From the NCBI GenBank assembly GCA_965262115.1, contig OZ253496.1, positions 640,001-704,000 on the forward strand: a stretch of DNA of 64,000 nt, read 5' to 3'. Every line of letters begins with the position of its first letter. Position 1 is the first letter of the stretch. This document shows positions 1 to 64,000 of the stretch, piece after piece. The position numbers and the translations under genes were made by a program. The notes beneath the pieces were generated by a model. The model was given only the letters and a program-made list of their open reading frames with translations. It was not told where the DNA came from and did not search any database. The stretch is from Nitrospinales bacterium (GTDB lineage Bacteria > Nitrospinota > Nitrospinia > Nitrospinales > VA-1).

Positions 1-23
1 TGACGTTTTTTTTGGAGAGATCG

Positions 24-353
24 ATGAAACTGACTGTAGCCGGACGAAACATTGAAATCACGGATGGCATCCGTGAGCACTTGCAAAATAAAATGGATAA
101 GACTATCAACGAACTGGGTGAGAAGGCAGACGTCCACGTGGCACTGTCTGTAGAAAAGCACCGGCATTTTGCGGAGGTCACCGTAAAAACAAAGGGGTTT
201 ACGGTACACAGCACGGAGGAGACTGACGACCTCTATGCTTCGATGGATAATGCTCTGACAAAAATGGAAAAGCAATTAAGAAAACACAAGGAAAAAGCCC
301 AGGCACTTAGAAACAAAAAAGGCTCGCAGTCCAAACTGAGAAATCAGGCCTGA
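24..353 (+). CDS. hpf: ribosome hibernation promoting factor (short HPF/RaiA)
   Basis: MKLTVAGRNIEITDGIREH...DLYASMD...LRKHKEK motifs; ATG at 24 after GGAGAG. Confidence 0.9.
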   Translation: MKLTVAGRNIEITDGIREHLQNKMDKTINELGEKADVHVALSVEKHRHFAEVTVKTKGFTVHSTEETDDLYASMDNALTKMEKQLRKHKEKAQALRNKKGSQSKLRNQA

Positions 354-385
354 ACCGACATTATCCATAATTTGCTCCCATTAAA

Positions 386-850
386 ATGAAAATTGACGAT
401 ATTTTAAAAAAGGGTTCCATCATTGCCAATCTGGCTGGAACCAATAAGGAAGAAGTCCTCCGGGAAATCACCGATTTCCTGCAAGAGCAGGGCCTTGTCA
501 AGGACAAGGAGACCTTGCTCAATACCTTGATGGAGAGGGAAAAACTGGGAAGCACGGGAATTGGTGAAAATGTGGCCATTCCACACGGAAAATCCGATGA
601 ACTTTCCCAAATCATTACGGTATTTGCACGTTCATTAAATGGGGTGGATTTTGAGTCCCTTGACCAAAAGCCTGTCCATTTTGTATGCATGGTTATCGCC
701 CCCTCTAATTCCACAGGGCAACATTTAAAAGCGCTGGCTCGCATATCAAGGATTTTTAAAATCCAGAATTTGCGCGATAGTATTCTAAAGCTACAGGACG
801 CAAATCAAATCTATTCACTTCTTCTTGAAGAAGACTCAAAGTTTATTTAA
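386..850 (+). CDS. ptsN: PTS IIA(Ntr)-like protein
   Basis: EREKLGSTGIGENVAIPHGK motif; follows hpf. Confidence 0.9.
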   Translation: MKIDDILKKGSIIANLAGTNKEEVLREITDFLQEQGLVKDKETLLNTLMEREKLGSTGIGENVAIPHGKSDELSQIITVFARSLNGVDFESLDQKPVHFVCMVIAPSNSTGQHLKALARISRIFKIQNLRDSILKLQDANQIYSLLLEEDSKFI

Positions 851-856
851 TTGGCC

Positions 857-2626
857 ATGAAAGGTATCGCCGTATCAAAAGGGGTTGCAATCGGAAAAGC
901 GTACCTGCTTGATTCAACCAAGTTCTGCATCATCAAGCACCAGGTCAGCGAACTTGAAGCAGAAAAAGAGGTTGAGCGCTTTCGCGAAGCCATTGAAAAA
1001 ACCAAGCTCCAAATGGCGGAAATAAAAAAGCGCGCTGAAAAAATTGCCGATAAATATGCGGTTATTTTGGATACCTACACCCTGCTCCTGGATGATGACA
1101 TCCTGGTAAACGATACCATTGAAAATATAAAAAAATATAAAACCAATGCAGAGTGGGCGCTCACCCAAACTTTAAATAATTTTTTAAAACTGTTTGACAA
1201 TATCAACGATGACTATTTGAAGGGTAAAAAAGACGACCTCGACCTGCTGGTTCAGACTATTTTGAAAAACCTCATTGGCCATTCCCAGGAATCCCTGTCT
1301 GATATTCAGGAGCCAGTTATTATTGCAACCCATTCCCTGAGTCCCTCCGACACCATAATGATGCCTAAAACCTTCGTCAAAGGTCTGGTCACCGAGGCAG
1401 GCGGAAAAACCTCCCATGTGGGCATATTTGCCGCAGCGCTGGGAATCCCTGCTATCACCGGAGTCAAAGAGATCACTTCAAAAATAAATTCCGGGGATCA
1501 GATCATTGTTGACGGCATTGATGGCGAGGTCATCATCAGCCCCTCCAGTGAAACGATACAACAGTACTCAAAGAAAAAGGAGAACTACCGCAAATATGAA
1601 GAAAGGTTATTAGCCAATATCCATCAACCGGCAGAAACACTTGATGGACACCATATTAAACTGCTGGCCAATATTGAGTCCAATCAGGAAGTCAAAAGTC
1701 TGCATAAGTTTGGGGTGGAAGGCGTAGGACTTTACCGCACAGAGTTTCTTTATTTGGCGGCAACTACCCTGCCGGGAGAAAGAGAACTCTATGAAAATTT
1801 CAAACAGGTTGTCCAGGAAATGGACACTCGGCCCGTTGTCATTCGCACCCTGGATATCGGAATGGACAAGCAATTCAACGATGTCAGAAGTAGCGATGAA
1901 GACAATCCCGCCCTCGGCCTAAGAGGCATTCGCTTATCTCTCGCCCAACCTCATCTATTTACAAACCAGTTAAAAGGCATTTTGGGGGCGAGCTTATATG
2001 GAAATGTGAAAATTCTTTACCCTATGATCTCTTCGACAACGGAAATTGTTCAAGCCAACAAAATCCTGGAAGACGCAAAAAACGATTTGCGGCAAGAGCA
2101 AATTCCATTTAATGAAGAAATTGAAGTCGGCGCCATGATAGAAACCCCGGCCGCGGCCATCTGCATTGATCATATACTAGAAGAAGTTGACTTCATCAGT
2201 ATTGGCACCAACGATTTAATCCAATATCTTCTGGCAGTAGACCGAGTCAATGAGAGCGTCGCACACCTGTATCAGCCCTTTCATCCTTCCGTGTTAAGAT
2301 CATTAAAAAATATTTTGCAGTCTGCAGAAAATGCTGGCAAAAAGGTTTCCATTTGTGGAGAGCTTGGGGGAGACCCGATGGCAACCATGCTGTTATTAGG
2401 CTTGGGAAAAATTGATGATTTGAGTATGGAGCCTCATTCGGTTCCAAAAGTAAAAAAAATCATTCGCACCATTCGGCTTGAAGAAGCACGCCAATTGGCT
2501 GATGATGTTTTAAAGATGAGTTGCCCCGACGAAATAACATCCTTCATCACCAATGCCATGAGAATCCGATTCCCAGAAGATTTTGACCGGGACCTCAGCT
2601 TTGAGGAAAAATTGAATCCCGCCTGA
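857..2626 (+). CDS. ptsI: PEP-protein phosphotransferase (PTS enzyme I)
   Basis: GGKTSH phospho-His, GVGLYRTEFL, NPALGLRGIR, SIGTNDL, SICGE. Confidence 0.93.
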   Translation: MKGIAVSKGVAIGKAYLLDSTKFCIIKHQVSELEAEKEVERFREAIEKTKLQMAEIKKRAEKIADKYAVILDTYTLLLDDDILVNDTIENIKKYKTNAEWALTQTLNNFLKLFDNINDDYLKGKKDDLDLLVQTILKNLIGHSQESLSDIQEPVIIATHSLSPSDTIMMPKTFVKGLVTEAGGKTSHVGIFAAALGIPAITGVKEITSKINSGDQIIVDGIDGEVIISPSSETIQQYSKKKENYRKYEERLLANIHQPAETLDGHHIKLLANIESNQEVKSLHKFGVEGVGLYRTEFLYLAATTLPGERELYENFKQVVQEMDTRPVVIRTLDIGMDKQFNDVRSSDEDNPALGLRGIRLSLAQPHLFTNQLKGILGASLYGNVKILYPMISSTTEIVQANKILEDAKNDLRQEQIPFNEEIEVGAMIETPAAAICIDHILEEVDFISIGTNDLIQYLLAVDRVNESVAHLYQPFHPSVLRSLKNILQSAENAGKKVSICGELGGDPMATMLLLGLGKIDDLSMEPHSVPKVKKIIRTIRLEEARQLADDVLKMSCPDEITSFITNAMRIRFPEDFDRDLSFEEKLNPA

Positions 2627-2698
2627 TATTACTGAAACAATAATTAAACTATTTATCTAAATTTAATTTTTAACCTTCCCAAAATAAGGAAATTTTGA

Positions 2699-3859
2699 AT
2701 GAGCTCAGGAAATTATTTATTCACCTCAGAATCTGTATCCGAAGGACATCCCGACAAAATAGCGGATCAGGTTTCCGATTCAATTCTGGACGCGATATTA
2801 GAGCAGGACCCCAAAGCAAGAGTTGCTTGTGAAACGATGATCACCACCGGCTTCGCTGTAATTGCTGGAGAAATCTCGACCGACTGTTATGTTGAAATTC
2901 CTAAAATTGTCAGGAACACCATAAAAAATATAGGGTTCTCCCACTCCGATATGGGTTTTGATTTTGAAACCTGCGGTGTAATGGTTGCACTCGACGAACA
3001 ATCCAAAGATATCGCCCAAGGGGTAGACGATGACAAGCGCGAGCAAGGCGCCGGGGACCAGGGAATGATGTTCGGCTATGCCAGCGATGAAACTCCGGAA
3101 CTGATGCCAGCACCCATTATGTATTCCCATAAACTGGTGCGTAAGCTTGCTGATTTGAGAAAAAAGAGAGTGCTCCCCTATTTGAGACCTGACAGCAAAT
3201 CTCAGGTCTCGGTCAGGTATGAGAATAATAAACCTGTCAGCATTGAAACGGTCGTCATTTCAACCCAGCATGATCCCAACGTCTCCAACAAACAATTACG
3301 CTCCGAAATAACGGAACTTGTGATTCAAAAAGTTATCCCGAAAAAACTGCAACATAAAAAGATGAAAGTCCATATCAACCCAACAGGACGCTTTGTTATT
3401 GGCGGTCCGCACGGCGATTGCGGTTTAACGGGAAGAAAAATTATAGTGGATACCTATGGTGGATTCGCCCGGCATGGTGGGGGTGCCTTTTCGGGAAAAG
3501 ATCCGTCCAAGGTCGACCGCTCCGCCGCTTATATGGCCCGCTACATCGCTAAAAATCTGGTTGCAGCCAAAGTGGCCCATCGATGCGAAGTTCAGCTTGC
3601 CTACGCCATTGGGGTTGCCAACCCAGTTTCAGTTTGCGTGGAAACTTTTGGAACTCATAACGTCAACCCGGATATCATGGAGGATCTGGTCCGGTCCCAT
3701 TTCAACCTCAGGCCCGCAGGCATTGTTAAAACGCTGGATCTCTTAAAACCCCGTTACCTGTCAACTGCGGCTTATGGACATTTTGGCAGAAAGGAAAGTT
3801 CTTTCACGTGGGAGAAAACAGATAAAGCCAAAGCCATCAAAAAGGATGCAGGATTATAA
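2699..3859 (+). CDS. metK: S-adenosylmethionine synthetase
   Basis: [28 protein letters not shown]. Confidence 0.98.
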
Positions 3860-4247
3860 GGCAAGAAAGAATGTGGTTTTGACCGGTGGTGTTTGATAGC
3901 CGTTCAGGCCGCCGCCCCAAAAACCACTTCTTTAATTTTCCGGTTGCTAAGAAAGCACTCCCGGCATAGACCTCTTCAATATGCTGAACCTCGAAACCCG
4001 CCTGTTCCACTCCCGTTCCAAGGATATCCAGCCCGGTATAAACCATACCCTCCTGAATACGCGCTTTTAGAAAACGCAAAAGAAGACCGGAACCACAACC
4101 CGCATCCAACAGGTTCAAGGATTTTCCGTCCGGCAAAGCAGCAACCACCCGCCGCATCGATTCAAAATAGGATTCCGGAGACAGTCGGTCATAAAGACGG
4201 GATTGAAATCCCACCAACCAATAGTTCCTGCTGTAAAACTTACTCAT
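3837..4247 (-). pseudogene. class I SAM methyltransferase, probably internally deleted
   Basis: LLDAGCGSG motif I, then an abrupt jump to a C-terminal-like AGFEVQHIEEVY segment; too short. Confidence 0.55.
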
Positions 4248-4334
4248 GGTTTTCCTGAAAATTAAAAACTCAACCGCTTGTCAGCCACCGGGAAAAAGAA
4301 TATAATTACCGTTGTAACTGAAAGGAGTAACTGG

Positions 4335-4772
4335 ATGGCTAAAAAACCTTTTATCAATAAACACGGGTTTGTGGAATACCCGTTTCTCCATGACACTCGC
4401 AAACAGAAGAACTGGTGGTTTTATAACCTACTTGAGGACCACCTCAAACGCCGGGCCCGACAAAAGGTCGGCCCTAATTATACTCGGGACGATTGCGAGG
4501 ATGATTTCAAAAGAATCCTGGCCGGGACCAACCTGAAATTTTATGTCTTACTCCCCTCAGGAATGGGAATGGAATTCAAGTTGATCGGGAAATATAAAAC
4601 CCCCGAACTCATAGAAATTGAAGACCCGGTTCCTTATATCGCCGAAAAATATGGTGGTGGAAAATTCAAGGTTAATATCTATCACGAAGGCACCTTCGCC
4701 GGAACAGAAAATTTTAAAGCCCATGGTGATCAAAAATGGGTCGAGATTGAAGATGACAATCCCACAGGCTGA
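4335..4772 (+). CDS. hypothetical protein
   Basis: AAGGAG RBS before ATG 4335; protein-like composition. Confidence 0.7.
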   Translation: MAKKPFINKHGFVEYPFLHDTRKQKNWWFYNLLEDHLKRRARQKVGPNYTRDDCEDDFKRILAGTNLKFYVLLPSGMGMEFKLIGKYKTPELIEIEDPVPYIAEKYGGGKFKVNIYHEGTFAGTENFKAHGDQKWVEIEDDNPTG

Positions 4773-4861
4773 AAAATTTCCATATACCTGTGGATAACTG
4801 CAAGCTTATATATTTTGAGGGTTGTCCTAATTACAAAAAGGTGTTTGGAATTATAAGAAGT

Positions 4862-5278
4862 TTAATCCAGCTCTTCGTCGGGATTGCGCGGCTTCTGAAT
4901 GGTGGGAACAGTGAACTTGAGGCTCGATGGCAAGGTGGAGGCTTTTTTTCCGTAGGCAATATTCCCGCTTTCCCCTTCCAGTCCAATATAGATATTTTCA
5001 TTTCTGACCTTTACCGGATAAGTCGGGATAAAAAGTTCCGGGTTTTGCATATTCGCCCCGCTCTCCAGTTTGAAACGCCATTCATGATTCGGGCAGATCA
5101 CAATGCCTTCTTCAATACGCCCTTCTCCTAAAGGCGCACCTCTATGCGGACACTTGTTGGCAATGGCATAATATTTTCCCTTATAGTTAAAAAGAGCGAT
5201 CTCATCCTCACCTGCTGATATGATGGCGGACTTGCCGATAGGAAGATCCTCCTCGGTCATGACTTTGACGTATTTCAT
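4862..5278 (-). CDS. Rieske [2Fe-2S] ferredoxin (NirD-like)
   Basis: CPHRG...CPNH ligands. Confidence 0.88.
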   Translation of the reverse strand: MKYVKVMTEEDLPIGKSAIISAGEDEIALFNYKGKYYAIANKCPHRGAPLGEGRIEEGIVICPNHEWRFKLESGANMQNPELFIPTYPVKVRNENIYIGLEGESGNIAYGKKASTLPSSLKFTVPTIQKPRNPDEELD

Positions 5279-5284
5279 AAAGTT

Positions 5285-6646
5285 TCAGCTTTCCTTCTCT
5301 GGCTCTTCGCCTTCTTTATAATACTCAATCTCGCAGTTTGAGTAGATAAAGTTCATGGTTTTCTGCCCCAGTAACTTGGTCGTGGTCTGGCTCAACGAAT
5401 CCGGATTGGACATGATGCGTTTTTGGATATCTTCCACCTTCTGCTTAGTCTGTTTGGCCAGTAGTTCATATTCGCCTTCCATGTCCTGTTGAGTCAGATG
5501 AATATTTTCGGCAGCGGCAACGGACTCCAACATCATATAACCGGTGGTGTTAAAGATGGCTTTTTCTCTCCATTCCTTAACCGCTTTTTCAGGCTCAAAT
5601 CCGGAGTCCTCCAGCTTCATTCCCGACTGGGCAATTTGAAACTTCATGCCTTCTATCAGGAATTTCAATTCCCGCTCTATCACCGATTCCGGCGGATCCG
5701 TCTCGGCATCTTTGACCAGCATGTTAAAAATATCCTCTTTAATTCTTAGCTCTTCATGCTGCTCTTTATGGTTTTGCAGGTCAATCTTGATGGCCCGACG
5801 AAGTTCAAGGACAGTGTCAAAACCTTCCCGCTGGGCAATTTCATCGGTTAATTCCGGCAAGTGCAGTTTTCTTATTTTTTTAATTTTAACTTTAAAGATG
5901 GCCCGATCATCTGCCTGCTTTTCGTCAGCCCCCGGAATGGGAAAACTGATCCGGCGCATTTTCTGGTTCCAGTCAGCGGGGAGGACGGCCTTCACCTCAA
6001 AATCCTCATCCTGGACATGCCCGATCAACTGATCCTCGAAACCGGGAATCATCTTCTTTTCACCCACCCGCATTTCATGATCTTTAGCGTTGCCATTTTC
6101 CAACAGCTCCCCATTCATTGTACCTTTAAAGTCCAAAGCCAGGATGTCTCCATCCTGAACCGCATAACCCGCAGGCATGTCTTCCAGCGAACCCTGGCGA
6201 CTGAGAACCTTTATCAGGGTTTCTTCAACATCCTCGTCCTTGACAACCGCTTCCTTCTTCTTAAATTTAAGCCCCTTGTAATCCTTAACTTTTAATTCCG
6301 GTTTTATGTCAAGAATCACAGCAAACTTCAAAGGCTCATCGCGTTTCATATCCTGCATCCCAGAGTGGTCGATCTCCGGCTGACCCATAGGTCTGAGTCC
6401 GGATTTATGAAGTGCCTCTTCATAATATTCCTGCATCAACTCCTGAAACATTTCCGTTAAAGACTGCATCGGAACCTGTTTCTCAAGGATTTGCTGAGGA
6501 ATCTTTCCCGGTCGAAATCCCGGAATCTTGACCTGCTTGTTCAAAACTTTATAAGCATCTTTCACCCTCTTCGATACTACATCTTCGGGGATAGTGATAT
6601 TGATCTTTCTCTTCAAACCTTCTAGTTCTTCAACATCAAATTCCAT
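5285..6646 (-). CDS. tig: trigger factor
   Basis: IPGFRPGK signature, FKBP-like MIPGFEDQLIG; start at MEFDVEE. Confidence 0.95.
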   Translation of the reverse strand: MEFDVEELEGLKRKINITIPEDVVSKRVKDAYKVLNKQVKIPGFRPGKIPQQILEKQVPMQSLTEMFQELMQEYYEEALHKSGLRPMGQPEIDHSGMQDMKRDEPLKFAVILDIKPELKVKDYKGLKFKKKEAVVKDEDVEETLIKVLSRQGSLEDMPAGYAVQDGDILALDFKGTMNGELLENGNAKDHEMRVGEKKMIPGFEDQLIGHVQDEDFEVKAVLPADWNQKMRRISFPIPGADEKQADDRAIFKVKIKKIRKLHLPELTDEIAQREGFDTVLELRRAIKIDLQNHKEQHEELRIKEDIFNMLVKDAETDPPESVIERELKFLIEGMKFQIAQSGMKLEDSGFEPEKAVKEWREKAIFNTTGYMMLESVAAAENIHLTQQDMEGEYELLAKQTKQKVEDIQKRIMSNPDSLSQTTTKLLGQKTMNFIYSNCEIEYYKEGEEPEKES

Positions 6647-6740
6647 ACTCAAACCTTTCCACCAGGCGTGGCCGAAGAACCGCCGGGGATAATTAGCAAA
6701 TAAACATTTCTCTGTGAAAGCTGCGTTTCGGCACAACAAC

Positions 6741-7898
6741 TCATTTCCCAGTTGCCTCCACGGCTGGTGGGAATTTTTCCAGGATCATCTGGTCGATTTC
6801 CTTTTTCAACTGACCCAGTATCTCTTCATAGGGAAAAGATCCCAGCGTTTCTGTTCCCTTTTTCAGGTTCACCCGTGCAGGTCCGCACCAGAGCCCCAGG
6901 TCCGCGTCATCAGTTTCTCCCGGACCGTTCACTCGACATCCCATCACCGCGATGGTCAGCTTATATTTTTCAGCATACTCGGTCATCTTCCGCACATCCT
7001 GAGCCAGATCGATAAACTTTTCATTCTCCACCCTCGAACAACTGGGGCAAGCAATGATATTCAATCCTTCAAGAAAATTTTCGGGAACAGAGCGGAAGCG
7101 GCCTTCCTCAATATCTTTCAGGATTTCCCGGCCAACCTCAATTTCCTGACCTTTCTCATCGTTGGGCAGGGTTAGGGAAACTCGAATCGTATCGCCAATC
7201 CCGGCGGATATCAACTGCTCAAAAGCGATCCGGGTCTTAATGATACCTTCAGGGGGAAGCCCCGCTTCGGTCACTCCCAGATGTAAAGGAACATCCGGGC
7301 GTTCTTTAGAAAACCGGCGATTGGCTTCAATGACTTTCTGAGATTCTGAATCTTTGAGTGAAACACAATAATTTTCAAAACCCATCTCATCAAGCATCTG
7401 GCAATGATCGACTGCAGACCGGACCATGGCCTCTACCGAATCGTCTTTATAACGTTCCTTGTAGTCCGGGTCCACCGAACCACAGTTGACACCGATGCGA
7501 ATGGCGCAATCGTTTTTCTTCGCCGCGTTAACGATGAACTCCACTTTTTCACGAATGGACTTTTCTTTTTCCAAATGAAACAAGTGCCCCGGATTGTAAC
7601 GAATCTTGTTCACTAAAGGAGCAACGATAGGCGCCAGCTTGTAATTTTCCTGCAGGTCCACCGACCACACACTTTCGGGAAATTTTTGTCGCAGGATTCG
7701 AAGAGCTTCCACATCCTTTTCGCTGTCCACAGCAATACGAATAATATCGGCTTGAGCCGCTTCCAGAACCTCAATCTGTCTGGCCGTGGCTTCCAGATTC
7801 TGAGTTTGGGTCGCCGCCATGCTTTGCACTGCAATGGGGGCATCACCACCAATCTCAACTCTGCCAATACGTATTTTTCGTGTTTTTCTCGGTTTCAT
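6741..7898 (-). CDS. ispG: HMBPP synthase
   Basis: [45 protein letters not shown]. Confidence 0.96.
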
Positions 7899-7987
7899 AT
7901 ATATTGCGTTCCTGTAGGGTCCTGTGGGTCGAAGGTAAAGATTAACAAATAAAGGGTTCCAGAACAAGGAAGCTCTTATCCTGAAGG

Positions 7988-9073
7988 TTAGCCCGCCCTG
8001 GAATTTTCCTGGTTATGAGTGCGATCCAGAGGGAAGGGATTTTCAGTATTGTTAAAATCCGGCAAATTATGCACGGTCGCTTCCATGGATTGAAGGTACA
8101 AATTTTCAAATCCCAGTTCCCGGGCCATAGTGATGGCCCTTTCATATTCCTCTCGGCTGATTTCCCGGTTCAGCAGTGGTTCAGCGGAAAAGTTCGAACC
8201 CAAATCAGAAGATTTTGACCGGAGATGAAAATTTGTCCCTCCGGCGAGGAGCGCGGCTTTATGAACAGGACGGTACTGGCTCATCAGGCTCAAAGGCACG
8301 CTCGGCGACAGTTCGAGAGCGATGAAGCAAAGGGTCTCCCAGGTTCCGGCATGGTCTTCGGGCAAGAGCAGATGCCGAACCAGTAATCCCCGTTGGGCCA
8401 GACCATCCTCCCCTATTTCCAGAGGTCCGACCTGCCGATACATTTCCAACACCGCCAGTCGGGAAAATTCCGGGTATTCCTGAATATGCGAAATCTTCTT
8501 GGCTGTAGCGGAATGGGCATATTTCAAATCCGGCAGATAAATGTCCACCACCCCATCCAGAAGTTTTAAAGTGGGCATGGCATCATAACCATTGGTGTTA
8601 TAAATGATCGGAATTTTCAAACCCATCTCCCGGGCAAACGACAGGCTTTTCAAAAGTCCCGGAACGACATGGGAAGGAGAAACCCAACCGATGAAATGCA
8701 CCCCCTCCTCCTGCAAGCGCAGCATTTGTTGAGCGGTAGACAGCCAGGATTGCTCCAGACTGACTGCATCCGTCGGATTCTGCCAGAGCTGGGAAATCTG
8801 AAAATTCTGGCAATAATCACAACGCATATTGCACGCCGTGACAAACAGGTTGCCCACCCCACCCGTGCCGACCAGAGGAGGTTCTTCGCCAAAATGCCGG
8901 ACACTGGAGGAAACCCTTAAAAGATCGGTTTGACCGCAATAGCCGGTTTGACCCTGGGTGCGGTCCACCCCGCAAGCATGGGGACACACCCGGCATTCCC
9001 GGTAAATTTCATAGGCCTGTTGGGCTCGTGACTCCAACTCAGACCGGCTCAATTCCAGATAACGTGCAGACAA
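7988..9073 (-). CDS. radical SAM protein, PflX-like
   Basis: [40 protein letters not shown]. Confidence 0.88.
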
Positions 9074-9110
9074 TTTATTTTATTTCCATTTTATTTATGA
9101 AACTTACTCA

Positions 9111-9917
9111 TCACACTGTCATTATATCAGGAAGGAGTTCCCGACCGATTGCAAAAGCCGATGTGAAACGCTCCAGCCCATGACTGCCACCATTGACCAA
9201 CTTTCGCGCTCCTTTCAGGTCTCCCTCCAGCAATTCCTTTTTGATTCTTATTTCTTTAGATGCTAGAAATCTGGCCAGCAAGCGGGAGGCAATATCGGGC
9301 TCATTGGCCAAGTCCGGTTGCTCCAGCAAGTCCTCTTCAATAGCATTGCCATGAACCGCGTAATTATCACGCCCGGTCAACTGGATAAATCCACGGCCTC
9401 TAAACCGCTCACCATCCGGGGGGCCTTGGTTGCCCAAGTCTTCCCGGAAATCGTACAGGTCGAAAGGGTGCCCATCGGGCGAGGTATTGAATCGGGAACG
9501 AAATTCGCTGATGGGACGGAACCCTTCCGTTTCCGCTCGAATGGTTGCCAAAGCCACCAGAACCATTCCTTGATCCACCAACCCTTGCTGTTCGAGTCCA
9601 TTCAGCACAAAGGGGAGATATGTTTCTATATTCGCAATGGGCGTATGAGGAAACATTCGCGCCACGATGGAAACCGTGACCGCTGGAAGAATAGAAACCA
9701 CCTCAATTTGATCTTCAGGGATCAAAGCAGAAAGAGTGCGTGGCCCGGCTATGCCATCATCCAGCAGGCCTTTACTTTTTTGAAAAGCCATCAAAGCCGA
9801 TTCGGTTCCCGGCCCAAACTCACCGTCAATCGGTCCGAGATTAAAACCACTCTCCTTCAGCATTTTTTGCAATGCCTCGACTTCCGACCCGGACGAATGC
9901 AATCTTAAAGTTTTCAT
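9111..9917 (-). CDS. peptidoglycan-binding domain + GH19-like lytic enzyme
   Basis: [17 protein letters not shown]...[31 protein letters not shown]. Confidence 0.85.
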
Positions 9918-9977
9918 GGCGACACTCAGGAATGCTAATATAATGGAAAATTGAAAACACTTTACGATTCTTACAAC

Positions 9978-11840
9978 ATGACAAAATTTCTTTTATCCAT
10001 CATCCTCATACTGGCTCTGGCTCAACAAACCTGGGCGATGCCCCAGCACGGGCTTTCATTATATGGCCCTCAGGACCTGAAATACAAACCCGGACAGACT
10101 TATGAACACGCCAATCCCAACGCCCCAAAAGGCGGTAATCTCGTGCTGTCAGATTTTGGCGCTTTCACCAAATTGAACCCGGCCTCGCTGAAAGGTGTGA
10201 CCGCCCCCGGTATCGGGCAGTTGGTCTTTCAATCTGCCATGGACAGTTCCGCTGATGACAACGAGGCCTTTTCGCTATATGGCAACCTGGTGGAAAAGGT
10301 CGAGCTGGCCGAAGACCGGCTCTCCATGACCTATACGATCTATAAACAGGCACGGTTTTCCGATGGGCATCCACTGACGGCGGATGATTTTGTTTTCTCG
10401 TTCAACCTTATTAAAGACCCGGAATACCATCCCTTCTTTAAGGAATATTTCAAGGACATCAAGTCTATTGAAAAAATCGATACCCACACCGTTCGTTATC
10501 ACTTCGCACTCTACAATCAGGAACTCCCGTTGATAACGGGCCAGATGACAATTTTTCCACAACATATTTATGACGTTAAAGGAAAATCTTTCGGTGCGGA
10601 TTTCGATGACATGGCTATCGCCAGTGGACCCTACACAGTCGAGAAATACGAATTCGGCAAATATATTACGTTCAAGCGTGATCCAAATTGGTGGGGCGAC
10701 GATGTCGCCATCAACCGCGGACGCTATAATTTTGACCGGGTCACTTACAGAGTATACCTCGACCCGGTAGCCCAGCGGGAAGCTTTCAAGGGCGGTGAGT
10801 TCGACATGCAGTTGGTCAACAGTTCCCGCGACTGGGCCCTCGACTACAAAGGCGATTTTGTTAAAAAAGGATATTACATCCGTGGTGAGTTTCCTCACAC
10901 CCGCGTTGCTGGCATGCAGGGATTCGCCATGAATATGAGGAATGAATTCTTCCAGTCCCGCAAAGTCCGGGCCGCCATCGCCATGGCTTTCGACTTCGAA
11001 TGGAGTAATAAAAATCTATTTTATGGACAGTACACCCGGAACGAATGCTATTTTGATAACAATCCTGAAATGAAAGCCCCGGGAATTGCCCAGGGTGAGG
11101 TCAAGTCCCTTCTCCTTGAGTTGCGAAAAAAGTATAAAAGCCATGTTCCTAAAACCGCAATCACCAAACCGGTGGGCGCACCGGGACAAGGTCAGTCGTC
11201 CGTCAAAAATATCCAAGTCGCCAATGCTTTGCTGGATTCCGCCGGATGGAAAATCGGTTCCGATGGTATTCGCACAAAGGGCAAGCAGCGATTGGAGTTT
11301 GAACTTCTTTTGGCCGGGCCCGGGTTTCAGCGCATCGCCGAACCCTATAAGAATAATTTAAAAAAGATCGGTGTGCATCTGGATATCAAAGTCGTGCAGG
11401 TCGCCGAATATGAAGAGCGCCTGCGCAATTTCAAATTCGGGATGATCGTGGCAAACTATTTCCAAAGCCGGTCGCCAGGAAATGAACAACGCTCCATGTG
11501 GGGAAGTGAAGCGGCAGAAACTCCCGGAACCAGAAACTATATGGGCATTAAAAATCCCGCACTCGATGAATTGATCGAGGGGATCATCAAAGCAAAAACC
11601 CGCAAGGACCTTATCATCCATCTCCATGCCCTCGACCGGATTCTCACACATCAGTTTTATATGGTTCCACATTGGTATATTTCCTATGACCGGGCAGTCT
11701 ATTGGAACAAGTTCAGCCGCCCCAAAATCAATCCTTCACAAAGCTCTATACTCAACAACCTCCTGCAATGGTGGTGGTGGGACGAGCAGAAAGCACAAAA
11801 ACTGAAAGACGCAAGATCAAAAGGAACGTCTCTCCAATAA
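9978..11840 (+). CDS. yejA: peptide ABC transporter substrate-binding protein (YejA-like)
   Basis: signal peptide; [34 protein letters not shown]. Confidence 0.85.
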
Positions 11841-11867
11841 TAAACATGCGCTTCCCTGAATAATTCC

Positions 11868-13007
11868 ATGACCGCTTACATCATACGCCGGATTCTATTG
11901 ATGCTTCCCACTCTGATCGGAATCGTCACCATCACTTTTATCGCCACGCAATTCGTTCCCGGGGGTCCGATCGACCAGATAAAATCACTTTTAAGAGGCC
12001 ACGCTGGCACCCTGACCGAGGCAGGCGGCGGAGCTATGACAGACCCCGGAAAAAAATTTGGCGAGATAGACCCCAAACATATGGAGCAATTAAAAAAAAT
12101 CTATCACCTCGACCGACCGCTCTGGGAAAGATATCTGCGCACCTTTTTATGGTACTCGCCGCAAAATAAAAATGCCCCCTTGGTTGAGAGTTTTTTCAAC
12201 CGTGAAAACTGGGAAGGGTTTCTCGTCTTTAAATTCGGCAACTCGTTTTACCGCAATAAATCCGTTCTTGAACTCATCAAGGAAAAGTTGCCGGTTTCCG
12301 CATCGCTGGGTGTCACCAGCTTTTTTTTGACCTACACCATCTGCATCATTCTGGGCATCGCCAAAGCCGTGAAGCATGGAACCCGTTTTGACACCGCGAC
12401 CAGCTTGATTGTGCTCATCGGTTATAGTGTCCCTGGATTTGTTCTGGCAATATTTATCATTGTCCTGTTTGGTCCGGGAGATGGGGCCATCGCCCATCTT
12501 GTACCGATCTCCGGCTTGACTTCGGCGGGAACTCCCGGTTACGAGTCGTGGACGGCTTGGGAAAAGCTGACCGATTATCTCCATCATCTGGCCGCCCCCT
12601 TGTTGTGCTATGTACTCGGTGGATTCGCCACGCTGACCCTGTTGACCAAAAATGCCTTCCTGGAAGAAATGCGCAAACAATATGTGTTGACGGCCCGAGC
12701 CAAGGGCCTGCCGGAAAAGCGCGTCCTGTTCAAACATGTGCTGAAAAATTCACTCATTCCACTGGTGACAGGATTCCCCATTGCCTTTCTCGCCATGTTT
12801 TTCTCCGGTTCGTTATTGCTGGAACAAATTTTTACTTTGGACGGACTGGGGCTTCTTTCCTACCAGGCGGTGATCCAGAGAGATTATCCCATTGTCCTCG
12901 GCACTCTGTTTATCTTCTCACTTATGGCGCTGGTCGGCCAGTTGTTGACCGACCTGTCTTACGTTTTAATTGATAGAAGAATTTCTTTTGCTGAGTCCCA
13001 GGGCTGA
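11868..13007 (+). CDS. yejB: peptide ABC permease (YejB-like)
   Basis: YIIRRILLMLPTL, QFVPGGP, YVLTARAKGL. Confidence 0.85.
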   Translation: MTAYIIRRILLMLPTLIGIVTITFIATQFVPGGPIDQIKSLLRGHAGTLTEAGGGAMTDPGKKFGEIDPKHMEQLKKIYHLDRPLWERYLRTFLWYSPQNKNAPLVESFFNRENWEGFLVFKFGNSFYRNKSVLELIKEKLPVSASLGVTSFFLTYTICIILGIAKAVKHGTRFDTATSLIVLIGYSVPGFVLAIFIIVLFGPGDGAIAHLVPISGLTSAGTPGYESWTAWEKLTDYLHHLAAPLLCYVLGGFATLTLLTKNAFLEEMRKQYVLTARAKGLPEKRVLFKHVLKNSLIPLVTGFPIAFLAMFFSGSLLLEQIFTLDGLGLLSYQAVIQRDYPIVLGTLFIFSLMALVGQLLTDLSYVLIDRRISFAESQG

Positions 13008-13009
13008 AC

Positions 13010-14272
13010 ATGCTGAAATTAGATAAAGAACTGAAAGTTAAAATAGAGGTCTACAAAAAAGACAAGCGGGCCTATTACAGCTTTTTGATCCTGGCTTTTC
13101 TTTTTTTAGCGACCCTGCCAGCCGAACTGGTCTGTAATGTGCGTCCGCTTGTGATCGTTGTGGAAGGGAAACCTTTTTTCCCCATCTTCTTCACCTACAG
13201 CGAAAAAGATTTTGGCGGTGTCCTGCCGAGTGAACCGGATTATAAGTCCGCCCGATTCCAAAGGTTTTTAAACGGGGTGTCTGCGGCACCTTCTACACAG
13301 CCAGCAGAAAAGAACTCTTTCAGCTTGGAGTTGGATGACTTCGAAGAAGAGGGTTCGGAACCGGCGTTCAGCATCGGGCTTGATGATTTTGAGGACAGTG
13401 AAGAGTCTGTTGACCCGCCTGCCCCTGCTGCAGAAGTCGCACTTTCTCTCTCTCCCAGAGACTACTGGATACTCTGGCCGCCGGTGCGTTATGACTACAA
13501 ATATATTCCGACCGAATCAAAGACCGGCAATGTTGTGCTGGCCGCTCCCTACCGCACTCCTGCGCGCAATGGTGAAGGGTTCATCAAGTCTTCGTGGGAA
13601 GACGGGCATTACCTCGGTACCGACGACCGGGGCCGGGACGTGCTGGCGCGTTTGTTTTATGGTTTTCGCATTTCAATGCTCTTTGGGGCTTCGCTGGCGA
13701 TCACCGGCACCCTGATCGGTTGCCTGATTGGAGGGACTCAGGGGTTTCTGGGAGGTTGGGTGGACCTTGTCGGCCAGCGGTTGACAGAAATCTGTGGATC
13801 CATCCCGCGCCTCTATATTCTAATAATTTTGAGTTCCTTTCTGGTTCCTTCGGCATTACTGCTATTTCTGATTTTAAATCTCACCGCATGGATGGGAATT
13901 GCCGCCTATATTCGTGCGGAATTTTTAAAAGTCCGCAACTTTGAATTTGTCAAAGCAGCCAAAGGGTTGGGAGTTTCCAATTTCACCATCATGCGCCGAC
14001 ATATCCTGCCCAACGCCTTAACTCCCGTGGTCACATTTTTCCCCTTTGAAGTCACCGCAGGAATTCTCGCCCTGGTGAGTTTGGACTACCTGAACCTGGG
14101 GGTACCCAGTCCAGCCCCCAGCATGGGTGAACTACTGGCACAGGGGAAGAACAACCTTCAAGCATTGTGGATATTACTGCCCACCTTCGCGTCGCTCACT
14201 TTGACGATCACATTATTAACTTTTGTTGGGGAGGGTATTCGCAATGCCTTCGATCCAAGAAAAACTCTATAA
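13010..14272 (+). CDS. yejE: peptide ABC permease (YejE-like) with acidic insertion
   Basis: LGTDDRGRDVLARLFYGFRIS, RHILPNA. Confidence 0.85.
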   Translation: MLKLDKELKVKIEVYKKDKRAYYSFLILAFLFLATLPAELVCNVRPLVIVVEGKPFFPIFFTYSEKDFGGVLPSEPDYKSARFQRFLNGVSAAPSTQPAEKNSFSLELDDFEEEGSEPAFSIGLDDFEDSEESVDPPAPAAEVALSLSPRDYWILWPPVRYDYKYIPTESKTGNVVLAAPYRTPARNGEGFIKSSWEDGHYLGTDDRGRDVLARLFYGFRISMLFGASLAITGTLIGCLIGGTQGFLGGWVDLVGQRLTEICGSIPRLYILIILSSFLVPSALLLFLILNLTAWMGIAAYIRAEFLKVRNFEFVKAAKGLGVSNFTIMRRHILPNALTPVVTFFPFEVTAGILALVSLDYLNLGVPSPAPSMGELLAQGKNNLQALWILLPTFASLTLTITLLTFVGEGIRNAFDPRKTL

Positions 14273-14276
14273 AACT

Positions 14277-16307
14277 ATGCTGCTATCGGTAAAAAATCTA
14301 GCCACCCATTTCCATGCCGGACCCGGGAAAATTGCCCGGGCGGTGGATGGCATCTCTTTTGATCTTGAGCAAGGCAAAACCCTGGCTCTGGTGGGGGAAT
14401 CCGGTTGCGGCAAAACCCAAACCGCGTTTTCGATCATGCGGCTGATTGCTGAGAACGGTTACCATCCAACGGGAGAGATCCACTTTCAAGGACAAAACCT
14501 GTTCGGATTAAACCCTGAAGAAATGCGAAGCTTGAGAGGAAATGACATCGCCATGATTTTTCAGGAACCGATGACCTCTCTCAATCCCTTGTTTCGCATC
14601 GGTGACCAGTTGGAAGAGCCTTTAAGGCAACATCTGAAAGTTGCAAAAGGGGATTCCCGAAAACGGGCTCTTGAGCTTCTCGAACGAGTAGGAATTCCCG
14701 ATCCTCATAAACGCATTGATGATTTTCCGCACCAGCTTTCAGGAGGCATGAAGCAGAGGGTTATGATCGCCATGTCCCTGGCCTGTGAGCCAAAACTGCT
14801 CATTGCCGATGAGCCCACCACCGCTCTCGATGTCACTATTCAGGCGCAGGTGTTAAGCCTGATGAGCGATTTGCAGAATCAAACCGGGATGGCGATTTTG
14901 TTGATCACCCACGACATGGGCATCGTCAACCAGATGGCCGATGATTTGTGCATCATGTACGGAGGCCGGGTGGCAGAGTATGGAAGCCGGGAGCAAATCT
15001 TTAACAATATGACCCACCCCTACACGCAAAGACTTTTCAGTTCCATTCCCAAACTTGAGAAAAGCGATACTTTGCTGGACACCATTCCCGGCCTGGTTCC
15101 TTCCGCCAACGAATATGGAGAAGGATGCAGGTTTGCTGGCCGCTGTTCCGAAGTCATGGACATTTGCCATGAACGGGAAAGCAAAGTGCATCACATCACC
15201 AGCAACCATAAAACAGTTTGTCACTTAATGGAAAAAGGAGTGGGCAGCGCCCGCAAGCAAAGCAGAACAACTGATCCTGTACCGGTTCGCAAACTTGAGA
15301 ACACGCCGCTTATCAAGATACGGAATTTAAAAACCCATTTTCCTGTGCGCAAGGGAGTGTTTCTGCGCGTCGTCGACCATATCCGGGCCGTGGACGATAT
15401 TAGTCTGGATATTCCCAAAGGCGCAACCGTGGCTCTGGTCGGAGAATCCGGTTGCGGAAAAACAACCCTGGGTGAATCCATTCTGCAATTGGTTCCCGAC
15501 GCACGTGGAGAAGTCTTCTTCGACAATCAAAATATCATGAACCTGAAAGGCGAAGCCTTGAAACAATTTCGCAAACATATGCAGATTGTGTTCCAGGACC
15601 CTTTCGGTTCCCTGCAACCTCGCATGACCATCGAAAGAATTGTAGGGGAAGGACTAGAGGTTCACCAGCCCTTGCTTTCACCGGATGAACGATCTCAAAA
15701 AATTGCCCGGGTTTTAAAGGAAGTGGGATTGAGTTCATCCATCCTGGAACGCTACCCGCATGAGTTTTCCGGCGGCCAGCGGCAACGCATCGCTATTGCC
15801 CGCGCTTTAATTCTGGAACCGGAGTTTCTGGTGCTGGATGAACCCACAAGCGCTTTGGATGTATCGGTGCAGGCCCAGGTTCTCAACCTGCTTAAAGAAT
15901 TACAATCACGACATACACTTACCTATCTGTTCATCAGCCATAATTTAAGCGTCGTGCGCTATATGGCAGACACGGTAGCCATCATGTATCTGGGAAGAAT
16001 TGTGGAGCAGGCGCCTGTGGAAGAACTCTTCAAGAACCCGCGTCACCCATACACAAAATCGCTTCTTGAGTCGGTGCCCGATCTGGAAACCCGCAAACCA
16101 TTCAAGCCCTTGGTGGGAGATGTGCCCTCCCCTCTCAATCCGCCGTCAGGTTGCCATTTTCATCCCCGGTGCCCCATTTATCTGAATGAGGAACAGGGTT
16201 CTGCATTGGCAAAAAACTGCACCAGCCAATATCCTGAAAAGATGGGGGAAAACCACTCGTTCGTTTCCTGCCACCATGCCGCGCCCTCCGCAAAAATCCG
16301 GGAATAA
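14277..16307 (+). CDS. peptide ABC ATPase with two NBDs (YejF/OppDF-like)
   Basis: two GESGCGKT Walker A motifs; LSGGMKQR and FSGGQRQR. Confidence 0.92.
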
Positions 16308-16349
16308 AAACCTGTAAGAATTTCTCCTGCAACTTTTTGCCATGCAAGG

Positions 16350-16446
16350 CGAGATTCTTCGTCACGTTGTTCCTCAGAATGACAAATCGGCGCTTCTTGT
16401 CATTCTGAGCGATTGCATTGTCATTCTGAACGCAGTGAAGAATCTT
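16350..16446. repeat. cluster of GTCATT-type REP-like palindromes
   Basis: gagattcttcgtcacgttgttcctcagaatgac facing gtcattctgaacgcagtgaagaatct; related copies at 19184-19335 and 55099-55207. Confidence 0.75.
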
Positions 16447-16683
16447 GTCTTTCCCCTTTTTTGACTTGCGCAAAGGTCCCCCTGACAAGGAGACCTTTGC
16501 ATAACCCGAGACCCTCATTGATCCTCCCCTCTCATGAGGGGAGGTCTGGAGGGGTGTGGATTATTTTACGGAATTCATAATCCAACCCTCCCCTGGCCCC
16601 TCCCTATGAAGGGAGGGGAGATTTCTGCTTCCGCTTTCAACTTACACAAAGCTTGATCTTCCCCTGTTTTAGTGGACAGTTAG

Positions 16684-17547
16684 TTAAGAGGCATAGGCCT
16701 GTTTCTCGAATTCGGCAGGGCTGAGATAGCCGAGATATGAGTGACGGCGCTGCCGATTATAAAACACTTCGATATATTCAAAAATATCCTTCTTTGCTTG
16801 CTGACGGGTTTTGTAGTTCCGGTTATGAATGAGTTCCACTTTGAGAGTATGGAAAAAACTCTCCGCCACGGCGTTATCCCAGCAATCGCCCTTCCGGCTC
16901 ATACTGCACTCTATCCCATGAACATTGAGCAAGGCTTGAAAATCGTTGCAGGCATATTGAACCCCCCGGTCAGAATGGTGAATCAATCCCGGTTTCATGC
17001 CGCCGTTCTTCATTGCCATATTTAAAGCTCTCATTACCAACCAATGGGTTATCCAACGATCCATGGCCCAACCAATAACTTTACGGTGGAATAAATCCAG
17101 CGTCACCGCAAGGTATAACCAGCCCTCTTGAGTCGGGATATAGGTGATATCCGAAACCCAGCATTGACCGGGCTCAGCAACATTAAACCGCCGTTGCAGT
17201 TTGTTTTTTGCCACCGGGTGATTATGTTTGGAATCGGTTGTCACCCTGAACTTTCTTTTGTGCTTGGCAACGATTCCATGCTCGCGCATAAGACGGGCAA
17301 TACGATGCCTGCCAATGGCATATCCCTTGTCTTTCAAGTCCTCATGAATTCTGGGACTGCCATAAGTCTGGCGACTCTTCTTATAAACGGTTTTGATCTC
17401 ATCAACCCATCGCTGCTTCTCACGGCTCCTCAGGCTCTCGGGGCGGCTCAGCCAGGCATAGAACCCACTTCGTCCCACTTCCAGAACCCGGCACATCGGG
17501 CTTACCGGAAATGCTTCTCGATGATCCCGTATAAACCGATATCTCAT
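16684..17547 (-). CDS. IS3 OrfB (DDE integrase)
   Basis: [26 protein letters not shown]. Confidence 0.93.
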
Positions 17548-17583
17548 TGGGAACCCTTCGAGTACCCCTTGTATGTTGTTCAT

Positions 17584-17792
17584 AAGGGGAATTTGTAGTA
17601 GTTGTACCTGTGAGCCCTGTGGGAAGCCGGTTTTGTGTTTTCCACAAGGCTCACAGGGTTTGATTCAGGGCACAATAGATCGTTTACCCCTTGGGCTTTT
17701 AAGCCCGTCCCGAAGCGCAGATCGTTGTGTCCTATTTTGATTAACCCGAACAGTTGCCTGGGCCACTGAGCCCGCATCGGCAAGGCTGGGAG
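17584..17792 (+). ncRNA. IS110 bridge RNA (5' hairpin, target-binding loop, donor-binding loop); ends approximate
   Basis: Internal-loop segments match the actual target (TACCCCTT 17685-17692; CCCGAAG 17709-17715) and the circle junction (ACAGTTGC 17750-17757; CAAG 17781-17784). Confidence 0.85.
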
Positions 17793-17800
17793 ACCAAATT

Positions 17801-18751
17801 ATGAATCAGAAACCCCATTTTATTGGCATCGATATTTCTAAACTCCATCTGGATGTTGCTGACAGCATGACTCAAGAAACCTGGCAAACCGCTAACAATG
17901 AGGAAGGAATTGCTGGTTTGGTCGAGAGTTTATCCGCCTTAAATCCTCCATTGATCGTTTTGGAAGCCACAGGCGGCTTAGAGATCCCGTTGGCTTCGGC
18001 CCTGGTTGCGGGTCGACTGCCAGTAGCCGTGGTCAACCCACGGCAAGTTCGTGATTTTGCCAAAGCCACCGGGAAACTGGCAAAAACCGATGTCATTGAT
18101 TCTCTTGTGCTGGCCCATTTTGCCAGGGCCGTACGTCCTGAGGTCAGGAAAATCAAAGACGAAGAATCTCTGGAACTCTCAGCTCTAGTGACACGCCGTC
18201 GCCAGTTGATCGAGATGCTGACCAAAGAAAAAACCCGTCTAAAACAAGCTCCAAAATGGATATGTAAAGACATTAAGGAGCATATCGAATCTCTTAAAAA
18301 ACGCTTGCGAAAAATCGATGGCGACCTTTCCAGAACCATCAAAAACAGTTCTGCCTGGCGTGAGCACGACCAGATCATACAAAGTGTTCCCGGTGCCGGT
18401 CCCGTTCTGGCTGTCAACCTCTTGGCCGGGGTTCCGGAACTTGGAGTTCTTAATCAGAAGCAAATCGCCGCCCTCATCGGTCTCGCTCCCCTCAATCGGG
18501 ACAGCGGAAAGTTCCGGGGCCGCCGGTGTATCTGGGGCGGCCGCGCCAATGTGCGTGCCGCTTTATACATGGCCGCCGTCACTGCCATGCAGCATAATCC
18601 CGTGATTCGTACCTTTTACACACGCCTCATCGAAAAGGGCAAACCCTTTAAAGTTGCCATTACCGCATGCATGAGAAAGTTATTAACGATCATCAATACC
18701 ATGATCAAAACAAAAACACTCTGGAATGAAAATCTCATTGCCAGCACTTGA
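17801..18751 (+). CDS. IS110 DEDD recombinase/transposase
   Basis: GIDISK, LEATG, KTDVID, NRDSGK, RAALYM. Confidence 0.96.
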   Translation: MNQKPHFIGIDISKLHLDVADSMTQETWQTANNEEGIAGLVESLSALNPPLIVLEATGGLEIPLASALVAGRLPVAVVNPRQVRDFAKATGKLAKTDVIDSLVLAHFARAVRPEVRKIKDEESLELSALVTRRRQLIEMLTKEKTRLKQAPKWICKDIKEHIESLKKRLRKIDGDLSRTIKNSSAWREHDQIIQSVPGAGPVLAVNLLAGVPELGVLNQKQIAALIGLAPLNRDSGKFRGRRCIWGGRANVRAALYMAAVTAMQHNPVIRTFYTRLIEKGKPFKVAITACMRKLLTIINTMIKTKTLWNENLIAST

Positions 18752-18769
18752 CATTTAACACAGTTGCTT
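18748..18769 (+). promoter_or_regulatory. -35 half of the IS110 circle-junction promoter
   Basis: TTGACA 18748-18753; joined to the left end gives a 17-bp spacer and TATGTT (17572-17577). Confidence 0.85.
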
Positions 18770-18801
18770 CGGGGCATGAAAGCCAATGAAGAGGACATCA
18801 C

Positions 18802-19077
18802 AAAGATAACTGTCGCCTTTTTTAATATGTCCCGCTCCATACGAAGGCGAGCGTTTTCTCGCCGCAACTGCTGCAACTCATCTCCCGGCTTAAGCTGTCC
18901 TTTGCCGGGAAACGCATTCCCCTGATCCTCCTCATACTCCTGTTTCCAGCGACCCAGAAGGGCAGAACGGATTCCCAGATCCCGGGACACCCGGGCAATG
19001 CTATCGCCTACTTCAATAACCAATCGAACCGCTTCTAACTTGAATTCTTTACTGAAACTCCTGCGTTTGGTTCCCAT
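18802..19077 (-). pseudogene. IS3 OrfA, 3' end interrupted
   Basis: FSKEFKLEAV...LRRENARLRMERDILKKA; A-AAA-AAG slippery site. Confidence 0.9.
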
Positions 19078-19183
19078 AAAAACACCTCCAAAAGTGTATT
19101 ATCCACACTTTTCGATGTGTCCACCAATTCAGGGGAAGATCAGCTCTCCCTGACAAGGGGGATTGAGGGGGTTTGCTTAGGTT

Positions 19184-19335
19184 GTCATTGCGAACGTAGT
19201 GAAGCAATCCAGAATCTGGATCGCCACGCTCCTTTCAGTCGCTCGCGATGACGGGAGTGGGAGCTGCTAAACCATTTTCCTGACTTCGAAAATTGGTAAG
19301 TGGTAATTGTCATTCTGAACGCAGTGAAGAATCCC
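19184..19335. repeat. GTCATT-type REP-like palindromes
   Basis: gtcattgcgaacgtagtgaagcaatc...gctcgcgatgac; gtcattctgaacgcagtgaagaatc. Confidence 0.7.
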
Positions 19336-19356
19336 CAAGCCTATGCAAGGCTTATA

Positions 19357-19752
19357 TTAAACTTCTTTTCCGCTCCCGGTAGTAACTACCGACCGGCCCT
19401 GTTGCTCTCTCCATCTGAATTTGCCAACCACAATCCTCAAAACCTCGTGAAGCAGCCTCAGCTCCTTGTAGGACAAAACTCTTAACAGACTAATCAGCTT
19501 GGCAATTTCCCTTTCAAAGGCTGGGTGTTTTACAGGAGCCTCTTCAAAATCAAAAAATGTTCCAAGAGAAACATTTAATTTTTCCGCAAGAAATTCAAGG
19601 GTTCTCAACGAGGGAATGCTCACGCCGCGTTCCAGGCTGGAAACCGTTTCCACGCTCACATTGATCTTCTCGGCTACCTGAAACTGGGTCAATCTGCGCG
19701 AAAGGCGGATTTCGGTAATTCTTGCGCCAATCCTCTTCTCAATATCAGACAT
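19357..19752 (-). CDS. XRE-family HTH regulator
   Basis: IGARITEIR...LTQFQVAEKINVS...LERG..PSL. Confidence 0.85.
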   Translation of the reverse strand: MSDIEKRIGARITEIRLSRRLTQFQVAEKINVSVETVSSLERGVSIPSLRTLEFLAEKLNVSLGTFFDFEEAPVKHPAFEREIAKLISLLRVLSYKELRLLHEVLRIVVGKFRWREQQGRSVVTTGSGKEV

Positions 19753-19886
19753 GATTTATCACCTCTGTAGAAAGAATAGACAAATCAATGTCCGCTGGCG
19801 TCGAGGGGTAAAATCGGCGTAAAAGTTCTGGAGGGCATGAGTAGGACTTGAGTAGCTGTAATTTTAAGTCATAAGAGGAGGAAAAA

Positions 19887-20492
19887 ATGAAGAATGTTAT
19901 ATCTGCTGCGGTTTGTGCCTTGTTGCTGTTCCCGTCGCTCGGTTTCGCAGGGAGTAAAGACAATTTTACTTATATCAGTTTCTCAGGAATGGTTTTCGTG
20001 GCGGAAGATTCCACCCTGGAGGCTAAAAATTTCATGATTGCAGGAGGAACAGAAGCAGAATTAGATGTCGGCCTGGGTTTTTCCGTGGCGGTGGGCAAGA
20101 AGGCAGGCAACGGCTGGCGGGGAGAACTCGAATACTCCTACAGGAAAAGTGATACTGGCGATTTAACACTGGGGGCTGTGAACGTTCCCACCCTTGGCGG
20201 AGAAGCTGATATCCATATTATTATGGCTAATGGCGTTTACGACATTACAAACAACAGCCTGTTCACACCGTATCTTGGTGCGGACGTTGGGTGGGAAGAA
20301 GAAGCTGAGGGTGCAGAGTTTGCTTATCAACTTTTGGCCGGAATAAACTATGAGGTCGCTCCTAAAGCCGATTTGATTCTTGGTTATCGTTACACGGGGA
20401 TGACCGATCTGAATTATGAGGCAGCTGGCTTAAAATATACCGCCACGGTGGATACCCACAACTTTGAACTCGGATTCAGGCATTCGTTTTAA
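19887..20492 (+). CDS. outer-membrane beta-barrel (opacity/OmpA-like)
   Basis: signal peptide; WRGELEYSY, FTPYLG, FAYQLLAG, terminal F. Confidence 0.85.
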   Translation: MKNVISAAVCALLLFPSLGFAGSKDNFTYISFSGMVFVAEDSTLEAKNFMIAGGTEAELDVGLGFSVAVGKKAGNGWRGELEYSYRKSDTGDLTLGAVNVPTLGGEADIHIIMANGVYDITNNSLFTPYLGADVGWEEEAEGAEFAYQLLAGINYEVAPKADLILGYRYTGMTDLNYEAAGLKYTATVDTHNFELGFRHSF

Positions 20493-20709
20493 AGACAGGC
20501 CAAACGGGTGATGATAGAACCATTCTGGTAATCTATTTTCTGGTACTTTCTCCTCCAGGCCGTTCGCTTTGTTTTTTTCTAATCTCCTTTTTTCCACTCC
20601 AGGGAGAGTAGACTTTTAATTCTGGAGAGTTAAGGCGTGCCCTTCAAAGAATTTTTTTTCAACCTTGATGATTGGGATGGGATAAACGAAATTTTTCTTA
20701 AAAAATTGC

Positions 20710-20838
20710 CGTTATCAATTAAAAATCTTGCCGCCCATTTCCATGCCGGTCCGTGGTACGTTATATGGTGGACACGGTAGCCATTATGTATCCGGGAAAA
20801 ATTGCAGGACAGGTTCCCGGTCGATGCTCTCTTCAAGA
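20710..20838 (+). pseudogene. relic of a peptide ABC ATPase paralog
   Basis: pieces similar to 14291-14323 and 15950-16036 are joined directly. Confidence 0.7.
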
Positions 20839-20887
20839 AAAGGGGTCAAGGTCTTCTTGACTACAAGAGGGTAAAAGAAGTGCGGCA

Positions 20888-21339
20888 ATCCAACCCTCCC
20901 CCAGCCCCTCCCTATGAAGGGAGGGGAGGCCGATGTTTTAAAATCTTTTCAAAAACTCCATCCAGGTTTTCATAAACATCCTGATTGGTAAATCGCAGAA
21001 ACCGTATCCCCATATCTTCGATGGTTTTCTGCCGGATTTCATCCGATTGGATCGCCGTTCTACTGAAATGAGAGTCTCCATCGATTTCAATCGCGAGTTT
21101 TGCCGATGGGCAATAAAAATCCAGAATGTATTGGTCGACACTGTATTGTCGCCAAAACTTATGTCCACCGGCCTGTCTGTTTCGCAAAAACTGCCACAAA
21201 GCCACTTCCGCTGGCGGCATTTCTTTGCGCAGGGATTCTCTTTTGGTTTTTTCTGTGTTTCTGTTGAAAATCTTTACCATCACTTTCTACATTCCAAGCT
21301 CCCCTCCCTTCATAGGGAGGGGCTGGGGGAGGGTTGGAT
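20888..21339. mobile_element. DUF559 gene bounded by perfect 41-bp inverted repeats
   Basis: 20888-20928 is the exact reverse complement of 21299-21339. Confidence 0.65.
20912..21283 (-). CDS. DUF559 / Vsr-like endonuclease
   Basis: LRKEMPPAEVALWQFLR, YILDFYC, LAIEIDGDSH, LRFTN. Confidence 0.9.
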   Translation of the reverse strand: MMVKIFNRNTEKTKRESLRKEMPPAEVALWQFLRNRQAGGHKFWRQYSVDQYILDFYCPSAKLAIEIDGDSHFSRTAIQSDEIRQKTIEDMGIRFLRFTNQDVYENLDGVFEKILKHRPPLPS

Positions 21340-21562
21340 CAAAGTTAGCATCCATCCTGATTCAGCACAAAATAAATCTCAAAACTCATTGCGCCAGAAT
21401 CCAGCGTTTATCAACCTTTTCCTGAACTAAACACCCTCCGCAGACAACCTTCTGTAAGCTTTTTGCAATACCAACGACTCATTTACAGTTATCTAAATAG
21501 CATGAATTTGTTATCATGTTAAACCAACATTAGAATGAGCACACATTGCGAGGATACTTGTC

Positions 21563-22711
21563 ATGAATAAACTCTATGCGGTCTTTTTAATATTTTTAGG
21601 TTATTTTCTTCTCGTAACTTTTTCACCAAAAAATGTTGATAGTGCTTCAAAGCAATCTGCTGTTCCCACAAAGGTATCTGAAAATTCCGGGAAAACCGAG
21701 ACGGCTATTTTTGCAGGAGGTTGTTTCTGGTGCATGGAGCATCCTTATGAAGACCTGTCGGGAATTTCAAAGGTCATTTCCGGATATACCGGCGGAAAAA
21801 AGAAAAATCCCACCTACAAACAAGTCGCCTCAGGTTCCACTTCCCATGTTGAAGCCGTGGAGATCCATTACGATCCGGAAAAAATTTCCTACAATGATCT
21901 TTTAGAGATTTTCTGGAGAAATATCAATCCAACGGATGCAGGCGGACAATTTGTGGATCGAGGCAAACAATACACAACAGGGATTTTTTATACGAGCGAA
22001 CAGCAAAAACGAACTGCGGAACAATCAAAAAAAAGACTGGAGGATGGCAAACGATTCAGTAAAAAAATTATTACAAAAATTGTTCAGGCAGGACCGTTTT
22101 ACGCCGCAGAAGAATACCATCAGGATTTTTTCAAGAAAAATTATATCCGTTACAAAGTATACCGGGCCGGTTCGGGAAGAGATGAGTTTATAACCCGTGT
22201 CTGGGGGGAATACAAAGAATACAAAATTTCCAAAATGGGGTTTAATGAAAAAAAAGCTCCCCGATACGCCTTGATTGGCAGCAAAGCAGGGTCTAAAGCG
22301 AACTTGACTAAGATGCAATATAATGTCACCCAGAAAAACGGTACGGAGCCTCCATACAGAAACGAGTATTGGGACAATAAGCGAGCCGGAATTTATGTGG
22401 ATATCGTTTCTGGAGAACCCCTGTTCAGTTCTAAAGACAAATTCAAATCCGGCACGGGCTGGCCTTCTTTCACGCGCCCGCTGGTGCAGGAGAACATAGT
22501 TCGAGAAAAAGACGTCTCCTTCGGCATAGTTCGAATCGAGTTAAGTTCAAAATCTGCGGACTCGCATTTGGGACATTTATTTCATGATGGTCCCAAGCCG
22601 ACAGGATTACGGTATTGCATCAACTCGGCGTCCATGAGGTTTATTACGGTTGAGAAACTAAAAGAAGAAGGTTATGAGGAATTTTTGCCCTTATTCAGCA
22701 AGGGTATTTAA
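21563..22711 (+). CDS. msrAB: exported bifunctional methionine sulfoxide reductase A/B
   Basis: AGGCFWC, AEEYHQ, GTGWPSF, RYCINS. Confidence 0.95.
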
Positions 22712-23029
22712 ATGACCGTAATGGATTGCAAAGCTTTGCTCTGGCACCTGTATATGGTGAGAGCCAACCATGGCCAGCTTTATACTGGAATCACCCAGGA
22801 TGTCACCCGGCGTTTCCTGGAACATCAGGAAGGCGGCAAAAAAGCGGCGAAGTATCTCCGGGGGAAAGGTCCGCTTAAACTGGTGTTTCAGCAAGAAATA
22901 GGGAGCCGGTCTTCTGCATTAAAAGCAGAAACCGCACTCAAAAAACTTCCCAAGCGGCAAAAAGAAAGCCTGGCAGAAAACTCAGGCAGGTTGATTCTTG
23001 ATAATCTAGAATCCATCCAGAAAAAATAA
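22712..23029 (+). CDS. GIY-YIG nuclease (YhbQ-like)
   Basis: WHLYMVR...LYTGITQDVTRRFLEH...AKYLRGKGP. Confidence 0.88.
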   Translation: MTVMDCKALLWHLYMVRANHGQLYTGITQDVTRRFLEHQEGGKKAAKYLRGKGPLKLVFQQEIGSRSSALKAETALKKLPKRQKESLAENSGRLILDNLESIQKK

Positions 23030-23036
23030 ATAAGAC

Positions 23037-23301
23037 TTACTGGATAAGTTTATTTTTGAATGCATAGTTCGTGATTTGCGCATTATTTTTCAAGGTGGTC
23101 TTTGCAAAAATGATCTGCCCCGTTTCGTCCAACACGCAAATGTTTGCGGGGATTAAATCCAGCAATTCTCGAAACTCTTTTGGTGCTATAGATGAGAATT
23201 TCAATTTACTCTGCGTTCCACTCGGTCAAAAAATAATAAACCAGTGTGATCGCAACAACGCCTGCCAAACCAACAGTTACAATACAACTCAAATTCATCA
23301 T
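23037..23301 (-). pseudogene. relic of a membrane-anchored PAS sensor
   Basis: GAGGGG RBS, TM-like start, then shifted frame ELLDLIPANICVLDETGQIIFA. Confidence 0.5.
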
Positions 23302-23465
23302 AGTCCCCTCTCAGAAAACCTATTCACCATGTTTATATTTTATTAAATTCTATACCAAAAATGAAAATTTCGCTCATAACGGCTGAAGTATTTTATTAGA
23401 AAACTGGATAACTAGGTTGAGAGGGCCTATATTTCTAGTGAGCAAATGCCTTATATCCGGTTATT

Positions 23466-24332
23466 ATGAAACTACTATACACATTTGCCAAGCGTTTCAT
23501 TGCAGGGCCCGACCTCAAAACAGCTTTACCCGCCATCCACCGTATTCAAGAATCCGGTTATTTTTCATCCATTGATGTTCTGGGAGAAAGTGTTGCCACC
23601 CGACCGCAAGCAGAAGCCGCAAAAATTGAATATCTAAAACTATTTGAGTCGCTCAATAGCATTAACCATTGCTTCGACTTTTCTGTGAAACTTTCACAGT
23701 TAGGCTTGGATATTAACAAAGAATTATGCACAGAAAACCTAGAACAATTGGCACGGGCAATGGGCAATCACACAATCCGGTTGGATATGGAAGATTCCAC
23801 CCACACCCAGGACACCCTGGAAATTTGTGAAGAAGTACACAGAACCTGTCCTCATCTAGGCCAGGCCATTCAGGCTTACCTGTTCCGCTCTGAAAATGAT
23901 GTGCGCCATTGCATTGAAAATAGAATCTCCATAAGGCTTTGCAAAGGTGCTTATAAAGAACCTCTGGATGTTGCTTTGCAATCCATGGATAAAATCAGGG
24001 CAAACTTTTTCAAACTCGCCTGCCAACTATTGAAAGAAGGATATCAGCCCGCACTCGCAACCCATGACGAAAACCTGCTAGTGGAACTTCTGGATTTCAT
24101 ATGCCAGGAAAAGATTAATCCAGAATCCTTTTACTTCGAAATGCTGTATGGAGTCCGACGGGATCTGCAGAAAATACTCAAAGATAAAGGATATCGGGTA
24201 AGAATCTATATCCCCTACGGAAAAGCCTGGCTACCTTATACCCTCCGCCGACTGGCCGAAAAAAAAGAAAACTTACAGTTTGTAATCACTCATCTGTTTA
24301 GAGAAACTTTTGGCCTGAGAAAACTGCACTAA
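23466..24332 (+). CDS. monofunctional proline dehydrogenase
   Basis: SVKLSQLG, LDMED, RLCKGAY, ATHD, RIYIPYG, RRLAE. Confidence 0.92.
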   Translation: MKLLYTFAKRFIAGPDLKTALPAIHRIQESGYFSSIDVLGESVATRPQAEAAKIEYLKLFESLNSINHCFDFSVKLSQLGLDINKELCTENLEQLARAMGNHTIRLDMEDSTHTQDTLEICEEVHRTCPHLGQAIQAYLFRSENDVRHCIENRISIRLCKGAYKEPLDVALQSMDKIRANFFKLACQLLKEGYQPALATHDENLLVELLDFICQEKINPESFYFEMLYGVRRDLQKILKDKGYRVRIYIPYGKAWLPYTLRRLAEKKENLQFVITHLFRETFGLRKLH

Positions 24333-24691
24333 GCCATGTCGCAAACTTCCGGACCAAAAGGGTTAAGCCCGTAAGCGGTCCACATAGCGAATCGTTTCTT
24401 GAGAATATTTTCCGGTGACTTGTGGAAACAACAACATTCCACCACAGCCCCAGCTATGCTCCCAATTTTTCGCTGGAAACATCCATCATTTGCCTGGCAG
24501 ATATTCTGGCAAACAGTATGCGACCGGGGTGTAGTGGGGAAACTAACATACCGTCCGTTTTGGACGAGTAAGCATGGGATAGAATCCAACTTCCTGAGCG
24601 AATAAAGCTCTCTGATTTAAGAAAAAAAATTCAAAAAGCCTACGATGAAATAGTCAATCTATATCTTCAGGAAGCTTGATTGTTATTAGAT

Positions 24692-25576
24692 TCAATCTAA
24701 TCCCACGGCCCGGGCCTGCTGGTCTGCCAGGTAGGAACTCCGCACAAGAGGCCCTGCTTCCACATGATTCAGGCCTAATGATTCGCCAATCTCCTTATAT
24801 TCTGCAAAACGGTCGGGGTGAATGAACTCGACGACTTCCATATGAGTTGGGGAAGGCCGAAGATATTGTCCGATTGATAGAATTTGGCAGCCTGCCTCTA
24901 CAAGATCCTGCATTGCTTGAATCACTTCTTCTCTTTTTTCTCCCAGACCCAGCATAAGTCCGCTTTTTGCTATAACCCCTTTGGTTTCTGCTGCTATTTT
25001 CAAGGTTTTCAGGGACCATTCGTAGCGACATTGAGGACGCGCATGCCTTTGTAAAGATTCGACCGTTTCAAGATTGTGGGCCAGCACATCAGGACGGGCT
25101 TCGCATACCTGGCGGATGAGATTTGTTTTTCCCTGAAAATCTGGAATCAACGCCTCAATTTTTATCCCCGGGCACTGACTTCTAATTGCCACGATGGTTT
25201 TAACCCACTGCCCTGCCCCACCATCCGGCAAATCATCGCGATCGACCGAAGTTATGACGGCATATTTCAAATCCAGTTGTGAGAGCGACAGAGCAACCTT
25301 ATCAGGCTCATCAGGGTCAGGATGATTCAGGTGCCCTGTGGGGACATCGCAAAAGCGACAGGCCCGGGTACAAGTATCTCCCAAAATCATGAAGGTCAGG
25401 GTACCCGCATCCCAGCAGGTGCCTATATTAGGGCACGATGCTGATTCGCAAACCGTGTTCAATCCATTTTTTTTTAAGAGGGATTTTAAATGAAAAAATT
25501 TACGCGTTCCAGGAAGCCGGGTCTTCAACCAGTGAGGTAACCTTTTATGCTGATATTTTGTGGCTGGGTTGCTCAT
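24692..25576 (-). CDS. lipA: lipoyl synthase
   Basis: CESASCPNIGTC, CTRACRFC, VRSSY. Confidence 0.97.
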   Translation of the reverse strand: MSNPATKYQHKRLPHWLKTRLPGTRKFFHLKSLLKKNGLNTVCESASCPNIGTCWDAGTLTFMILGDTCTRACRFCDVPTGHLNHPDPDEPDKVALSLSQLDLKYAVITSVDRDDLPDGGAGQWVKTIVAIRSQCPGIKIEALIPDFQGKTNLIRQVCEARPDVLAHNLETVESLQRHARPQCRYEWSLKTLKIAAETKGVIAKSGLMLGLGEKREEVIQAMQDLVEAGCQILSIGQYLRPSPTHMEVVEFIHPDRFAEYKEIGESLGLNHVEAGPLVRSSYLADQQARAVGLD

Positions 25577-25704
25577 TAAAATTAAAAGGGTGCGGCGTAA
25601 TCCAGAAGTCGGGATGTAGTATAATGTGAGGGCTTATAAAAAGAAACCCTTCGTTTCTTTATCCATAACTCCAGCCAGTTCTCAAAGTATTCAAAAGCAA
25701 CTCC

Positions 25705-26994
25705 ATGTTTTTCAAGACCATTGACAGATATATATTCAGAGAATTATTAAAGATGTTTCTGATCAGTATCTTCGCCATGACAATGATCCTCTATCTGGAC
25801 AAATTCTTGTTCATGGCTGAAATGATCGTCAATCGCGGCGTTTCTTTCATGGAAATGGTGATGATGATGGTCTATATATCTCCTGCTTTTCTTGCCATCA
25901 CTATTCCCATGGCAGTCCTCATGGCATCTGTAGTCACATTCAACCAATTTTCAGTCCATAATGAATGGGTAGCCATGAAGTCCTGCAGCTGGAGTTTTAT
26001 GGAATTGATGAGACCCGTTCTATTTTTTTCATTGTTCGCATATTTTCTGGCCAATATCGTGATGTTCTGGGCTCTCCCCTGGGGTAACCAATCCTACAAA
26101 GTCCTGATGTATGACATCATTAGGAACCGGGCTAATATAGACATCCAACCTAACGTCTTTAACCGGGACTTTAAAAACCTGATTCTTCTGGTTAAAGAGC
26201 GCCATCAAAATTCACAACTTAAAGGTGTGTTCATCGCCGATACCAGCAATGCTGAAGCTCCGCAAATTATCACCTCTGAACGGGGGGTCATATTTCCCGA
26301 TCCGAAAACCCTGAAAATTCAACTCAAACTCAACAATGGAACCATCCATGAATTGAGCAATGAAAGAGGCGACTACCAGACTTTGAATTTTGACCGTTAT
26401 GATATCAACCTCAGCCTCCCGGATACAGAAAGACTGGAGCAAAAAGCCCTTGTCGGGAACAGGGAACTATCGTTCTCAAAAATCAAAGAAAAAATTAGGG
26501 ACATGAAAAAAAAGGGACTCCCCACCTCCGGTCCAGAGGTGGAAGTGAGTAAAAAATTCTCCATTCCTTTCACCTGTCTACTTTTTGCGTTCCTTGGAGC
26601 CCCGCTCGGTATCAAATCAAGCCGTTCAGGAAAATCAGGTAGTTTTGGCATCACCGTGGCTGTTATCATGGTTTACTATGTAGGACTCATTGTGACCCAG
26701 AACCTGGGAAGAGTTGGCGAAATCCACGCCTACACCTCTGTATGGATACCCAATATTATCCTGATTTGTGTGGTTATTTATGTGCTCTACAAAATGCAAA
26801 AGGATTTGCCCTTTAAATTCATGGAGAGCTTCATCGGTTTTCTGATAACAATTGTTGAATTCTTCAAAAATTTGTTTGGCAAAAACAATAAAGGGCCTAT
26901 CAGAAAAATTAAGGGCACCCGGAAACCCGCCCGTCCATCTCTGGAGGGAATAGACCGACTACGCAAAGTATCTAATCCAAAGAAGCAGGACTGA
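25705..26994 (+). CDS. lptF: LPS export permease LptF/LptG family
   Basis: TIDRYIFRE, KKFSIPF, WIPNII. Confidence 0.8.
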   Translation: MFFKTIDRYIFRELLKMFLISIFAMTMILYLDKFLFMAEMIVNRGVSFMEMVMMMVYISPAFLAITIPMAVLMASVVTFNQFSVHNEWVAMKSCSWSFMELMRPVLFFSLFAYFLANIVMFWALPWGNQSYKVLMYDIIRNRANIDIQPNVFNRDFKNLILLVKERHQNSQLKGVFIADTSNAEAPQIITSERGVIFPDPKTLKIQLKLNNGTIHELSNERGDYQTLNFDRYDINLSLPDTERLEQKALVGNRELSFSKIKEKIRDMKKKGLPTSGPEVEVSKKFSIPFTCLLFAFLGAPLGIKSSRSGKSGSFGITVAVIMVYYVGLIVTQNLGRVGEIHAYTSVWIPNIILICVVIYVLYKMQKDLPFKFMESFIGFLITIVEFFKNLFGKNNKGPIRKIKGTRKPARPSLEGIDRLRKVSNPKKQD

Positions 26995-27017
26995 ATTTTA
27001 CTGGAACGGAGAATCAA

Positions 27018-27463
27018 ATGAAAACGGCACGCGATATCATGACCCAGGATGTGGTGACAGTGACAAAGGATCAGCCCATCAGTGACCTTTCCAAGCTATT
27101 TATCGAAAACCATTTTAATGGTGTGCCCGTTCTTGATGATGCGGGGAAAGTTATCGGTGTAGTCACCCAGGGAGACTTGATTGAGCAGAATAAAAACCTG
27201 CACATCCCCACCGTCATAGCTCTGTTTGATGCCGTCCTGTTTCTGGAGAGTGAAAAAAGTTTGAGTCCGATGTAAAAAAACTGACCGGCTCCAAAATTGA
27301 AGACATTTACCGCAAAAACCCTGTCACCGTTTCCCCCGAAACAGACCTCAGCGAAATCACCACATTGATGGCCGAGAAAGATGTCCACACCCTCCCCGTT
27401 CTGGATAACGATAAATTGGTTGGTATCATAGGCAAGAAGGATGTCATCCGCGCCATGGCTTAA
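27018..27463 (+). pseudogene. CBS-pair protein, frameshifted
   Basis: frame break at the A-run near 27253-27258; second CBS (PVTVSPETDL...LPVLD..KLVGIIG) continues to TAA 27463. Confidence 0.8.
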
Positions 27464-27742
27464 ACCTCTTCCCACCTTTAGAAAAATATATTTCCCACCC
27501 TTTTAAACTCTTTGATTGCTAAATTCTTCAAACACGAATTACCCCAAAGGATATTGCAAGTCCGATTCTTACACTTGATTTATTTGGTAGGCCAACATAG
27601 CATTCATTTAATTGAGCACTGGGGGTAAGCGACGCACCGAAATCTATTTCAATATAAAACAAGGGTCATGACCCTAAAACAATTAACGCTGCGAACAAAT
27701 GCAAGCACATTAAACAATAAATTTAGTTTCTGGAGGCCTTAA

Positions 27743-31102
<3,360 letters not shown>

Positions 31103-31380
31103 GAACCAACCCTCTCCTTAAGCTCATCACAAGAACTTTCAAATCACACAAATTGGAATTTTTATCATCCCAGGAAACGATAACAATACTTGAAAAAAAA
31201 CAGGGCTCTAACTAGAAGAAACGGGAACTCAAATGATCGGAAAGGCTTCAGGTCAGGCAGTCAGGTTATTGATAACAGAAAAAAACCGCCCAGCCTTTGT
31301 GAAAAGAAAATAACCCAAAACTCAACCGGCTTCAACCGCTAAGTGGAGAGGAAAAGCTAATTGGTTTGTAAGACGACTGG

Positions 31381-32364
31381 TTACTGAATCTGGTTCAATT
31401 GGGCAAGAATTTTTCCACGCACTTCAGAGGGAGGATTCTTCTTCAAGGCACCATCCAGAACTTCAACCGCACGACTGGTTTCACCATTTTTAGAATAGGT
31501 CAGACCCAACATATATCGGGAGTCATGCGCCTTGTTTCCTCTAGGGTATTCGTTTAAAACTATCTCAAACTGGAAAATCGCATCATCATACATCTCCAGA
31601 GCCACGTAATTGGCACCAATCCAGAAGGCAATATTATCCCTGAGTTTATTTGGCGGGTTGCTCAGAGCCAGGTTCTGGAACAGCAAAATGGACTCGTCAT
31701 AATCTCTGCTTCGATAAGCGTTCAAAGCTTTATCATATTCCGGGGGAGTCTTGTCCGGTACCCTACGCATGCGCTTTTTGCGGACGGGTGCCTGATCTCT
31801 TTGCATTTTAATTCGGGTAATCTCTTCATTGAGACGAGCCATCTGCGCCTTCAAATCCTCAACTTCCAGTTCCAGAAAATCAGAAGAACCTGTAACCGAA
31901 GAGACGCTACCCTCCAGCCTTTCGCTGGCGGCATTGATCTTGGGTTCCAGCGTACTCAAAACCTCTTCCAGTTCCCGAACCTTGCTGATCAAGGCCTCCT
32001 GCTGGCTTTGCAGGCTTTCTACATCGTCTTTCAATTCATTTCTATCCGTGCGCTGGTCGACACTGGCAAAACCTTCCGGGTCGCCTTCAATAAAACCGTC
32101 CTCGCCTGCGTCTATATCCGAGAATCCGCTATCCTCAGCAAAAAAATCATCCTCATAGGAACCCGCTCTTTCACCCCTTCTTCCGCGATCCACGGTTCTT
32201 TCATCTTCAAAAGGAAAATCTTCCTCAAAAGCCAAGTCATCTTCATCATCCTCACCCATCCAGGGAAGATAACTGCAACCAGCAAAAGTGAACGAAAAGA
32301 AAAGCACTAAAATTAAGATGAGACGGGTAAAAATGTTGGCGGGCAGCATAACTGACTCCATCAA
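31381..32364 (-). CDS. lipoprotein with coiled coil and TPR (CpoB/YbgF-like)
   Basis: FAGC lipobox, acidic linker, coiled coil, C-terminal TPRs. Confidence 0.75.
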   Translation of the reverse strand: MMESVMLPANIFTRLILILVLFFSFTFAGCSYLPWMGEDDEDDLAFEEDFPFEDERTVDRGRRGERAGSYEDDFFAEDSGFSDIDAGEDGFIEGDPEGFASVDQRTDRNELKDDVESLQSQQEALISKVRELEEVLSTLEPKINAASERLEGSVSSVTGSSDFLELEVEDLKAQMARLNEEITRIKMQRDQAPVRKKRMRRVPDKTPPEYDKALNAYRSRDYDESILLFQNLALSNPPNKLRDNIAFWIGANYVALEMYDDAIFQFEIVLNEYPRGNKAHDSRYMLGLTYSKNGETSRAVEVLDGALKKNPPSEVRGKILAQLNQIQ

Positions 32365-32401
32365 ATTCCAAAAAGGGTATCTACCCCTTAATAATCAATG
32401 A

Positions 32402-32430
32402 ATTATATGAGGTTGACCCGATAATGTCAA
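32402..32430 (-). promoter_or_regulatory. consensus sigma70 promoter with overlapping palindrome
   Basis: TTGACA-17-TATAAT on the minus strand; 11-bp IR at 32407-32417/32426-32436. Confidence 0.8.
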
Positions 32431-32483
32431 CCTCATTATAAATGGTTTGCTCTGCTAAATATATTTAATATTGGGTCATGACC

Positions 32484-33653
32484 CTAAGTTTTTATTGTTC
32501 TTTCAGCATGTGTTCCAGTCCTGTTCACTGACACAGCTTCAGCTAAAATCTTTGTGGCTTTTTCAATTTCTGCCATGGTATTGCTCCAGCCCAAGCTGAA
32601 ACGAATGGATGAATTGATTTTATCAATGGGAATACCCATTGCTGTCAGCACGGGGGAAGGAAGCCCAGACCCCGAACTGCAGGCCGATCCCGTAGAAACA
32701 GCAACTCCTGCCATATCCAGGCCAATCAGCAAGGTATCGCCTTCGACCCCTTCAAACCCAAGGTTTAAAGTGTTAGGAAGCCTGTTCTCCAAATCACCAA
32801 AAATTTCAATCCCTGCAATCAGGTTGGATGCCATTTGCAGAAATTGATCGCGCAGGGAGGAAAGGTTTGAGAATTTCCGGGAAGACAAACGTGCCAGCTC
32901 ACAAGCCTTGCCAAAACCTGCTATTCCCGCCACGTTCTCCGTCCCCCCTCTTCTTTTTTTCTCCTGGCTTCCCCCGCACACAGGTGAAAACAAATCCGGG
33001 CTCCACTTCCTCAAATAGAGTGCGCCGACACCCTTGGGGCCATTCAGCTTATGCGCTGAAATAGATAACATGTCTACAGGCAAATCTTGCACCCGAAGCG
33101 GAATTTTGCCTACACTTTGTACCGCATCGGTGTGAAACAAGACCCCCTTTTTCCTGGCTATTTCCCCAGCCCTTTCAATATCCTGCAAAACACCCGTCTC
33201 ACTGTTGGCGTGTTGCAAGGAAACCAACAGAGTCGTTTCTTCCAGGCAATTTTCCAATTCTTCAAAGTCAATGCGACCCAACTCATCGACCTTCAATCGG
33301 TCTACCCTGAAACCCAGGCTTTCCAATTGTCGGCATGGGTTTAAAACGGAAGGGTGTTCCACCTGACTGGTAACAATATGACCACCGGTTTTACCCAATC
33401 CCAGAGCCACTCCCAAGAGGGCGAAGTTATTCGCCTCGGTTCCTCCACTTGTAAAAACGATTTCCGAAGGAGAAACACCAAGGAGAGAAGCCACCTGTTC
33501 CCGGGCTTCATCAATAAGAACCCGGGCCGACCTGCCGATAGAGTGCACACTGGAAGGATTGCCCATCTGGTCTCGCAAAACAGAGGTGACGACATCCAGC
33601 ACTTCCGGAGCCACCGGCGTGGTGGCATTATGATCCAGATAAATTTTATCCAT
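32484..33653 (-). CDS. iscS: cysteine desulfurase (IscS/NifS)
   Basis: IYLDHNATT, SAHKLNGPKG, STGSACSSG. Confidence 0.92.
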   Translation of the reverse strand: MDKIYLDHNATTPVAPEVLDVVTSVLRDQMGNPSSVHSIGRSARVLIDEAREQVASLLGVSPSEIVFTSGGTEANNFALLGVALGLGKTGGHIVTSQVEHPSVLNPCRQLESLGFRVDRLKVDELGRIDFEELENCLEETTLLVSLQHANSETGVLQDIERAGEIARKKGVLFHTDAVQSVGKIPLRVQDLPVDMLSISAHKLNGPKGVGALYLRKWSPDLFSPVCGGSQEKKRRGGTENVAGIAGFGKACELARLSSRKFSNLSSLRDQFLQMASNLIAGIEIFGDLENRLPNTLNLGFEGVEGDTLLIGLDMAGVAVSTGSACSSGSGLPSPVLTAMGIPIDKINSSIRFSLGWSNTMAEIEKATKILAEAVSVNRTGTHAERTIKT

Positions 33654-33744
33654 CAACTTACCCAAAATGCAAAAATCAGATTAAACAAAATGTGTGGGTT
33701 TTAACAGGAAACGGCAAACGCTTTGTCATGCAAATCCTCTGCAA

Positions 33745-34458
33745 TCAGGATTCGGACTGGCGCCGTTTGATATCGGAAGAATCTGTGCCAACATGGAGGT
33801 CTATCCCTTCTTTCTTCAGAACTGCCTTTAAGTGACGGATTTCTTTTTCCATTTGCGGCAACCTGTAGAGCATGCATTCGATGGTCCGCGCCACAGGATC
33901 TGGGAAAGATTCCAGACCATCATCATCTTCCATATCCGAAGAGATGCCCGAAAAAACCACCCTTCCAGGAACTCCGATAACCGTAGAATACTCGGGGACA
34001 TCCTGAAGAACCACCGATCCGGAACCAATTTTCGTATTACGACCAACGTGGACCGGGCCTAAAACCTGCGCCCCGGCACCGATAACGACATTTTCAGCGA
34101 TGGTGGGATGGCGTTTGGCCTTCTTGGTAGCAAGGCCTCCCAATGTCACCCCGTGGTAAATGAATACATTATCCCCCACCTCCGACGTTTCCCCAATCAC
34201 CACGCCCATGCCATGATCGATAAAAAATCGATGGCCAATTTTCGCGGCCGGATGAATTTCTATACCCGTTATCCATCGGGAAAACTGCGACAAGGACCTG
34301 GCCAGGAAATTAAACCCCATACCCCATAATGCATGAGTCAGCCGATAGCTTATCAGGGCATGCACACCGGGATACAAAAGTAATACCTCGAAAAAATTCC
34401 TCGCGGCAGGATCTTTTTCCATGGCAACCCGGACATCTTCTGTAATTTGACGGAACAT
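33745..34458 (-). CDS. cysE: serine O-acetyltransferase
   Basis: [27 protein letters not shown]. Confidence 0.96.
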
Positions 34459-34550
34459 AGTTAGGATGTAAACTATTGTTTATTTTTATATTATATCCCA
34501 CCCAGGGCCAGACGAAAAGCCCCAATTAGCTTCAGAGGGCATGTCTAGGC

Positions 34551-35115
34551 CTATTTAAACATGAGGGACACCAATTGAGCACGGGCATGAACCCGGAACT
34601 TGGAATATATCCTTTTAATATAGTCCTTGACGGTATGATGACTCAATCCTAACCTCTTGGCAATTTCCTTGTCGCTCAACCCATCACAAATCAGGCGGGC
34701 AACATCAGCTTCCCGGCTTGTCAACCCTGCCTCCTGCATTAAATATTTCACCTGCTCTTCGAGTTTGCCTTGAGCATCTACCTCCCCCAAATCTGATCGA
34801 TCCCTTGCCGAGTCCTGAGCTTTAAAAATTTTTAAATTATCCCTGGCTCGATCGGAAAGCGTTTTCATGATGGCCATTAAGGCATCTGGACTCGAAGACA
34901 ATTGGGCATGAAACTGTTCCTGCGTTATTTCCAGCAACTGGGTGGGCAATGCGGACATGACGGTAGCAGAACGGGGTTTGGAGCCAATCAGTGACATCTC
35001 TCCCAGATAATCACCTTCTTTTCTGCATACAATCTCTACCCCACTTTTAGAGACGATCAATTCTCCGGAAAGTATGACGTACATGGAACTGCCCTCTTCC
35101 CCATCTTTGAATAAG
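34551..35115 (-). pseudogene. cNMP-binding + LuxR HTH regulator, likely 5'-truncated
   Basis: LFKDGEEGSSMYVILSG...GEMSL..KPRSATV; LTSREADV...GLSDKEIA. Confidence 0.7.
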
Positions 35116-35360
35116 TGATCTTTCTCGGTAAAAAGGGAGACATCGAAGAATCTATTAAAAAGGTGTTACCTTTTTTTAACCCGGGTTTAACAAGTTATCA
35201 GAATCGGGAGTGGGCTGAAGCCAAAAAGTATTTTAAAAATGTATTGATGTCCCGACCAGAAGATGGTCCCTCAAAAGTCTACTTGGAGCGATGCGAAAAA
35301 TTTATCCAAGCGCCCCCTCCGGAAGATTGGGACGGCGTCTTTAATCTCAGCACAAAATAA
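35115..35360 (+). pseudogene. C-terminal fragment typical of class III adenylate cyclases
   Basis: Y..REW.EA..YF...PEDGPSKVYLERC...PPEDWDGVF. Confidence 0.7.
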
Positions 35361-35385
35361 GTCTTTTCCAAGATAACAACAGGGC

Positions 35386-36174
35386 TCAAGATTCGGAGGA
35401 TTCGGAATCCATAGACTGGTGGTATTCTTCCAGAATGGCGTCTTGGGTTTGCTGGTCTGCGGACTTGTAAATTCGAATGGTTTCAAAGTGGCGGGTCTGT
35501 TGAACGCGCAATAATTTAAGACGCATTAATTCCAAAATAGCAAGAAACGTCACGACAACCTCCTGTTTGCTGTTTAAAACTGTAAACAAGGATTCAAACG
35601 TAACGCTTTCTGAAGCATTAAGAATTTCCATGATGCGCTGAATCCGATCGGTGACCGACATTTCGGTGATTTCAATTTCGTAATCCTTTTCAAACGATTT
35701 CGTATCCAGGATTTTCTGGTAGGCCTTGAGCAAATCGAAAACCGATGCATCCACCAATTCTTTCCCTTCAGAGCTTTCCTCAATTTCAATCTGTCCACCC
35801 CGCGCAAAAACCTGTTGCCGGTCGTGCTCCTTCAATCTCAGCTCAAACGCCGCATCCCGATAGCGCTGGTACTCCCGCAGCCTGCGCATCAGTTCCGCGC
35901 GCGGGTCTTCCCCGGCTCCCGCATCAAATTCCTCATCGGTTTCAGGAACAGGCAGTAAAATTTTTGACTTGATCCGCGTCAACTCAGCAGCCATGACCAA
36001 ATACTCCCCGACCAGTTCAAGGTTCAACTCCTGCAGCATTTCCAGATACTCCATATACTGGCGTGTAATTTGGGCGATGGGGATATCATAGATATCCATC
36101 TTTTGTTCTTTAATAAGATGGAGAAGCAGGTCTAAAGGGCCTTCAAAAATATCCAGCTTGCATTGATAGGTCAT
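35386..36174 (-). CDS. scpA: segregation and condensation protein A
   Basis: FEGPLDLLLHLI, TFLAILEL. Confidence 0.95.
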   Translation of the reverse strand: MTYQCKLDIFEGPLDLLLHLIKEQKMDIYDIPIAQITRQYMEYLEMLQELNLELVGEYLVMAAELTRIKSKILLPVPETDEEFDAGAGEDPRAELMRRLREYQRYRDAAFELRLKEHDRQQVFARGGQIEIEESSEGKELVDASVFDLLKAYQKILDTKSFEKDYEIEITEMSVTDRIQRIMEILNASESVTFESLFTVLNSKQEVVVTFLAILELMRLKLLRVQQTRHFETIRIYKSADQQTQDAILEEYHQSMDSESSES

Positions 36175-36244
36175 GGTCGGATCATCGATTCAAGGTTTCC
36201 AATACGAACAATAATAACCAGGTTTTTACTATAGAGTATGTTTT

Positions 36245-36979
36245 TTATAGATCACCCCAAAATGACTGCAAAAGAGCCAATGCTACCACAGGGGCCGTTT
36301 CCGCCCGAAGAATCCGAGGCCCCAGACTCACCGTCTGAAATCCGTATCCCCGGGCCTTCTCAATCTCTAGCAAACTGAACCCTCCTTCGGGTCCAGTTAA
36401 GACAGCGACAGAACGCGGTTCTCGATCCAACTTCAAATCTTTAAGGAAACTTTTTTCCTCCATTTCCCAAAAGACCAGTTTAAGATCCTGATAGTTATTT
36501 TTGTGGCAAAAAATTTCCAGGGTTTCAATTTTTTCTGCCACTTGAAGGACTCGAGTTCGACCGCATTGTTTGGAACTTTCCAATGCGATCTTCTTCCAGC
36601 GCTCGATTTTCTTTTCCGCCTGATCTGTTTTTACCACGCATCGCTCAGTGGTTAAAGCGGTGATGGAACACGCTCCCAGTTCCACGGACTTTCTTAAAAT
36701 CACATCAAATTTGTTACCTTTAGTCAAAGCTTGCCCCAAATGAACCGCCAGGGGAGATTCCACATTGAGCTTTTCAGAAGCAATCACTTCTCCCCGAATC
36801 TCTTTCGCCTTAACCTCAATCAACTGAACCGTGAGCAAATTATCCGAATCACTGATAACCTGAATGGATTCTCCCACCTTCAACCTTAAAACGGTTCTGA
36901 TATGGGAGACATCCGATCCGGTAAGAGTCACCCTATCATCGATAATTTGTGCTCCCGGAACAAAAAATTTATGGCTCAT
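36245..36979 (-). CDS. rsmE: 16S rRNA m3U1498 methyltransferase
   Basis: HIRTVLR, GPEGGF, LGPRILRAETA. Confidence 0.95.
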   Translation of the reverse strand: MSHKFFVPGAQIIDDRVTLTGSDVSHIRTVLRLKVGESIQVISDSDNLLTVQLIEVKAKEIRGEVIASEKLNVESPLAVHLGQALTKGNKFDVILRKSVELGACSITALTTERCVVKTDQAEKKIERWKKIALESSKQCGRTRVLQVAEKIETLEIFCHKNNYQDLKLVFWEMEEKSFLKDLKLDREPRSVAVLTGPEGGFSLLEIEKARGYGFQTVSLGPRILRAETAPVVALALLQSFWGDL

Positions 36980-37698
36980 ACTTGAGCCCAATGAATCCGC
37001 AACAAATCTTCCAGGGAAGCTAATTCAAAATCAGGGCAAATATCGGCCTGTTCTTTCCTGCGGTTCAGCCAGGCCGTCTTCATCCCAACCCTATGAGCTC
37101 CAAAAATATCTACGGAAAGGCTGTCGCCGACAAAAAGAATCTCAGAAGGTTGAAACTGAAAACGGCTTATCGCAAGTTGAAAAATGGAGGGGTGCGGCTT
37201 GCGAAATGGAACTTCTGATGAATAAATGGTGAAGTCAAAAAACTTCTTCAAACCTGAGTCCTCCAGTTCTAATTCCTTCATAAAAACCGGATTGGTGGTG
37301 TTGGAAACGATTCCCATGGAAACGCCCCACTGGTTCAATTGTTCGAGAACAGCGACCACCTCGGGGAAGATCACTCTTTCCTGATAGACCTCTTGATAAT
37401 AAACTCGCAGAAGCTCCTGAAGCGGGACCTTTCCTTCCCAGGGAACTTTGAAATAAAAAAGCAGATATTGTAAAACTTCCTCATAACGGGCCTCCCGGTG
37501 GGTCGTCCGGGATAACTCGATCATCGATCTAAACAATTCCCGCGATTTTTCCAGGCATACATCAAAGTCAGGCAAGGCAATTTGTTTTGCCTGAAGACAG
37601 GCAAAAACTTTTTCAAGAGGACGCCGGTCATCCTCTTCCCCCAAGTCCACCAGAGTATGTGCCCAGTCAAAACAAATTGCTTTAAAGGGAAATTCCAT
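36976..37698 (-). CDS. HAD-family hydrolase
   Basis: FDWAHTL (atypical motif I), SN, KPHPSIF, VGDSLSVD. Confidence 0.85.
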   Translation of the reverse strand: MEFPFKAICFDWAHTLVDLGEEDDRRPLEKVFACLQAKQIALPDFDVCLEKSRELFRSMIELSRTTHREARYEEVLQYLLFYFKVPWEGKVPLQELLRVYYQEVYQERVIFPEVVAVLEQLNQWGVSMGIVSNTTNPVFMKELELEDSGLKKFFDFTIYSSEVPFRKPHPSIFQLAISRFQFQPSEILFVGDSLSVDIFGAHRVGMKTAWLNRRKEQADICPDFELASLEDLLRIHWAQV

Positions 37699-37923
37699 TT
37701 CTCACCCGTTGTTGCTGTATTCCAGTCCGTAAAATATGAGAGATCAACATTAACAAATTAAAACCGATAATCCCTTATTAATCAATATTTAAAATGACAA
37801 ATTCGAGGCAGGTTGATTCCCGGAAATTTACCGTGACAACTCCACGAAGTATGTTCTTGACCCTCAACCTCATCCACTAAATAATACCAGTACAAAGAGA
37901 ATAAAGGAACTGCGGAAAAACCC

Positions 37924-38463
37924 ATGACTCCTGAAAACATAAAAGCCCTGCCCGAAAACATTCGTTCGAATCAGGAATTGATTCAGGAAGCGATCCGCTT
38001 AGGTTGTACCAAGGCAAAAGTGATCTTAACAAAAACCATATCCATGGCCCATTGGATGAAACTGCAATGCCAATATGGTTGCTCTCATTATGGATCACTA
38101 CTTACCTGTCCTCCCTACACTCCCAATGCGGAAGAAATGTCAGAAGTCCTTGTCGATTATGACAAGGCCTTGCTCATCAATGCCAGCCCGGGAACAAATG
38201 TCAGAGAAATTGTCGTCCAGTTGGAAAATCTCTTAAAGGAGAAAGGTTTTAACAAAGCTTTCGCTTTATGCGGTCAGCCTTGCGACCTGTGTGAGCCCTG
38301 CACGATTGCTACGCATTGCCAGTTCCCCGATAAAGCCCGGCCCACTATGCAGTCCTGCGGCATCGATGTGAATGAAACCATCCACAATAACGGATGGGAT
38401 GACCTTGGCCCACAGACCCCCTGCGCTCCGACCCATGCTATTGGCATGGTGCTTATAGATTAA
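37924..38463 (+). CDS. Cys-rich metal-binding protein (DUF2284-like)
   Basis: CQYGCSHYG..LTCPP, CDLCEPC, ARPTMQSCGIDV. Confidence 0.8.
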   Translation: MTPENIKALPENIRSNQELIQEAIRLGCTKAKVILTKTISMAHWMKLQCQYGCSHYGSLLTCPPYTPNAEEMSEVLVDYDKALLINASPGTNVREIVVQLENLLKEKGFNKAFALCGQPCDLCEPCTIATHCQFPDKARPTMQSCGIDVNETIHNNGWDDLGPQTPCAPTHAIGMVLID

Positions 38464-38510
38464 GAACCGTCTATAATACCCCCACTCAATCATCTTATTT
38501 TTAAATTCCC

Positions 38511-39677
38511 GTGGGTTATCGTTACGCAATCATTGGAACAGGCCGTCAGGGTCTCTCTACCGCATATGATCTGGCCCGGTTTGGCTCTGCCGAGAAAATC
38601 CTTCTCTGCGATCTCAATTTGGAAACCGCAGAGAAGGGAGCCGAAAAACTACGCACCCTGCTTTCACAAGACCTATTCCGCCCGATCCAATTGGATGCAG
38701 GAAACCCTGACCAACTCCGTCAAACATTAAAAGAAATCGACTCGGCCATCAGCGCGGTCCCCTTCACCTTCAACCTAGGAATCACTCAGGCTGCAATCGA
38801 TAGCAAAACCAACCTGTGCGATCTGGGCGGACACACCGAGACTGTTCTCAAACAATTGGCTCTTGATGAAACCGTAAAATCTTCAGGCATCACCGTTGTT
38901 CCAGACTGCGGCATGGGACCGGGACTCAATATCTCCCTTGGGGTTCTGGCCATGAGCTTCGTGGAAAAGCCCGTCAACCTGTTTATCTGGGATGGCGGCC
39001 TGCCGCTCAATCCGACTCCTCCCTGGAACTATATTTCCACATTCAACATGAATGGTTTGACCAACGAATATGAGGGGCCGGCCTGGTTCATTCTGGATGG
39101 CAAGCCGACACAAGTCCCTTGCCTCAGCGAAGTGGAAGAGTTGGACTTTCCTGCCCCGTTAGGGCGTTTGGAAGCGGCGGTAACTGCAGGTGGGCTATCC
39201 ACCGCTCCCTGGACATTTGCGGACAAACTTCAGCGCCTGGAAAACAAAACCTTGCGCTTCCCAGGCCACTGGCAAACATTTTGAGCCTTCCAGCAACTGG
39301 GTTTATTTGAGCAAAATCCTGTCACGCTCAAAGCAGAAAACTTTATTCCCAGAGAAATTTTTCACGCTCTGCTACAACCTAAAATCTCCAGCGACCTTGT
39401 CCGCGATATCTGCGTCATCCGGGCGCGATGCGAGGGAGAAACCGATGGGAAAAAAGCCATCTGCACTCTGGACCTTTGTGAGACCTACGATGCCAGTTTC
39501 ACCGCCATGGAAAAATTTACCGGTTGGCACGCCAGCATGGTCACCATTCTTTCTGCCCAAAAAAAACTGCCAGAAGGGGCCGTTCCTATCGAAACTGCCT
39601 TATCCGCTGAGTTATTGATAGAAGAGGCCAAAAAAAGAGACTGGGCTATAAAAAATAACACTCTACAGGAAGCATAA
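38511..39677 (+). pseudogene. saccharopine dehydrogenase-like, premature stop
   Basis: GTGRQG, CDLGG, PDCGMGPG, KTLRFPGH; TGA at 39282-39284, same frame stays open to 39677. Confidence 0.8.
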
Positions 39678-39784
39678 ACAGGCTAAAAAAAATATTTGTC
39701 CAAACCACTATCTTTAGGTTTACAAGTAATGAAAATTATAATACTATCCTAAGTAATACCCCTTAGGTATTAAGGAGAGAGTTT

Positions 39785-40157
39785 ATGGATACCATTCGTT
39801 CTCAAATGACCACACCGGAGTATTTATTCTGAAGCCACTGCCCAGGAAGCCGCTCAGTTAATGAAAGAAAAGGAAATCGGTTCCCTGCTCGTCGAGGGTT
39901 GCCAAGGTTATGTCGGTATTCTGGCAGAGCGCGACTTGGTATACAGATTGGTCCGTGAAGGCTTGGATCCGAAGACCACCACTCTCTCTTCAATCATGGA
40001 AGAGTCCATTCTATCCATTGACCAGGATGCATCCACCTCCGACGCATCTTTCCTGATGAAGGAATACAATATTAGCCATCTCACCGTGACGGCAGATGAT
40101 AAAATCGCAGGAATTCTTTCCCTTAGAGATTTAGCCTACCAGAAGCAACCTGTTTAA
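39785..40157 (+). pseudogene. CBS-pair protein with 5' frameshift (or shorter intact ORF 39861-40157)
   Basis: AAGGAG + ATG 39785 is out of frame with EAAQLMKEKEIGSLLV. Confidence 0.65.
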
Positions 40158-40161
40158 TGTT

Positions 40162-41403
40162 TTAACGGTTTCCCGAAGGCCAGGACTGCACTCTACCCCG
40201 ACCCGCAAGACCATCCAATTCCTGAAGTTCTTTACCGCTAATCCCTAAAAAATAAAGGATTAATTTTAAGTCGGACTGATTAATACTGGCCCGTGCCTGA
40301 CGTTGCACAATGGGCTTGGCGTTGAATGCGATTCCCAGTCCAGCCCGTGCCAGCATTTTAATATCGTTGGCACCATCCCCCACAGCAACCACTTGGCGCA
40401 GGGAGAATCCTTCCTTTTTCGCCAGAGAAACCAAGGTTTTTTCCTTGGCCTCGGCATCGATGATTTGCCCCTCCAGTTCCCCAGAAACTTTACCATTTTC
40501 TATCTTCAACTGGTTGGCGATGCCATAATCCAAGTTATAGCTATCGCGAATCTTGTCGATAAAAAACTGGAACCCCCCACTGACCAGGGCAATTTTATAA
40601 CCCAGGTACTTCAAAATATTGACCAAGGATTCCGCCCCCGGTGTCAGGGGTAAAGAATTGGACAATTGGTGCAAGCTCTCTATCGGAAGACCTTTTAAAA
40701 GTTTCACCCTTTTCAATAAAGCCGATTTGAAATCGATTTCTCCATTCACTGCCTGAACGGTAATTGCCGCTATTTCCTTCCCTACCCCCGCAAGCTTTCC
40801 CAGTTCATCAATGACTTCACATTGCAGGAAGGTCATATCGGCATCCAGCACAATCAATCTTTTGTTGCGCCGGAAATAAGTCTCCTCCTGCACAGCAATG
40901 TCGACCCCATAATTTTCCTTGAACTTCACCAGAGCGTTCAACACTTCCTCCGATGAGTGGGCCTCGCGGGTTCCGATAACAAACTCCAAGGCGTGGACAT
41001 CCCCCGAATCCAATTGTTCAATACGCAAAATGTTAATATCGAGTTCGGCAAATATCCGGGTGATTTCCAGGAATCCGGAGGATGGCATGGAGTCACAGAG
41101 CAGGGTCACCACCGAACGGTGACCATAGGCAGCATCCGGCCGAGTCGCCGTTTCCCAAGGATAGACGGTAGCTTTGAAATTCATTTTCTCCGCATAGACA
41201 GATAATGCCTCACGAAGCGGCAAAACGCGGCTCTCATCACAACCATCAAGTAGAATGGAAAGATTGAGCAGTCCATTGAAGACAAATTGCTTGATATCTA
41301 CCACATTCCAACCGGCCTGAACAATGAACTCCAGGGATTCAGCTAGAATTCCAGGCCGGTCCTGCGCTGAAATATGAATGTGTAATTGGCTGGAAGGAGA
41401 CAT
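40162..41403 (-). CDS. serB: phosphoserine phosphatase with ACT domains
   Basis: DRPGI, LDADMT, VSGGF, GDGAND. Confidence 0.93.
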   Translation of the reverse strand: MSPSSQLHIHISAQDRPGILAESLEFIVQAGWNVVDIKQFVFNGLLNLSILLDGCDESRVLPLREALSVYAEKMNFKATVYPWETATRPDAAYGHRSVVTLLCDSMPSSGFLEITRIFAELDINILRIEQLDSGDVHALEFVIGTREAHSSEEVLNALVKFKENYGVDIAVQEETYFRRNKRLIVLDADMTFLQCEVIDELGKLAGVGKEIAAITVQAVNGEIDFKSALLKRVKLLKGLPIESLHQLSNSLPLTPGAESLVNILKYLGYKIALVSGGFQFFIDKIRDSYNLDYGIANQLKIENGKVSGELEGQIIDAEAKEKTLVSLAKKEGFSLRQVVAVGDGANDIKMLARAGLGIAFNAKPIVQRQARASINQSDLKLILYFLGISGKELQELDGLAGRGRVQSWPSGNR

Positions 41404-41406
41404 GAG

Positions 41407-41865
41407 TCAGACTTGCGGCTTGTAACGCCACCCTTCCCTTTTTTTGCAGGTCCAGACTTCATGAACTTGAAAGGTAGCCAGATTCACCAACGTTTCAGAG
41501 TTGAACAAATAAATAATTCCCTCTCCATCAATGGAGTTCCCTTTTAAATGCAAGCGCTTGAGTTTACCCAGATGCTTGGCGTTGGCGAGGAATTTCAAAC
41601 CTTCATCGCTGACGCTGTTCTGATTGAGATTCAAATACTGGACGTTTTCCAAAAATTCGCATTCGACCAGACCCTGAACTCCCTCATCCCCCAAGTTGTT
41701 ATCATCCAAGTCCAGCCAACTGACTTCCTGCATTCTCGGCGTCTGCCACAATAACCGCGCCTCTTCAGCGCTAAGCCCCTTACCGCTCAGCATCAGTTGA
41801 TTGCCGCGTAAGCGACCCTCAAAAATCTCATCAACACTCTTAAATCTGCAATTCTCGTTCATCAT
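41407..41865 (-). CDS. leucine-rich repeat protein
   Basis: LDLDDNNLGDEG, LNLNQNSVSDEG, LHLKGNSIDGEG. Confidence 0.85.
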   Translation of the reverse strand: MMNENCRFKSVDEIFEGRLRGNQLMLSGKGLSAEEARLLWQTPRMQEVSWLDLDDNNLGDEGVQGLVECEFLENVQYLNLNQNSVSDEGLKFLANAKHLGKLKRLHLKGNSIDGEGIIYLFNSETLVNLATFQVHEVWTCKKREGWRYKPQV

Positions 41866-41932
41866 TCTTCCTTAATTAAAGCTATGGGTGTTTTCTATAT
41901 CATGAAGCACACAGCCTGCCAATTCATTTTTT

Positions 41933-42030
41933 GCGGAGTGCCTCCGCCTGCAAATTGCAATGTCTTTATTTTGCCGGCAAACGTCCTTTTAGCTCAAAGA
42001 GCTATTGCTCACTGGCCCTACGCCTGGTAG
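41933..42030 (-). repeat. diverged single copy of the ~100-bp repeat
   Basis: gcggagtgcctccgc ... tagctcaaagagctattgctcactggccctacgcctggtag resembles the units at 48263-48575. Confidence 0.7.
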
Positions 42031-43279
42031 GAATATATTTTCGATCCTTTAAAGGTTTTGGCAGGTATTCCTGCTCTACAATGGCGTCTGGGTAATTATG
42101 TGGATATTTATAGTCCACGCCATATCCATATTTGGATTTGGCGTCTTTATAATGCGTGTCTTTCAAATGATCCGGAACGGGATAAGACAATCCCTTTTTA
42201 TGGATATCGTCCAAAGCCTGATCGATAGCCACAATCGCCGAGTTATCCTTGGGCGCCCGAGCCACATAGATCACCGCCTGGGCAAGGGGAATACGGGCTT
42301 CAGGAAACCCCAGTTTTTCCACCGCCGTCGCAACCGCTTGCACCAGTATAAAGGCTTGCGGGTCTGCATTGCCCACATCCTCGGCTGCCGTAACCAGCAG
42401 TCGCCGCACAATGAAACGCGGGTCTTCCCCACCCGCAATCATTTTTGCCAACCAATATAACGCCGCATCGGCATCGGAACCACGCAGACTTTTCTGGAAT
42501 GCGGATGCATGGTCGTAGTGCTCGGTGCCTTTTTTATCGTAGAGGGTGGCGTCCTGTTGAATGATCCCCTCAACAATTTTTAAATTGACCTGCTTTTTTT
42601 CTCGCTTGGCGACCACATCATGCGCCGCCTCCAGCACATTAAGAGCACGGTGGGCGTCACCATTGGCATGGCTGACCATCATATCCATCGCCTCTGCAGA
42701 AATTTCAAGTCCGGATTCCCCCAATCCTTTTTCTTTGTCCGCCAAAGCCTGCTCCAGAATATCTCTGATCTGTTCGCGCTCTAAAGGTTCCAGGCGAAAA
42801 GTCTGGCATCGCGAACGAAGTGCCGGAATCACCTCAAAGGAAGGGTTTTCCGTGGTACTTCCGATCAGGCGAACCGTTCCATTCTCGATATGAGGCAGAA
42901 CGGCATCCTGCTGGGCCTTGTTGAACCGGTGAATTTCATCGATGAACAATACCGTTCCCATTTGCCTGGACTTCCAGGTTTGACGGGCACCTTCAATGAT
43001 CTTGCGGATATCGGCCACCCCAGCATTCACCGCGCTGATCTCATGAAACTCACTCTCGGTCAACCGCGCCGCAATCCGTGCCAAGGTTGTTTTACCCGTA
43101 CCCGGCGGCCCCCATAAGATGAAGGACAACTTTGAACCAGACTCCATCAAATCTCTCAATGGCAGACCTTCCCCAACCAAATGTTCCTGCCCGGCAAACC
43201 TTTCCCAGCTTTCAGGACGAAGGCGGTCCGCCAGAGGCGGGACGGGCATTTCATAATCCTGGAACAATTCCATGACCAC
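42002..43279 (-). CDS. rarA: replication-associated recombination protein A
   Basis: PLADRLRP, GPPGTGKTT, DEIHRFNKAQQD, SAFQKSLRGSD. Confidence 0.95.
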   Translation of the reverse strand: MVMELFQDYEMPVPPLADRLRPESWERFAGQEHLVGEGLPLRDLMESGSKLSFILWGPPGTGKTTLARIAARLTESEFHEISAVNAGVADIRKIIEGARQTWKSRQMGTVLFIDEIHRFNKAQQDAVLPHIENGTVRLIGSTTENPSFEVIPALRSRCQTFRLEPLEREQIRDILEQALADKEKGLGESGLEISAEAMDMMVSHANGDAHRALNVLEAAHDVVAKREKKQVNLKIVEGIIQQDATLYDKKGTEHYDHASAFQKSLRGSDADAALYWLAKMIAGGEDPRFIVRRLLVTAAEDVGNADPQAFILVQAVATAVEKLGFPEARIPLAQAVIYVARAPKDNSAIVAIDQALDDIHKKGLSYPVPDHLKDTHYKDAKSKYGYGVDYKYPHNYPDAIVEQEYLPKPLKDRKYIPTRRRASEQ

Positions 43280-43287
43280 TCTTTAAA

Positions 43288-44970
43288 TTAAAAATCCCTG
43301 GCGTTTAGGGAACGGATTCCCAACCGCAATGGGATGTGGGCGATGGCCCAGGTGAGAATAAAAATCAGTGCGTAACAAACAGGAACTTCCAACCCACCGA
43401 TGGACTTAAATAGAAACTTCGCGTTCAAATGGACATAAAGCGGACGGGCCCCCAACATTAACATCAAGCCGATATAACTCAATGCTAAAATCATAAACAA
43501 CACGCCGCCGGCGCTGGACGAAATTTCCGAAATATTTTCATGGTCAAATTTGGGGTACAGAGTGCCGAGTCCCAACCCCAGGCTGGTCAACCCCAAAGTT
43601 AACAGAAACACTCCTATAATAGAAAGCCTCATCACATAGGCATCCACCTCCAGCAACTGGTTCGACACCACAACCAGCAATTCTGCAATGAATAAAAGGG
43701 GCGGGAAAAACATCCAGAACTTGCCGGCCAAAAATTTCTGCATGGTCACCGGTAGGGTATAAATCAACCAGAAACATTTGCCTTCCACACTAGCTGACGT
43801 GAACACGAATCGGGATATCAGGGCCGCCATGACAAACCCAACCAAACCAATATTCAAAAGCGAAACCACATCCCGCAAAACTTTGTTATCCAAAGGAAGA
43901 TGCATGATATTAAAAATATAAACACACACCAGAGCGAATAATATAAAGAGTTGGGACCATTGCTCGGGATCGCGAACAAAAATTTTAATATCCTTACTCA
44001 ACAAAGCCCTGGCAGGGGCAGACAGGGGCAGACGTTGAATGAAGCTTTTTCTTTTAGCCGCCAGATCGCCTCCCTCCAAAGGACTGCTACGGACTTCCTG
44101 AACCAGGCACCACCCCTCAAAATAGATGCGCGAACCCACCCACAAAAGCAAAGCGAATAATCCACCCGTCATCCCCCACAAGGCTAAAGTCTGCTTGAAT
44201 GGCATTTCTCTTTGTCCCTCGACCCAGCCTGCAAGTCCTCGGGTTATCCAGTTGCTAGGAAGAAATGGGTGATCGGGAGCCTTGAGGCTAGCAACAAATG
44301 CCATGATCTGTTCATCCGAGACATCCTGACCAAAAAATTTATCCTGCGATAAAAATCGTAAATACACCACCACTCCTACCAGAAAAAACAAACCCAGAAA
44401 CGTCAATATCTGATGCGTTTTGTGAGTGGGATAAAATTTCATCAGCACCATAATGCCCAAAACAGCGAGCAGACAGGGAATGGCTATGAAAGGAAGCAGG
44501 TTGCAGACCAGATACAGGTAATAGTCCCACGAAACTTTAAAGTACGAACCATATGCGGTGAACATGGGCAGGGAGAATAATAAAACCATCCAGGAACTGT
44601 TTGTCAGACATTGGAAGTAACGGGCCGTGACCACCGACTGGATGGAAATCGGCAAGGAATGGAGCATTTCCAGATCACGGGATAAGTAGTAGACGGAGAG
44701 GGAAACGATCAGACTGGAAAATAAAACCATCACAAACAAAGTGATGAACACCAGGTTGACCAGTTGCACGATCAACTCATCGCCCAGCCTGAAAGGCAAC
44801 CCATCCAGATAGCGGATCACCCGGTGAAAAAACCAGTAATCGCCGATCACAAACAGCGTCCCCAACGTCAAAATAGAAAGTGGGCGCACGACCTTTTTCA
44901 TTCCAAAACATTTAAAACTGTTAGCAAGAGCTTTCAGCCTGTACTTTAAAAGAAGGCTGCTCCCCATCAT
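43288..44970 (-). CDS. putative ABC-2-type permease, polytopic membrane protein
   Basis: many TM segments; KDIKIFVRDP.QWSQ; ATGA overlap with the upstream gene. Confidence 0.75.
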   Translation of the reverse strand: MMGSSLLLKYRLKALANSFKCFGMKKVVRPLSILTLGTLFVIGDYWFFHRVIRYLDGLPFRLGDELIVQLVNLVFITLFVMVLFSSLIVSLSVYYLSRDLEMLHSLPISIQSVVTARYFQCLTNSSWMVLLFSLPMFTAYGSYFKVSWDYYLYLVCNLLPFIAIPCLLAVLGIMVLMKFYPTHKTHQILTFLGLFFLVGVVVYLRFLSQDKFFGQDVSDEQIMAFVASLKAPDHPFLPSNWITRGLAGWVEGQREMPFKQTLALWGMTGGLFALLLWVGSRIYFEGWCLVQEVRSSPLEGGDLAAKRKSFIQRLPLSAPARALLSKDIKIFVRDPEQWSQLFILFALVCVYIFNIMHLPLDNKVLRDVVSLLNIGLVGFVMAALISRFVFTSASVEGKCFWLIYTLPVTMQKFLAGKFWMFFPPLLFIAELLVVVSNQLLEVDAYVMRLSIIGVFLLTLGLTSLGLGLGTLYPKFDHENISEISSSAGGVLFMILALSYIGLMLMLGARPLYVHLNAKFLFKSIGGLEVPVCYALIFILTWAIAHIPLRLGIRSLNARDF

Positions 44971-45965
44971 GGCCTGTCTCCGTGCAATTGCCGAATCCAT
45001 TCCAACACGGCATAGTCCATCCACCGCCGGTCACCATGAGGAGTGACATGTCTGGCGATATATCCCATATGGCCACCGCTATCCGGTTTACATAACGTCA
45101 CCTTTTCACTCATCACAACCTGATCAAACAAATTACCGGGGACAAAGGGATCGTCCTTAGCAGACAAAATGGCAGTGGGGGTTTTGATTCCCTTTAAATA
45201 ATTCCGGGAGCTGGATCGGTCATAATAATCATCGACATCTTTGAATCCACCCGCAGGAGCTGTATAGGTGACATCGAAATCCCAAATCGTTTTCAAGTTT
45301 TTGAGCGGACTCAAAGCAGAGGGAAACTGTTTGACCAGAGCCGCAGCCTGATTACGAATCAATTTCATATAATACTGGTTGAATAGCGCACAACTCCATT
45401 TTCTCGATATGATGGCGCTTGCAACCCTCAAGTCAACAGGCGGATTTATGGCGAGAGCCCCTAAAATATTTTCTGAAATCTTTCGCCCTTCCCCAAGATA
45501 CTTTAGAAGGACATTGCCGCTCAAAGAAAAACCGACGGGCACCAGGGACTTTTCCGGACAGCGTTGAAGCACAAATTCGATCATTTTTTCCAGATCATCG
45601 CTGGAGCCCCCATGCCACATCCGCGGACTCAACCCCATACCCGGCCCACAACCGGGTTGATTGATCAGGAACACCCCATAACCCCGCATCCAGAGTTTGG
45701 TGGAAATCCGTTTCATATAACTGGACTCGGAACACCCCCCCATGCCATGCGCCAGCAAAACAATAGGTAGGGTTTCATCTTTGGCCTCAATTTCGTACAG
45801 GATAGCCCTGCCCTGTCCATCCAAGTGCAATTCATGCTGGATTCGAGCAGGCTGGGGCAACACCTTGTCCCTGAGTTGGGACCCAGCTATGGTCTGGGCA
45901 ACGCCTCCCTGTACTCCCCAATGCGCTTCAAATGGTTCCATAAACTGATTGAATTTCAAGCTCAC
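44967..45965 (-). CDS. YheT-like alpha/beta hydrolase
   Basis: HGMGG, GFSLSGN, DDPFVP, GGHMG. Confidence 0.88.
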   Translation of the reverse strand: MSLKFNQFMEPFEAHWGVQGGVAQTIAGSQLRDKVLPQPARIQHELHLDGQGRAILYEIEAKDETLPIVLLAHGMGGCSESSYMKRISTKLWMRGYGVFLINQPGCGPGMGLSPRMWHGGSSDDLEKMIEFVLQRCPEKSLVPVGFSLSGNVLLKYLGEGRKISENILGALAINPPVDLRVASAIISRKWSCALFNQYYMKLIRNQAAALVKQFPSALSPLKNLKTIWDFDVTYTAPAGGFKDVDDYYDRSSSRNYLKGIKTPTAILSAKDDPFVPGNLFDQVVMSEKVTLCKPDSGGHMGYIARHVTPHGDRRWMDYAVLEWIRQLHGDRP

Positions 45966-46063
45966 TGCCTTTCAAAATTAAGGGCACTCAAATGCAACTC
46001 GATGGAATTTTTAAACCCCTGCGAGTATCTAACAGAGGCATCAGGGCCATTGAAAACCCTAAG

Positions 46064-46092
46064 TTGACACCCCACTTAACTATTGTTACATT
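46064..46092 (+). promoter_or_regulatory. sigma70-like promoter
   Basis: TTGACA-17-TACATT upstream of 46125. Confidence 0.55.
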
Positions 46093-46124
46093 GCAAGATT
46101 CAACTTTTATGACATATTAGCAAA

Positions 46125-47504
46125 GTGAAAACTATTAAATCCCCTAAAAAATCCAACCTGGGTTTCATGGTTGTCGGCTTGATCCTTTTACTGGCCTGTC
46201 CGGCGGTTTTTGCAGCTCCCAATAAGGAAGCGGATACCCTCTATCAAAAAGCGCTGAAACTGAGCCAACAAAAGAAATGGCATCAAGCCCTAGCTGAATT
46301 CGAAAAAGCTTCCGAACTTGCGCCGCAGGATAGTCTGATTCACGCAAACCTTGGCGTTGCCTTCAGTCAGACGGGAATGCACAAGGACGCCCTGCTCTCT
46401 TTTGAAAAAGCATTGCGACTGGGGTACGACTCTCCCGGCCTGCGCTACAACCGAGGTGTTTCCTTTGCCCGTGTTAAATTGCTCGATGAAGCCATCGAAG
46501 AACTGGAAAAAGCCCTGAGCATGGACCGCAGAATGGTGAAAGCGGAATATGACCTTGGGGTTTTATACAATTTGCAGGGAAAACGCGAGAAAGCTCTGGA
46601 AAAAGTTGACACTTTGTTCAAGCGAAACAACAAGCTTGCAAAAAAACTGTTCGACCAGATTGGCTCCTCTTACACCGTCGTTAATGTAGACAATGGAGGA
46701 ACATTAAAAGGCCGTGTCACACTTTCCGGCCAGGTTCCCAGAGTCCGCTCCTTCCACTTGATCCACGCCCCGAACATCGAGTTCTGCGCGAGGATATCCG
46801 ATGGCAGAGGTCACCGCCTATTGTTCGACTTCACCGTTTCAAAAAGCCGGGGACTGAAAGATACCGTCATCCATCTGGCGAAGGTTGAAAAAGGAAAACC
46901 GTTTTCGCCCAAGATGCAAACATTTCTCATCGAACGTTGTCGAGCCAACAAATATGTCATCGGCGCGAAAAACGGTGAAAACATAATGGTGGAAAACACA
47001 GACCCCATCCAGCATGAAATCGCCATCTATGAAATCCGCAATATTTATTCAGATCAGACCAGCAACCGGCCAGTACCGCCTAAATCCAGCCAGGTTCGCA
47101 GTATCTTTGCACGCAAAGACGCGGAAAACTTCATCATAAAATGCAATCTCCATCCGTTCCTTCAGACGCATGCGTATCTGGTACAAAACCCCTATTACAC
47201 CGTGTCCGATTCAGAAGGCATCTTCAGCATCGAGAACATTCCACCCGGCACCTATGAGGTGGTCGCCTGGCATCCTTTTATTGCAGCACAAAGAGGGACC
47301 ATCACCATTCCCGAAAAGGGTGAAGCCAGTTTGGATTTCGATTTTAAAGGGGAAGATGAAAAAAGGAAGCTCTATCAGGACGATATTGAAGGCTATCGCT
47401 TCAACACCTGGTTCGATAGCAAAGAAAAATTTTATGGCGGAAAAAGAGTTGATGACCCGGTAGAAGAGTTACAGGCCTTTTGTGATGATGACCATCTTTG
47501 CTGA
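46125..47504 (+). CDS. secreted TPR + carboxypeptidase-regulatory-like protein
   Basis: signal peptide, TPRs, CNLHPF, IPPGTYEVVAWH; paralogous to 61784-62641. Confidence 0.8.
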   Translation: MKTIKSPKKSNLGFMVVGLILLLACPAVFAAPNKEADTLYQKALKLSQQKKWHQALAEFEKASELAPQDSLIHANLGVAFSQTGMHKDALLSFEKALRLGYDSPGLRYNRGVSFARVKLLDEAIEELEKALSMDRRMVKAEYDLGVLYNLQGKREKALEKVDTLFKRNNKLAKKLFDQIGSSYTVVNVDNGGTLKGRVTLSGQVPRVRSFHLIHAPNIEFCARISDGRGHRLLFDFTVSKSRGLKDTVIHLAKVEKGKPFSPKMQTFLIERCRANKYVIGAKNGENIMVENTDPIQHEIAIYEIRNIYSDQTSNRPVPPKSSQVRSIFARKDAENFIIKCNLHPFLQTHAYLVQNPYYTVSDSEGIFSIENIPPGTYEVVAWHPFIAAQRGTITIPEKGEASLDFDFKGEDEKRKLYQDDIEGYRFNTWFDSKEKFYGGKRVDDPVEELQAFCDDDHLC

Positions 47505-47537
47505 CCATTTATAAAATCAGACAATCGCAATAACCCG

Positions 47538-48188
47538 CTAGTTAGTCTTTCGCACCACAACCGCATCCAGTTGATAATCACTTCGCGCCAGGTGGGCCGC
47601 TTCCTGCGCTTTCTGCTCATCCACATACCTGCCCAGAAAAACCCGGTGCCAGGTTCCGCCATGATCGACAAGTTCTGTTTGCATTAAAAACGCGTCGAAT
47701 CCGTTTTCCTGCAGGTGTATTTTCAAAGCTCCCGCGCGCGCTTCATCCCGGAACGAACTCACTTGAACGGCATAGCGAGGTGGCTCTTTAATTTCAGGGA
47801 TGACGCTTGTTGTGCTTTTCGGGTTCTGTTTAATTTCAGGTTTTGCGACAGGTTCTAATTTCGCCGTTTTTTCTGCAGGAGGCGTGGACGCTTTTATTCT
47901 GGCAGGAACCACTGCACTTTTCTCAGGTGAAAGCACGGTCGGCATCAGCCTACCCTTGAGGTCCACATACTGGGTCATTGTCGGATCATTCAAAGTCTTG
48001 AAAAACGTATAATCCAGTTTAGGAGAAATAGGCTCTTCAACTTTTTTACGAATGAACTCAGGCTTAATGGCCCTTAGTTTTTTAGGAGATACCGCATTCC
48101 ACAGGAATTCACTGATGGTCCCCGAAAAATGCAACCCCGCCGCAAAAGCCATCCCAAGAATTAATACAAAGAGAAGTCTCATAAACAA
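47538..48188 (-). CDS. SPOR domain protein (FtsN-like)
   Basis: YTFFKTL, YAVQVSSF, WHRVFLG; downstream of argS. Confidence 0.85.
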   Translation of the reverse strand: MFMRLLFVLILGMAFAAGLHFSGTISEFLWNAVSPKKLRAIKPEFIRKKVEEPISPKLDYTFFKTLNDPTMTQYVDLKGRLMPTVLSPEKSAVVPARIKASTPPAEKTAKLEPVAKPEIKQNPKSTTSVIPEIKEPPRYAVQVSSFRDEARAGALKIHLQENGFDAFLMQTELVDHGGTWHRVFLGRYVDEQKAQEAAHLARSDYQLDAVVVRKTN

Positions 48189-48262
48189 ATTGATTTAGAG
48201 AGTAAAACCTCTTTAAGCCGAGCTAAATTTTTGCCTGCCTACGAACGCTATTGCAACAGCCT

Positions 48263-48575
48263 CCCACGCCTAGTGGCGGAGTACCTCCGCTGGTAATGAG
48301 TGATGGCTTTTTACCGCTAGCAACGACTCTCCCTCCTAGCTTAACGAGTTCTTGCTCATTGGCCCCACGCCTAGTGGCGGAGTACCTCCGCTGGTAATGA
48401 GTGGTGGCTTTTTACCGCTAGCAACGACTCTCCCTCCTAGCTTAACGAGTTCTTGCTCATTGGCCCCATGCCTAGTGGCGGAGTACCTCCGCTGGTAATG
48501 AGTGATGGCTTTTTACCGCTAGCAACGACTCTCCTAGCTTAACGAGTTCTTGCTCATTGGCCCCACGCCTAGTGG
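48263..48575 (-). repeat. tandem repeat, units 101/101/97 bp plus 14-bp partial
   Basis: units start at 48263, 48364, 48465, 48562. Confidence 0.95.
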
Positions 48576-50234
48576 TCACATTTTTTCAGGAGACGAGATA
48601 CCCATCAATTCGAAACCATTACGAATGGTGGTTCTCAAAGCGTCCAGCAAAAATAATCGCGCCAGCGTGAGCGACTTATCATCAGAGATGACCCGATGCC
48701 TGCTGTAATAACCATGAAACCGGGAAACCAGATCGTGCAGGTAATGAGAAATCCGATGCACCTCCAACGCCCGGGCGCTTTTTTCCACCACTTCAGGGAA
48801 AGCCAGGATCGCCCGGATAATCGCGAACTCCTCCTCTTCTACCAGAGGGGAAAGATCCACGTCGGCAGACCTGTTCCATGCCACGCCTTTTTCTTCGGCG
48901 GTGCGGAAGATACTGCAGATTCGGGCATGTGCATATTGAATATAAAAAACCGGATTATCCGGGGTTTCCTTTTTAGCCAACTCCAGATCAAAATCCAGAT
49001 GCGTGTCGGAACTGCGCATCAGAAAATAATAACGTGCCGCATCGACCCCAACCTCCTTCACTACATCCGCCAGTGTTTCAAATTCACCGGACCGGGTGGA
49101 CATGGACACTTTTTCGCCCGTCCGCAATAGACTGACAAACTGAACCAAAAGAATCTTGAAGATATTTTTGTCATAACCCATAGCTTCCAAAACCGCCGCC
49201 ATGCGCGGCACATAACCGTGATGATCGGCGCCCATCAGGTTGATGAGTTTTTTAAAACCTCGGTTGATCTTGTTCTGATGATAGGCGATGTCTGAGCAGA
49301 AATAGGTTCGCTCTCCGGTCTGTTTGACAATGACCCGATCCTTATCATCATCGAATGCCGAAGACTTCAGCCAGACAGCCCCGTCTTTTTCATAAACATG
49401 GCCCTCGCCATCCAACCAGTCAACGGCCTTCTCTATCGATTTATCTTCATAAAGCGATTGCTCACTGAACCAGTTGTCAAAAGTCACGCGGAATTCAGAA
49501 AGGTCTTTTTCAATACCTTTAAGAATATTATCCTTCGCGAATTTTCTGAAAAAAGGAATGCACTCTTCCTCAGGCTTGTTTAAAAACTCCTTCCCCTCTT
49601 GGTCAACGATTTCGCCAACGATATCTTTAATATATTCCCCTCGATAATGGTCTTCGGGAAACTCAATGGCCTCACCCAGCAGTTCCCGATACCGGAGCCA
49701 GGTGGACCGGCCGAGGAGGTTCATCTGGTTACCCACATCATTGATGTAGTATTCAGCACTCAAATCATATCCGGCTTTTTTCAAAATCCTTGCCAGCGCA
49801 TCACCAACGGCAGCCCCCCTCCCATGCCCAACATGTAAAGGACCCGTGGGATTCGCGCTGACAAACTCGATCAAAACTTTGGTGCCCTGCCCGAAATCAG
49901 ACCTGCCAAAGTCTTCTCCCTGCGACACAGCATTTCTGAGCCGTTCCAGGAAAAACTCCTGAGACATTTTAATATTGATGAATCCCGGCCCGGCGATTTC
50001 TGCCTGGCTCAATTCACCATTTTTAAGGTAACGGGTAACACTCTCGGCAATCACTTTCGGATTCTTGCGCTCACTCCGTGCCAGCGTCATGGCAACATTG
50101 GTTGAAAAGTCTCCCAGTGTTTCGTCCTTGGGCTTTTCCACCACAATTTCAGGAAACGGGGAAAGCTCCAGCTCTCCGGCCTGCCGGGCTTTTTCCAAGG
50201 CATCATGAATAATTTTTTTAATTGCGGTTTTCAT
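48576..50234 (-). CDS. argS: arginyl-tRNA synthetase
   Basis: FVSANPTGPLHVGH, GADHHGY, MSTRSG, YIQYAHAR. Confidence 0.98.
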   Translation of the reverse strand: MKTAIKKIIHDALEKARQAGELELSPFPEIVVEKPKDETLGDFSTNVAMTLARSERKNPKVIAESVTRYLKNGELSQAEIAGPGFINIKMSQEFFLERLRNAVSQGEDFGRSDFGQGTKVLIEFVSANPTGPLHVGHGRGAAVGDALARILKKAGYDLSAEYYINDVGNQMNLLGRSTWLRYRELLGEAIEFPEDHYRGEYIKDIVGEIVDQEGKEFLNKPEEECIPFFRKFAKDNILKGIEKDLSEFRVTFDNWFSEQSLYEDKSIEKAVDWLDGEGHVYEKDGAVWLKSSAFDDDKDRVIVKQTGERTYFCSDIAYHQNKINRGFKKLINLMGADHHGYVPRMAAVLEAMGYDKNIFKILLVQFVSLLRTGEKVSMSTRSGEFETLADVVKEVGVDAARYYFLMRSSDTHLDFDLELAKKETPDNPVFYIQYAHARICSIFRTAEEKGVAWNRSADVDLSPLVEEEEFAIIRAILAFPEVVEKSARALEVHRISHYLHDLVSRFHGYYSRHRVISDDKSLTLARLFLLDALRTTIRNGFELMGISSPEKM

Positions 50235-50311
50235 TCAGGCTTTATCTTAAAAATTATGATGAATAATAGTGACCGGGAAAACAGGGGTCAGATACCAGGC
50301 AGGCAACAGGG

Positions 50312-50626
50312 TCAATCTTTCCGGCTACGGACAGCTTCCACTTCTTTTTCCATTTCTTCTTCCAGAGTTTTCTTATCCGTTCGAAATTGTTCCTCTAGTT
50401 CTGCTTTTCTGGCTCCAATTTCTTCAGGGGGAACCCGATCTGGCAATTTGCGGATTTTATCATTGGAGGTCACATCCCGGTCGGCAATCCTCGCGGCATA
50501 TTCTTTTCTGATCTCGGCAATCCCCTGTTTTTGTTTTTTGGTCAGCTTTTTCTGATTTTTCAACTCTGGAGCCAGCTTGTCAGAGCGTTCCAGGCTCAAT
50601 TCCCAAGCGCTTTTTAATCCCGACAT
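50312..50626 (-). CDS. hypothetical helical protein
   Basis: GAGG RBS; MSGLKSAWELSLER. Confidence 0.7.
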   Translation of the reverse strand: MSGLKSAWELSLERSDKLAPELKNQKKLTKKQKQGIAEIRKEYAARIADRDVTSNDKIRKLPDRVPPEEIGARKAELEEQFRTDKKTLEEEMEKEVEAVRSRKD

Positions 50627-50788
50627 ACCTATCCTCAAAAAAAGTTTAACTGCTTAATTATAAAGGAATTATTAAACAGACTCAATAGACATATCGAGAA
50701 ACATACTTAGGTTAATAATAAATATTATTGAGACATTGGAGGATTTTAGGACTATATTATTGGTTGGTGTATCTGACATGGATTTAAA

Positions 50789-51058
50789 ATGAATATCACC
50801 AGAAAAAACAAGTTGTTGCTTGCCATATTCGCACTCGTTATATGTGTGTTGTCGGCAAACCTCTCTTCAGCGTCTATGCACCATATGGATGATTCTGACT
50901 GCATGATGCAAATGACCTGCAACCACTGTTTTATCTCTGCCGTAGTCCAATCTCAAGATTTTAAATACTCTGATGCAACCAACGCTCAATTCTCGGAGAC
51001 CCCATTTCTATCCGAAATCTGTCGACAAGCCCCACTCCCCCCACCTCCAAAAATTTAA
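50789..51058 (+). CDS. small His/Met/Cys-rich leader-type protein (DUF2946-like)
   Basis: signal-like N-terminus, MHHM, CNHC, C-terminal PLPPPPK; upstream of the copper oxidase. Confidence 0.6.
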   Translation: MNITRKNKLLLAIFALVICVLSANLSSASMHHMDDSDCMMQMTCNHCFISAVVQSQDFKYSDATNAQFSETPFLSEICRQAPLPPPPKI

Positions 51059-51201
51059 TTCATTCCCTTAAAATCCAAAAGTTCCTTCAACGCCATGGCA
51101 GCGTTGCGCCAACCAATGCCATTTTTCTGTATTTGAAATCCGGCCTTTTGCCTTGATCGCATTGCGCATCACATTGAAGCTTATTTAAGGAATATAGCTC
51201 T

Positions 51202-53340
51202 ATGAAAAAACCAGCAAATGTTTCATTAATTCTATTTTTACTGTTCTGGATTCCTACAGCATCCTGTCTCGCCAGCATTGTCGAATATAATCTTGATATC
51301 GGCTATAAGACGGTGAATATCACTGGCAAAGATGTAAAAGCCATGGCTTTAAATGATTCTATCCCCGGACCTACACTACGCTTTCGTGAAGGAGATATAG
51401 CTCGAATCCGTTTCAAAAACAGTATGGATGTAGCAACATCGGTTCATTGGCATGGGATTCTTTTACCTTACCGTCAGGACGGTGTCCCTTATGTAAGCAA
51501 TCCCCCCATTGAGCCAGGAGAGACGAAAAAATTCGAGTTTACCATTAGACAGTCAGGTACCTATTGGTTTCATTCCCATACAGGCTTGCAAGAACAACGT
51601 GGTGTCTATGGATCTATCGTAATCACCCCAAAAGAGGGAGAACGAGTTTCATCAGACCAAGACAAGGTTATAGTTTTATCTGATTGGACCGATGAAAACC
51701 CGGATGAGATCTTGCGCGCTTTAAAAAGTGGCAGTGACTATTACAGCTTACAAAAAGGCACCATGCAAAGCCTGTTGGGGGCGGCGAAAGAAGGTGCCTT
51801 ATTGGATGTATTTAAGCGCAGCCAAATGCGTATGCCCCCTATGGATATTTCCGATGTCGCCTATGGCGCCTTTCTAGCTAATGGGAAAGAAGAAACAACG
51901 ATACCAGCCAAACCTGGCGAAAAGTTACGCCTGCGTTTTATCAATTCTGCTACGGCCACTTATTTCTATCTTCAGTTTGCAGGAGGTCCGGTTCAAATCG
52001 TTTCAGCGGATGGGAAAGATGTTCAGCCGGTGAACGCAGATCGTTTTCTCATGGCTATTGCTGAAACCTATGATCTTATCGTAGCGGTTCCTGAAAATGG
52101 CTCGTATGAATTCCGAGCCACAGCTCAGGATGGCTCCGGACACACATCCATATTTATCGGCAGTGGAAAACGCGTCTTTGCTCCCGATGTACCTGAGCCC
52201 AATCTTTATAAGATGAAAATGTCCATGGGTCATGATGGTGGGATGAAAATGAAGAGCATGGGTTCAAAGAAAAAAATTCCTGCAGACCAAAGTAAAATGG
52301 AAATGAAGGGTATGCATTCAAAGATGAAAATGCCAATGGGTAACAGTATGGATAAAGTGATGGACATGGCTTCAATGAATGCTGGTGATGAGCGTCCATT
52401 GTCCCCATACAAAAAACTGCGCTCTGTTGGAAAATCAACATTACCCAAGAAAAATCCAACACGAGAAGTAGTACTAACTCTAACAGGAGATATGGAGCGC
52501 TATATATGGTCCATAAATGGAGAAATCATGTCCGCTGAAAATATGTTACGAATTCGCCACGGTGAGAATGTGCGATTTGTACTTGTTAACAAAACGATGA
52601 TGCATCACCCGATGCATCTGCATGGACATTTCTTTAGGGTGATCAATGGGCAGGGAGACTACTCGCCTCTCAAGCACACCGTGGACGTTCCCCCTTTAGC
52701 CACACAAATCACCGAGTTTGAGGCCGATGAATACAATGACTGGTTCTTCCATTGCCATATCCTCTACCACGCAAAAGCCGGGATGGCGCGTGTGGTCAGC
52801 TATGAAGACAAAAAATTGGACATGGATATCAAAAAAATCCGCCATAAACTCTATAAGGATTCGTGGTATCCCACAATCATAGGAACGGCCCAGTCTCACA
52901 TGACGGATGGCGTCGCGGTTTTTAGCAACTCCAAAAACATTCTAAGCACAACATGGCAAGTCGGTTGGCAACGGGTTGATCAAACAGATTATGATGTAGA
53001 ATTGGCCTATGACCGCTATTTCAACCGGTTTTTTAATTTATTTGCCGGGGTAAACCTTACCAACGATTATGAACGGGGTATTTTAGGAATACGATATCTT
53101 CTTCCATTTAATATTGAAAGCACTTTACGGTTAGATAGCGAGGGAGAGCTTCGCATAGAGCTGGCTCAAGAATTTCAGTTAACCAATCGCTTTGGGATTT
53201 TTGGCGATATAGAATATGACAGCGAATCCAAGGAGGAGTGGTTGCTGGGCGGAAAATACGCTCTGTCAAAAAATATTGCTCTGACTGGCCAGTACCATTC
53301 AGATTTTGGCGTGGGCGCCGGGCTGGAATTCCGCTACTAA
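51202..53340 (+). CDS. multicopper oxidase (CopA/PcoA-like) with C-terminal beta-rich domain
   Basis: HWHG, WFHSH, HPMHLHGH, HCHILYH; Met-rich linker. Confidence 0.92.
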   Translation: MKKPANVSLILFLLFWIPTASCLASIVEYNLDIGYKTVNITGKDVKAMALNDSIPGPTLRFREGDIARIRFKNSMDVATSVHWHGILLPYRQDGVPYVSNPPIEPGETKKFEFTIRQSGTYWFHSHTGLQEQRGVYGSIVITPKEGERVSSDQDKVIVLSDWTDENPDEILRALKSGSDYYSLQKGTMQSLLGAAKEGALLDVFKRSQMRMPPMDISDVAYGAFLANGKEETTIPAKPGEKLRLRFINSATATYFYLQFAGGPVQIVSADGKDVQPVNADRFLMAIAETYDLIVAVPENGSYEFRATAQDGSGHTSIFIGSGKRVFAPDVPEPNLYKMKMSMGHDGGMKMKSMGSKKKIPADQSKMEMKGMHSKMKMPMGNSMDKVMDMASMNAGDERPLSPYKKLRSVGKSTLPKKNPTREVVLTLTGDMERYIWSINGEIMSAENMLRIRHGENVRFVLVNKTMMHHPMHLHGHFFRVINGQGDYSPLKHTVDVPPLATQITEFEADEYNDWFFHCHILYHAKAGMARVVSYEDKKLDMDIKKIRHKLYKDSWYPTIIGTAQSHMTDGVAVFSNSKNILSTTWQVGWQRVDQTDYDVELAYDRYFNRFFNLFAGVNLTNDYERGILGIRYLLPFNIESTLRLDSEGELRIELAQEFQLTNRFGIFGDIEYDSESKEEWLLGGKYALSKNIALTGQYHSDFGVGAGLEFRY

Positions 53341-53419
53341 AGTCGGCTCCTGGCCGTTCCAGCAAAATAATTCTTATGGTTTGTTTTATTTATGCCCGTT
53401 TGCTATTCTGGGCCTTGAT

Positions 53420-54142
53420 ATGGAAACACCAAAACGAGAGCCTCTTTTAAGGGAATTAAAAAATTATCTCGCCCATTTGAAAGACGTGGGATATACAGAA
53501 ATTCCATGCGAGGCAGAATTATTTGCAAATGTCCAACAACAGGCAGCCCAACCCTCTCTATCACTCGATGAAATGGCTAATAATAAATCCCTTACCGTAG
53601 TGCAAAAAGAGCTGGGCGACTGCACCCGGTGCAAACTTTCAGAAGGAAGAAAGAATATCGTCTTCGGCTCGGGAAATCCCAAAGCCGATCTTGTTTTCGT
53701 CGGAGAAGGACCGGGTGCCGATGAGGACGAACAAGGACTCACTTTCGTAGGCCGGGCAGGAAAAAAGCTGACAGAAATTATTGAAAAGGGTATGGGACTG
53801 GATCGGGAAAAGGACACCTATATCTGCAATATCGTCAAATGCCGACCACCGGGCAACCGGGATCCTGAAGCGGAGGAAATTGCCGCCTGCAATCCCTTCC
53901 TGATCCAGCAATTAAAAGCCATCAAACCCAAAGTCATTGTCGCGCTGGGCAAACCTGCATCCTCAACACTTTTGGGAAGGACCGTGTTCATCACCAAAGA
54001 GCGCGGCACCTGGCATGAGTATGCAGGCATCAAGTTAATGCTCACTCTCCACCCGTCCTATCTGATTCGGTTTTATACTCTGGAAAACCGCAGGGCCGTC
54101 CATGAGGACATGAAAAAAGTGTTGAAGGAGTTGAAGAAATGA
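53420..54142 (+). CDS. uracil-DNA glycosylase family 4
   Basis: CTRCKL, GEGPG, KCRPP.NR, HPSY. Confidence 0.93.
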   Translation: METPKREPLLRELKNYLAHLKDVGYTEIPCEAELFANVQQQAAQPSLSLDEMANNKSLTVVQKELGDCTRCKLSEGRKNIVFGSGNPKADLVFVGEGPGADEDEQGLTFVGRAGKKLTEIIEKGMGLDREKDTYICNIVKCRPPGNRDPEAEEIAACNPFLIQQLKAIKPKVIVALGKPASSTLLGRTVFITKERGTWHEYAGIKLMLTLHPSYLIRFYTLENRRAVHEDMKKVLKELKK

Positions 54143-54712
54143 AGTCGGCACAGGAAAGCCTGAGTCGGCTCAAAAAAATATTGAGCAGGTCATTTTTGGA
54201 AAAAGCGAAACCATTGACCTTGCCATCATCTGCCTTCTTGCCAAAGGCTACCTGCTCATTGAAGACGTTCCCGGTGTCGGCAAAACCTCTCTGGCCCATT
54301 GTCTGGCCAACTCGCTGCAACTCGATTTCAAACGTATCTAATTCACCAACGATCTTTTACCGGCAGATATCACCGGTGTTTCCATTTACGGCCAAGAGGA
54401 CAAACGTTTCCATTTTCAAAAGGGTCCGCTGTTCGCGAATATAGTGCTGGCCGACGAAATCAATCGTTCGACACCGCGCACCCAAAGCGCTTTGCTGGGA
54501 GCGATGAACGAAAAACAGATTTCTGCCGACAACAACACCTATATCCTTGAAGAACCTTTTATGGTGATCGCAACCCAGAACCTGATAGAAAGCCAGGGTG
54601 CCTATCCCCTGCCGGAATCGCAGTTAGACCGCTTCATGTTCCATATGTCCATGGGTTATCCTTCCCCAGATGATGAACGGCGCCTGTTACAGGAACCTCG
54701 ACTCAGCCCGGC
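54139..54712 (+). pseudogene. moxR: MoxR AAA+ ATPase (frameshift, nonsense, 3' deletion)
   Basis: shifted frame EDVPGVGKT; TAA at 54339; LADEINR, PLPESQLDRF. Confidence 0.85.
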
Positions 54713-54999
54713 AAGGGATTGGGCTTCATCGTGATTTTGATTGGGGTGGGACTCGGGGCGATCAACACCGGCAACAATCTTTCATATTTGATTCTGGCCA
54801 TGTGTTGCAGTTTCATCGTCGTCTCCGGGATTTTGTCCAAAATGAGCTTGAAAAAACTCAGCGTTGAATGCGAGGCACCCGCTTATCTTTATGCACAGGA
54901 ACCCGGCTCTCTGAAGCTCCGCAATCACAAAAATTGGGAACCCTCCTATTCCATTCGCGTTAAAGCAGCTCAATCCCGTCAACTCTTCTCTCCGGAACC
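54713..54999 (+). pseudogene. DUF58-type protein, N-terminal fragment
   Basis: GAINTGNNL motif following moxR; cut off at the MITE end at 55000. Confidence 0.7.
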
Positions 55000-55019
55000 G
55001 AGAGCTTTGCATAACCCCG

Positions 55020-55097
55020 ACCCCTGCGGGGCATGAAGTTTAAGGAAATACCCGTGCCGGGCATGAAGACTAATGTTGGGGATATTACAAATATCAC
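55020..55097 (-). repeat. two nested 38-40 bp mini-elements
   Basis: inner copy 55049-55088 lies within outer copy 55020-55048 + 55089-55097. Confidence 0.65.
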
Positions 55098-55156
55098 GTC
55101 TTCGTCACGTTGTTCCTCAGAATGACAAAACAGCCTTTTATTGTCATGCTGAGCTA

Positions 55157-55194
55157 GTGATATTCGACCTTTGCCTTCTTGCCCCGTAGGGGTA
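55157..55194 (+). repeat. 38-bp mini-element inside a GTCATGCTGAGC...TCGAAGCATCT palindrome
   Basis: GTGATATTCGACCTTTGCCTTCTTGCCCCGTAGGGGTA. Confidence 0.7.
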
Positions 55195-55239
55195 TCTCGA
55201 AGCATCTCGCTTTTCTGCTTTATCGACTTACACAAAGCT

Positions 55240-56529
55240 TGATCTTCCCCTGTTTTAGTGGACAGTTAGTTAAGAGGCATAGGCCTGTTTCTCGAATTCG
55301 GCAGGGCTGAGATAGCCGAGATATTAGTGACGGCGTTGCCGATTATAAAACACTTCGATATATTCAAAAATATCCTTCTTTGCTTGCTGACGGGTTTTGT
55401 AGTTCCGGTTATGAATGAGTTCCACTTTGAGAGTATGGAAAAAACTCTCCGCCACGGCGTTATCCCAGCAATCGCCCTTCCGGCTCATACTGCACTCTAT
55501 CCCATGAACATTGAGCAAGGCTTGAAAATCGTTGCAGGCATATTGAACCCCCCGGTCAGAATGGTGAATCAATCCCGGTTTCATGCCGCCGTTCTTCATT
55601 GCCATATTTAAAGCTCTCATTACCAACCAACGGGTTATCCAACGATCCATGGCCCAACCAATAACTTTACGGTGGAATAAATCCAGCGTCACCACAAGGT
55701 ATAACCAGCCCTCTTGAGTCGGGATATAGGTGATATCCGAAACCCAGCATTGACCGGGCTCAGCAACATTAAACCGCCGTTGCAGTTTGTTTTTTGCCAC
55801 CGGGTGATTATGTTTGGAATCGGTTGTCACCCTGAACTTTCTTTTGTGCTTGGCAACGATTCCATGCTCGCGCATAAGACAGGCAATACGATGCCTGCCA
55901 ATGGCATATCCCTTGTCTTTCAAGTCCTCATGAATTCTGGGACTGCCATAAGTCTGGCGACTCTTCTTATAAACGGTTTTGATCTCATCAACCCATCGCT
56001 GCTTCTCACGGCTCCTCAGGCTCTCGGGGCGGCTCAGCCAGGCATAGAACCCACTTCGTCCCACTTCCAGAACCCGGCACATCGGGCTTACCGGAAATGC
56101 TTCTCGATGATCCCGTATAAACCGATATCTCATTGGGAACCCTTCGAGTACCCCTTCGGGGCATGAAGACAAATGAAGAGGACATCACAAAGATAACTGC
56201 CGCCTTTTTTAATATGTCCCGCTCCATACGAAGGCGAGCGTTTTCTCGCCGCAACTGCTGCAACTCATCTCCCGGCTTAAGCTGTCCTTTGCCGGGAAAC
56301 GCATTCCCCTGATCCTCCTCATACTCCTGTTTCCAGCGACCCAGAAGGGCAGAACGGATTCCCAGATCCCGGGACACCCGGGCAATGCTATCGCCTACTT
56401 CAATAACCAATCGAACCGCTTCTAACTTGAATTCTTTACTGAAACTCCTGCGTTTGGTTCCCATAAAAACACCTCCAAAAGTGTATTATCCACACTTTTC
56501 GATGTGTCCACCAATTCAGGGGAAGATCA
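55240..56529 (-). mobile_element. IS3-family element copy 2 (1290 bp), inactive-looking
   Basis: same IRs as copy 1; orfA from 56464, orfB from 56133 with premature TAA at 55324-55326; no TSD. Confidence 0.95.
56148..56188 (-). repeat. 41-bp mini-element in the IS3 orfA/orfB junction; empty IS110 target
   Basis: removing it restores KKAAVIFSKGSQ* with an ATGA overlap to orfB. Confidence 0.85.
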
Positions 56530-56625
56530 GGGATTAGGGGAGGGTTGGATTATGAATTCCGTAAAAATAATCCACACCCCTCCGCGGCTACGCCTTGCCT
56601 CCCCTCATGAGAGGGGAGGATCAAT
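56530..56625 (-). repeat. inverted copy of 16517-16594 (CCCCTC-type palindromes)
   Basis: near-identical reverse complement with a small hairpin insertion. Confidence 0.85.
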
Positions 56626-56965
56626 TCATGCCCCGCCAGGCTACCCCAATGCCTATACAGAAATCGTTTTAAGGACCCACCTTCCCGATTCCGGTACGAA
56701 GGGGAAAAATGTGAGCAGTCGCAATCACATCATCGTTTTATCAACAGATATCGTGATTGCCTTGCCCGGCGGATTTGGCACCCGCTCCGAAATTGAACTG
56801 GCGCTGGAATATGAAAAACGATTCATCCTGTTCAGTCCCAGCGGGGAATGGAAAGAGTTTGAACGACGGGCCGAAACAGCAACCACCCTGCAAGGGGTTT
56901 TGCAAAAGTTAATGCAAGCATTAGTTAATTATGGGTTTTCAGGTTCTGGGAAGAGTAAAAGCTAA
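56626..56965 (+). pseudogene. C-terminal fragment of a LOG/Rossmann-fold family protein
   Basis: GYPNAY, SRNHIIVLSTDIVIALPGGFGTRSEI; N-terminus missing. Confidence 0.7.
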
Positions 56966-56994
56966 GTTGGCTAAGGAGGGAAAGAGGCAGGAAT

Positions 56995-57171
56995 TCAGGC
57001 CGCTAACGACGAAAAATGATCTTTCCGAACAGAGTCGTTGAGATCATTACTGAATTCCTTCTTGGCCCTCTCTCGATCATAGGCTTTTTTGTTATCCTGC
57101 CTTTTCACATGATAACGTTTGCTTTGCAGTTGTTTCACCACAAAGTCGACTGGCTTCTTTATGATCTTCAT
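56995..57171 (-). CDS. 58-aa basic protein, candidate ArfA-like ribosome rescue factor
   Basis: AAGGAGGT RBS, near-consensus promoter; MKIIKKPVDFVVKQLQSKRYHVKRQDNKKAYDRERAKKEFSNDLNDSVRKDHFSSLAA. Confidence 0.75.
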   Translation of the reverse strand: MKIIKKPVDFVVKQLQSKRYHVKRQDNKKAYDRERAKKEFSNDLNDSVRKDHFSSLAA

Positions 57172-57213
57172 AAAGCACCTCCTTCTGGATTAATAAAATA
57201 AGGTTAAGTGTTG

Positions 57214-57242
57214 AGTATAAATCTGGAGAATTAGTTTGTCAA
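57214..57242 (-). promoter_or_regulatory. sigma70 promoter of the 58-aa gene
   Basis: TTGACA-17-TATACT. Confidence 0.85.
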
Positions 57243-57266
57243 TCAACCGGGACAGTGACAATCTTA

Positions 57267-57575
57267 TTATTCCAGACGATCTTTGAGCCGGACCAACATA
57301 TCCATGCGTTCATGAAGAATGGCAAATATGATTGGCTTCTCCCCTTCTCGAATCAGGTAAAAAACGAAATGATGTTCACAGCGAACCACACATGCGTCTG
57401 GAAATTTTTCTAAAAAGGTCCGGAGAACAACTTTTTTCTTCGCAATATTTTTGCAACATTGGCTGATTTTCCCCAAATAGATTCTGGCCTGAGCATCACC
57501 CCATTGTTCAATTGTGTGTCGGGCGATTTCCTCCAGGTCGGCTTCTGCGTCACGGGTTAATTCATAAACCCGCAT
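57267..57575 (-). CDS. ParE/RelE-family toxin
   Basis: YELTRDAEADLEEIARHTIEQWG, HFVFY, ILHERMD; TAATG coupling. Confidence 0.9.
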   Translation of the reverse strand: MRVYELTRDAEADLEEIARHTIEQWGDAQARIYLGKISQCCKNIAKKKVVLRTFLEKFPDACVVRCEHHFVFYLIREGEKPIIFAILHERMDMLVRLKDRLE

Positions 57576-57838
57576 TATTTTTGATCCTGCCAAACATCCT
57601 CAAAAATCTGTTCAACCGACCGGGGCGAAAACTCTCCTCTCCTTGCGGACTCAATACGCGGCTCCAGAAAATCTTCCAGTTTACGGAGGGCTGCATCCTC
57701 AGGCATGGAACCCATATCTGGGAACGGTGGCAAGACACGTCCGAGAACGTAATCTTTGATGGTTTTGCCTTGGAGCGCGGCAACGGCTTTCAACCGTTTA
57801 TGTTGCTCCGGGGTTACTTCAATGGATAGACGGCCCAT
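57575..57838 (-). CDS. cognate antitoxin (RHH-like)
   Basis: RLSIEVTPEQHKRLKAVAALQGKTIKDYV. Confidence 0.85.
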   Translation of the reverse strand: MGRLSIEVTPEQHKRLKAVAALQGKTIKDYVLGRVLPPFPDMGSMPEDAALRKLEDFLEPRIESARRGEFSPRSVEQIFEDVWQDQK

Positions 57839-58047
57839 TTATTTTTCTCCTGATTCATAACCATTCCTTACCCACACTAGCATATTTCACCACAAATACG
57901 AAGAATGAACATTTACACACACCTGGGAAAATGCAATTATCGTATAGGCTGGCTTCCTTTTATGCTTTGCAGGCCCACCAAGAAAATAAATGGCCAATCT
58001 TTTCCACCCCACCTGAAAATAAAGTTCACAAAAAAAGGAGAAAAAAC

Positions 58048-58908
58048 ATGACAACAGTAATTGCAACAATCAACCTTAAAGGTGGGGTGGGGAAATCAAC
58101 TGCTACGGTTGCTATCGGCGAGCTTCTTTCAGAGGCCTTCCACAAGCGCGTCCTTATTATTGATCTAGACCCGCAAACAAATGCAACCATAATGCTGATT
58201 GGAGAAGAAAAGTGGGGTGAACTCAATAATAAGAAACACACTCTTGCAACTTTGTTTGAGGATGCTCTGAAAGAAACTCAAAATTTTGACTTAGACCAGA
58301 CTCTACAAAAGAGGGTCTCAGCCGTGCATGATGTCTGGACACTTGACCTCATTCCATCAAGTCTTGACCTTATCGATGTACAGGACAATTTAGCCTCAAT
58401 GCCAAGCGGTCGATTCCATGCTAATAGTCCTATCGAAATTTTGAACAGAGCAATTAAGCCAATCATTGAAGACTATGATTACGTCCTCATTGATTGCCCT
58501 CCAAACCTGGGGTTGATTACCCTGAATGGCCTTCGAATATCTAATGGCTACATCATACCTACTATTCCTGACGTATTGTCCACCTATGGTATTCCCCAAA
58601 TAATCAAGCGAGTCAGTGAATTTGCTAAGAGTATTGGGGAATCCATTGATCCTTACGGGATCGTAATCTCTAAATTCCAAGCAAATTCATCTATTCACCA
58701 ACGAATAAGAAAGCAACTTCGCACAAACGCCGAGAAAGACTCAACAAAACACCCTATGGTTTTTAAAAACCGAATCCCTCAGGCCGATGCTATAGCCGCC
58801 GCCGCAGAGTATAACCCGACAAGCACCTTGAGGCAGAAGTATAGCTACCAAGGACGCTATGATATTTTTTGTTTCCTTGCTAAGGAGATCATGGAGGTAG
58901 CGGACTAA
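58048..58908 (+). CDS. ParA/Soj-family ATPase (orphan)
   Basis: NLKGGVGKST, IDLDPQTNAT, IDCPPNLG; AGGAG RBS. Confidence 0.92.
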   Translation: MTTVIATINLKGGVGKSTATVAIGELLSEAFHKRVLIIDLDPQTNATIMLIGEEKWGELNNKKHTLATLFEDALKETQNFDLDQTLQKRVSAVHDVWTLDLIPSSLDLIDVQDNLASMPSGRFHANSPIEILNRAIKPIIEDYDYVLIDCPPNLGLITLNGLRISNGYIIPTIPDVLSTYGIPQIIKRVSEFAKSIGESIDPYGIVISKFQANSSIHQRIRKQLRTNAEKDSTKHPMVFKNRIPQADAIAAAAEYNPTSTLRQKYSYQGRYDIFCFLAKEIMEVAD

Positions 58909-59282
58909 TGGATATGAATGCGTTGTTAAAAGCGATTTTTGGAGAATTCCTGAAAGAATTCAAAACAAACCCGGGATTTAGAGACCGAATGACTAAACTA
59001 ATCGAAAAGCAAGATATTCGACCTGACAAAGACTCAAAGCGGTCGCATCGGAGAAAACCTGGGCCTTTTGATCCAATGGAGGTCTATCACAATCATCCAG
59101 AATTACTTAAAGGCAGATTGGAAGCCTTAGAGATCGATCAACTCAAGGATATAATTGCAGAACAAGGCATGGATCAAAGAAAGTTGGCCATGAAATGGAA
59201 GTCAAAAGACCGCCTGATTGAGCATATTATTGCATTGGTTACTAGCCGTGCGCAAAAGGGAGATGCTTTTCGGAATATGTAG
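58908..59282 (+). CDS. hypothetical protein coupled to ParA
   Basis: TAATG overlap, GGAGG RBS. Confidence 0.75.
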   Translation: MDMNALLKAIFGEFLKEFKTNPGFRDRMTKLIEKQDIRPDKDSKRSHRRKPGPFDPMEVYHNHPELLKGRLEALEIDQLKDIIAEQGMDQRKLAMKWKSKDRLIEHIIALVTSRAQKGDAFRNM

Positions 59283-59743
59283 CTGGTGGTAAGAAAACCT
59301 TTTCACAAACTGGGAGCCTTTATCTACCGTTTCAAAATACTCTGGGAAAAATATTTAGCCGGGAACTCGATATCAAGCCCGATGACATCAAACCTAAAGT
59401 TGGTCTGGGATCTTCCTTAAGCATACCTAACCAGGGAGTTGATGGGCAACAGAGGTAACATCCTATTTCCTTCAAGGTGGGAGAATGGTCGGGTGCTGAA
59501 AAATTAAAGATTTTTGGTTTTTGCAGCAGGAAAAACATTAATTTTTTGGCTCTAGTATTGACAAAGTCCCCTCCAGGCAGAATATTCCTTGTATAGGTTA
59601 GCAACGGTCGTTTCATAAGGGCGGGTCCGATCATTTGTTTTTCTCATGACCTCACCTCTCGATCCATAGCAAGGGCGAGAGGCCGAAAAACCAGAGACTC
59701 CCAAAGAAATGGCCAAACGGAAATTTAAATGGGAGTACGAAAG

Positions 59744-59884
59744 ATGAATGAATTGGACTCTTGGAATTTCTTCTCAATCAAGTGGGTCGAAGTCGCCGGT
59801 GATATAACTGGAATACAGGTGGTGCTAGTCATAGCTGTCATAGGATTGCTCGTAATTGCCTTTACCATGAAGCAAATCGAATAA
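59744..59884 (+). CDS. 46-aa single-TM peptide
   Basis: GGGAG RBS; MNELDSW...IQVVLVIAVIGLLVIAFTMKQIE. Confidence 0.45.
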   Translation: MNELDSWNFFSIKWVEVAGDITGIQVVLVIAVIGLLVIAFTMKQIE

Positions 59885-60028
59885 TTCAGACCTTAAAAAA
59901 GCCAGATTCTTTCTTTTTCTGAGAGATTGCCTTCACGGGTTGACTGGAGAAGTAATACGGTGTTTGAACTAATCTGACCTTTTATTGCATTAAAACCAGG
60001 TTTCTAATTAAAAAATAGGGGGTTCAAC

Positions 60029-60427
60029 ATGGCTAAAGGGAAAATTCTAATTGTTGATGACGAGCAGGATGTAAGAGATATTTTCTCAGATCGATTAGAA
60101 AAAGGTGGATACAACCCTATAGTGGCAGAAAACGGGGAAGAAGCTATTGCGCTCCTTCGTTCTGGCGACAATATGATAAATGTCGGACTTATCATGTGTG
60201 ACATTCGCATGCCAAAGGTAAACGGGATTGAATGCATCGCTTTCCTGAAACAAGAGGCGCCGGGAATCCCGGTGGTCGTTGTGACCGGGTATCCGGATCC
60301 AGATATGGCACGTGACCTAATAGCAAGAGGCATCAAGGAATATCTGGTCAAGCCCGTTGATAATGACACCATGATGAAAATGGTTAATAGAATTGTTGCG
60401 GAGGGAAAAGACTTTTCACTTGCTTAA
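60029..60427 (+). CDS. single-domain response regulator
   Basis: ILIVDDE, CDIRMPKVNG, TG, YLVKP. Confidence 0.92.
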   Translation: MAKGKILIVDDEQDVRDIFSDRLEKGGYNPIVAENGEEAIALLRSGDNMINVGLIMCDIRMPKVNGIECIAFLKQEAPGIPVVVVTGYPDPDMARDLIARGIKEYLVKPVDNDTMMKMVNRIVAEGKDFSLA

Positions 60428-60575
60428 CAAGAATCCATTCACCGAACTCATAGTATTGAAAATCTTTTTCTACCGCTTACTCAGGTTTCACTACGGGTTT
60501 AAAAATGGGAAGAAAATAAAGCGCTACGACCAGAATTAGGTGCAATCAATTTTCCCGGTTCAAATCTAAAACCCT

Positions 60576-60745
60576 TCAAGAGGGATTCCAAGTCTCTTTA
60601 ATAATTTTCCAGCTATTGCCTTCGTTTTCCCAGATCAGTTTCTTCCGTCCTATATCGGAAATCCTGTCTGATTTAAAGTCCTGAACAAAAGACATTTCTA
60701 TGGTCTCATCGTTTTGCTTCATCTCAATGTCGCTGACCTGGATGA
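60576..60745 (-). pseudogene. C-terminal fragment of an NTF2-like (L,D-transpeptidase-associated) domain
   Basis: SFVQDFKSDRISDIGRKKLIWENEGNSWKIIKE; no upstream body. Confidence 0.5.
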
Positions 60746-60819
60746 TGATTCCCGAGTTTCGGCGCAAAATAAAAAGGAAGGTTGTTTGTCAGTTTCCGAT
60801 TGAAGTGATTGACAACCTT

Positions 60820-61305
60820 TTAAAGCATTTTTTTTATGTAGGGCACCAATTTGTCAGCGCCAACGCCCTGAGTTCGGGTATTTAAAACTCCCTTTTGATC
60901 AATAATCAAAACCGTTGGCATATCCCTTTGCGAATAGGACTGATAAACCCCTTTCGCCGGATCGATTAAATAAGGAAACTGTACTTTTTCCGGGAACTTG
61001 CTGAGATAGTTCGCCACCGCTTCCCTGGAGTCGCCATTGGTATTGATCCCCAACACCACCACCTGATCTTCATTAAGCTGGTCTCTAACTTTATTAAATT
61101 CCATAGCTTGGTTCATGCAAGGAACACAAATATGGAACATACCTATTATAACCACCTTGCCTTTAAAATCTGACAATGCCATCTGTTTACCATCCATGGA
61201 TTTCAAGGAAAATTCAGGAGCCTGCTCCCCCGGTGAAGGCGCCCCTGCAAAAGCGGGAACCACCCCTAAAATCATGATAATCAATGAGAGAATTATTTTT
61301 CGCAT
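60820..61305 (-). CDS. TlpA/ResA-like thiol-disulfide oxidoreductase
   Basis: signal peptide, APEFSLKSMDG, LSDFKGK, CVPC, PTVLIID. Confidence 0.88.
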   Translation of the reverse strand: MRKIILSLIIMILGVVPAFAGAPSPGEQAPEFSLKSMDGKQMALSDFKGKVVIIGMFHICVPCMNQAMEFNKVRDQLNEDQVVVLGINTNGDSREAVANYLSKFPEKVQFPYLIDPAKGVYQSYSQRDMPTVLIIDQKGVLNTRTQGVGADKLVPYIKKML

Positions 61306-61783
61306 GATACACTCCATTTCATGGAATATTTTATTATGAAATCCACTCTTAAGAACGGATAGTTTTGCCTCTTATTCTATTTTAATTCAGGGCAAACTGA
61401 TTTGAAAGACATTTCAAAGAGACCAAAAATAGCAGCAATGTGAAGCCAAAACTCTCCCTTGACTTGGTGCAAATTTTATACTAAAAATCAGGTGTAATCC
61501 TTTAATTCTCTTAGGCTTTACGCTGAGATTCGAGCCTGATTCACAAGATAATGATTTTTGTCTCAAGAGACCTCATCCTTTGGGGTATATCCTTGGGAAT
61601 ATCTTCTTTTTCAATGGGTTAACTTAACAGCAGGCCGTCAAACAATAAATTGAGAGCCCCCATTGAAAGTATAATTATGAACGCTGGTTTTTATTAGACC
61701 TCGCAAATTTCTCAATGAAAAAATCGGAAAGCAACGATCACCTCCTTTTAAAGTTGCTAACTTTTGACACGAGGGTTTTAAGA

Positions 61784-62641
61784 ATGAAAAAAATATTGTT
61801 CCTCCCTAAAGTGTTGTTCGCCCTGGTCACGCTGTTGACCTTCTCCCTTCCAGCTTTTGCCTATCAGGAAATCAATGTTCAAAACGGAGGGACCATCAAG
61901 GGAAATGCTAAAATGATCGGCGGTATGCCTTTTCCCCGCCATTACCATCTGATATTGTTCCCCAATATTGATATGTGCGCGGAAGTGGATACCGATGATG
62001 AAATGAACCGGGTTCTCGATGACTTTAAAATTTCGAAGGATGGTGGGCTTAAAGATGTGGTCATCACCCTGAAACATGTTGAAGCCGGAAAGCCCTTCAA
62101 CAAAGAACCTATTGTGATCACTTCAGAAAACTGTAAATTTTTTCCGGATGTTAATGTCATCCGACAGGGCGAAGCTTTCAAGATAGACAATCTCGATGCG
62201 GTCATGCACAACAGCCAGGTCTACCAAAAGGAGAGAGGGAAAATCCTCTTAAACATCCCCATCCCCGCCGAAGAAGTTTCTGATGGAAAAGTCCAATTTA
62301 AAAAACATTACAAGATCATGCAAATGATTTGTGGAATGCACGAGTTCATGCAGACCTGGGGTTATCGGGTGCAAAATCCTTATTACTTCCAAACCGATAT
62401 TGATGGAAGCTTCAATATCGGAGATATTCCACCAGGAGAATATGAGGTCACTGCCTGGCACTATTTGATGAAAGTGCAAAAAAGGAAAATCAAAATCGCC
62501 GCAGGCGAAACAATCGACCTGAATTTTGAGTTTGACGGCGACAAGGTTACTCGGCCTTTCTACGAAACCATCAAATCTGGAAGAATCAAAAAAGATGCGG
62601 TTTATCCGGGAACCGCAAAAGGAAAAGAGCTGGGGCGCTAG
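61784..62641 (+). CDS. secreted carboxypeptidase-regulatory-like protein
   Basis: signal peptide, VQNGGTIKG, CGMHEFM, IPPGEYEVTAWH. Confidence 0.8.
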   Translation: MKKILFLPKVLFALVTLLTFSLPAFAYQEINVQNGGTIKGNAKMIGGMPFPRHYHLILFPNIDMCAEVDTDDEMNRVLDDFKISKDGGLKDVVITLKHVEAGKPFNKEPIVITSENCKFFPDVNVIRQGEAFKIDNLDAVMHNSQVYQKERGKILLNIPIPAEEVSDGKVQFKKHYKIMQMICGMHEFMQTWGYRVQNPYYFQTDIDGSFNIGDIPPGEYEVTAWHYLMKVQKRKIKIAAGETIDLNFEFDGDKVTRPFYETIKSGRIKKDAVYPGTAKGKELGR

Positions 62642-62642
62642 C

Positions 62643-64000
62643 TTGAAGCCATTCATAAAAGCCGGTATTTTCCATGAGCATGGAGTCATTCCCCTGCTCC
62701 TTTTCTGTTTTCTCGCGACATCTGCCCCCGCGTGGGGGTTCACCCCCCCTCCATCTGAAGATGTCCCTAAAATCTTTATCTTTAAAGATAAACCGATCGC
62801 TCTAAAAAGCCTGAGCAATCCTTTCAAAAAGGATCCAAAAGTTATCAAGGAAGGGGGAACCTTATACACCAAACATTGCTTTTTCTGCCACGGTGACTTA
62901 CTGGACGGCAACGGATTGTTCGGAAAAAGTTTTTTTCCGCCTCCGGCAGATTTTACCCGCCTCGACTCAATCCTCGCCCGGCCACAGGCCTATACCTTCT
63001 GGCGCATTATGAAAGGAGGCCAAGGTCTACCGGAAAAATACGATCCCTGGAACTCGGCCATGCCCGCCTGGGAAGACACCTTGAGTGTAAAAGACGTTTG
63101 GAAAATCATCACCTATATCTATGGAGTTGCTGGACAACGACACGCCAAGCCCGGCAAACAGGAGCCGCCTTCTCTGGAGAGAGGAAAACAGGTTTATCTG
63201 GAAAAATGCGCCTATTGCCACGGAGACAAGGGCAAGGGTGATGGCCCTGCAGCCGATTACTCCATGCCGCAACCGAGAAACCTGACTAAAGGCCATATAA
63301 AAATCCGTTCTACATCATTTGGCAAAATTCCAACCGATGAAGACTTGCTAAACGTCATCAACAACGGCTTGCGCGCAACCACCATGCCCGGATGGAAATA
63401 CCTGCCCGAAAATGATCGCAAGAGTCTGCTTATATTCATAAAGTCTTTATCCAAAAAATTTGAAAAGTTTAAGAAGAGAGGCAAAAGCCATAAAGTGATA
63501 AAGGTCGGCAAAGAACCCGCCCTGTCCGCGGAAAGTATAAAACGAGGCGAACCCCTGTTCCTGACTCAGTGTTCCGGGTGTCACGGCATAAAGGGGCGAG
63601 GAGACGGCGTGACCACACAACGCATTGTGGATTATTCATCGAGCGCCATCTGGCCGAGAAACCTGAGCCAGCCCTGGACCTTTCGCCGGGGCAGTACCCG
63701 CAGGGATATCTTCAAGACCCTGCGTACAGGACTCTCCACAACCGCCATGCCCAAGTTCTCACCAAGAGTATTCAAAGATGAACAGATTTGGGATATCGTC
63801 AACTACGTCAGCACCCTGGCTCCGCCCACTCAGCCCAAAATGCAAAGTCCCATTCGCGCTAAAAAAGTGGAAGGAGAAATTTCGGACGACCCCAACTCCC
63901 CTGTCTGGCAAGACGCGCAAGCCAGCTTTGTTCCTTTAGGGGGCCAACTTCAGGCAAAACCCAAATCTTATTTCCCGACAGTGCGCTACCTGATAATACG
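62643..64000 (+). CDS. multihaem c-type cytochrome (partial, runs off the window; absent from the ORF track)
   Basis: open frame from TTG 62643 with CFFCH, CAYCH, CSGCH. Confidence 0.85.
   Translation, partial: MKPFIKAGIFHEHGVIPLLLFCFLATSAPAWGFTPPPSEDVPKIFIFKDKPIALKSLSNPFKKDPKVIKEGGTLYTKHCFFCHGDLLDGNGLFGKSFFPPPADFTRLDSILARPQAYTFWRIMKGGQGLPEKYDPWNSAMPAWEDTLSVKDVWKIITYIYGVAGQRHAKPGKQEPPSLERGKQVYLEKCAYCHGDKGKGDGPAADYSMPQPRNLTKGHIKIRSTSFGKIPTDEDLLNVINNGLRATTMPGWKYLPENDRKSLLIFIKSLSKKFEKFKKRGKSHKVIKVGKEPALSAESIKRGEPLFLTQCSGCHGIKGRGDGVTTQRIVDYSSSAIWPRNLSQPWTFRRGSTRRDIFKTLRTGLSTTAMPKFSPRVFKDEQIWDIVNYVSTLAPPTQPKMQSPIRAKKVEGEISDDPNSPVWQDAQASFVPLGGQLQAKPKSYFPTVRYLII

Follow-up and report, generated by a model that had tools for sequence, protein, structure and literature searches.

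The window analysed here, a stretch of 64,000 nucleotides from a Nitrospinales genome, carries an IS110-family insertion sequence of 1,199 bp, counted with one copy of its core (17570-18768), which interrupts an IS3-family element. The question raised by this locus is whether the non-coding left end of the insertion sequence encodes an RNA whose guides can be read against the site that the element occupies and against its own joined ends. That IS110 elements encode bridge RNAs has been known since 2024 (Durrant et al. 2024, PMC11208160; Hiraizumi et al. 2024, PMC11208158), and thousands of orthologues have been catalogued, with 5,511 RNA-target pairs (PMC11208160). A literature search, which included Nitrospina together with IS110, returned nothing on the present element; the orthologue tables in the supplement of PMC11208160 lay outside that search and may list it. 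Unless stated otherwise, the features described below lie on the plus strand, and coordinates are those of the window.

The boundaries of the element were read from occupied and empty sites in the genome that contains the window (2.68 Mb, a single contig). A BLAST search of this genome with the element returned 29 matches, namely 21 full-length copies at 98.3-100% identity, 2 full-length copies at ~88%, one copy without the first 112 bases, and 5 fragments. Recent activity was read from the identity of at least 98% among the 21 copies and from the intact 316-aa frame of 15 of the 23 full-length ones. The host IS3-family element that is split by the insertion lies on the minus strand (16684..19077), with orfB (rve domains) at 17583-16684 and orfA (HTH_Tnp_1) at 19077-18616. 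The genome contains 17 occurrences of the 171 bases that adjoin the element on the left; 10 of these are followed by the element and 7 continue as uninterrupted IS3. The empty IS3 sites read ...GAGTACCC-CT-TCGGGG... in four copies or ...TCGTGG... in three (in the longer read-out, ...GAGTACCCCTTCGGGGCATG... and ...CCCCTTCGTGGCATG..., respectively), and the occupied sites read ...TACCC-CT-TGTATG...ACAGTTG-CT-TCGGGG.... The insertion therefore amounts to 1,199 bp with one core copy, the empty site having one CT and the occupied site two (17568..17569 on the left and 18767..18768 on the right).

Between the two core copies, the body of the element (17570..18766) runs from the right donor half (RD, TGTATG...) through the left donor half (LD, ACAGTTG; 18760..18766), which is the right end of the element. 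In the host IS3, the left target half (LT, AGTACCC) lies at 17561..17567 and the right target half (RT, TCGGG), which is also part of a REP-like unit, lies at 18769..18773, as established from the flanks of the copies and the empty sites. The target deduced in this way is LT(TACCC)-CT-RT(TCGGG), and the joined ends are LD(ACAGTTG)-CT-RD(TGTAT). All 23 full-length copies have the common ends TGTATG...ACAGTTG with CT on both sides, the left junction being CT in 22 of them and TT, after an extra T, in one. The cut point in the window copy is ambiguous by 3 nt (CTT is common to both junctions), and the core was fixed as CT because the two diverged (88%) copies have the right flank CT-GCGGG(G). The first-pass annotation had placed the start of the element at 17571; this was corrected to 17570, the T after the core. 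Contigs from the public runs X2 and X5 (one each) skip exactly 1199 bp, from 17567 to 18767, which is no proof of excision since the genome itself has empty IS3 copies. The circle junction, searched for as the 14-mer ACAGTTGCTTGTAT, was found 0 times in the genome, and no back-joint (circle) was seen in the contigs of runs X1, X2, X5 and X7, a weak negative since contigs drop rare forms.

The recombinase gene (17801..18751) encodes a protein of 316 aa with the residues D11, E55, D97, D100 and S235. The protein matched the Pfam families DEDD_Tnp_IS110 (PF01548; 1.5e-25) and Transposase_20 (PF02371; 1.9e-20), and it passed the NCBIfam model NF033542, "IS110 family RNA-guided transposase", with 226.8 bits at a cut-off of 140. 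When phmmer was run against solved structures, the best match was the ISCro4 transposase (PDB 9t56; E = 2.4e-33 over residues 1-304, a comparison of protein sequence only), and IS621 of Escherichia coli was matched at E = 1.5e-30 over 303 residues. D11, E55, D97, D100 and S235-G236 were aligned opposite D11, E60, D102, D105 and S241-G242 of IS621. The recombinase is intact at 316 aa, and the DEDD and Ser motifs that had been claimed for it are in register with those of IS621. The 316-aa frame is preserved, with 0-3 substitutions, in 15 of the 23 full-length copies; six others have a common 10-bp deletion (window-equivalent 18514-18523) that leaves 264 aa, and in the two diverged copies the frame stops at 172 aa. 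The truncated copies retain the RNA and the ends and could be mobile only with the recombinase of another copy.

Upstream of the recombinase frame, and on the same strand, lies the 230-nt non-coding left end (17570-17800); at the right end only 15 nt separate the stop codon from the end of the element. The left end is predicted to encode an IS621-type bridge RNA of ~200 nt, with a 5' stem-loop and two loops after it, one target-binding and one donor-binding. The 5' stem-loop was placed at 17607..17657 from sequence and fold, and the hairpin CCTGTGAGCC/GGCTCACAGG described in the first-pass annotation is present there (17607-17616/17648-17657). The target-binding loop module (17668..17732) has an outer stem that had been drawn at 17667-17681/17720-17733; the stem exists, with its limits corrected to 17668-17681/17720-17732. 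As had been described, it encloses TTTACCCCT(T) at 17683-17692, a GGGC/GCCC inner hairpin (17693-17696/17703-17706) and CCCGAAG at 17709-17715. The donor-binding loop module (17745..17790) has the outer stem CCCG (17745-17748)/UGGG (17787-17790); the previously reported ACAGTTGC (17750-17757) and GGGC/GCCC inner hairpin (17760-17763/17770-17773) were found, and the contiguous GCAAG was replaced by CAAG at 17781-17784.

The folding check proposed for this RNA gave a z-score of -3.84, and 0 of 200 shuffles were equally stable. The single-sequence fold reproduced the 5' hairpin and the target module. The minimum-energy fold paired the left donor guide (LDG) with the right donor guide (RDG), which are partly complementary via the core, and the donor loop is thus closed in it. 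The structure was tested on 26 pairs named in five helices in an alignment of 41 sequences. Standard pairs were found in 93.4% of cells, compared with 32.8-46.0% when the partners were slid by 1-3 columns, a comparison in which a structure taken from one of the aligned sequences tends to outscore the slid controls. Changes on both sides were present at 18 of the 26 pairs, against 9.7 in shuffles (0 of 500 shuffles as high), and in the outer stem of the target module (helix 1) they were present at 12 of 13 pairs. Across relatives the donor loop was almost invariant and the target loop variable.

Over the whole window, no family of Rfam 15 reached its gathering score; Rfam 15 contains no bridge RNA family. 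In a permissive Rfam search, sX15 (RF02234, a Xanthomonas small RNA) matched the minus strand at 17654-17810 with 35.4 bits against a gathering score of 55. This sub-threshold match spans the full model length, on the reverse strand of the bridge RNA region. A paper of 2011 describes sX15 and asX7 as a complementary, plasmid-borne small-RNA pair with 10 homologues in Stenotrophomonas (PMC3300014). Possibly the sX15/asX7 locus is the left end of an IS110 element, in which case asX7 would be on the strand of the bridge RNA. The layout of the region is compact: a Shine-Dalgarno-like GGGAG (17788-17792) stands 8 nt ahead of the start codon and lies within the 3' arm of the donor-loop stem.

The guide segments were read by the published rule, in which the 5' side of loop 1 carries the top strand of the left target and core, and the 3' side the reverse complement of the core and right half (PMC11208160). 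The left target guide (LTG), UUUACCCCU (9 nt; 17683..17691), has the same sense as LT plus the CT core. At the window site it matches 5 of 7 non-core bases plus CT, the final 5 nt of LT (TACCC) being those that pair with it, and at four other sites it matches 7 of 7. The right target guide (RTG), CCCGAAG (17709..17715), is the reverse complement of CT+TCGGG (CTTCGGG). The handshake positions of the target loop, CG, follow at 17716..17717, and C17716 complements G18766, the final base of LD, and not the final base of LT. In the donor loop, the LDG, ACAGUUGC (17750..17757), equals LD (ACAGTTG) plus the first core base and is identical to the element's own right end (+ C) in 23 of 23 full-length copies. 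The second core base is unmatched by the LDG (C17758 against T), which agrees with the published 8-nt extent of the IS621 LDG. The split RDG (17776..17784) consists of AU (17776-17777), which pairs with A17573-T17574, a 3-nt gap, and CAAG (17781-17784), which pairs with the CT core and T17570-G17571. Through ACAGUUGC and AU...CAAG the donor loop reads the joined element ends ...ACAGTTG-CT-TGTAT.... The donor-loop handshake positions, GC, lie at 17785..17786, and G17785 complements C17567, the final base of LT, and not the final base of LD. All four guides proposed in the first-pass annotation were legible against the actual target and donor, and the two handshake positions, further published features, were also present; the IS621-type layout with a CT core stood as well, in that segment order, polarity and lengths agree with the published IS621 rules.

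IS621 was compared through its published text and the PDB protein only. As described there, the left end holds the RNA, in which a 5' stem-loop precedes a target loop that varies and a donor loop that is conserved (PMC11208160, PMC11208158), as in the present element; the CT core is also shared, as is a promoter rebuilt across the circle junction, which here is a sequence match. The LDG of IS621 is likewise 8 nt long, beginning with A and ending with C (A123-C130), its RDG is split into 2 nt, a 3-nt gap and 4 nt (A157-U158/C162-G165), its LTG has 9 nt, and a handshake base stands directly after the RTG and after the RDG (PMC11208158). Once strands have been exchanged, each of these IS621 handshake bases pairs with the other DNA at position 7 (PMC11208158). 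The recombinases have in common the RuvC-like DEDD motif and the serine of the Tnp domain. The present element differs in its RTG, which has 7 nt against 4 nt in IS621, some orthologues having longer RTGs (PMC11208160), and in its protein of 316 aa against 326 aa, matched at the E value given above. It differs further in its target sequence and in a shorter donor-loop hairpin, and it is known from sequence alone. A blastn search with 17660-17800 against E. coli genomes gave no match.

A family-wide comparison was based on a scan of one genome per species, which returned at least 80 loci; 55 were taken after 25 further same-assembly copies had been dropped. A length and motif filter kept 41 loci and the window, so that 14 of 56 sequences were dropped before any guide comparison. 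The 41 relatives share 48-65% protein identity with the window recombinase, and the closest relatives of the element's lineage, among the matches listed, are Nitrospina-type records. Guide columns were read off the alignment and identical guide pairs were collapsed, which left 39 of 42 rows. The RTG matched the element's own right flank at a mean of 4.61 of 5 bases, with 5/5 in 21 of 28 pairs; the permuted mean was 1.55 (maximum 2.43), and 0 of 10,000 permutations were as high. For the LTG and the own left flank the mean was 4.30 of 7 bases (37 pairs), with a permuted mean of 2.49 (maximum 3.16) and again 0 of 10,000 as high. The donor-loop handshake base was complementary to LT7 in 33 of 37 relatives (29 G:C, 4 U:A), and the target-loop handshake base was a C facing the G of LD7 in 36 of 39. 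As judged from the aligned sequences, the predicted helices covary and the putative guides follow each element's own flanks across the relatives. A separate candidate for a family rule, agreement between the base that follows the LTG core and the first base of the right target, was rejected; only 13 of 33 relatives fit it.

The different natural specificity that had been suggested for the element was confirmed, the target being TACCC-CT-TCGGG in a REP-like repeat. This target is the head (first) hairpin of a REP-like unit of 39-41 nt that starts exactly at TACCC. With the pattern TACC-C..G-GGCA[TC]GAA...A[TC]CAC[AG], 155 full units and 239 hairpin heads were counted in the genome, and the hairpin stem of the repeat covaries (CCCG/CGGG, CCCC/GGGG, CCCT/AGGG). 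The right flank of the copies is conserved far past the guided bases and the left flank only in TACCC-CT, a one-sided conservation that is explained by the target being the first hairpin of a repeat unit beginning at TACCC. Exact empty TACCCCTTCGGG (12-nt) sites were found 28 times, all within REP-like units, and TACCCCTGCGGG occurs 39 times in the genome. The insertion site in the window is explained in the same terms, since one repeat unit sits between IS3 orfA and orfB. Recognition beyond the 12 guided bases was considered for GCATGAA, to the right of the target, and rejected; this conserved motif accompanies most of the 28 empty perfect sites as well, and it therefore reflects the repeat unit and not selection by the element.

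The IS110 elements ISPpu10 and ISPpu9 of Pseudomonas putida have been described as likewise inserting in a conserved intergenic stem-loop repeat (REP) (bioRxiv 10.64898/2026.03.19.712850; PMC12288879). According to the text on ISPpu10, however, its stem-loop lies next to the paired region, as a GC-rich extension on the 5' side (bioRxiv 10.64898/2026.03.19.712850), whereas here the CT core lies within the hairpin CCCC-TTC-GGGG itself. A REP-associated tyrosine transposase was rejected as the maker of the present repeat, Pfam Y1_Tnp being without a match in the genome (93.9% complete). Within the window the repeat is also found at 55049-55098 and 56149-56189, and an uninterrupted IS3 copy lies at about 55986-56200. 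Elsewhere the repeat at times forms exact tandem arrays, with four units at G000:C1:814859-815015. The TCGTGG variant of the IS3 site was occupied in 0 of 3 cases, compared with 9-10 of 13-14 matched sites, a contrast that is no more than suggestive, as the copies of IS3 did not arise independently.

Within the genome, all 23 full-length copies matched their own RTG at 5 of 5 bases. The number of non-core LT matches (of 7) was seven in 4 copies, six in 5, five in 10, four in 2 and three in 2, and the last five LT bases were poorly matched in 4 of the 23 left flanks. The two 88% copies carry the RTG CCCGCAG, with C at 17713, and have the flank CT-GCGGG as target. Over the 66-nt target module these two copies differ at just two positions, 17692 (U->G) and 17713 (A->C), and both changes sit where that flank base (G for T) is read. 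Taken together, these sequences indicate that the change at 17713 and the T->G change in the flank are a compensatory guide/target change. The two diverged copies count as about one event because of a common identical 229-nt right flank, and the independent insertions number fewer than 23; ten copies are in one IS3 site and were possibly spread with IS3. We tentatively raise the possibility, itself rather doubtful, that the genome holds a natural record of guide retargeting, with two sub-lineages whose target modules differ by two bases, each in a different REP-like sub-class (TACCC-CT-TCGGG and TACCC-CT-GCGGG), and with U17692->G reflecting a 5' guide that reads one base beyond the CT core. 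If this were true, U17692->G would represent a guide geometry not described for IS621.

A candidate promoter is assembled only when the ends are joined. The right end contains the -35 hexamer TTGACA (18748..18753), which overlaps the stop codon, and the left end contains a -10-like hexamer, TATGTT (17572..17577), of putative function, which lies 17 nt from TTGACA in the circular form only. As a sequence match, TTGACA-17-TATGTT has 10 of 12 consensus positions, in the joined form only. TTGAC was present at the same right-end offset in 27 of 32 relatives, and a promoter tool applied to the integrated left end found no comparable plus-strand promoter by its own criteria. Among the sequencing runs listed, none is recorded as RNA. 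IS621 is described as having the same arrangement, with the promoter rebuilt over the circle junction (PMC11208160), and the integrated copy is stated to be weakly expressed in PMC13626964.

By analogy with IS621, the element would excise as a circle, in which TTGACA from the right end stands 17 nt from TATGTT of the left end, so that the RNA and the 316-aa DEDD/Ser recombinase would be switched on. Both loops would then be held by a tetramer of the recombinase, which would exchange strands at the CT core, and C17716 and G17785 would pair with the partner DNA after top-strand exchange, again as in IS621. The excision step is debated for the family, with X-shaped excision complexes put forward in PMC13626964 and single-strand "half-match" excision in bioRxiv 10.64898/2026.08.31.748434.

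Bridge-RNA-guided recombination at the CT core is very probably the best explanation of the insertion, and three other explanations were weighed against it. One holds that the left end is merely a structured 5' leader or regulatory region of the recombinase mRNA, acting in translation control or as an antisense small RNA, and that its likeness to target and donor is a by-product of terminal conservation. The position of GGGAG in the 3' arm of the donor-loop stem, and the weak minus-strand match to sX15 (35.4 bits, gathering score 55), which comes from a complementary small-RNA pair (PMC3300014), would fit such a role. However, a leader does not predict that loop bases track their own flanks in 28-37 relatives while the helices covary, nor does it predict a one-base co-change of guide and target within the genome, and we regard it as very improbable as the sole explanation; leader and guide roles are not mutually exclusive. 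Least probable of all, and close to nil in our estimate, is a guide RNA of the IS1111/seekRNA type in the right end, with the left-end structure unrelated to it. The IS1111-group seekRNA elements share with the present one a DEDD recombinase and an RNA guide that chooses target and donor (Siddiquee et al. 2024, PMC11187229), but the RNA is described as lying in the right end in the IS1111 group and in the left end in the IS110 group (PMC11208160). The right end found here, with its 15 nt after the stop codon, is too short for an RNA, and every guide segment lies in the left end, so that this explanation is refuted by the anatomy of the element.

Somewhat less remote, although still improbable, is the view that the architecture is intact and the lineage no longer self-mobile, its copies stemming from hitch-hiking with IS3 and from homologous recombination. 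An identical IS3 site holds 10 of the 23 copies, some flanks are shuffled (an IS3 left flank with a non-IS3 right flank, for example), the frames are truncated in 8 of 23 copies, and 28 perfect 12-nt targets are still empty, all of which such a history would accommodate. Against it, the left flanks of 13 copies are unique and have only TACCC-CT (or a near variant) in common, with the REP-like unit on the right, as site-specific insertion predicts, and the full frame is kept in 15 copies with 0-3 amino-acid differences. With bridge-RNA-guided recombination retained as the preferred explanation, the element is an ordinary, well-supported member of a known RNA-guided system, and its mechanism is not new.

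The full guide code (LTG, RTG, LDG, split RDG and handshake bases) could be read here without experiments because the empty sites, the 23 occupied sites and a diverged sister lineage are found in one 2.7-Mb genome. The added value of the locus is modest and lies in the guide/target co-change within the genome and in the complete set of empty and occupied sites. For tool builders, it adds an orthologue that is compact, at 316 aa, and naturally has a right target guide of 7 nt. For genome biology, it provides an RNA-guided element aimed at a REP-like repeat, which, via the repeat copy inside IS3, has split 10 of 17 IS3 copies.

Several further arrangements were observed among the copies. At G000:C1:2144620-2145978, a left end with its normal left junction breaks off after 163 bases, and a full copy begins at once, at ...GTGTC-CT|TGTATG; one copy seems to have inserted into the bridge-RNA gene of another, where the site has little in common with the target beyond the CT core, and a deletion seems to have followed. 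At G000:C1:2518289-2519435, inverted fragments were found in which left-end bases 1-87 are followed by bases 55-1 on the opposite strand, the two meeting within the 5' hairpin, and a right-end piece lies ~1 kb from them. The flanks are shuffled among the 23 copies, with IS3 left flanks beside non-IS3 right flanks, and four copies have a common 56-nt right flank and differing left flanks, which suggests rearrangements between copies. The 9-mer TACCCCTTC (left target, core and two bases) precedes the target in tandem, in two or three copies, in the left flanks of the copies at G000:C1:2384092 and 2326063 and at the empty sites 2328672 and 618625, and runs X2 and X5 likewise contained such tandems as loose ends. 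The tandems may be a scar or may stem from slippage or misaligned recombination. Finally, run X7, which carries a different organism label, contained a high-depth contig of 1,200 nt that represents a variant of the element, with 44 differences and one 1-nt deletion (on window 17599-18780), and relatives of the element are therefore present in other sampled organisms.

Follow-up and report, generated by a model that had tools for sequence, protein, structure and literature searches.

A Nitrospinales IS110 element with a predicted bridge RNA matched to the hairpin of a multi-copy 41-bp repeat

The 64,000-nucleotide stretch of DNA analysed here (the window) is part of one 2.68-Mb contig of a Nitrospinales genome (G000), and the element at 17570..18768 is very probably an IS621-type IS110 element whose bridge RNA is aimed at the hairpin of a 41-bp repeat, the mini-element. 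This reading is built on the observed anatomy of the element, its precise insertion, the match and covariation of guide and target, and a census of copies. A bridge RNA encoded in the left end would guide the recombinase. Its target loop would read 12 to 14 nt, (TT)TACCC-CT-TCGGG, corresponding to the 5′ arm, the loop and the 3′ arm of the hairpin, while its donor loop would read the joined ends of an excised circle, ACAGTTG-CT-TGTAT. The CT common to both would be the point of recombination, placing the element in the hairpin loop, always in one orientation. In this way 21 sites with a TTC loop would have been filled, ten of these in the 17 copies of an IS3-family element, and an older, now broken lineage carrying a one-base change in each guide half would have entered two sites with a TGC loop. 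With so many copies of the repeat, one of them inside IS3, the IS110 finds many landing sites. The features of the window that bear on the insertion are as follows.

16656..17562, minus strand: orfB-side part of an IS3-family element (rve and HTH_21 domains; BLAST to the intact copy)
17563..17569, plus strand: 7-nt left portion of the interrupted mini-element (TACCCCT), with the CT core at 17568-17569
17570..18768, plus strand: IS110-family element, 1,199 bp with one CT core counted; boundaries common to 23 genomic copies
17801..18751, plus strand: recombinase gene, 316 aa (PF01548 and PF02371 profile matches; homology to solved transposases)
18748..18768, plus strand: −35-like TTGACA (18748-18753) and right core CT (18767-18768)
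18769..18802, plus strand: 34-nt right portion of the interrupted mini-element, TCGGGGCATGAA...ACATCACA
18803..19142, minus strand: orfA-side part of the IS3 (PF01527), with the slippery sequence A AAA AAG at 18817-18823 (minus strand)
55019..55089, plus strand: empty mini-element array, with a TGC-loop unit at 55019-55048 and a CCCG/CGGG-stem unit from 55049
55150..55195, minus strand: empty stand-alone mini-element with a TAC loop, hairpin at 55183-55193
55240..56529, minus strand: intact IS3 copy (BLAST), undivided mini-element at 56149-56189

The left junction reads ...GAGTACCC-CT followed by TGTATG... (window 17563-17575), the right junction ...ACAGTTG-CT followed by TCGGGGCATGAA... (window 18763-18780), and the interrupted IS3 runs, in order, ...GAGTACCCCT / TGTATG...ACAGTTGCT / TCGGGGCATGAA. 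There are no terminal inverted repeats at the ends of the 17570..18768 element. The intact IS3 copy retains the undivided, empty site GAGTACCCCTTCGGGGCATGAAG (56147-56169); since the filled and undivided IS3 sites differ in this way, with one CT on each side of the insert, the insertion was precise. Comparison of filled and empty IS3 copies places it at the short core without any longer duplication. A CT flanks both sides of all 23 genomic copies, and two diverged copies in TGC loops limit the shared core to these two bases. The original prediction had put the core within TACCC-CT-TCGGG of the mini-element, which the junctions and the undivided site bear out, and had taken the other copies in the window to be empty, as they are (ACCCCTGCGGG at 55020-55030, plus strand; ACCCCTACGGG at 55183-55193, minus strand). 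The native orfB runs from an ATG at 17547 to 16684, and it is by accident that the listed reading frame 16684..17583 extends into the IS110.

Both domains expected of the recombinase were recovered with Pfam, PF01548 (DEDD_Tnp_IS110) with an E-value of 1.5e-25 and PF02371 (Transposase_20) with an E-value of 1.9e-20; the two matches, at 90.3 and 73.4 bits, both exceed the curated cut-offs. The protein is also similar to the transposases of IS621 (8wt6, E 1.5e-30) and ISCro4 (9t56, E 2.4e-33). The GID, EAT, KTD..D and SG motifs are identical between the recombinase and ISCro4 in the alignment, and, from what is known of IS621, we take these residues to be catalytic. The available text of a study of IS621-type recombinases (PMC11208158) names S241. 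If the right end were joined to position 17570 in a circle, the junction would read TTGACA, a 17-nt spacer and TATGTT (17572-17577), a candidate promoter by analogy with IS621. On this reading the RNA would be expressed, a circular intermediate would form and the element may be active at present. Judged on its sequence, the element is an IS621-like IS110 displaying every family trait that can be looked for at this level.

The 231-nt left end of the element folds better than 200 of 200 shuffles (z = −3.58), and in the consensus fold of 11 homologues there are two internal loops, both with a closing stem and a capping hairpin. Compensatory change is seen in 6 of its 30 pairs, five of them in the outer stem and one in the inner hairpin of the target loop. 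The parts of the predicted RNA, all on the plus strand, are listed below.

17607..17657, plus strand: 5′ stem-loop of the non-coding RNA (fold prediction of the left end)
17668..17732, plus strand: target-binding loop (11-homologue consensus fold, guide/target match, covariation)
17668-17681 / 17720-17732, plus strand: outer stem of the target loop (consensus fold)
17683-17692, plus strand: left guide of the target loop, TTTACCCCT (17683-17691) plus T
17693-17706, plus strand: inner hairpin of the target loop (consensus fold)
17708-17715, plus strand: right guide of the target loop, (T)CCCGAAG, with CCCGAAG at 17709-17715
17716-17717, plus strand: handshake CG of the target-binding loop
17745..17790, plus strand: donor-binding loop (consensus fold)
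17745-17748 / 17787-17790, plus strand: outer stem of the donor loop (consensus fold)
17750-17758, plus strand: left donor guide, ACAGTTGCC
17760-17773, plus strand: inner hairpin of the donor loop (consensus fold)
17776-17784, plus strand: right donor guide, ATCGGCAAG

For IS621, the accessible portion of PMC11208160 describes a left guide that pairs with the bottom strand and a right guide that pairs with the top strand, both including the core. Here the left guide TTTACCCCT(T) has the same sense as the left target half, CT included, and the right guide CCCGAAG is the reverse complement of CTTCGGG in the CT-TCGGG flank, such that the 9-nt left guide and the 7-nt right guide equal the flanks of the target. 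When the 231-nt left end was shuffled 20,000 times with its dinucleotides preserved, a 7+7 guide match in the correct order turned up in only 4 of the shuffles. The position of the guide (17683-17691 and 17709-17715) agrees with the original prediction, and the first two guide bases do mismatch the IS3 flank (TT versus AG) as it had said. The left donor guide ACAGTTGCC agrees with the right end ACAGTTGCT in 8 of its 9 bases; the exception is a C where the donor core has T. For the right donor guide ATCGGCAAG, the partner in the left end would be CTTGTAT, with 9 RNA bases set against 7 DNA bases; discontiguous pairing of the right donor guide is also described for IS621 in the text available to us (PMC11208160). 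In the inner hairpin of the donor loop both sides of one pair differ in diverged copies, a pair scored as broken in the consensus. The C that follows the right target guide can pair with donor G7 and not with target position 7 (also C), while target C7 is the partner of the G next to the right donor guide on its 3′ side. On these pairings, the base following each right guide would fit the handshake rule set out for bridge RNAs in the accessible part of PMC11208158. No Rfam family reached its gathering score anywhere in the 64-kb window; with permissive settings the one hit of note, sX15 (RF02234), lay on the opposite strand and, at 35.4 bits, fell short of its gathering score of 55.

A BLAST search of G000 returned 23 full-length copies of the IS110, all of them inserted in the hairpin motif of the mini-element. 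Every left flank ends in CCT and 22 of the 23 end in ACCCCT or CCCCCT; one copy has an older IS copy as its left flank. All 23 right flanks carry CGGGGCA after the first flank base ((T/G)CGGGGCA). Beyond the motif the left flanks fall into 15 contexts, namely IS3 in nine copies and 14 that are unique beyond the 7-nt motif, and the right flanks into 17 distinct contexts, 16 of them not IS3. Fifteen distinct left flanks imply many independent insertions. The nine copies with a common IS3 left flank may have spread with IS3, and not all copies are independent. Between the left guide and the left flanks there are 0 to 4 differences over 9 positions, all 14 target positions match in four copies, and the genome holds 29 empty CCCCTTCGGGG sites, 5 of which match at all 14 positions. 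Right flanks were scored with an ungapped matrix built from 110 empty repeats whose loops are not TTC: 13 of the 23 lie beyond the 99th percentile of 4,565 control CGGGG sites, and in six further flanks a truncated unit precedes a second hairpin unit, an arrangement that an ungapped matrix cannot score. The same arrangement of truncated unit and second hairpin also occurs in empty arrays, for example at window positions 55019-55089. The copy at G000 position 1212814 is followed by the hairpin plus CATG only, without the rest of the repeat. At a uniquely flanked copy, contigs assembled from four public runs stop at the repeat borders, and none bridges or skips the IS.

The guides vary together with the loop. 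In 21 copies the right flank is CT-TCGGG (TTC loop) and the right guide CCCGAAG, while in two copies the right flank is CT-GCGGG (TGC loop) and the right guide CCCGCAG. The latter pair is 87.6-87.9% identical to the remaining copies, and it is in exactly these two copies that the guide changes, the T behind the left guide being G and one A of the right guide being C. The original prediction had suggested checking for covariation of guides with loop variants, and it is present in this form. Because both TGC copies have a broken frame, the covariation within G000 rests on two dead copies; they also have 45 nt of right flank in common.

Homologues with different guides extend the comparison. At six loci in four other genomes the right guide matches its own flank at 5-7 of 7 positions and the left guide at 6-8 of 9. 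Both copies in G040 have a right guide whose reverse complement is CTCACCC, and flanks AATCCCCCT and CACCC. The four copies in G029, G035 and G038 have guides that match flanks in another repeat, of type TGTCATCCTGAG...CGAAGGATC, and the same four have ACGG for ACAG in both the left donor guide and the right IS end. A truncated copy in G013 (right guide CCTGGAG, flank CTTCGGG) requires two wobble pairs. For a relative in G016, with right guide CCCGGAG, position 10 is G, T, C, T and T in five right flanks, and specificity there is therefore loose. That genome contains one strict match to the repeat, and three of the five right flanks of its IS110 are not mini-elements, which indicates that the short motif is read rather than the repeat as such. 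The check suggested with the original prediction, on whether the flanks rebuild a mini-element, finds the hairpin motif around all 23 copies in G000 and gives a mixed result in G016.

The first two positions of the left guide are TT in 10 of 11 homologues and AT in the remaining one, while the flanks at these positions read AG, TC, AA, TG, GC and others. Positions 1-2 are thus probably fixed bases of the loop rather than specificity positions, which would leave an effective left guide of about 5 nt plus CT. Since these positions are probably not part of the guide, the IS3 site is probably fully cognate and not sub-optimal.

Since the loop of a GC-rich hairpin holds the core, the recombinase or a host factor might recognise the hairpin or a cruciform in the DNA, the RNA match being secondary. 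A target stem-loop is reported to add specificity for ISPpu10 in the available text of a preprint (10.64898/2026.03.19.712850), which speaks for this idea. We nevertheless consider it very unlikely, because hairpins with the same stem are not used indiscriminately. Empty hairpins of the CCCC/GGGG type comprise 46 with a TAC loop, 38 with TGC, 34 with TCC and 29 with TTC, and yet none of the 21 main-type copies is in a non-TTC loop. The covariation of guides with flanks in homologues that target other sequences, and the three right flanks in G016 that are not mini-elements, argue in the same direction.

It is highly improbable that the census merely reflects one ancestral insertion copied with its flanks by IS3 transposition or segmental duplication. 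The nine copies with a common IS3 left flank would be accounted for in this way, as would the association with IS3 of all six copies that have a 10-nt deletion (see below), but neither the 14 left flanks that are unique beyond the 7-nt motif nor the 16 of 17 right contexts that are not IS3 would be, and the right flanks come from several different repeat subtypes. Conserved sequence does run beyond the CT cores on both sides of all copies, as it would if a longer IS really ended in the mini-element halves, or if mini-elements were footprints or derivatives of the IS. We give next to no credence to this idea, since the undivided repeat stands without an IS at hundreds of places in G000 (235 copies; 93 strict matches), is present in 20 of 22 other genus genomes against 3 of 22 for the IS left end, and has no similarity to the IS ends when both are read.

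The repeat itself was delineated with the pattern CCCN-TNC-NGGG-CA, which has 384 matches in G000. The fourth stem pair covaries (C-G, G-C and T-A), and each of the four bases is found in the middle of the loop. The unit is about 41 bp long, with a sharp start at TA, and the hairpin is followed by CAYGAAG, a purine-rich stretch and ATCAC(A/G). The 235 copies counted above belong to the eight commonest hairpin types. The hairpin may be the most conserved part of the repeat, as the original prediction had it: in 258 copies identified by the tail only, it and the adjoining GGGCA.GA are the most informative columns, with the caveat that the matrix behind this was derived from hairpin-selected copies. 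The repeat is mostly extragenic, with 35 of 193 copies in frames of at least 150 codons, which cover 80% of the genome. The strict pattern occurs 0 to 307 times in each of the 22 other genus genomes (none in G009, 307 in G013) and in none of the 18 genomes searched outside the genus, and its reversed control gave no match. The contrast between its presence in 20 of the 22 and that of the IS left end in three implies that the repeat is older and more widespread than the IS.

In relatives of the IS3 in G016, G003 and G015, exactly the 41 nt between ...ATCTT and CTCGAA... are lacking. In the IS3 with the repeat, orfB is read at +1 with respect to orfA, and reading at −1 beyond A AAA AAG meets a stop after 26 codons; taking out the 41 nt restores the usual −1 orfA/orfB arrangement. 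No target duplication accompanies the repeat in IS3, and by comparison with these relatives the mini-element is a clean 41-nt insertion into the IS3 of G000. There are also 17 nested places in which a left half-hairpin is followed by a whole unit of 39-41 nt and then by the remainder of the outer unit. They represent about six sequence types, and the inner unit always begins right after the loop, from which the repeat may be supposed to prefer the 3′ base of hairpin loops for its own insertion. The IS3 insertion and the nested copies together indicate that the repeat has been mobile. The original description of the repeat as a self-propagating landing site would rest on these two lines of evidence.

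REPINs are defined by a conserved 5′ GTAG, inverted dimers and mobilisation by a RAYT (a Y1 HUH transposase). The repeat resembles a REP in being short, palindrome-bearing, mostly extragenic and present in hundreds of copies, and departs from a REP/REPIN system in that G000 offers no cognate RAYT. The Y1/RAYT transposase domain PF01797 has no match in G000, a genome that is 93.9% complete; it is matched in seven of the 23 genomes of the genus, and neither G013 nor G007, both rich in the repeat, is among them. A Y1/RAYT enzyme was therefore discarded as the mover of the repeat, being absent from G000 and unrelated across the genus to the number of repeats. No strand bias between replichores, a sign of single-strand transposition, was found for the repeat (58/53 and 42/40). 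Direct arrays and nested copies of the repeat are both present in G000. A bolder reading, which we hold to be rather unlikely, is that the repeat is an active mobile element of an undescribed kind, with the IS110s having split their guides between TTC and TGC loops so as to share its moving landing sites, and the whole forming a three-layered chain of parasitism. If this were so, the repeat in IS3 and the IS110 in the repeat would be a chain that disabled 10 of the 17 IS3 copies. The repeat would on this account be moving without inverted repeats, target duplication or a Y1/RAYT transposase in the genome.

The relationship of IS621 to REP sequences was reportedly a subject of Choi et al. in 2003. 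IS621 of E. coli, also of the IS110 family, uses a bridge RNA and inserts into REP sequences, according to the available text of PMC11208160 and PMC11208158. The element described here shares with it the two protein domains, a predicted left-end RNA with target and donor loops, the CT core, guides that each include the core, discontiguous pairing of the right donor guide, the handshake base, a −35-like box at the right end and a natural target that is a multi-copy extragenic palindrome. It differs from IS621 in the target sequence, the repeat family and the host lineage, in that the core lies in a hairpin loop, that guide positions 1-2 appear fixed and that one target copy is inside another IS, and in the coexistence within one genome of two guide variants matched to two loop variants. 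The analogy with IS621 and REPs on which the original prediction drew, that of an IS exploiting a multi-copy repeat, is thus supported by the census, the guide match and the covariation.

ISPpu9 and ISPpu10 of Pseudomonas putida are likewise IS110 elements, with copies all in REP-type intergenic repeats in the accessible text of PMC12288879. As with these, there is a stem-loop in the target and the copies mark borders of genome rearrangement; unlike in ISPpu10, where the stem-loop is reported to be a 5′ extension next to the paired site and an extra gate (10.64898/2026.03.19.712850), the paired site here is the hairpin itself. Other ISs of the superfamily are known to use the sequence of another mobile element as a landing site and thereby disable it, as here, although their target is the terminal repeats of the host element, whereas the target here is a 41-bp repeat inserted into IS3. 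Like REP/REPIN elements (PMC1525189), the repeat is short, palindromic, extragenic for the most part, present in hundreds of copies and a preferred IS target, and unlike REP/REPIN-RAYT systems it has no Y1 domain in its genome, no replichore bias and a palindrome only at the 5′ end of the unit. Insertion of IS110 elements into REP sequences has already been published, including, reportedly, by Tobes and Pareja in 2006, and a literature search for Nitrospina together with IS110 returned nothing related. IS110 targeting of REPs by means of bridge RNAs is also already published, and our case is a further example that leaves the published picture unchanged. Its value is as a clean natural instance of bridge-RNA programming, with an empty site, a filled site and 23 insertions in one genome, in which two natural guide variants match two variants of the same repeat and relatives have been re-aimed at other repeat families.

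The mobile elements are layered, in that the repeat in IS3 exposes IS3 to knock-out by the IS110. There are 17 left halves of the IS3 in the genome, ten of which adjoin an IS110, and seven IS3 copies are intact. The 316-aa recombinase frame is kept in 15 of the 23 IS110 copies, a 10-nt deletion is common to six, and in the two TGC-type copies the frame breaks at codon 172. All six deletion copies are associated with IS3, compared to 4 of the 15 with an intact frame (hypergeometric chance about 0.004, if the copies were independent). This difference suggests that a dead IS110 spread as a passenger of IS3. Several IS110 copies adjoin IS3 at just one end, and a pair of copies have the same right flank, which points to recombination between IS110 copies; these chimeric flanks, marked by the IS110, point to rearrangement of the genome.

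In the IS3-family element of the genome that holds the window (G000), the 41-bp mini-element, the extragenic hairpin repeat targeted by IS110, is inserted cleanly after the slippery A AAA AAG and before the start of orfB, which is thereby shifted to the +1 frame in place of the usual -1 frame. The repeat is found in IS3 in the window as follows.

56149-56189: 41-bp repeat in IS3, undivided
17563-17569 plus 18769-18802: 41-bp repeat in IS3, split

Because all 17 of the 17 near-identical IS3 copies carry the repeat despite the frame change, either the element still transposes without its usual fusion protein or the repeat arrived just before the expansion. At 17 places in G000 (e.g. 618616, 1085575 and 1413886), one mini-element also sits inside the hairpin loop of another, with the insertion point always immediately 3' of the third loop base; one such composite has itself been dispersed to about 11 places.

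Six IS110 copies have lost the same 10 nt (the equivalent of window 18514-18523), which breaks the recombinase frame.

G000 1463651, 1635420, 1935078, 1896473, 1418003 and 2013362: IS110 copies with the 10-nt deletion

Every one of the six adjoins IS3 on one or both sides, a pattern suggesting that these copies spread as passengers of IS3. Reciprocal nesting is seen at G000:C1:2518250-2519480, where the 3' part of an IS110 is interrupted by an IS3 copy that in turn holds an IS110 left-end fragment followed by an inverted copy of that fragment.

Two further loci contain incomplete IS110 copies.

G000:C1:2034250-2034420: truncated IS110 copy
G000:C1:2143900-2146300 (L112): partial and full IS110 copy, junction at G000 2144781/2144782

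In the truncated copy, the left flank ...GCTATTTACCCCT is joined straight to IS nucleotide 114, the next base after the DNA coding for the left guide, and the deletion at this junction runs from the target half-site to its 10-bp twin within the bridge-RNA gene. This could have arisen either by short-repeat deletion or by the recombinase acting on a half-matching site (compare a preprint). At L112, a full copy begins immediately after an older partial copy (nucleotides 1-164, 97.6% identical), the remainder of the older one being absent; the junction, GTGTC-CT / TGTATG, lies within the bridge-RNA region.

IS110 homologues with other guides occur in three genomes of another family in the same order.

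L006, L007, L008 and L011 (genomes G038, G035 and G029): IS110 homologues with other guides

The repeat targeted by the guides at these four loci is a different one (TGTCATCCTGAG...CGAAGGATC type), and the window too contains look-alikes of it (e.g. 19180-19260 and 19310-19340).

A sub-threshold Rfam match over the full length of the Xanthomonadaceae sRNA sX15 model (window 17654-17810, minus strand; 35.4 bits, E 1.6e-4) covers both IS110 guide loops on the opposite strand, and it may be this region of IS110 elements that the Rfam family represents.

Follow-up and report, generated by a model that had tools for sequence, protein, structure and literature searches.

The short repeats recognized in a 64 000-nucleotide stretch of a Nitrospina-type genome (the window) belong to a large family of 39–41-bp units, which we take, with a probability of roughly 55%, to be lineage-restricted non-autonomous mini-elements, similar to REP sequences and BIMEs in lifestyle but differing in anatomy. 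How the smallest bacterial repeats move (REPs without a RAYT, CGTC repeats, the SDRs of cyanobacteria) is a long-standing open question, and the present family is an unusually clean case: empty alleles in unique DNA establish its exact ends, units have been gained and lost between complete genomes that are 94–96% identical, its recognition hairpin covaries strictly and the known movers are absent from high-copy genomes, so that the enzyme can realistically be searched for. The units and their mosaics also shape these genomes: they coincide with a visible share of the length differences that separate two close Nitrospina genomes. Nitrospina are the main nitrite oxidizers of the ocean, so the dynamics of their genomes is of wider interest.

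Anatomy, number and distribution of the units

The unit reads 5′-N-GTGAT, a variable middle, TTCRT and the hairpin GCCSS-GNA-SSGG with a terminal TA. According to the position table and the folds, the 5′ part, 24–26 nt long and beginning with N-GTGAT, is non-palindromic; the palindromic portion in the position table is TGCCSS-GNA-SSGGTA, 15 nt of ~40. The 3′ end is a 5–6-bp GC hairpin with a G-N-A loop that closes with ..GGGTA, where the family boundary is sharp. Empty alleles set the true ends at 5′-TGTGAT...GGGGTA-3′; on the opposite strand the hairpin end reads TACCCC. Lengths of 39, 40 and 41 bp were found for 73, 30 and 51 of the 156 strictly defined units, respectively.

All five copies given in the preliminary description are present, and in the window the pattern CTTCWTGCCCSGNASGGGT yields four matches versus 0.02 expected, a number reached by 0 of 100 shuffles. 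The family is much larger in the whole 2.68-Mb genome, where 212–326 copies were counted depending on the criterion: 212 matches to the regular expression TGCCSSGNASSGGTA, 233 copies passing a hairpin filter that demands complementarity and 326 copies with an nhmmer profile. The nhmmer copies are evenly divided between the strands (164/162) and show an extragenic excess, 213 of the 326 lying between crude ORFs in a genome of which 16% is non-coding. The units are mostly intergenic and occur in tandem arrays with a 39-bp period, nested in each other and as part of larger mosaic repeats; identical units were found in several unrelated contexts (for example 8 copies in 6 contexts). The family was not found described in our literature search, in line with the preliminary description, which had not recognized it either.

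In the window, a 41-bp unit (TGTGATG...CCCCGAAGGGGTA) is located on the minus strand at 56149..56189, inside the orfA/orfB frameshift window of a 1290-bp IS3-family element (55240..56529, minus strand). The copies had been recognized correctly before, but their ends were off; this one was shifted by one base. The core of a multi-copy palindromic host repeat (55099..55155, GCTCAGCATGACAA...TTGTCATTCTGAGG) has a unit on either side. One is the 39-bp site-A unit on the plus strand (55156..55194, AGTGAT...CCCCGTAGGGGTA); the other, on the minus strand, is an outer unit whose 3′ part (55020..55048, TTTCCTTAAACTTCATGCCCCGCAGGGGT) and 5′ part (55090..55098, CGTGATATT) enclose an inner nested unit of 41 bp on the same strand (55049..55089, TGTAAT...CCCGGCACGGGTA). 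The outer unit occurs uninterrupted elsewhere, for example at genome position 1177360. The claim that IS3, a palindromic repeat and another unit are interrupted, with neither target-site duplication nor terminal inverted repeats, is borne out.

Within the genus the unit is present in 16 of 18 genomes with 2 to 284 copies, and in 0 of 12 genomes from other genera of the order; a reversed-pattern control gave 0 in every genome. The relative G013, assembled in one contig, carries 284 copies and G007 carries 83. Other species share subfamilies and nested composites with this genome, and 75 of the 80 matches listed in a sequence search come from Nitrospina-type records. On balance, a restriction of the family to the Nitrospina/Nitrospinaceae lineage appears probable.

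One copy had been reported to show a compensatory exchange of C-G for G-C in the stem. This exchange is real and general: in 270 units the innermost stem pair is C-G (150), G-C (71), T-A (17) or another combination (32). The loop is G-N-A in 196 of 208 cases, with no restriction on N. Nearest-neighbour DNA hairpin energies are about −3 kcal/mol for either strand, with z values of −0.3 to −1.2 versus shuffles, and by folding energy the GNA strand and its complement cannot be told apart. It is therefore the covariation that supports the fold and not the energy, which is no better than that of shuffled sequences.

The units are enriched between convergent genes, with 64 units in 78 kb, whereas 115 kb of gaps between divergent genes hold 36. 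Such a distribution would suit a fixed functional signal, e.g. a terminator, an RNA stabilizer or a protein-binding site, instead of mobile DNA, but we consider this hardly credible: units have landed within a reading frame of IS3 and within one another, their occupancy varies among close relatives, the position table shows no T-run 3′ of the hairpin and an Rfam search with the units gave no family match. A strand preference relative to transcription was also absent, 62 units being co-oriented with the neighbouring genes and 66 opposite, and for this reason the units do not represent an RNA signal.

Insertion, loss and exchange of units

The IS3 element is one of several hosts for which filled and empty sites could be compared. 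The 41 bp are not native to this element, since exactly these nucleotides are absent from its relatives in other genomes (3/3 and 8/8 in two alignments), in which the empty junction reads ATCTT|CTCGAA; one of these relatives keeps the canonical orfA end with orfB in the −1 frame. The unit is found in each of the 19 IS3-derived loci of the genome, so that the two insertions previously counted at the IS3 junction are one ancestral insertion common to all of them. A +1 event at the CCC-C of the hairpin, if it yields a fused OrfAB across the unit, would account for the rise of the 19 near-identical copies. For 35 units, an empty paralogue exists in the same genome. Genome-wide, site A of the host repeat is empty in 25 cases, occupied by one unit in 24 and by two units in 7, while site B is empty in 34 cases and filled in 9.

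Alignment with the first 400 kb of a close relative revealed four gaps of 39–40 bp in unique DNA, each corresponding to exactly one unit, and three more events that were split by the aligner. In unique DNA, close relatives were found to differ by the presence or absence of precisely the unit, and the outgroups lack it. One event (ev2) is polarized by outgroups, the unit being present in this genome (G000) and absent from G013 and G007. In another (ev3) the host unit is shared by G000 and G013 and absent from G007, G006 and G031, and an additional nested unit occurs in this genome only. As occupancy differs between genomes that are 94–96% identical, both devoid of a Y1 gene, the activity of the units must be recent. 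In a set of contigs from public sequencing runs, no clean skip of 39–41 bp was present among those listed, the contigs breaking at repeats; in one strain the unit-bearing stretch is replaced by 127 other letters.

The left flanks of the proven insertions vary (..ATCTT, ..GAGCT, ..GAAGA, ..GCGCA, ..CCAG, ..CACG and ..AGCA), and comparison of these flanks gave no fixed target of 4–5 nt at the left end. A target consensus did not go beyond a tendency, judged by eye, to lie in or beside other hairpin-forming repeats. Target-site duplications were absent from all filled/empty pairs examined, and terminal inverted repeats from both these pairs and the position table. The idea of very small, non-autonomous elements thus held up in the empty-allele comparisons. 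Units are inserted as discrete blocks whose ends are precisely defined, and composites of units likewise spread as blocks. The number of independent insertion events is about a dozen and not hundreds, because many of the filled host repeats share one subfamily and may descend from one insertion that spread with its host.

Units are also lost and exchanged. Recombination alone could produce some of the differences seen among relatives, namely replacements and deletions between two units, and the question arises whether a dedicated enzyme is needed at all: gene conversion, unequal crossing-over, illegitimate recombination or replication slippage at hairpins might account for the whole pattern, including the tandem arrays. 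At one orthologous site G013 carries two units, G000 the second type only and G031 the first only; G031 has lost DNA between two direct units; where a whole unit is present in G013 and G007, an AGGGTA remnant is left in G000 and G031; and where G013 has a plain unit, G000 has a multi-copy composite. Nevertheless, we regard an origin of the family by such processes as unlikely: in the insertions into unique DNA (IS3, ev1, ev2 and ev5) the boundaries coincide exactly with those of the unit and the flanks show no homology, and the filled IS3 junction reads GGGGTA|CTCGAAG and not GGGGTA|TCTCGAAG, the common context that homologous capture would be expected to bring along.

An IS110-family element in the GAA loop

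The fifth copy of the preliminary description had been reported as split, and a 1.2-kb IS110-family element does lie between its halves. The host is a second IS3 copy (16656..19142, minus strand), whose unit is divided into a 5′ part up to the hairpin loop (~18770..18802, minus strand) and the 3′ part AGGGGTA (17564..17570, minus strand). The IS110-family element itself (17571..18769, plus strand) is located in the GAA loop and is flanked by CT at both junctions; it consists of a non-coding left end with bridge-RNA-like loops (17571–17800) and an ORF (17801–18751). All 23 of 23 full-length copies in the genome are inserted at ..ATGCCCCG|AAGGGG.., i.e. at ..CCCCG|AAGGGG.., and the units have thus served as the landing pad of an element that has expanded to >20 copies.

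The RNA fold of the left end has a z value of −4.4 and contains an internal loop that bears UACCCCU and CCCGAAG and encloses a hairpin. This bridge-RNA-like loop matches the target site in the unit according to the guide rules given in the cited part of Durrant et al. 2024 (PMC11208160). In the Rfam comparison the left end produced only a sub-threshold, antisense match to sX15 (35.4 bits versus a gathering score of 55 bits). All three features of a bridge-RNA-guided IS110 target are found, namely a fixed position, a core dinucleotide on both sides and loops matching the target; at the sequence level they establish the GAA-loop hairpin as the predicted programmed target of this element. As far as the cited parts of the sources describe them, IS621, ISPpu9 and ISPpu10 (PMC11208160, PMC12288879, 10.64898/2026.03.19.712850) are similar in that an IS110 element sits at one position of a hairpin repeat, with CT on both sides and guide-like loops. 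Here, in contrast, the target is the unit hairpin and not a GTAG REP, and the likeness concerns the insertion sequence and not the mover of the units. As a candidate mover the IS110 element itself was rejected: it occurs in 4 of 23 genomes of the genus, whereas units occur in most.

Candidate movers and related systems

The preliminary description had proposed a single-stranded intermediate handled by an HUH or RT enzyme in trans. The covarying GNA hairpin is, we infer, still best accounted for by a single-stranded intermediate; the proposed enzymes found no support. We tentatively suggest that the unit would be recognized as folded single-stranded DNA and cut at the foot of the GNA mini-hairpin, and that a trans-acting enzyme would carry out cutting and reinsertion, often in or beside other hairpin-forming repeats; we consider this possible rather than probable. 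As the high-copy genomes encode no Y1 HUH transposase, no TnpB and no intact RT, the enzyme must be of another kind. The Y1 HUH profile PF01797 gave 0 matches in G000, G013 and G007, the three most complete high-copy genomes. PF07282 (TnpB) gave 0 matches. For RVT_1 (PF00078) a single stretch was found in the genome, where two weak matches, of 30.4 and 20 bits, both contain a stop.

This stretch could be cited in favour of an RNA intermediate copied in trans by a reverse transcriptase, and small elements with one defined 3′ structure able to prime or to be recognized would fit such a route. We judge it very improbable in view of the two interrupted matches, the balanced orientation relative to transcription described above and the lack, in the copies analysed, of 3′ tails and of a 5′ truncation series, the truncated copies being split by IS110 or decayed.

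Among systems acting on single-stranded DNA, IS200/IS605-family elements are characterized by two subterminal hairpins, a fixed 4–5-nt target at the left end, a Y1 TnpA and a lagging-strand bias. Their ORF-less derivatives resemble the unit in having no target duplication, no inverted ends and ends defined by hairpins. Yet the unit has one hairpin, at its extreme 3′ end, instead of subterminal hairpins at both ends, neither the fixed target nor a Y1 TnpA was found, and the orientation of the units shows no bias with respect to replication such as IS608-type transposons are known for (right replichore 102+/93−, left replichore 62+/69−, p = 0.43). From MITEs moved by DDE transposases the unit differs by the absence of terminal inverted repeats, of a target-site duplication and of a long ORF-bearing version: the longer relatives anticipated earlier, with the same ends around an ORF, were not found in our search, which returned only units split by IS110. 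The small dispersed repeats (SDRs) of Nostoc and other cyanobacteria, described in 2008 by Elhai and colleagues, are reportedly ~21–27 nt long, with precise insertions and tandem as well as nested copies. On this description they resemble the unit in their very small size, precise insertion and tandem and nested arrangement, but they belong to another phylum, appear to differ in sequence and are shorter, and the covarying terminal GNA hairpin is particular to the present family.

The closest likeness in lifestyle is to REP/BIME and REPIN-RAYT systems, which in the cited parts of Bertels & Rainey 2011 (PMC3116915) and Di Nocera et al. 2013 (PMC3733652) share with the unit a size of tens of bases, hundreds of copies, an extragenic and lineage-specific occurrence, hairpin formation, mosaic clusters, inverted pairs and landing sites of the IS110 type. 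The units could therefore be an ordinary REP/REPIN family mobilized by a RAYT (a Y1 HUH enzyme) that has been lost or has become too divergent to detect. High copy number, extragenic location, inverted pairs around a palindrome and mosaic clusters would all agree with this; a Y1_Tnp gene of ~325 aa is present in 7 of 23 genomes of the genus; and REPtrons can be deleted and lost, as stated in the cited passage of Di Nocera et al. 2013 (PMC3733652). We nonetheless regard this explanation as quite improbable. The Y1 gene is missing from the three most complete high-copy genomes, while G009, which has no unit copies, contains PF01797, and the four Y1 loci of relatives (L130–L133) have no unit within 1.5 kb; moreover, neither of the two closely related genomes that differ in site occupancy has a Y1 gene. 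Furthermore, a REP is essentially one imperfect palindrome of 20–40 bp, whereas only the last 15 nt of the unit are palindromic and its 5′ part is long and non-palindromic; neither a GTAG nor a CGTC tag is found at the unit ends (N-GTGAT, GGGTA), and these ends are exact, as the empty alleles prove. CGTC-tagged REPs, which ‘apparently lack a dedicated transposase’ in the wording of the cited passage (PMC3733652), are comparable as abundant hairpin repeats without a cognate transposase gene, but their tag and architecture are distinct.

Beyond mini-elements moved in trans as described so far, a more far-reaching and doubtful reading is that the mechanism lies outside the known transposase families. 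In that case a 40-nt element might be recognized solely by the d(GNA) mini-hairpin that its single strand folds into, and cut at the hairpin foot and ~25 nt upstream by a possibly host-encoded nuclease/ligase or a replication-repair activity. If true, this would be a new way in which DNA can be selfish while having hardly any sequence of its own, and one that is currently at work throughout a bacterial family.

Other multi-copy genes of the genome comprise, in addition to IS3 and IS110, transposases that appear by eye to be IS30-like and IS5/IS1182-like, and autotransporter-like ends. Genes bracketed by two units were inspected as well: 14 were translated from 74 unit pairs, and by eye they appear to encode ordinary housekeeping proteins.

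Structure and copy number of the unit

The unit family is real, mobile and restricted to one lineage, and its architecture is unusual. All copies reported in the preliminary description were recovered in place when the window was read: the pattern CTTCWTGCCCSGNASGGGT occurs at 55020(-), 55050(-), 55175(+) and 56150(-), where 0.02 matches were expected and at least four were obtained in 0 of 100 shuffles. In the fifth, split copy the 5′ part ends at 18770 and the last seven bases lie at 17564-17570; between the two parts lies an element of 1199 bp carrying an IS110-type ORF. The genome is a single contig of 2,684,264 bp (the window being 640001-704000), and the copy number varies with the criterion used: TGCCSSGNASSGGTA occurs 212 times, a hairpin filter demanding complementarity yields 233 units, and an nhmmer profile made from these finds 326 (164 on the + strand, 162 on the - strand). 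According to a crude ORF map covering 83.6% of the genome, 213 of the 326 are intergenic, 39 partly intergenic and 74 inside ORFs, the last figure including IS3 copies and probably spurious ORFs. Among 38 3′-truncated profile matches many are 5′ halves of IS110-split units; the remainder look decayed. The stretch at genome ∼3-36 kb (outside the window) is very repetitive and contains segments with 7 to 113 matches elsewhere at ≥85% identity, and a 5.6-kb segment is present twice (778647-784234 and 792016-797603).

In a hairpin-anchored alignment conservation ends sharply past ..GGGTA and reaches ∼25 nt upstream of the hairpin, to GTGAT, with one-base length variation. The 156 strictly defined units include 73 of 39 bp, 30 of 40 bp and 51 of 41 bp; the first base is T (95), A (32) or C (29). 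Units are found singly or as head-to-tail arrays with a 39-bp period, for example five at genome 814.9 kb. Nesting of one unit in another recurs at three positions, namely after GTGATATT, immediately ahead of TTCGTG and within the hairpin loop, and the resulting composites are themselves multi-copy. Identical units occur in several unrelated contexts; one set of 8, for example, is spread over 6 contexts and one set of 4 over 4. At genome position ∼1185300 (L164:3290-3420) a CCCCC-TAGC-GGGGG hairpin (CCCCCTAGCGGGGG) lies immediately upstream of a unit.

The compensatory swap noted previously for one copy extends to the whole family: when complementarity was not demanded, the innermost stem pair of 270 copies was C-G in 150, G-C in 71 and T-A in 17, and non-Watson-Crick in only 32. 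When no loop sequence was imposed, 196 of 208 hairpins carried G-N-A (GCA 63, GAA 57, GTA 48, GGA 28), and ten of the other 12 carry A-N-A. Constraint thus applies to the stem and to both outer bases of the loop, and the middle base is free. d(GNA) loops are unusually stable; in a thermodynamic model without a special term for them the hairpin energy (about -3 kcal/mol) showed no excess over shuffles. Units in gaps between tandem genes had no preferred orientation (62 co-oriented, 66 opposite), and density was higher in convergent gaps (64 in 77.6 kb) than in divergent ones (36 in 114.8 kb). There was no replichore bias (102+/93- versus 62+/69-, p = 0.43), with the origin (∼1.45 Mb) and terminus (∼0.25 Mb) placed by GC skew. 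From a one-strand loop constraint that is unconnected with transcription we infer that the unit is recognised as folded DNA.

Filled and empty sites

The empty alleles sought were found in IS3 relatives, in paralogues within the genome and at orthologous sites of close relatives. IS3 relatives of three further genus members can be aligned over the orfA/orfB junction minus exactly 41 bp, and read ..CATCTT|CTCGAA.. versus ..ATCTT[TGTGATG...GGGGTA]CTCGAA.. in this genome. This comparison fixes the unit ends, and in it target bases were neither duplicated nor lost. The 41 bp are likewise absent from 8 of 8 relatives obtained by protein search, from Nitrospinaceae to Magnetococcales, SAR324 and a Bacillota isolate; this set has at least one record in common with the other, in which 3 of 3 lack the insert.

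When units were removed in silico and the joined flanks searched, 35 had an empty paralogue in the same genome. A multi-copy palindromic host repeat, with its core at window positions 55099-55155 and flanks spanning 54990-55240 (GCTCAGCATGACAA..TTGTCATTCTGAGG, arms CGAGATGCTTCG / CGAAGAATCTCG), carries units on both sides that point outward in a REPIN-like arrangement. Site A of this host (TGAGCT|TSTCGAAG) is empty in 25 cases and contains one unit in 24 and two in 7; site B (CGAAGA|ATCYNGG) is empty in 34 and filled in 9. Since filled sites have their own unit subfamily, each state may trace to a single event carried along by the spreading host, and site states were counted as single events.

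We compared the first 400 kb of the related genome G013 (80 profile matches) with this genome, using alignments of at least 600 bp. Identity in aligned blocks is 93-98% for G013 and G031, 83-94% for G007 and 81-98% for G006. Four of 63 gaps of at least 30 nt (ev1-ev4; 39-40 bp) each correspond to exactly one unit in otherwise unique DNA, three further unit events (ev5-ev7) were split by the aligner, and many other gaps are larger mosaics with units inside. Outgroups polarise three of these events. The ev2 unit is present in this genome and absent from G013 and G007. At ev3 a host unit shared with G013 is absent from G007, G006 and G031, and only this genome carries a second unit inside it in inverted orientation. 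For ev4, G013 and G007 both carry the unit and G006 has GGTGGG at the site; AGGGTA is retained in this genome and G031, apparently as the tail of a unit since lost. A fourth locus contains two tandem units in G013, only the second type in this genome and only the first in G031. G031 has also lost the DNA separating two direct units, with one hybrid unit left (L220 versus L213:10600-10830, alignment A7), a deletion through recombination between units; the site adjoins the apparent end of a tRNA gene. Such differences among relatives show that gains, losses and exchanges of units all occur, within a few per cent divergence.

N-GTGAT...GGGTA formed the ends in every filled/empty pair, and none had a target duplication or inverted ends, as had been suggested from fewer copies. 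A target consensus, proposed as a further check, did not emerge: the left flanks (ATCTT, GAGCT, GAAGA, GCGCA, CCAG, CACG, AGCA) and right flanks (CTCG, TGTC, ATCT, ATAC, AAAA, AAAG, CGCC) have no sequence in common. By inspection of folds, many sites tend to lie within or beside other hairpin-forming repeats. The IS3 site, read from the sequence, lies inside CTTCTCGA, with the complement TCGAGAAG downstream.

The IS3 and IS110 elements

In IS3 elements orfB usually lies in the -1 frame behind an A-AAA-AAG site. In an IS3 relative orfA ends with ..KKAAVIFSKGSQ*, and orfB overlaps the stop, beginning in frame -1. Here the 41 bp between slip site and orfB shift orfB to the +1 frame, in which GTGATG of the unit supplies a TGA, so that -1 slippage at the A-run cannot reach orfB. 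The unit is present in every IS3 copy (19 loci genome-wide, including window 55240-56529 and 16656-19142): seven are uninterrupted, at different loci and with 99.6-100% identity, and 12 are IS110-split or one-sided. This IS3 is absent from the close relatives G013 and G031. Either transposase production takes another route or the copies spread otherwise; orfB could, for instance, be reached by a +1 event within the unit, as at the hairpin (CCC-C, then CGA-AGG). Beside the IS3 end, 85 bp at 56536-56620 have ∼25 genome copies at 92-100% identity; relatives contain TGATCCTCCCCTCTCATGAGGGGAGG.

The IS110-family element that splits the fifth unit (window 17571-18769) sits in its GAA loop. All 23 full-length copies genome-wide lie at one point of a GAA-loop, CCCC/GGGG hairpin with CT at each junction; nine are in the IS3 unit, and 14 or more distinct sequences could be counted in the flanks that follow the hairpin. 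Folding of the non-coding left end gives -82 kcal/mol (z -4.4), with a predicted internal loop that places UACCCCU (left target plus core) and CCCGAAG (complement of core plus right target) either side of a small hairpin. PMC11208160 describes this left-target/core and core/right-target arrangement for bridge-RNA target guides, and REPs as known landing sites of IS110 elements. The left end is predicted to fold into a bridge-RNA-like structure whose internal loop matches the target. One copy (genome 2144783) lies inside the left end of another, at the CCCGAAG stretch. A sub-threshold match to Rfam sX15, a Xanthomonad sRNA, is antisense to the left end (17654-17810 (-), 35.4 bits against a gathering score of 55, E 0.00095). 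Just 4 of the 23 genus genomes contain the element, although units occur in most, and it is ruled out as the mover; it exploits the unit repeat and does not move it.

Candidate movers, known systems and distribution

The HUH or RT mover proposed previously found no support. Y1 HUH genes (PF01797) gave no match in this genome and occur in 7 of 23 genomes of the genus; they are absent from the high-copy G013 (284 strict copies, one contig) and G007 (83 copies). A further genome (G009) has no unit copies, yet one PF01797 gene, and no unit hairpin lies within 1.5 kb of Y1 genes at four loci. RVT_1 matched twice, weakly and with a stop each time, within a single stretch outside the window (genome 50216-51029; L128, L129), the sole reverse-transcriptase-like stretch in the genome; TnpB-type PF07282 gave none. 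The multi-copy coding elements of the genome are IS3, IS110, IS30-like and IS5/IS1182-like transposases (the last two identified by reading translations), and none carries unit-like ends. A long version with unit ends around an ORF, suggested as a check, was not found in the genome; 14 genes bracketed by two units appear housekeeping-like by eye. The HUH, TnpB, RT, multi-copy IS and long-version searches gave no candidate mover.

In lifestyle the family is like REP/BIME elements. However, it lacks the palindrome, tag and RAYT that define REP-RAYT systems, the two hairpins, fixed target, Y1 and strand bias of IS200/IS605 derivatives, and the TIR and TSD of MITEs. One of its two closest likenesses is to the small dispersed repeats of cyanobacteria, reportedly described by Elhai in 2008. 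The other is to CGTC repeats, which have no dedicated transposase according to PMC3733652. The family had not been recognised as a described one, and none of the papers listed in literature searches deals with repeats of this kind in Nitrospina.

Copies matching the strict pattern are present in 16 of the 18 genus members sampled (2 to 284 each) and in 0 of 12 genomes from other genera of the order; a reversed-pattern control gave 0 across 31 genomes. When 185,579 species representatives were scanned, 75 of the 80 matches listed belonged to Nitrospina, Nitrospinaceae, Nitrospinales or Nitrospinota. Four of the five non-Nitrospina matches among those listed are chance, the GTGAT part being missing. 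A contig of a MAG from another phylum, labelled candidate division KSB1 (L043), carries a single unit that looks complete and genuine and has its usual surroundings upstream; the contig could be mis-binned or reflect a transfer. Unit subfamilies and nested composites are shared between species.

Follow-up and report, generated by a model that had tools for sequence, protein, structure and literature searches.

To our knowledge, the back-up ribosome-rescue factors ArfA, ArfB, ArfT and BrfA have to date come to light one by one, and through genetics only. The systems closest to the locus studied here are arfA and brfA, which the accessible parts of PMC8012679 and PMC6881298 present as genes for small factors that recruit a release factor (RF) and whose level is tied inversely to trans-translation. 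According to the same parts, these are the sole genes known to combine a small basic protein lacking the GGQ motif, a stem-loop in the coding region and a destabilising C terminus, and further, as yet unidentified, small RF-recruiting factors are to be expected; the accessible text of PMC8012679 places additional rescue factors beyond the reach of sequence searches. Marine nitrite oxidisers (Nitrospinae) are listed with trans-translation only in the part of PMC11633108 that was available. We analysed a small gene in the window, by which we mean the whole 64,000-nucleotide stretch of Nitrospinales DNA under study. Its design would match the logic of arfA and brfA, and our best reading, to which we give a probability of roughly 40%, is that it encodes a functional analogue, not a homologue, of ArfA and BrfA, gated by trans-translation and proteolysis.

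A small gene restricted to Nitrospinota

The gene lies on the minus strand and consists of 58 codons (57171..56995) with a TGA stop at 56997..56995; its product reads MKIIKKPVDF...HFSSLAA. The coding sequence at 56995..57171 is supported by its relatives and by its presence as a single copy in its own genome, a single contig of 2.68 Mb that is 93.9% complete by marker genes. It is monocistronic, with its own predicted sigma-70-type promoter at 57214..57242 on the same strand (TTGACA at 57242..57237, a 17-nt spacer and TATACT at 57219..57214), which scored 11/12 in a promoter scan. A Shine–Dalgarno sequence, AAGGAGGT, stands at 57177..57184 (minus strand), 5 nt ahead of the ATG. Among the inspected loci of the window's own subfamily, which we call type A, TTGACA was found at most 100 nt upstream of the gene in 12 of 16, and most have an AGGAGG-like sequence at the position equivalent to AAGGAGGT. 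A 61-aa hydrophobic ORF runs antisense to the gene at 57016-57201 (plus strand), as is expected of the complement of codons rich in Lys, Glu and Arg.

A word-indexed search returned 51 relatives of the 58-aa protein, 43-73 aa long, all from metagenomes or from metagenome-assembled genomes of Nitrospina or Nitrospinota, and an exhaustive phmmer search returned ten representatives at E<=0.001. We aligned 36 of the 51 with the window protein (A1) and built a profile of 33 sequences that includes remote members (A2), and we recovered the DNA of 19 loci in species-representative genomes and of 28 metagenome loci. Of 120 Nitrospinota genomes searched with the A2 profile, 39 carry the family. The share is 26 of 57 when only genomes with a completeness of 90% or more are counted, and within the window's genus the family occurs in 6 of the 22 remaining genomes. 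Given the origins of the relatives and these genome counts, the family is restricted to the phylum Nitrospinota and is patchy within it. A search for longer relatives found no fused forms of the domain described below, and none of the papers listed by our search of the literature on Nitrospina and ribosome rescue describes the small gene.

Codons 1-41 (57049..57171, minus strand) encode a conserved basic domain, delimited with alignments A1 and A2, that has a pI of 10.3 and 14 Lys and Arg residues. Its invariant core, LQSKRYHxK..(7)..Y.R, is common to A1 and A2; within A1, residues 14-21, 23, 25-31 and 33 (QLQSKRYH.K.QDNKKAY.R) do not vary. In a crude Nei–Gojobori-type count summed over all pairs, which are not independent of one another, codons 2-37 gave a pN/pS of 0.13 with a pS of 0.67 over all 31 distinct coding sequences, and the N-terminal part of the 60-aa class (n=16) gave 0.09 with a pS of 0.64. 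Residues 1-41 are therefore under strong purifying selection, with a pN/pS of about 0.1. AlphaFold2 run on A2 yielded a simple, uncertain model (mean pLDDT 71.7, pTM 0.28) that predicts a helix at residues 9-19, a coil at 20-32 over the invariant core and a second helix at 33-57. A sequence-only reading of the window had proposed the 58-aa ORF together with its promoter, its ribosome-binding site and two stems, all of which are in place on the minus strand; the 51 relatives and the selection on the N terminus establish that the gene is real, and the conservation for which the first ~40 residues were to be checked, at a pN/pS of ~0.1, covers residues ~1-41.

In its relatives, the small gene sits between two convergent gene groups, with genes for an FtsX/MacB-type permease and a LolA-like protein upstream and, downstream, an optional SLOG gene followed by DUF58, MoxR-type AAA and UDG-family genes. 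The next gene is convergent in the window and in the 15 closest genome loci, and in the window this downstream gene ends 29 nt from the small gene. The neighbourhoods of the type A loci, and of the loci of type C, a remote subfamily considered below, contain no translation-related genes and gave no clue to function. In the window, a parD–parE toxin–antitoxin pair (57267-57838, minus strand) and a gene for a ParA-like ATPase (57931-58908, plus strand) separate the small gene from its usual upstream neighbour; in loci L002-L016 they are absent from that place. The parDE pair, the ParA-like gene and an IS3 element are local insertions in the window, and because the gene of the relatives holds a fixed chromosomal place without parDE or IS3, the small gene is not mobile cargo.

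The neighbourhood of the window also showed signs of disruption. The IS3-family element lies within 54444-56965, with orfA at 56006-56464 and orfB at 55324-56172, both on the minus strand. It is flanked by a MoxR AAA_3 fragment at 54444-54734 that covers profile positions 66-131 only and by a SLOG-family ORF at 56504-56965 whose match is confined to the central part of its profile, and the usual DUF58, MoxR and SLOG neighbours appear broken. In locus L001, which is 98% identical, a deletion in parE extends from about codon 13 to immediately before the small gene's ribosome-binding site and also takes out the TTGACA-17-TATACT promoter.

A conserved mRNA hairpin over the end of the ORF

The last third of the ORF can fold into a long, interrupted hairpin on the minus-strand message. 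In the outer stem, a 5' arm, AGGAATTCAG (57050..57059, codons K38-E-F-S41), pairs with a 3' arm, CTGAATTCCT (56989..56998), which begins on the third position of the final Ala codon, runs through the TGA and takes in 6 nt of 3' UTR. An inner stem, AATGATCT/AGATCATT, occupies 57015..57048 together with its loop (arms at 57048..57041 and 57022..57015), and the whole extended hairpin (56975..57070) additionally pairs purine-rich codons 34-37 with the C/U-rich 3' flank. The 96 nt from 57070 to 56975 have a predicted minimum free energy of -34.8 kcal/mol and a z-score of -4.06, and none of 200 dinucleotide shuffles was as stable. The stem pattern occurs once in the 2.68-Mb genome and is therefore no dispersed repeat. 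An Rfam search returned only a chance match to a snoRNA (E 0.72).

Across the family, the consensus outer stem has 11 bp, AGGAATTCAGG/CCTGAATTCCT, and is formed by codons 38-41 (AAG GAA TTC AGG) with the final Ala base, the stop and six bases of the 3' UTR. The stem of the window is one pair shorter because codon 41 is AGT (Ser41) instead of the AGG (Arg41) of nearly all relatives. To examine the pairing, we assembled a type-A set of 37 loci with 31 distinct sequences, consisting of the window, 15 genome loci (L001-L016 minus L013, which is interrupted by Ns) and 21 metagenome loci (L023-L043); L017-L019 and L044-L050 were excluded as other subtypes. In the resulting alignment (A5), 15 pairs were 92.0% paired, as against 28-51% when the partners were slid by 1-3 columns. 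Both sides had changed in three pairs (10 cells), which none of 500 shuffles equalled, the covariation score was 0.166 versus 0.117, and RNAalifold recovered a 9-pair core unaided. In locus L008, for example, a TTC to TTT change in the 5' arm is matched by a change of the stop from TGA to TAA. The 9-pair core contains 13 G.U or U.G cells versus 2 A.C cells, which argues that the pairing is selected on the mRNA strand and not on its complement. Only GCC and GCT serve as the final Ala codon, whereas all four codons encode the penultimate Ala. With its 51 relatives and a stem conserved with covariation, the small gene is more than a chance ORF.

The purine-rich codons 34-37 often extend the pairing into the C/U-rich flank, so that the stop codon lies midway in a long imperfect duplex. 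A terminator scan of the window called no canonical terminator at the hairpin, and because the stop lies within the stem, termination simply behind the hairpin would retain the stop codon. A conserved stem-loop in the 3' part of the ORF, of the kind known from ArfA- and BrfA-type genes, was found both in the window's subfamily and in the remote type C.

A spacer tail and a selected Leu-Ala-Ala end

Behind the basic domain, codons 42-55 (57007..57048, minus strand) form a tail that is near-neutral as a peptide and constrained as RNA. In the 60-aa class (n=16), the codons from 42 up to the last three have a pN/pS of 0.95 (pS 0.28, pN 0.26), with a pS of 0.28 in the tail against 0.64 in the N-terminal part; the smaller classes gave tail pN/pS values of 0.23 (55 aa, n=5), 0.39 (58 aa, n=6) and 0.47 (62 aa, n=4). 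The last three codons of the 60-aa class (n=16) have a pN/pS of 0.12 and a pS of 0.46. A tail that is neutral as peptide with a low pS points to a spacer constrained as RNA, whereas the extreme end is constrained as peptide.

In the window this apolar C-terminal end, delimited by comparison of the coding sequences, is Leu-Ala-Ala (codons 56-58, 56998..57006, minus strand). The 31 distinct coding sequences end in LAA (24), IAA (2), MAA (1), SAA (1) or AVA (3), so that 28 of them carry an Ala-Ala end, and the apolar x-Ala-Ala end is under selection. C-terminal LAA-type ends are degrons for ClpXP. Selection on LAA at the peptide level implies that the full-length product is made often enough to matter. 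The tmRNA of the host encodes the tag ANDYDVAVAA, and those of four relatives encode ANDYD(V/I)AVAA; the LAA end of the protein resembles the AVAA end of the tag without being a copy of it. Among the five genomes read, the tag and the protein end did not co-vary, since the tags are alike even in the three genomes in which the protein ends in AVA or IAA.

Remote subfamilies vary the design

Type C comprises eight loci, each in its own genome, in another Nitrospinota family, f4. Its alignment (A6) matched A1 in hhalign with a probability of 87.3% (E 3.7e-6, 42 columns). Directly after the basic domain, type C has a 23-bp hairpin (-38 to -48 kcal/mol) that is unrelated to that of type A; 99.5% of its cells are paired, four pairs have changed on both sides, and several conserved pairs are G.U. 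The position of the stop varies: it lies within the 3' arm in L109, whose product ends ...ASVA, 6 nt past the stem in L111, in a U-tract 7-9 nt past the stem in L101 and L108, and then 16 nt (L103), 32-35 nt (L107 and L102) and more than 45 nt (L110) past it. A stop that wanders in this way is the pattern expected if translation beyond the stem does not matter. Type C repeats, with an unrelated hairpin, the order of basic domain and then coding hairpin that characterizes arfA and brfA. In all eight loci (L101-L103 and L107-L111), the gene is flanked by genes for a UbiA-family prenyltransferase and an MqnC/CofH-like radical-SAM protein on the same strand, and the strong hairpin could also influence expression of the downstream gene.

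Hydrophobic tails mark type D, which is known from genus g9 and from metagenome proteins. Two of its loci, L104 and L105, have the tail nucleotides GGGGTCAAATCTTG in common, but these are translated in two different frames, to WGQIL or GVKSW. Type B, found in nine genomes of genera g4, g5, g6 and g8, has the core motif followed by an acidic tail, and no hairpin or Ala end was found in those nine genomes. Three of the four designs thus place behind the conserved basic domain a 3' region that is conserved as RNA and not as peptide, with an apolar or Ala-Ala end.

Ribosome rescue in Nitrospinota

The genome that carries the window encodes tmRNA, SmpB, ClpX and RNase III. It has exactly two ORFs with an RF-1 domain, which are RF2 and RF1, and a six-frame search of it gave no ArfA match at E<=10; the N domain of RqcH had no match either. 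In the 120 Nitrospinota genomes, ArfB was found once, and ArfA was not found above its cut-off, with two sub-threshold matches; the genomes without the small-gene family are also without ArfB. ArfB is nearly absent from the phylum, which leaves no basis for an anticorrelation with the small gene. In the part of the survey available (PMC11633108), the row for the Nitrospinae/Tectomicrobia group, with two genomes, gives smpB 2, ssrA 2, arfB 0, arfA 0 and rqcH 0.

The two sub-threshold ArfA matches both lie in genomes without the small-gene family. One, L116 (G013:C83:12696-12830, plus strand), is a 45-aa ORF with an ArfA-type RVEKPKKGRGSYNRR motif that is unique among the 120 genomes; it scored 25.3 bits against a Pfam cut-off for ArfA of 25.5 (E 1.1e-5), and its genome is one of the two out of five in genus g16 that do not have the small-gene family. 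It may be an ArfA-like ORF that has replaced the small gene, as a single example. The other, L117 (G045:C167, minus strand), scored 22.9 bits and is doubtful, because there is no ATG, GTG or TTG in frame upstream of the match.

Comparison with known protein families

The window protein had no match in Pfam or NCBIfam at E<=1, and none of the 33 family members matched ArfA (PF03889) at E<=10. Aligned by hhalign with 16 enterobacterial ArfA sequences gathered from E. coli arfA (A3, a shallow set with 80-93% identity), the A2 profile gave a probability of 0.2% (E 0.3, 12 columns), and the best local match paired KRQDNKKAYDRE with KNKKGKGSYMRK. The KGKGS motif of ArfA is absent from the family; the equivalent stretch is QDNKKAY, which is invariant in type A. 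Sequence searches of the PDB with A2, P0049 and A6 gave only chance-level matches, among them a single match of the A2 profile to uL3 (E 4.5), and no homology to BrfA was found there.

Three further families were considered and rejected. One relative, P0049, matched DUF3886, which we take to be the BrfA family, with 18.1 bits (E 0.003) against a cut-off of 25, and DUF3886 had no match in the genome of the window at E<=10. Four of the 33 members matched bS21 (PF01165), at best with an E of 0.018, and the S21 model misses the locus at E<=1; the genome has three separate canonical bS21 genes outside the window (C1:1980966-1981124, C1:2279385-2279543 and C1:1066503-1066661). DUF7230 (PF23876) was retrieved from the ESM Atlas with a cosine of 0.90, but its profile had no match in the genome at E<=10. 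We found no literature on DUF3886 or on DUF7230. KGG was not among the 18 Pfam families that the 33 members matched at E<=10. Altogether, these searches gave no support for placing the small protein in a known family.

Discussion

We favour a functional analogue of ArfA and BrfA because only arfA and brfA are known to combine the features found here; as neither ArfA nor any solved chain shows detectable homology, the function is argued from the analogy of gene design alone. Cleavage or trimming of the hairpin is an assumption within this reading. RNase III-type cutting of the duplex, or 3' trimming into it, would take off the stop codon, and ribosomes would then reach the end of the message, where a product of ~40-45 residues would be tagged by tmRNA (...AVAA) and destroyed. 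The product of an uncut mRNA would bear its own LAA end and be destroyed by ClpXP-type proteases. The untagged, truncated protein would build up only when trans-translation is overloaded; its basic segment would bind ribosomes with an empty channel, and RF1 or RF2 would be recruited. The protein has no GGQ motif and therefore cannot hydrolyse peptidyl-tRNA itself. A predicted complex of RF2 (A4) with the small protein (A1) had scores of 0.00 and 0.01, which speaks neither for nor against an interaction. Such a gene would be under a double lock, in which tmRNA tagging removes the truncated product and the encoded copy of the tag's end removes the full-length one. We tentatively suggest that it represents an independently evolved new class of RF-dependent rescue factor, confined to Nitrospinota, whose double lock reads the capacity of both trans-translation and ClpXP.

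The sequence-only reading had also cast the gene as a back-up rescue factor, and part of that case holds. All 31 distinct sequences retain the hairpin, which it had proposed to check for covariation, and show compensatory and G.U changes in it. Selection at the peptide level maintains the LAA end, present in 24 of the 31 distinct coding sequences, and tmRNA, SmpB, ClpX and RNase III are present in the genome and ArfA, ArfB and RqcH absent from it. For a relationship to ArfA by descent, the profile–profile comparison (hhalign 0.2%) and Pfam gave no support.

The most serious alternative, which we judge somewhat less probable, is that the gene encodes a small basic regulator or a nucleic-acid- or ribosome-binding protein with another function, whose level is set through LAA by ClpXP-type proteolysis, and that the hairpin is a 3' stabilizer or terminator that yields no non-stop mRNA. 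Selection on LAA fits such a plain protease-controlled protein as well as it fits an analogue of ArfA, and conservation of LAA as peptide means that the stop is reached. In the window's subfamily, that stop lies inside the hairpin with C/U-rich sequence after it, and the short mRNA is squeezed by a convergent gene ending 29 nt away. Type B, which has the core motif and an acidic tail without hairpin or Ala end, shows that the domain can exist without this kind of control. The absence of detectable homology to rescue factors also suits this alternative, and further points weigh against an ArfA/BrfA analogue: the gene is patchy and dispensable in many relatives, its neighbours have no link to translation, and no canonical terminator was detected. 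The last of these also counts against a hairpin that serves as a terminator in the window. Simple control by proteolysis also leaves unexplained why the ORF always enters a duplex of ~25-30 bp, why two unrelated hairpins stand at the same position in two subfamilies, and why the stop wanders and tail nucleotides are kept across frames.

A translation-coupled attenuator, in which the ORF is a leader and passage through the hairpin governs downstream read-through, is very improbable. It would suit type C, where the gene stands between same-strand UbiA-family and MqnC-like genes and the hairpin is terminator-like in L101 and L108. In the window and in the 15 closest genome loci, however, the next gene is convergent, so that there is nothing downstream to control, and a leader peptide would not hold a 41-residue domain at a pN/pS of ~0.1 across different gene contexts. 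We give slightly less credence still to a divergent descendant of ArfA, BrfA, ArfT/KGG or bS21. The hhalign pairing of KRQDNKKAYDRE with ArfA's KNKKGKGSYMRK, the match of P0049 to DUF3886 (E 0.003) and those of 4 of the 33 members to Ribosomal_S21 (best E 0.018) could be taken as traces of such descent, but all of these matches are below significance, with an hhalign probability of 0.2% and no Pfam or NCBIfam match at E<=1; moreover, three canonical bS21 genes are already present in the genome and KGG is unmatched among the 33 members. Least probable of all is that only the RNA hairpin is functional (as a small RNA, a bidirectional terminator or a protein-binding site) with an incidental ORF, or that the gene is cargo of parDE, parA or IS3: the hairpin is strongly conserved and ParDE, the ParA-like gene and the IS3 element do flank the gene, but the N-terminal pN/pS of 0.09-0.13 lies outside the hairpin and hence reflects selection on the protein, in the relatives the gene keeps a fixed place, flanked by the LolA-like gene and by the DUF58/MoxR/UDG group, in surroundings free of parDE and IS3, and the hairpin is single in the genome.

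The candidate was found from gene design alone, in a phylum without a known back-up to tmRNA. If the reading as an analogue of ArfA and BrfA is true, it adds a new family of rescue factors, makes the combination of basic domain, coding hairpin and degron a searchable signature, and shows an ssrA-like end, written into the gene, serving as a natural fail-safe. Should the protein not act in rescue, what remains is a small, well-defined protein whose coding region carries an unusually well supported RNA structure.

Set beside known systems, the C-terminal Leu-Ala-Ala with its free carboxylate resembles the substrates that ClpX recognizes by an LAA-type C-motif, as in ssrA tags; it differs from them in that 3 of the 31 small-gene sequences end in AVA, and degradation by ClpXP is putative here. 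ArfT of Francisella, which is grouped with KGG-repeat proteins, is likewise a basic, helical protein, of 40 aa, that recruits RF1 or RF2 according to the parts of bioRxiv 10.1101/465609 and PMC6514570 that we had; unlike the control proposed here, ArfT is reported in the accessible part of the former to be uncontrolled by mRNA truncation.

ArfA (E. coli YhdL, PF03889), as described in the accessible part of PMC8012679, shares more of the design. It is small, basic and GGQ-less, its function resides in roughly the N-terminal 40-55 residues, the 3' part of its ORF contains a stem-loop, and what is encoded past the functional part is poorly conserved; the C terminus of its full-length product is destabilising, as is putatively the case here, and its expression logic is tied to tmRNA. 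The differences are that the stop of the small gene lies within the 3' arm, whereas that of arfA is downstream of the hairpin, that the fail-safe of the small gene would be an ssrA-like LAA behind a neutral spacer where ArfA has a hydrophobic tail, and that the small protein, confined to Nitrospinota, has no sequence relationship to ArfA and no KGKGS. In the RefSeq record of E. coli K-12, an 'arfA-derived small regulatory RNA' (yrdG) is annotated over the 3' end of arfA (L051:4432-4485), so that in genes of this kind a 3' fragment carrying the hairpin can exist independently, a point to be borne in mind for the present hairpin as well. BrfA (B. subtilis YqkK) is, in the available text of PMC6881298, an RF-dependent rescue factor with an intrinsic terminator in the ORF ahead of the stop. 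The window's subfamily differs from it in having no canonical terminator; type C loci L101 and L108 resemble it, with a strong stem, a U-tract and a stop 7-9 nt past the stem.
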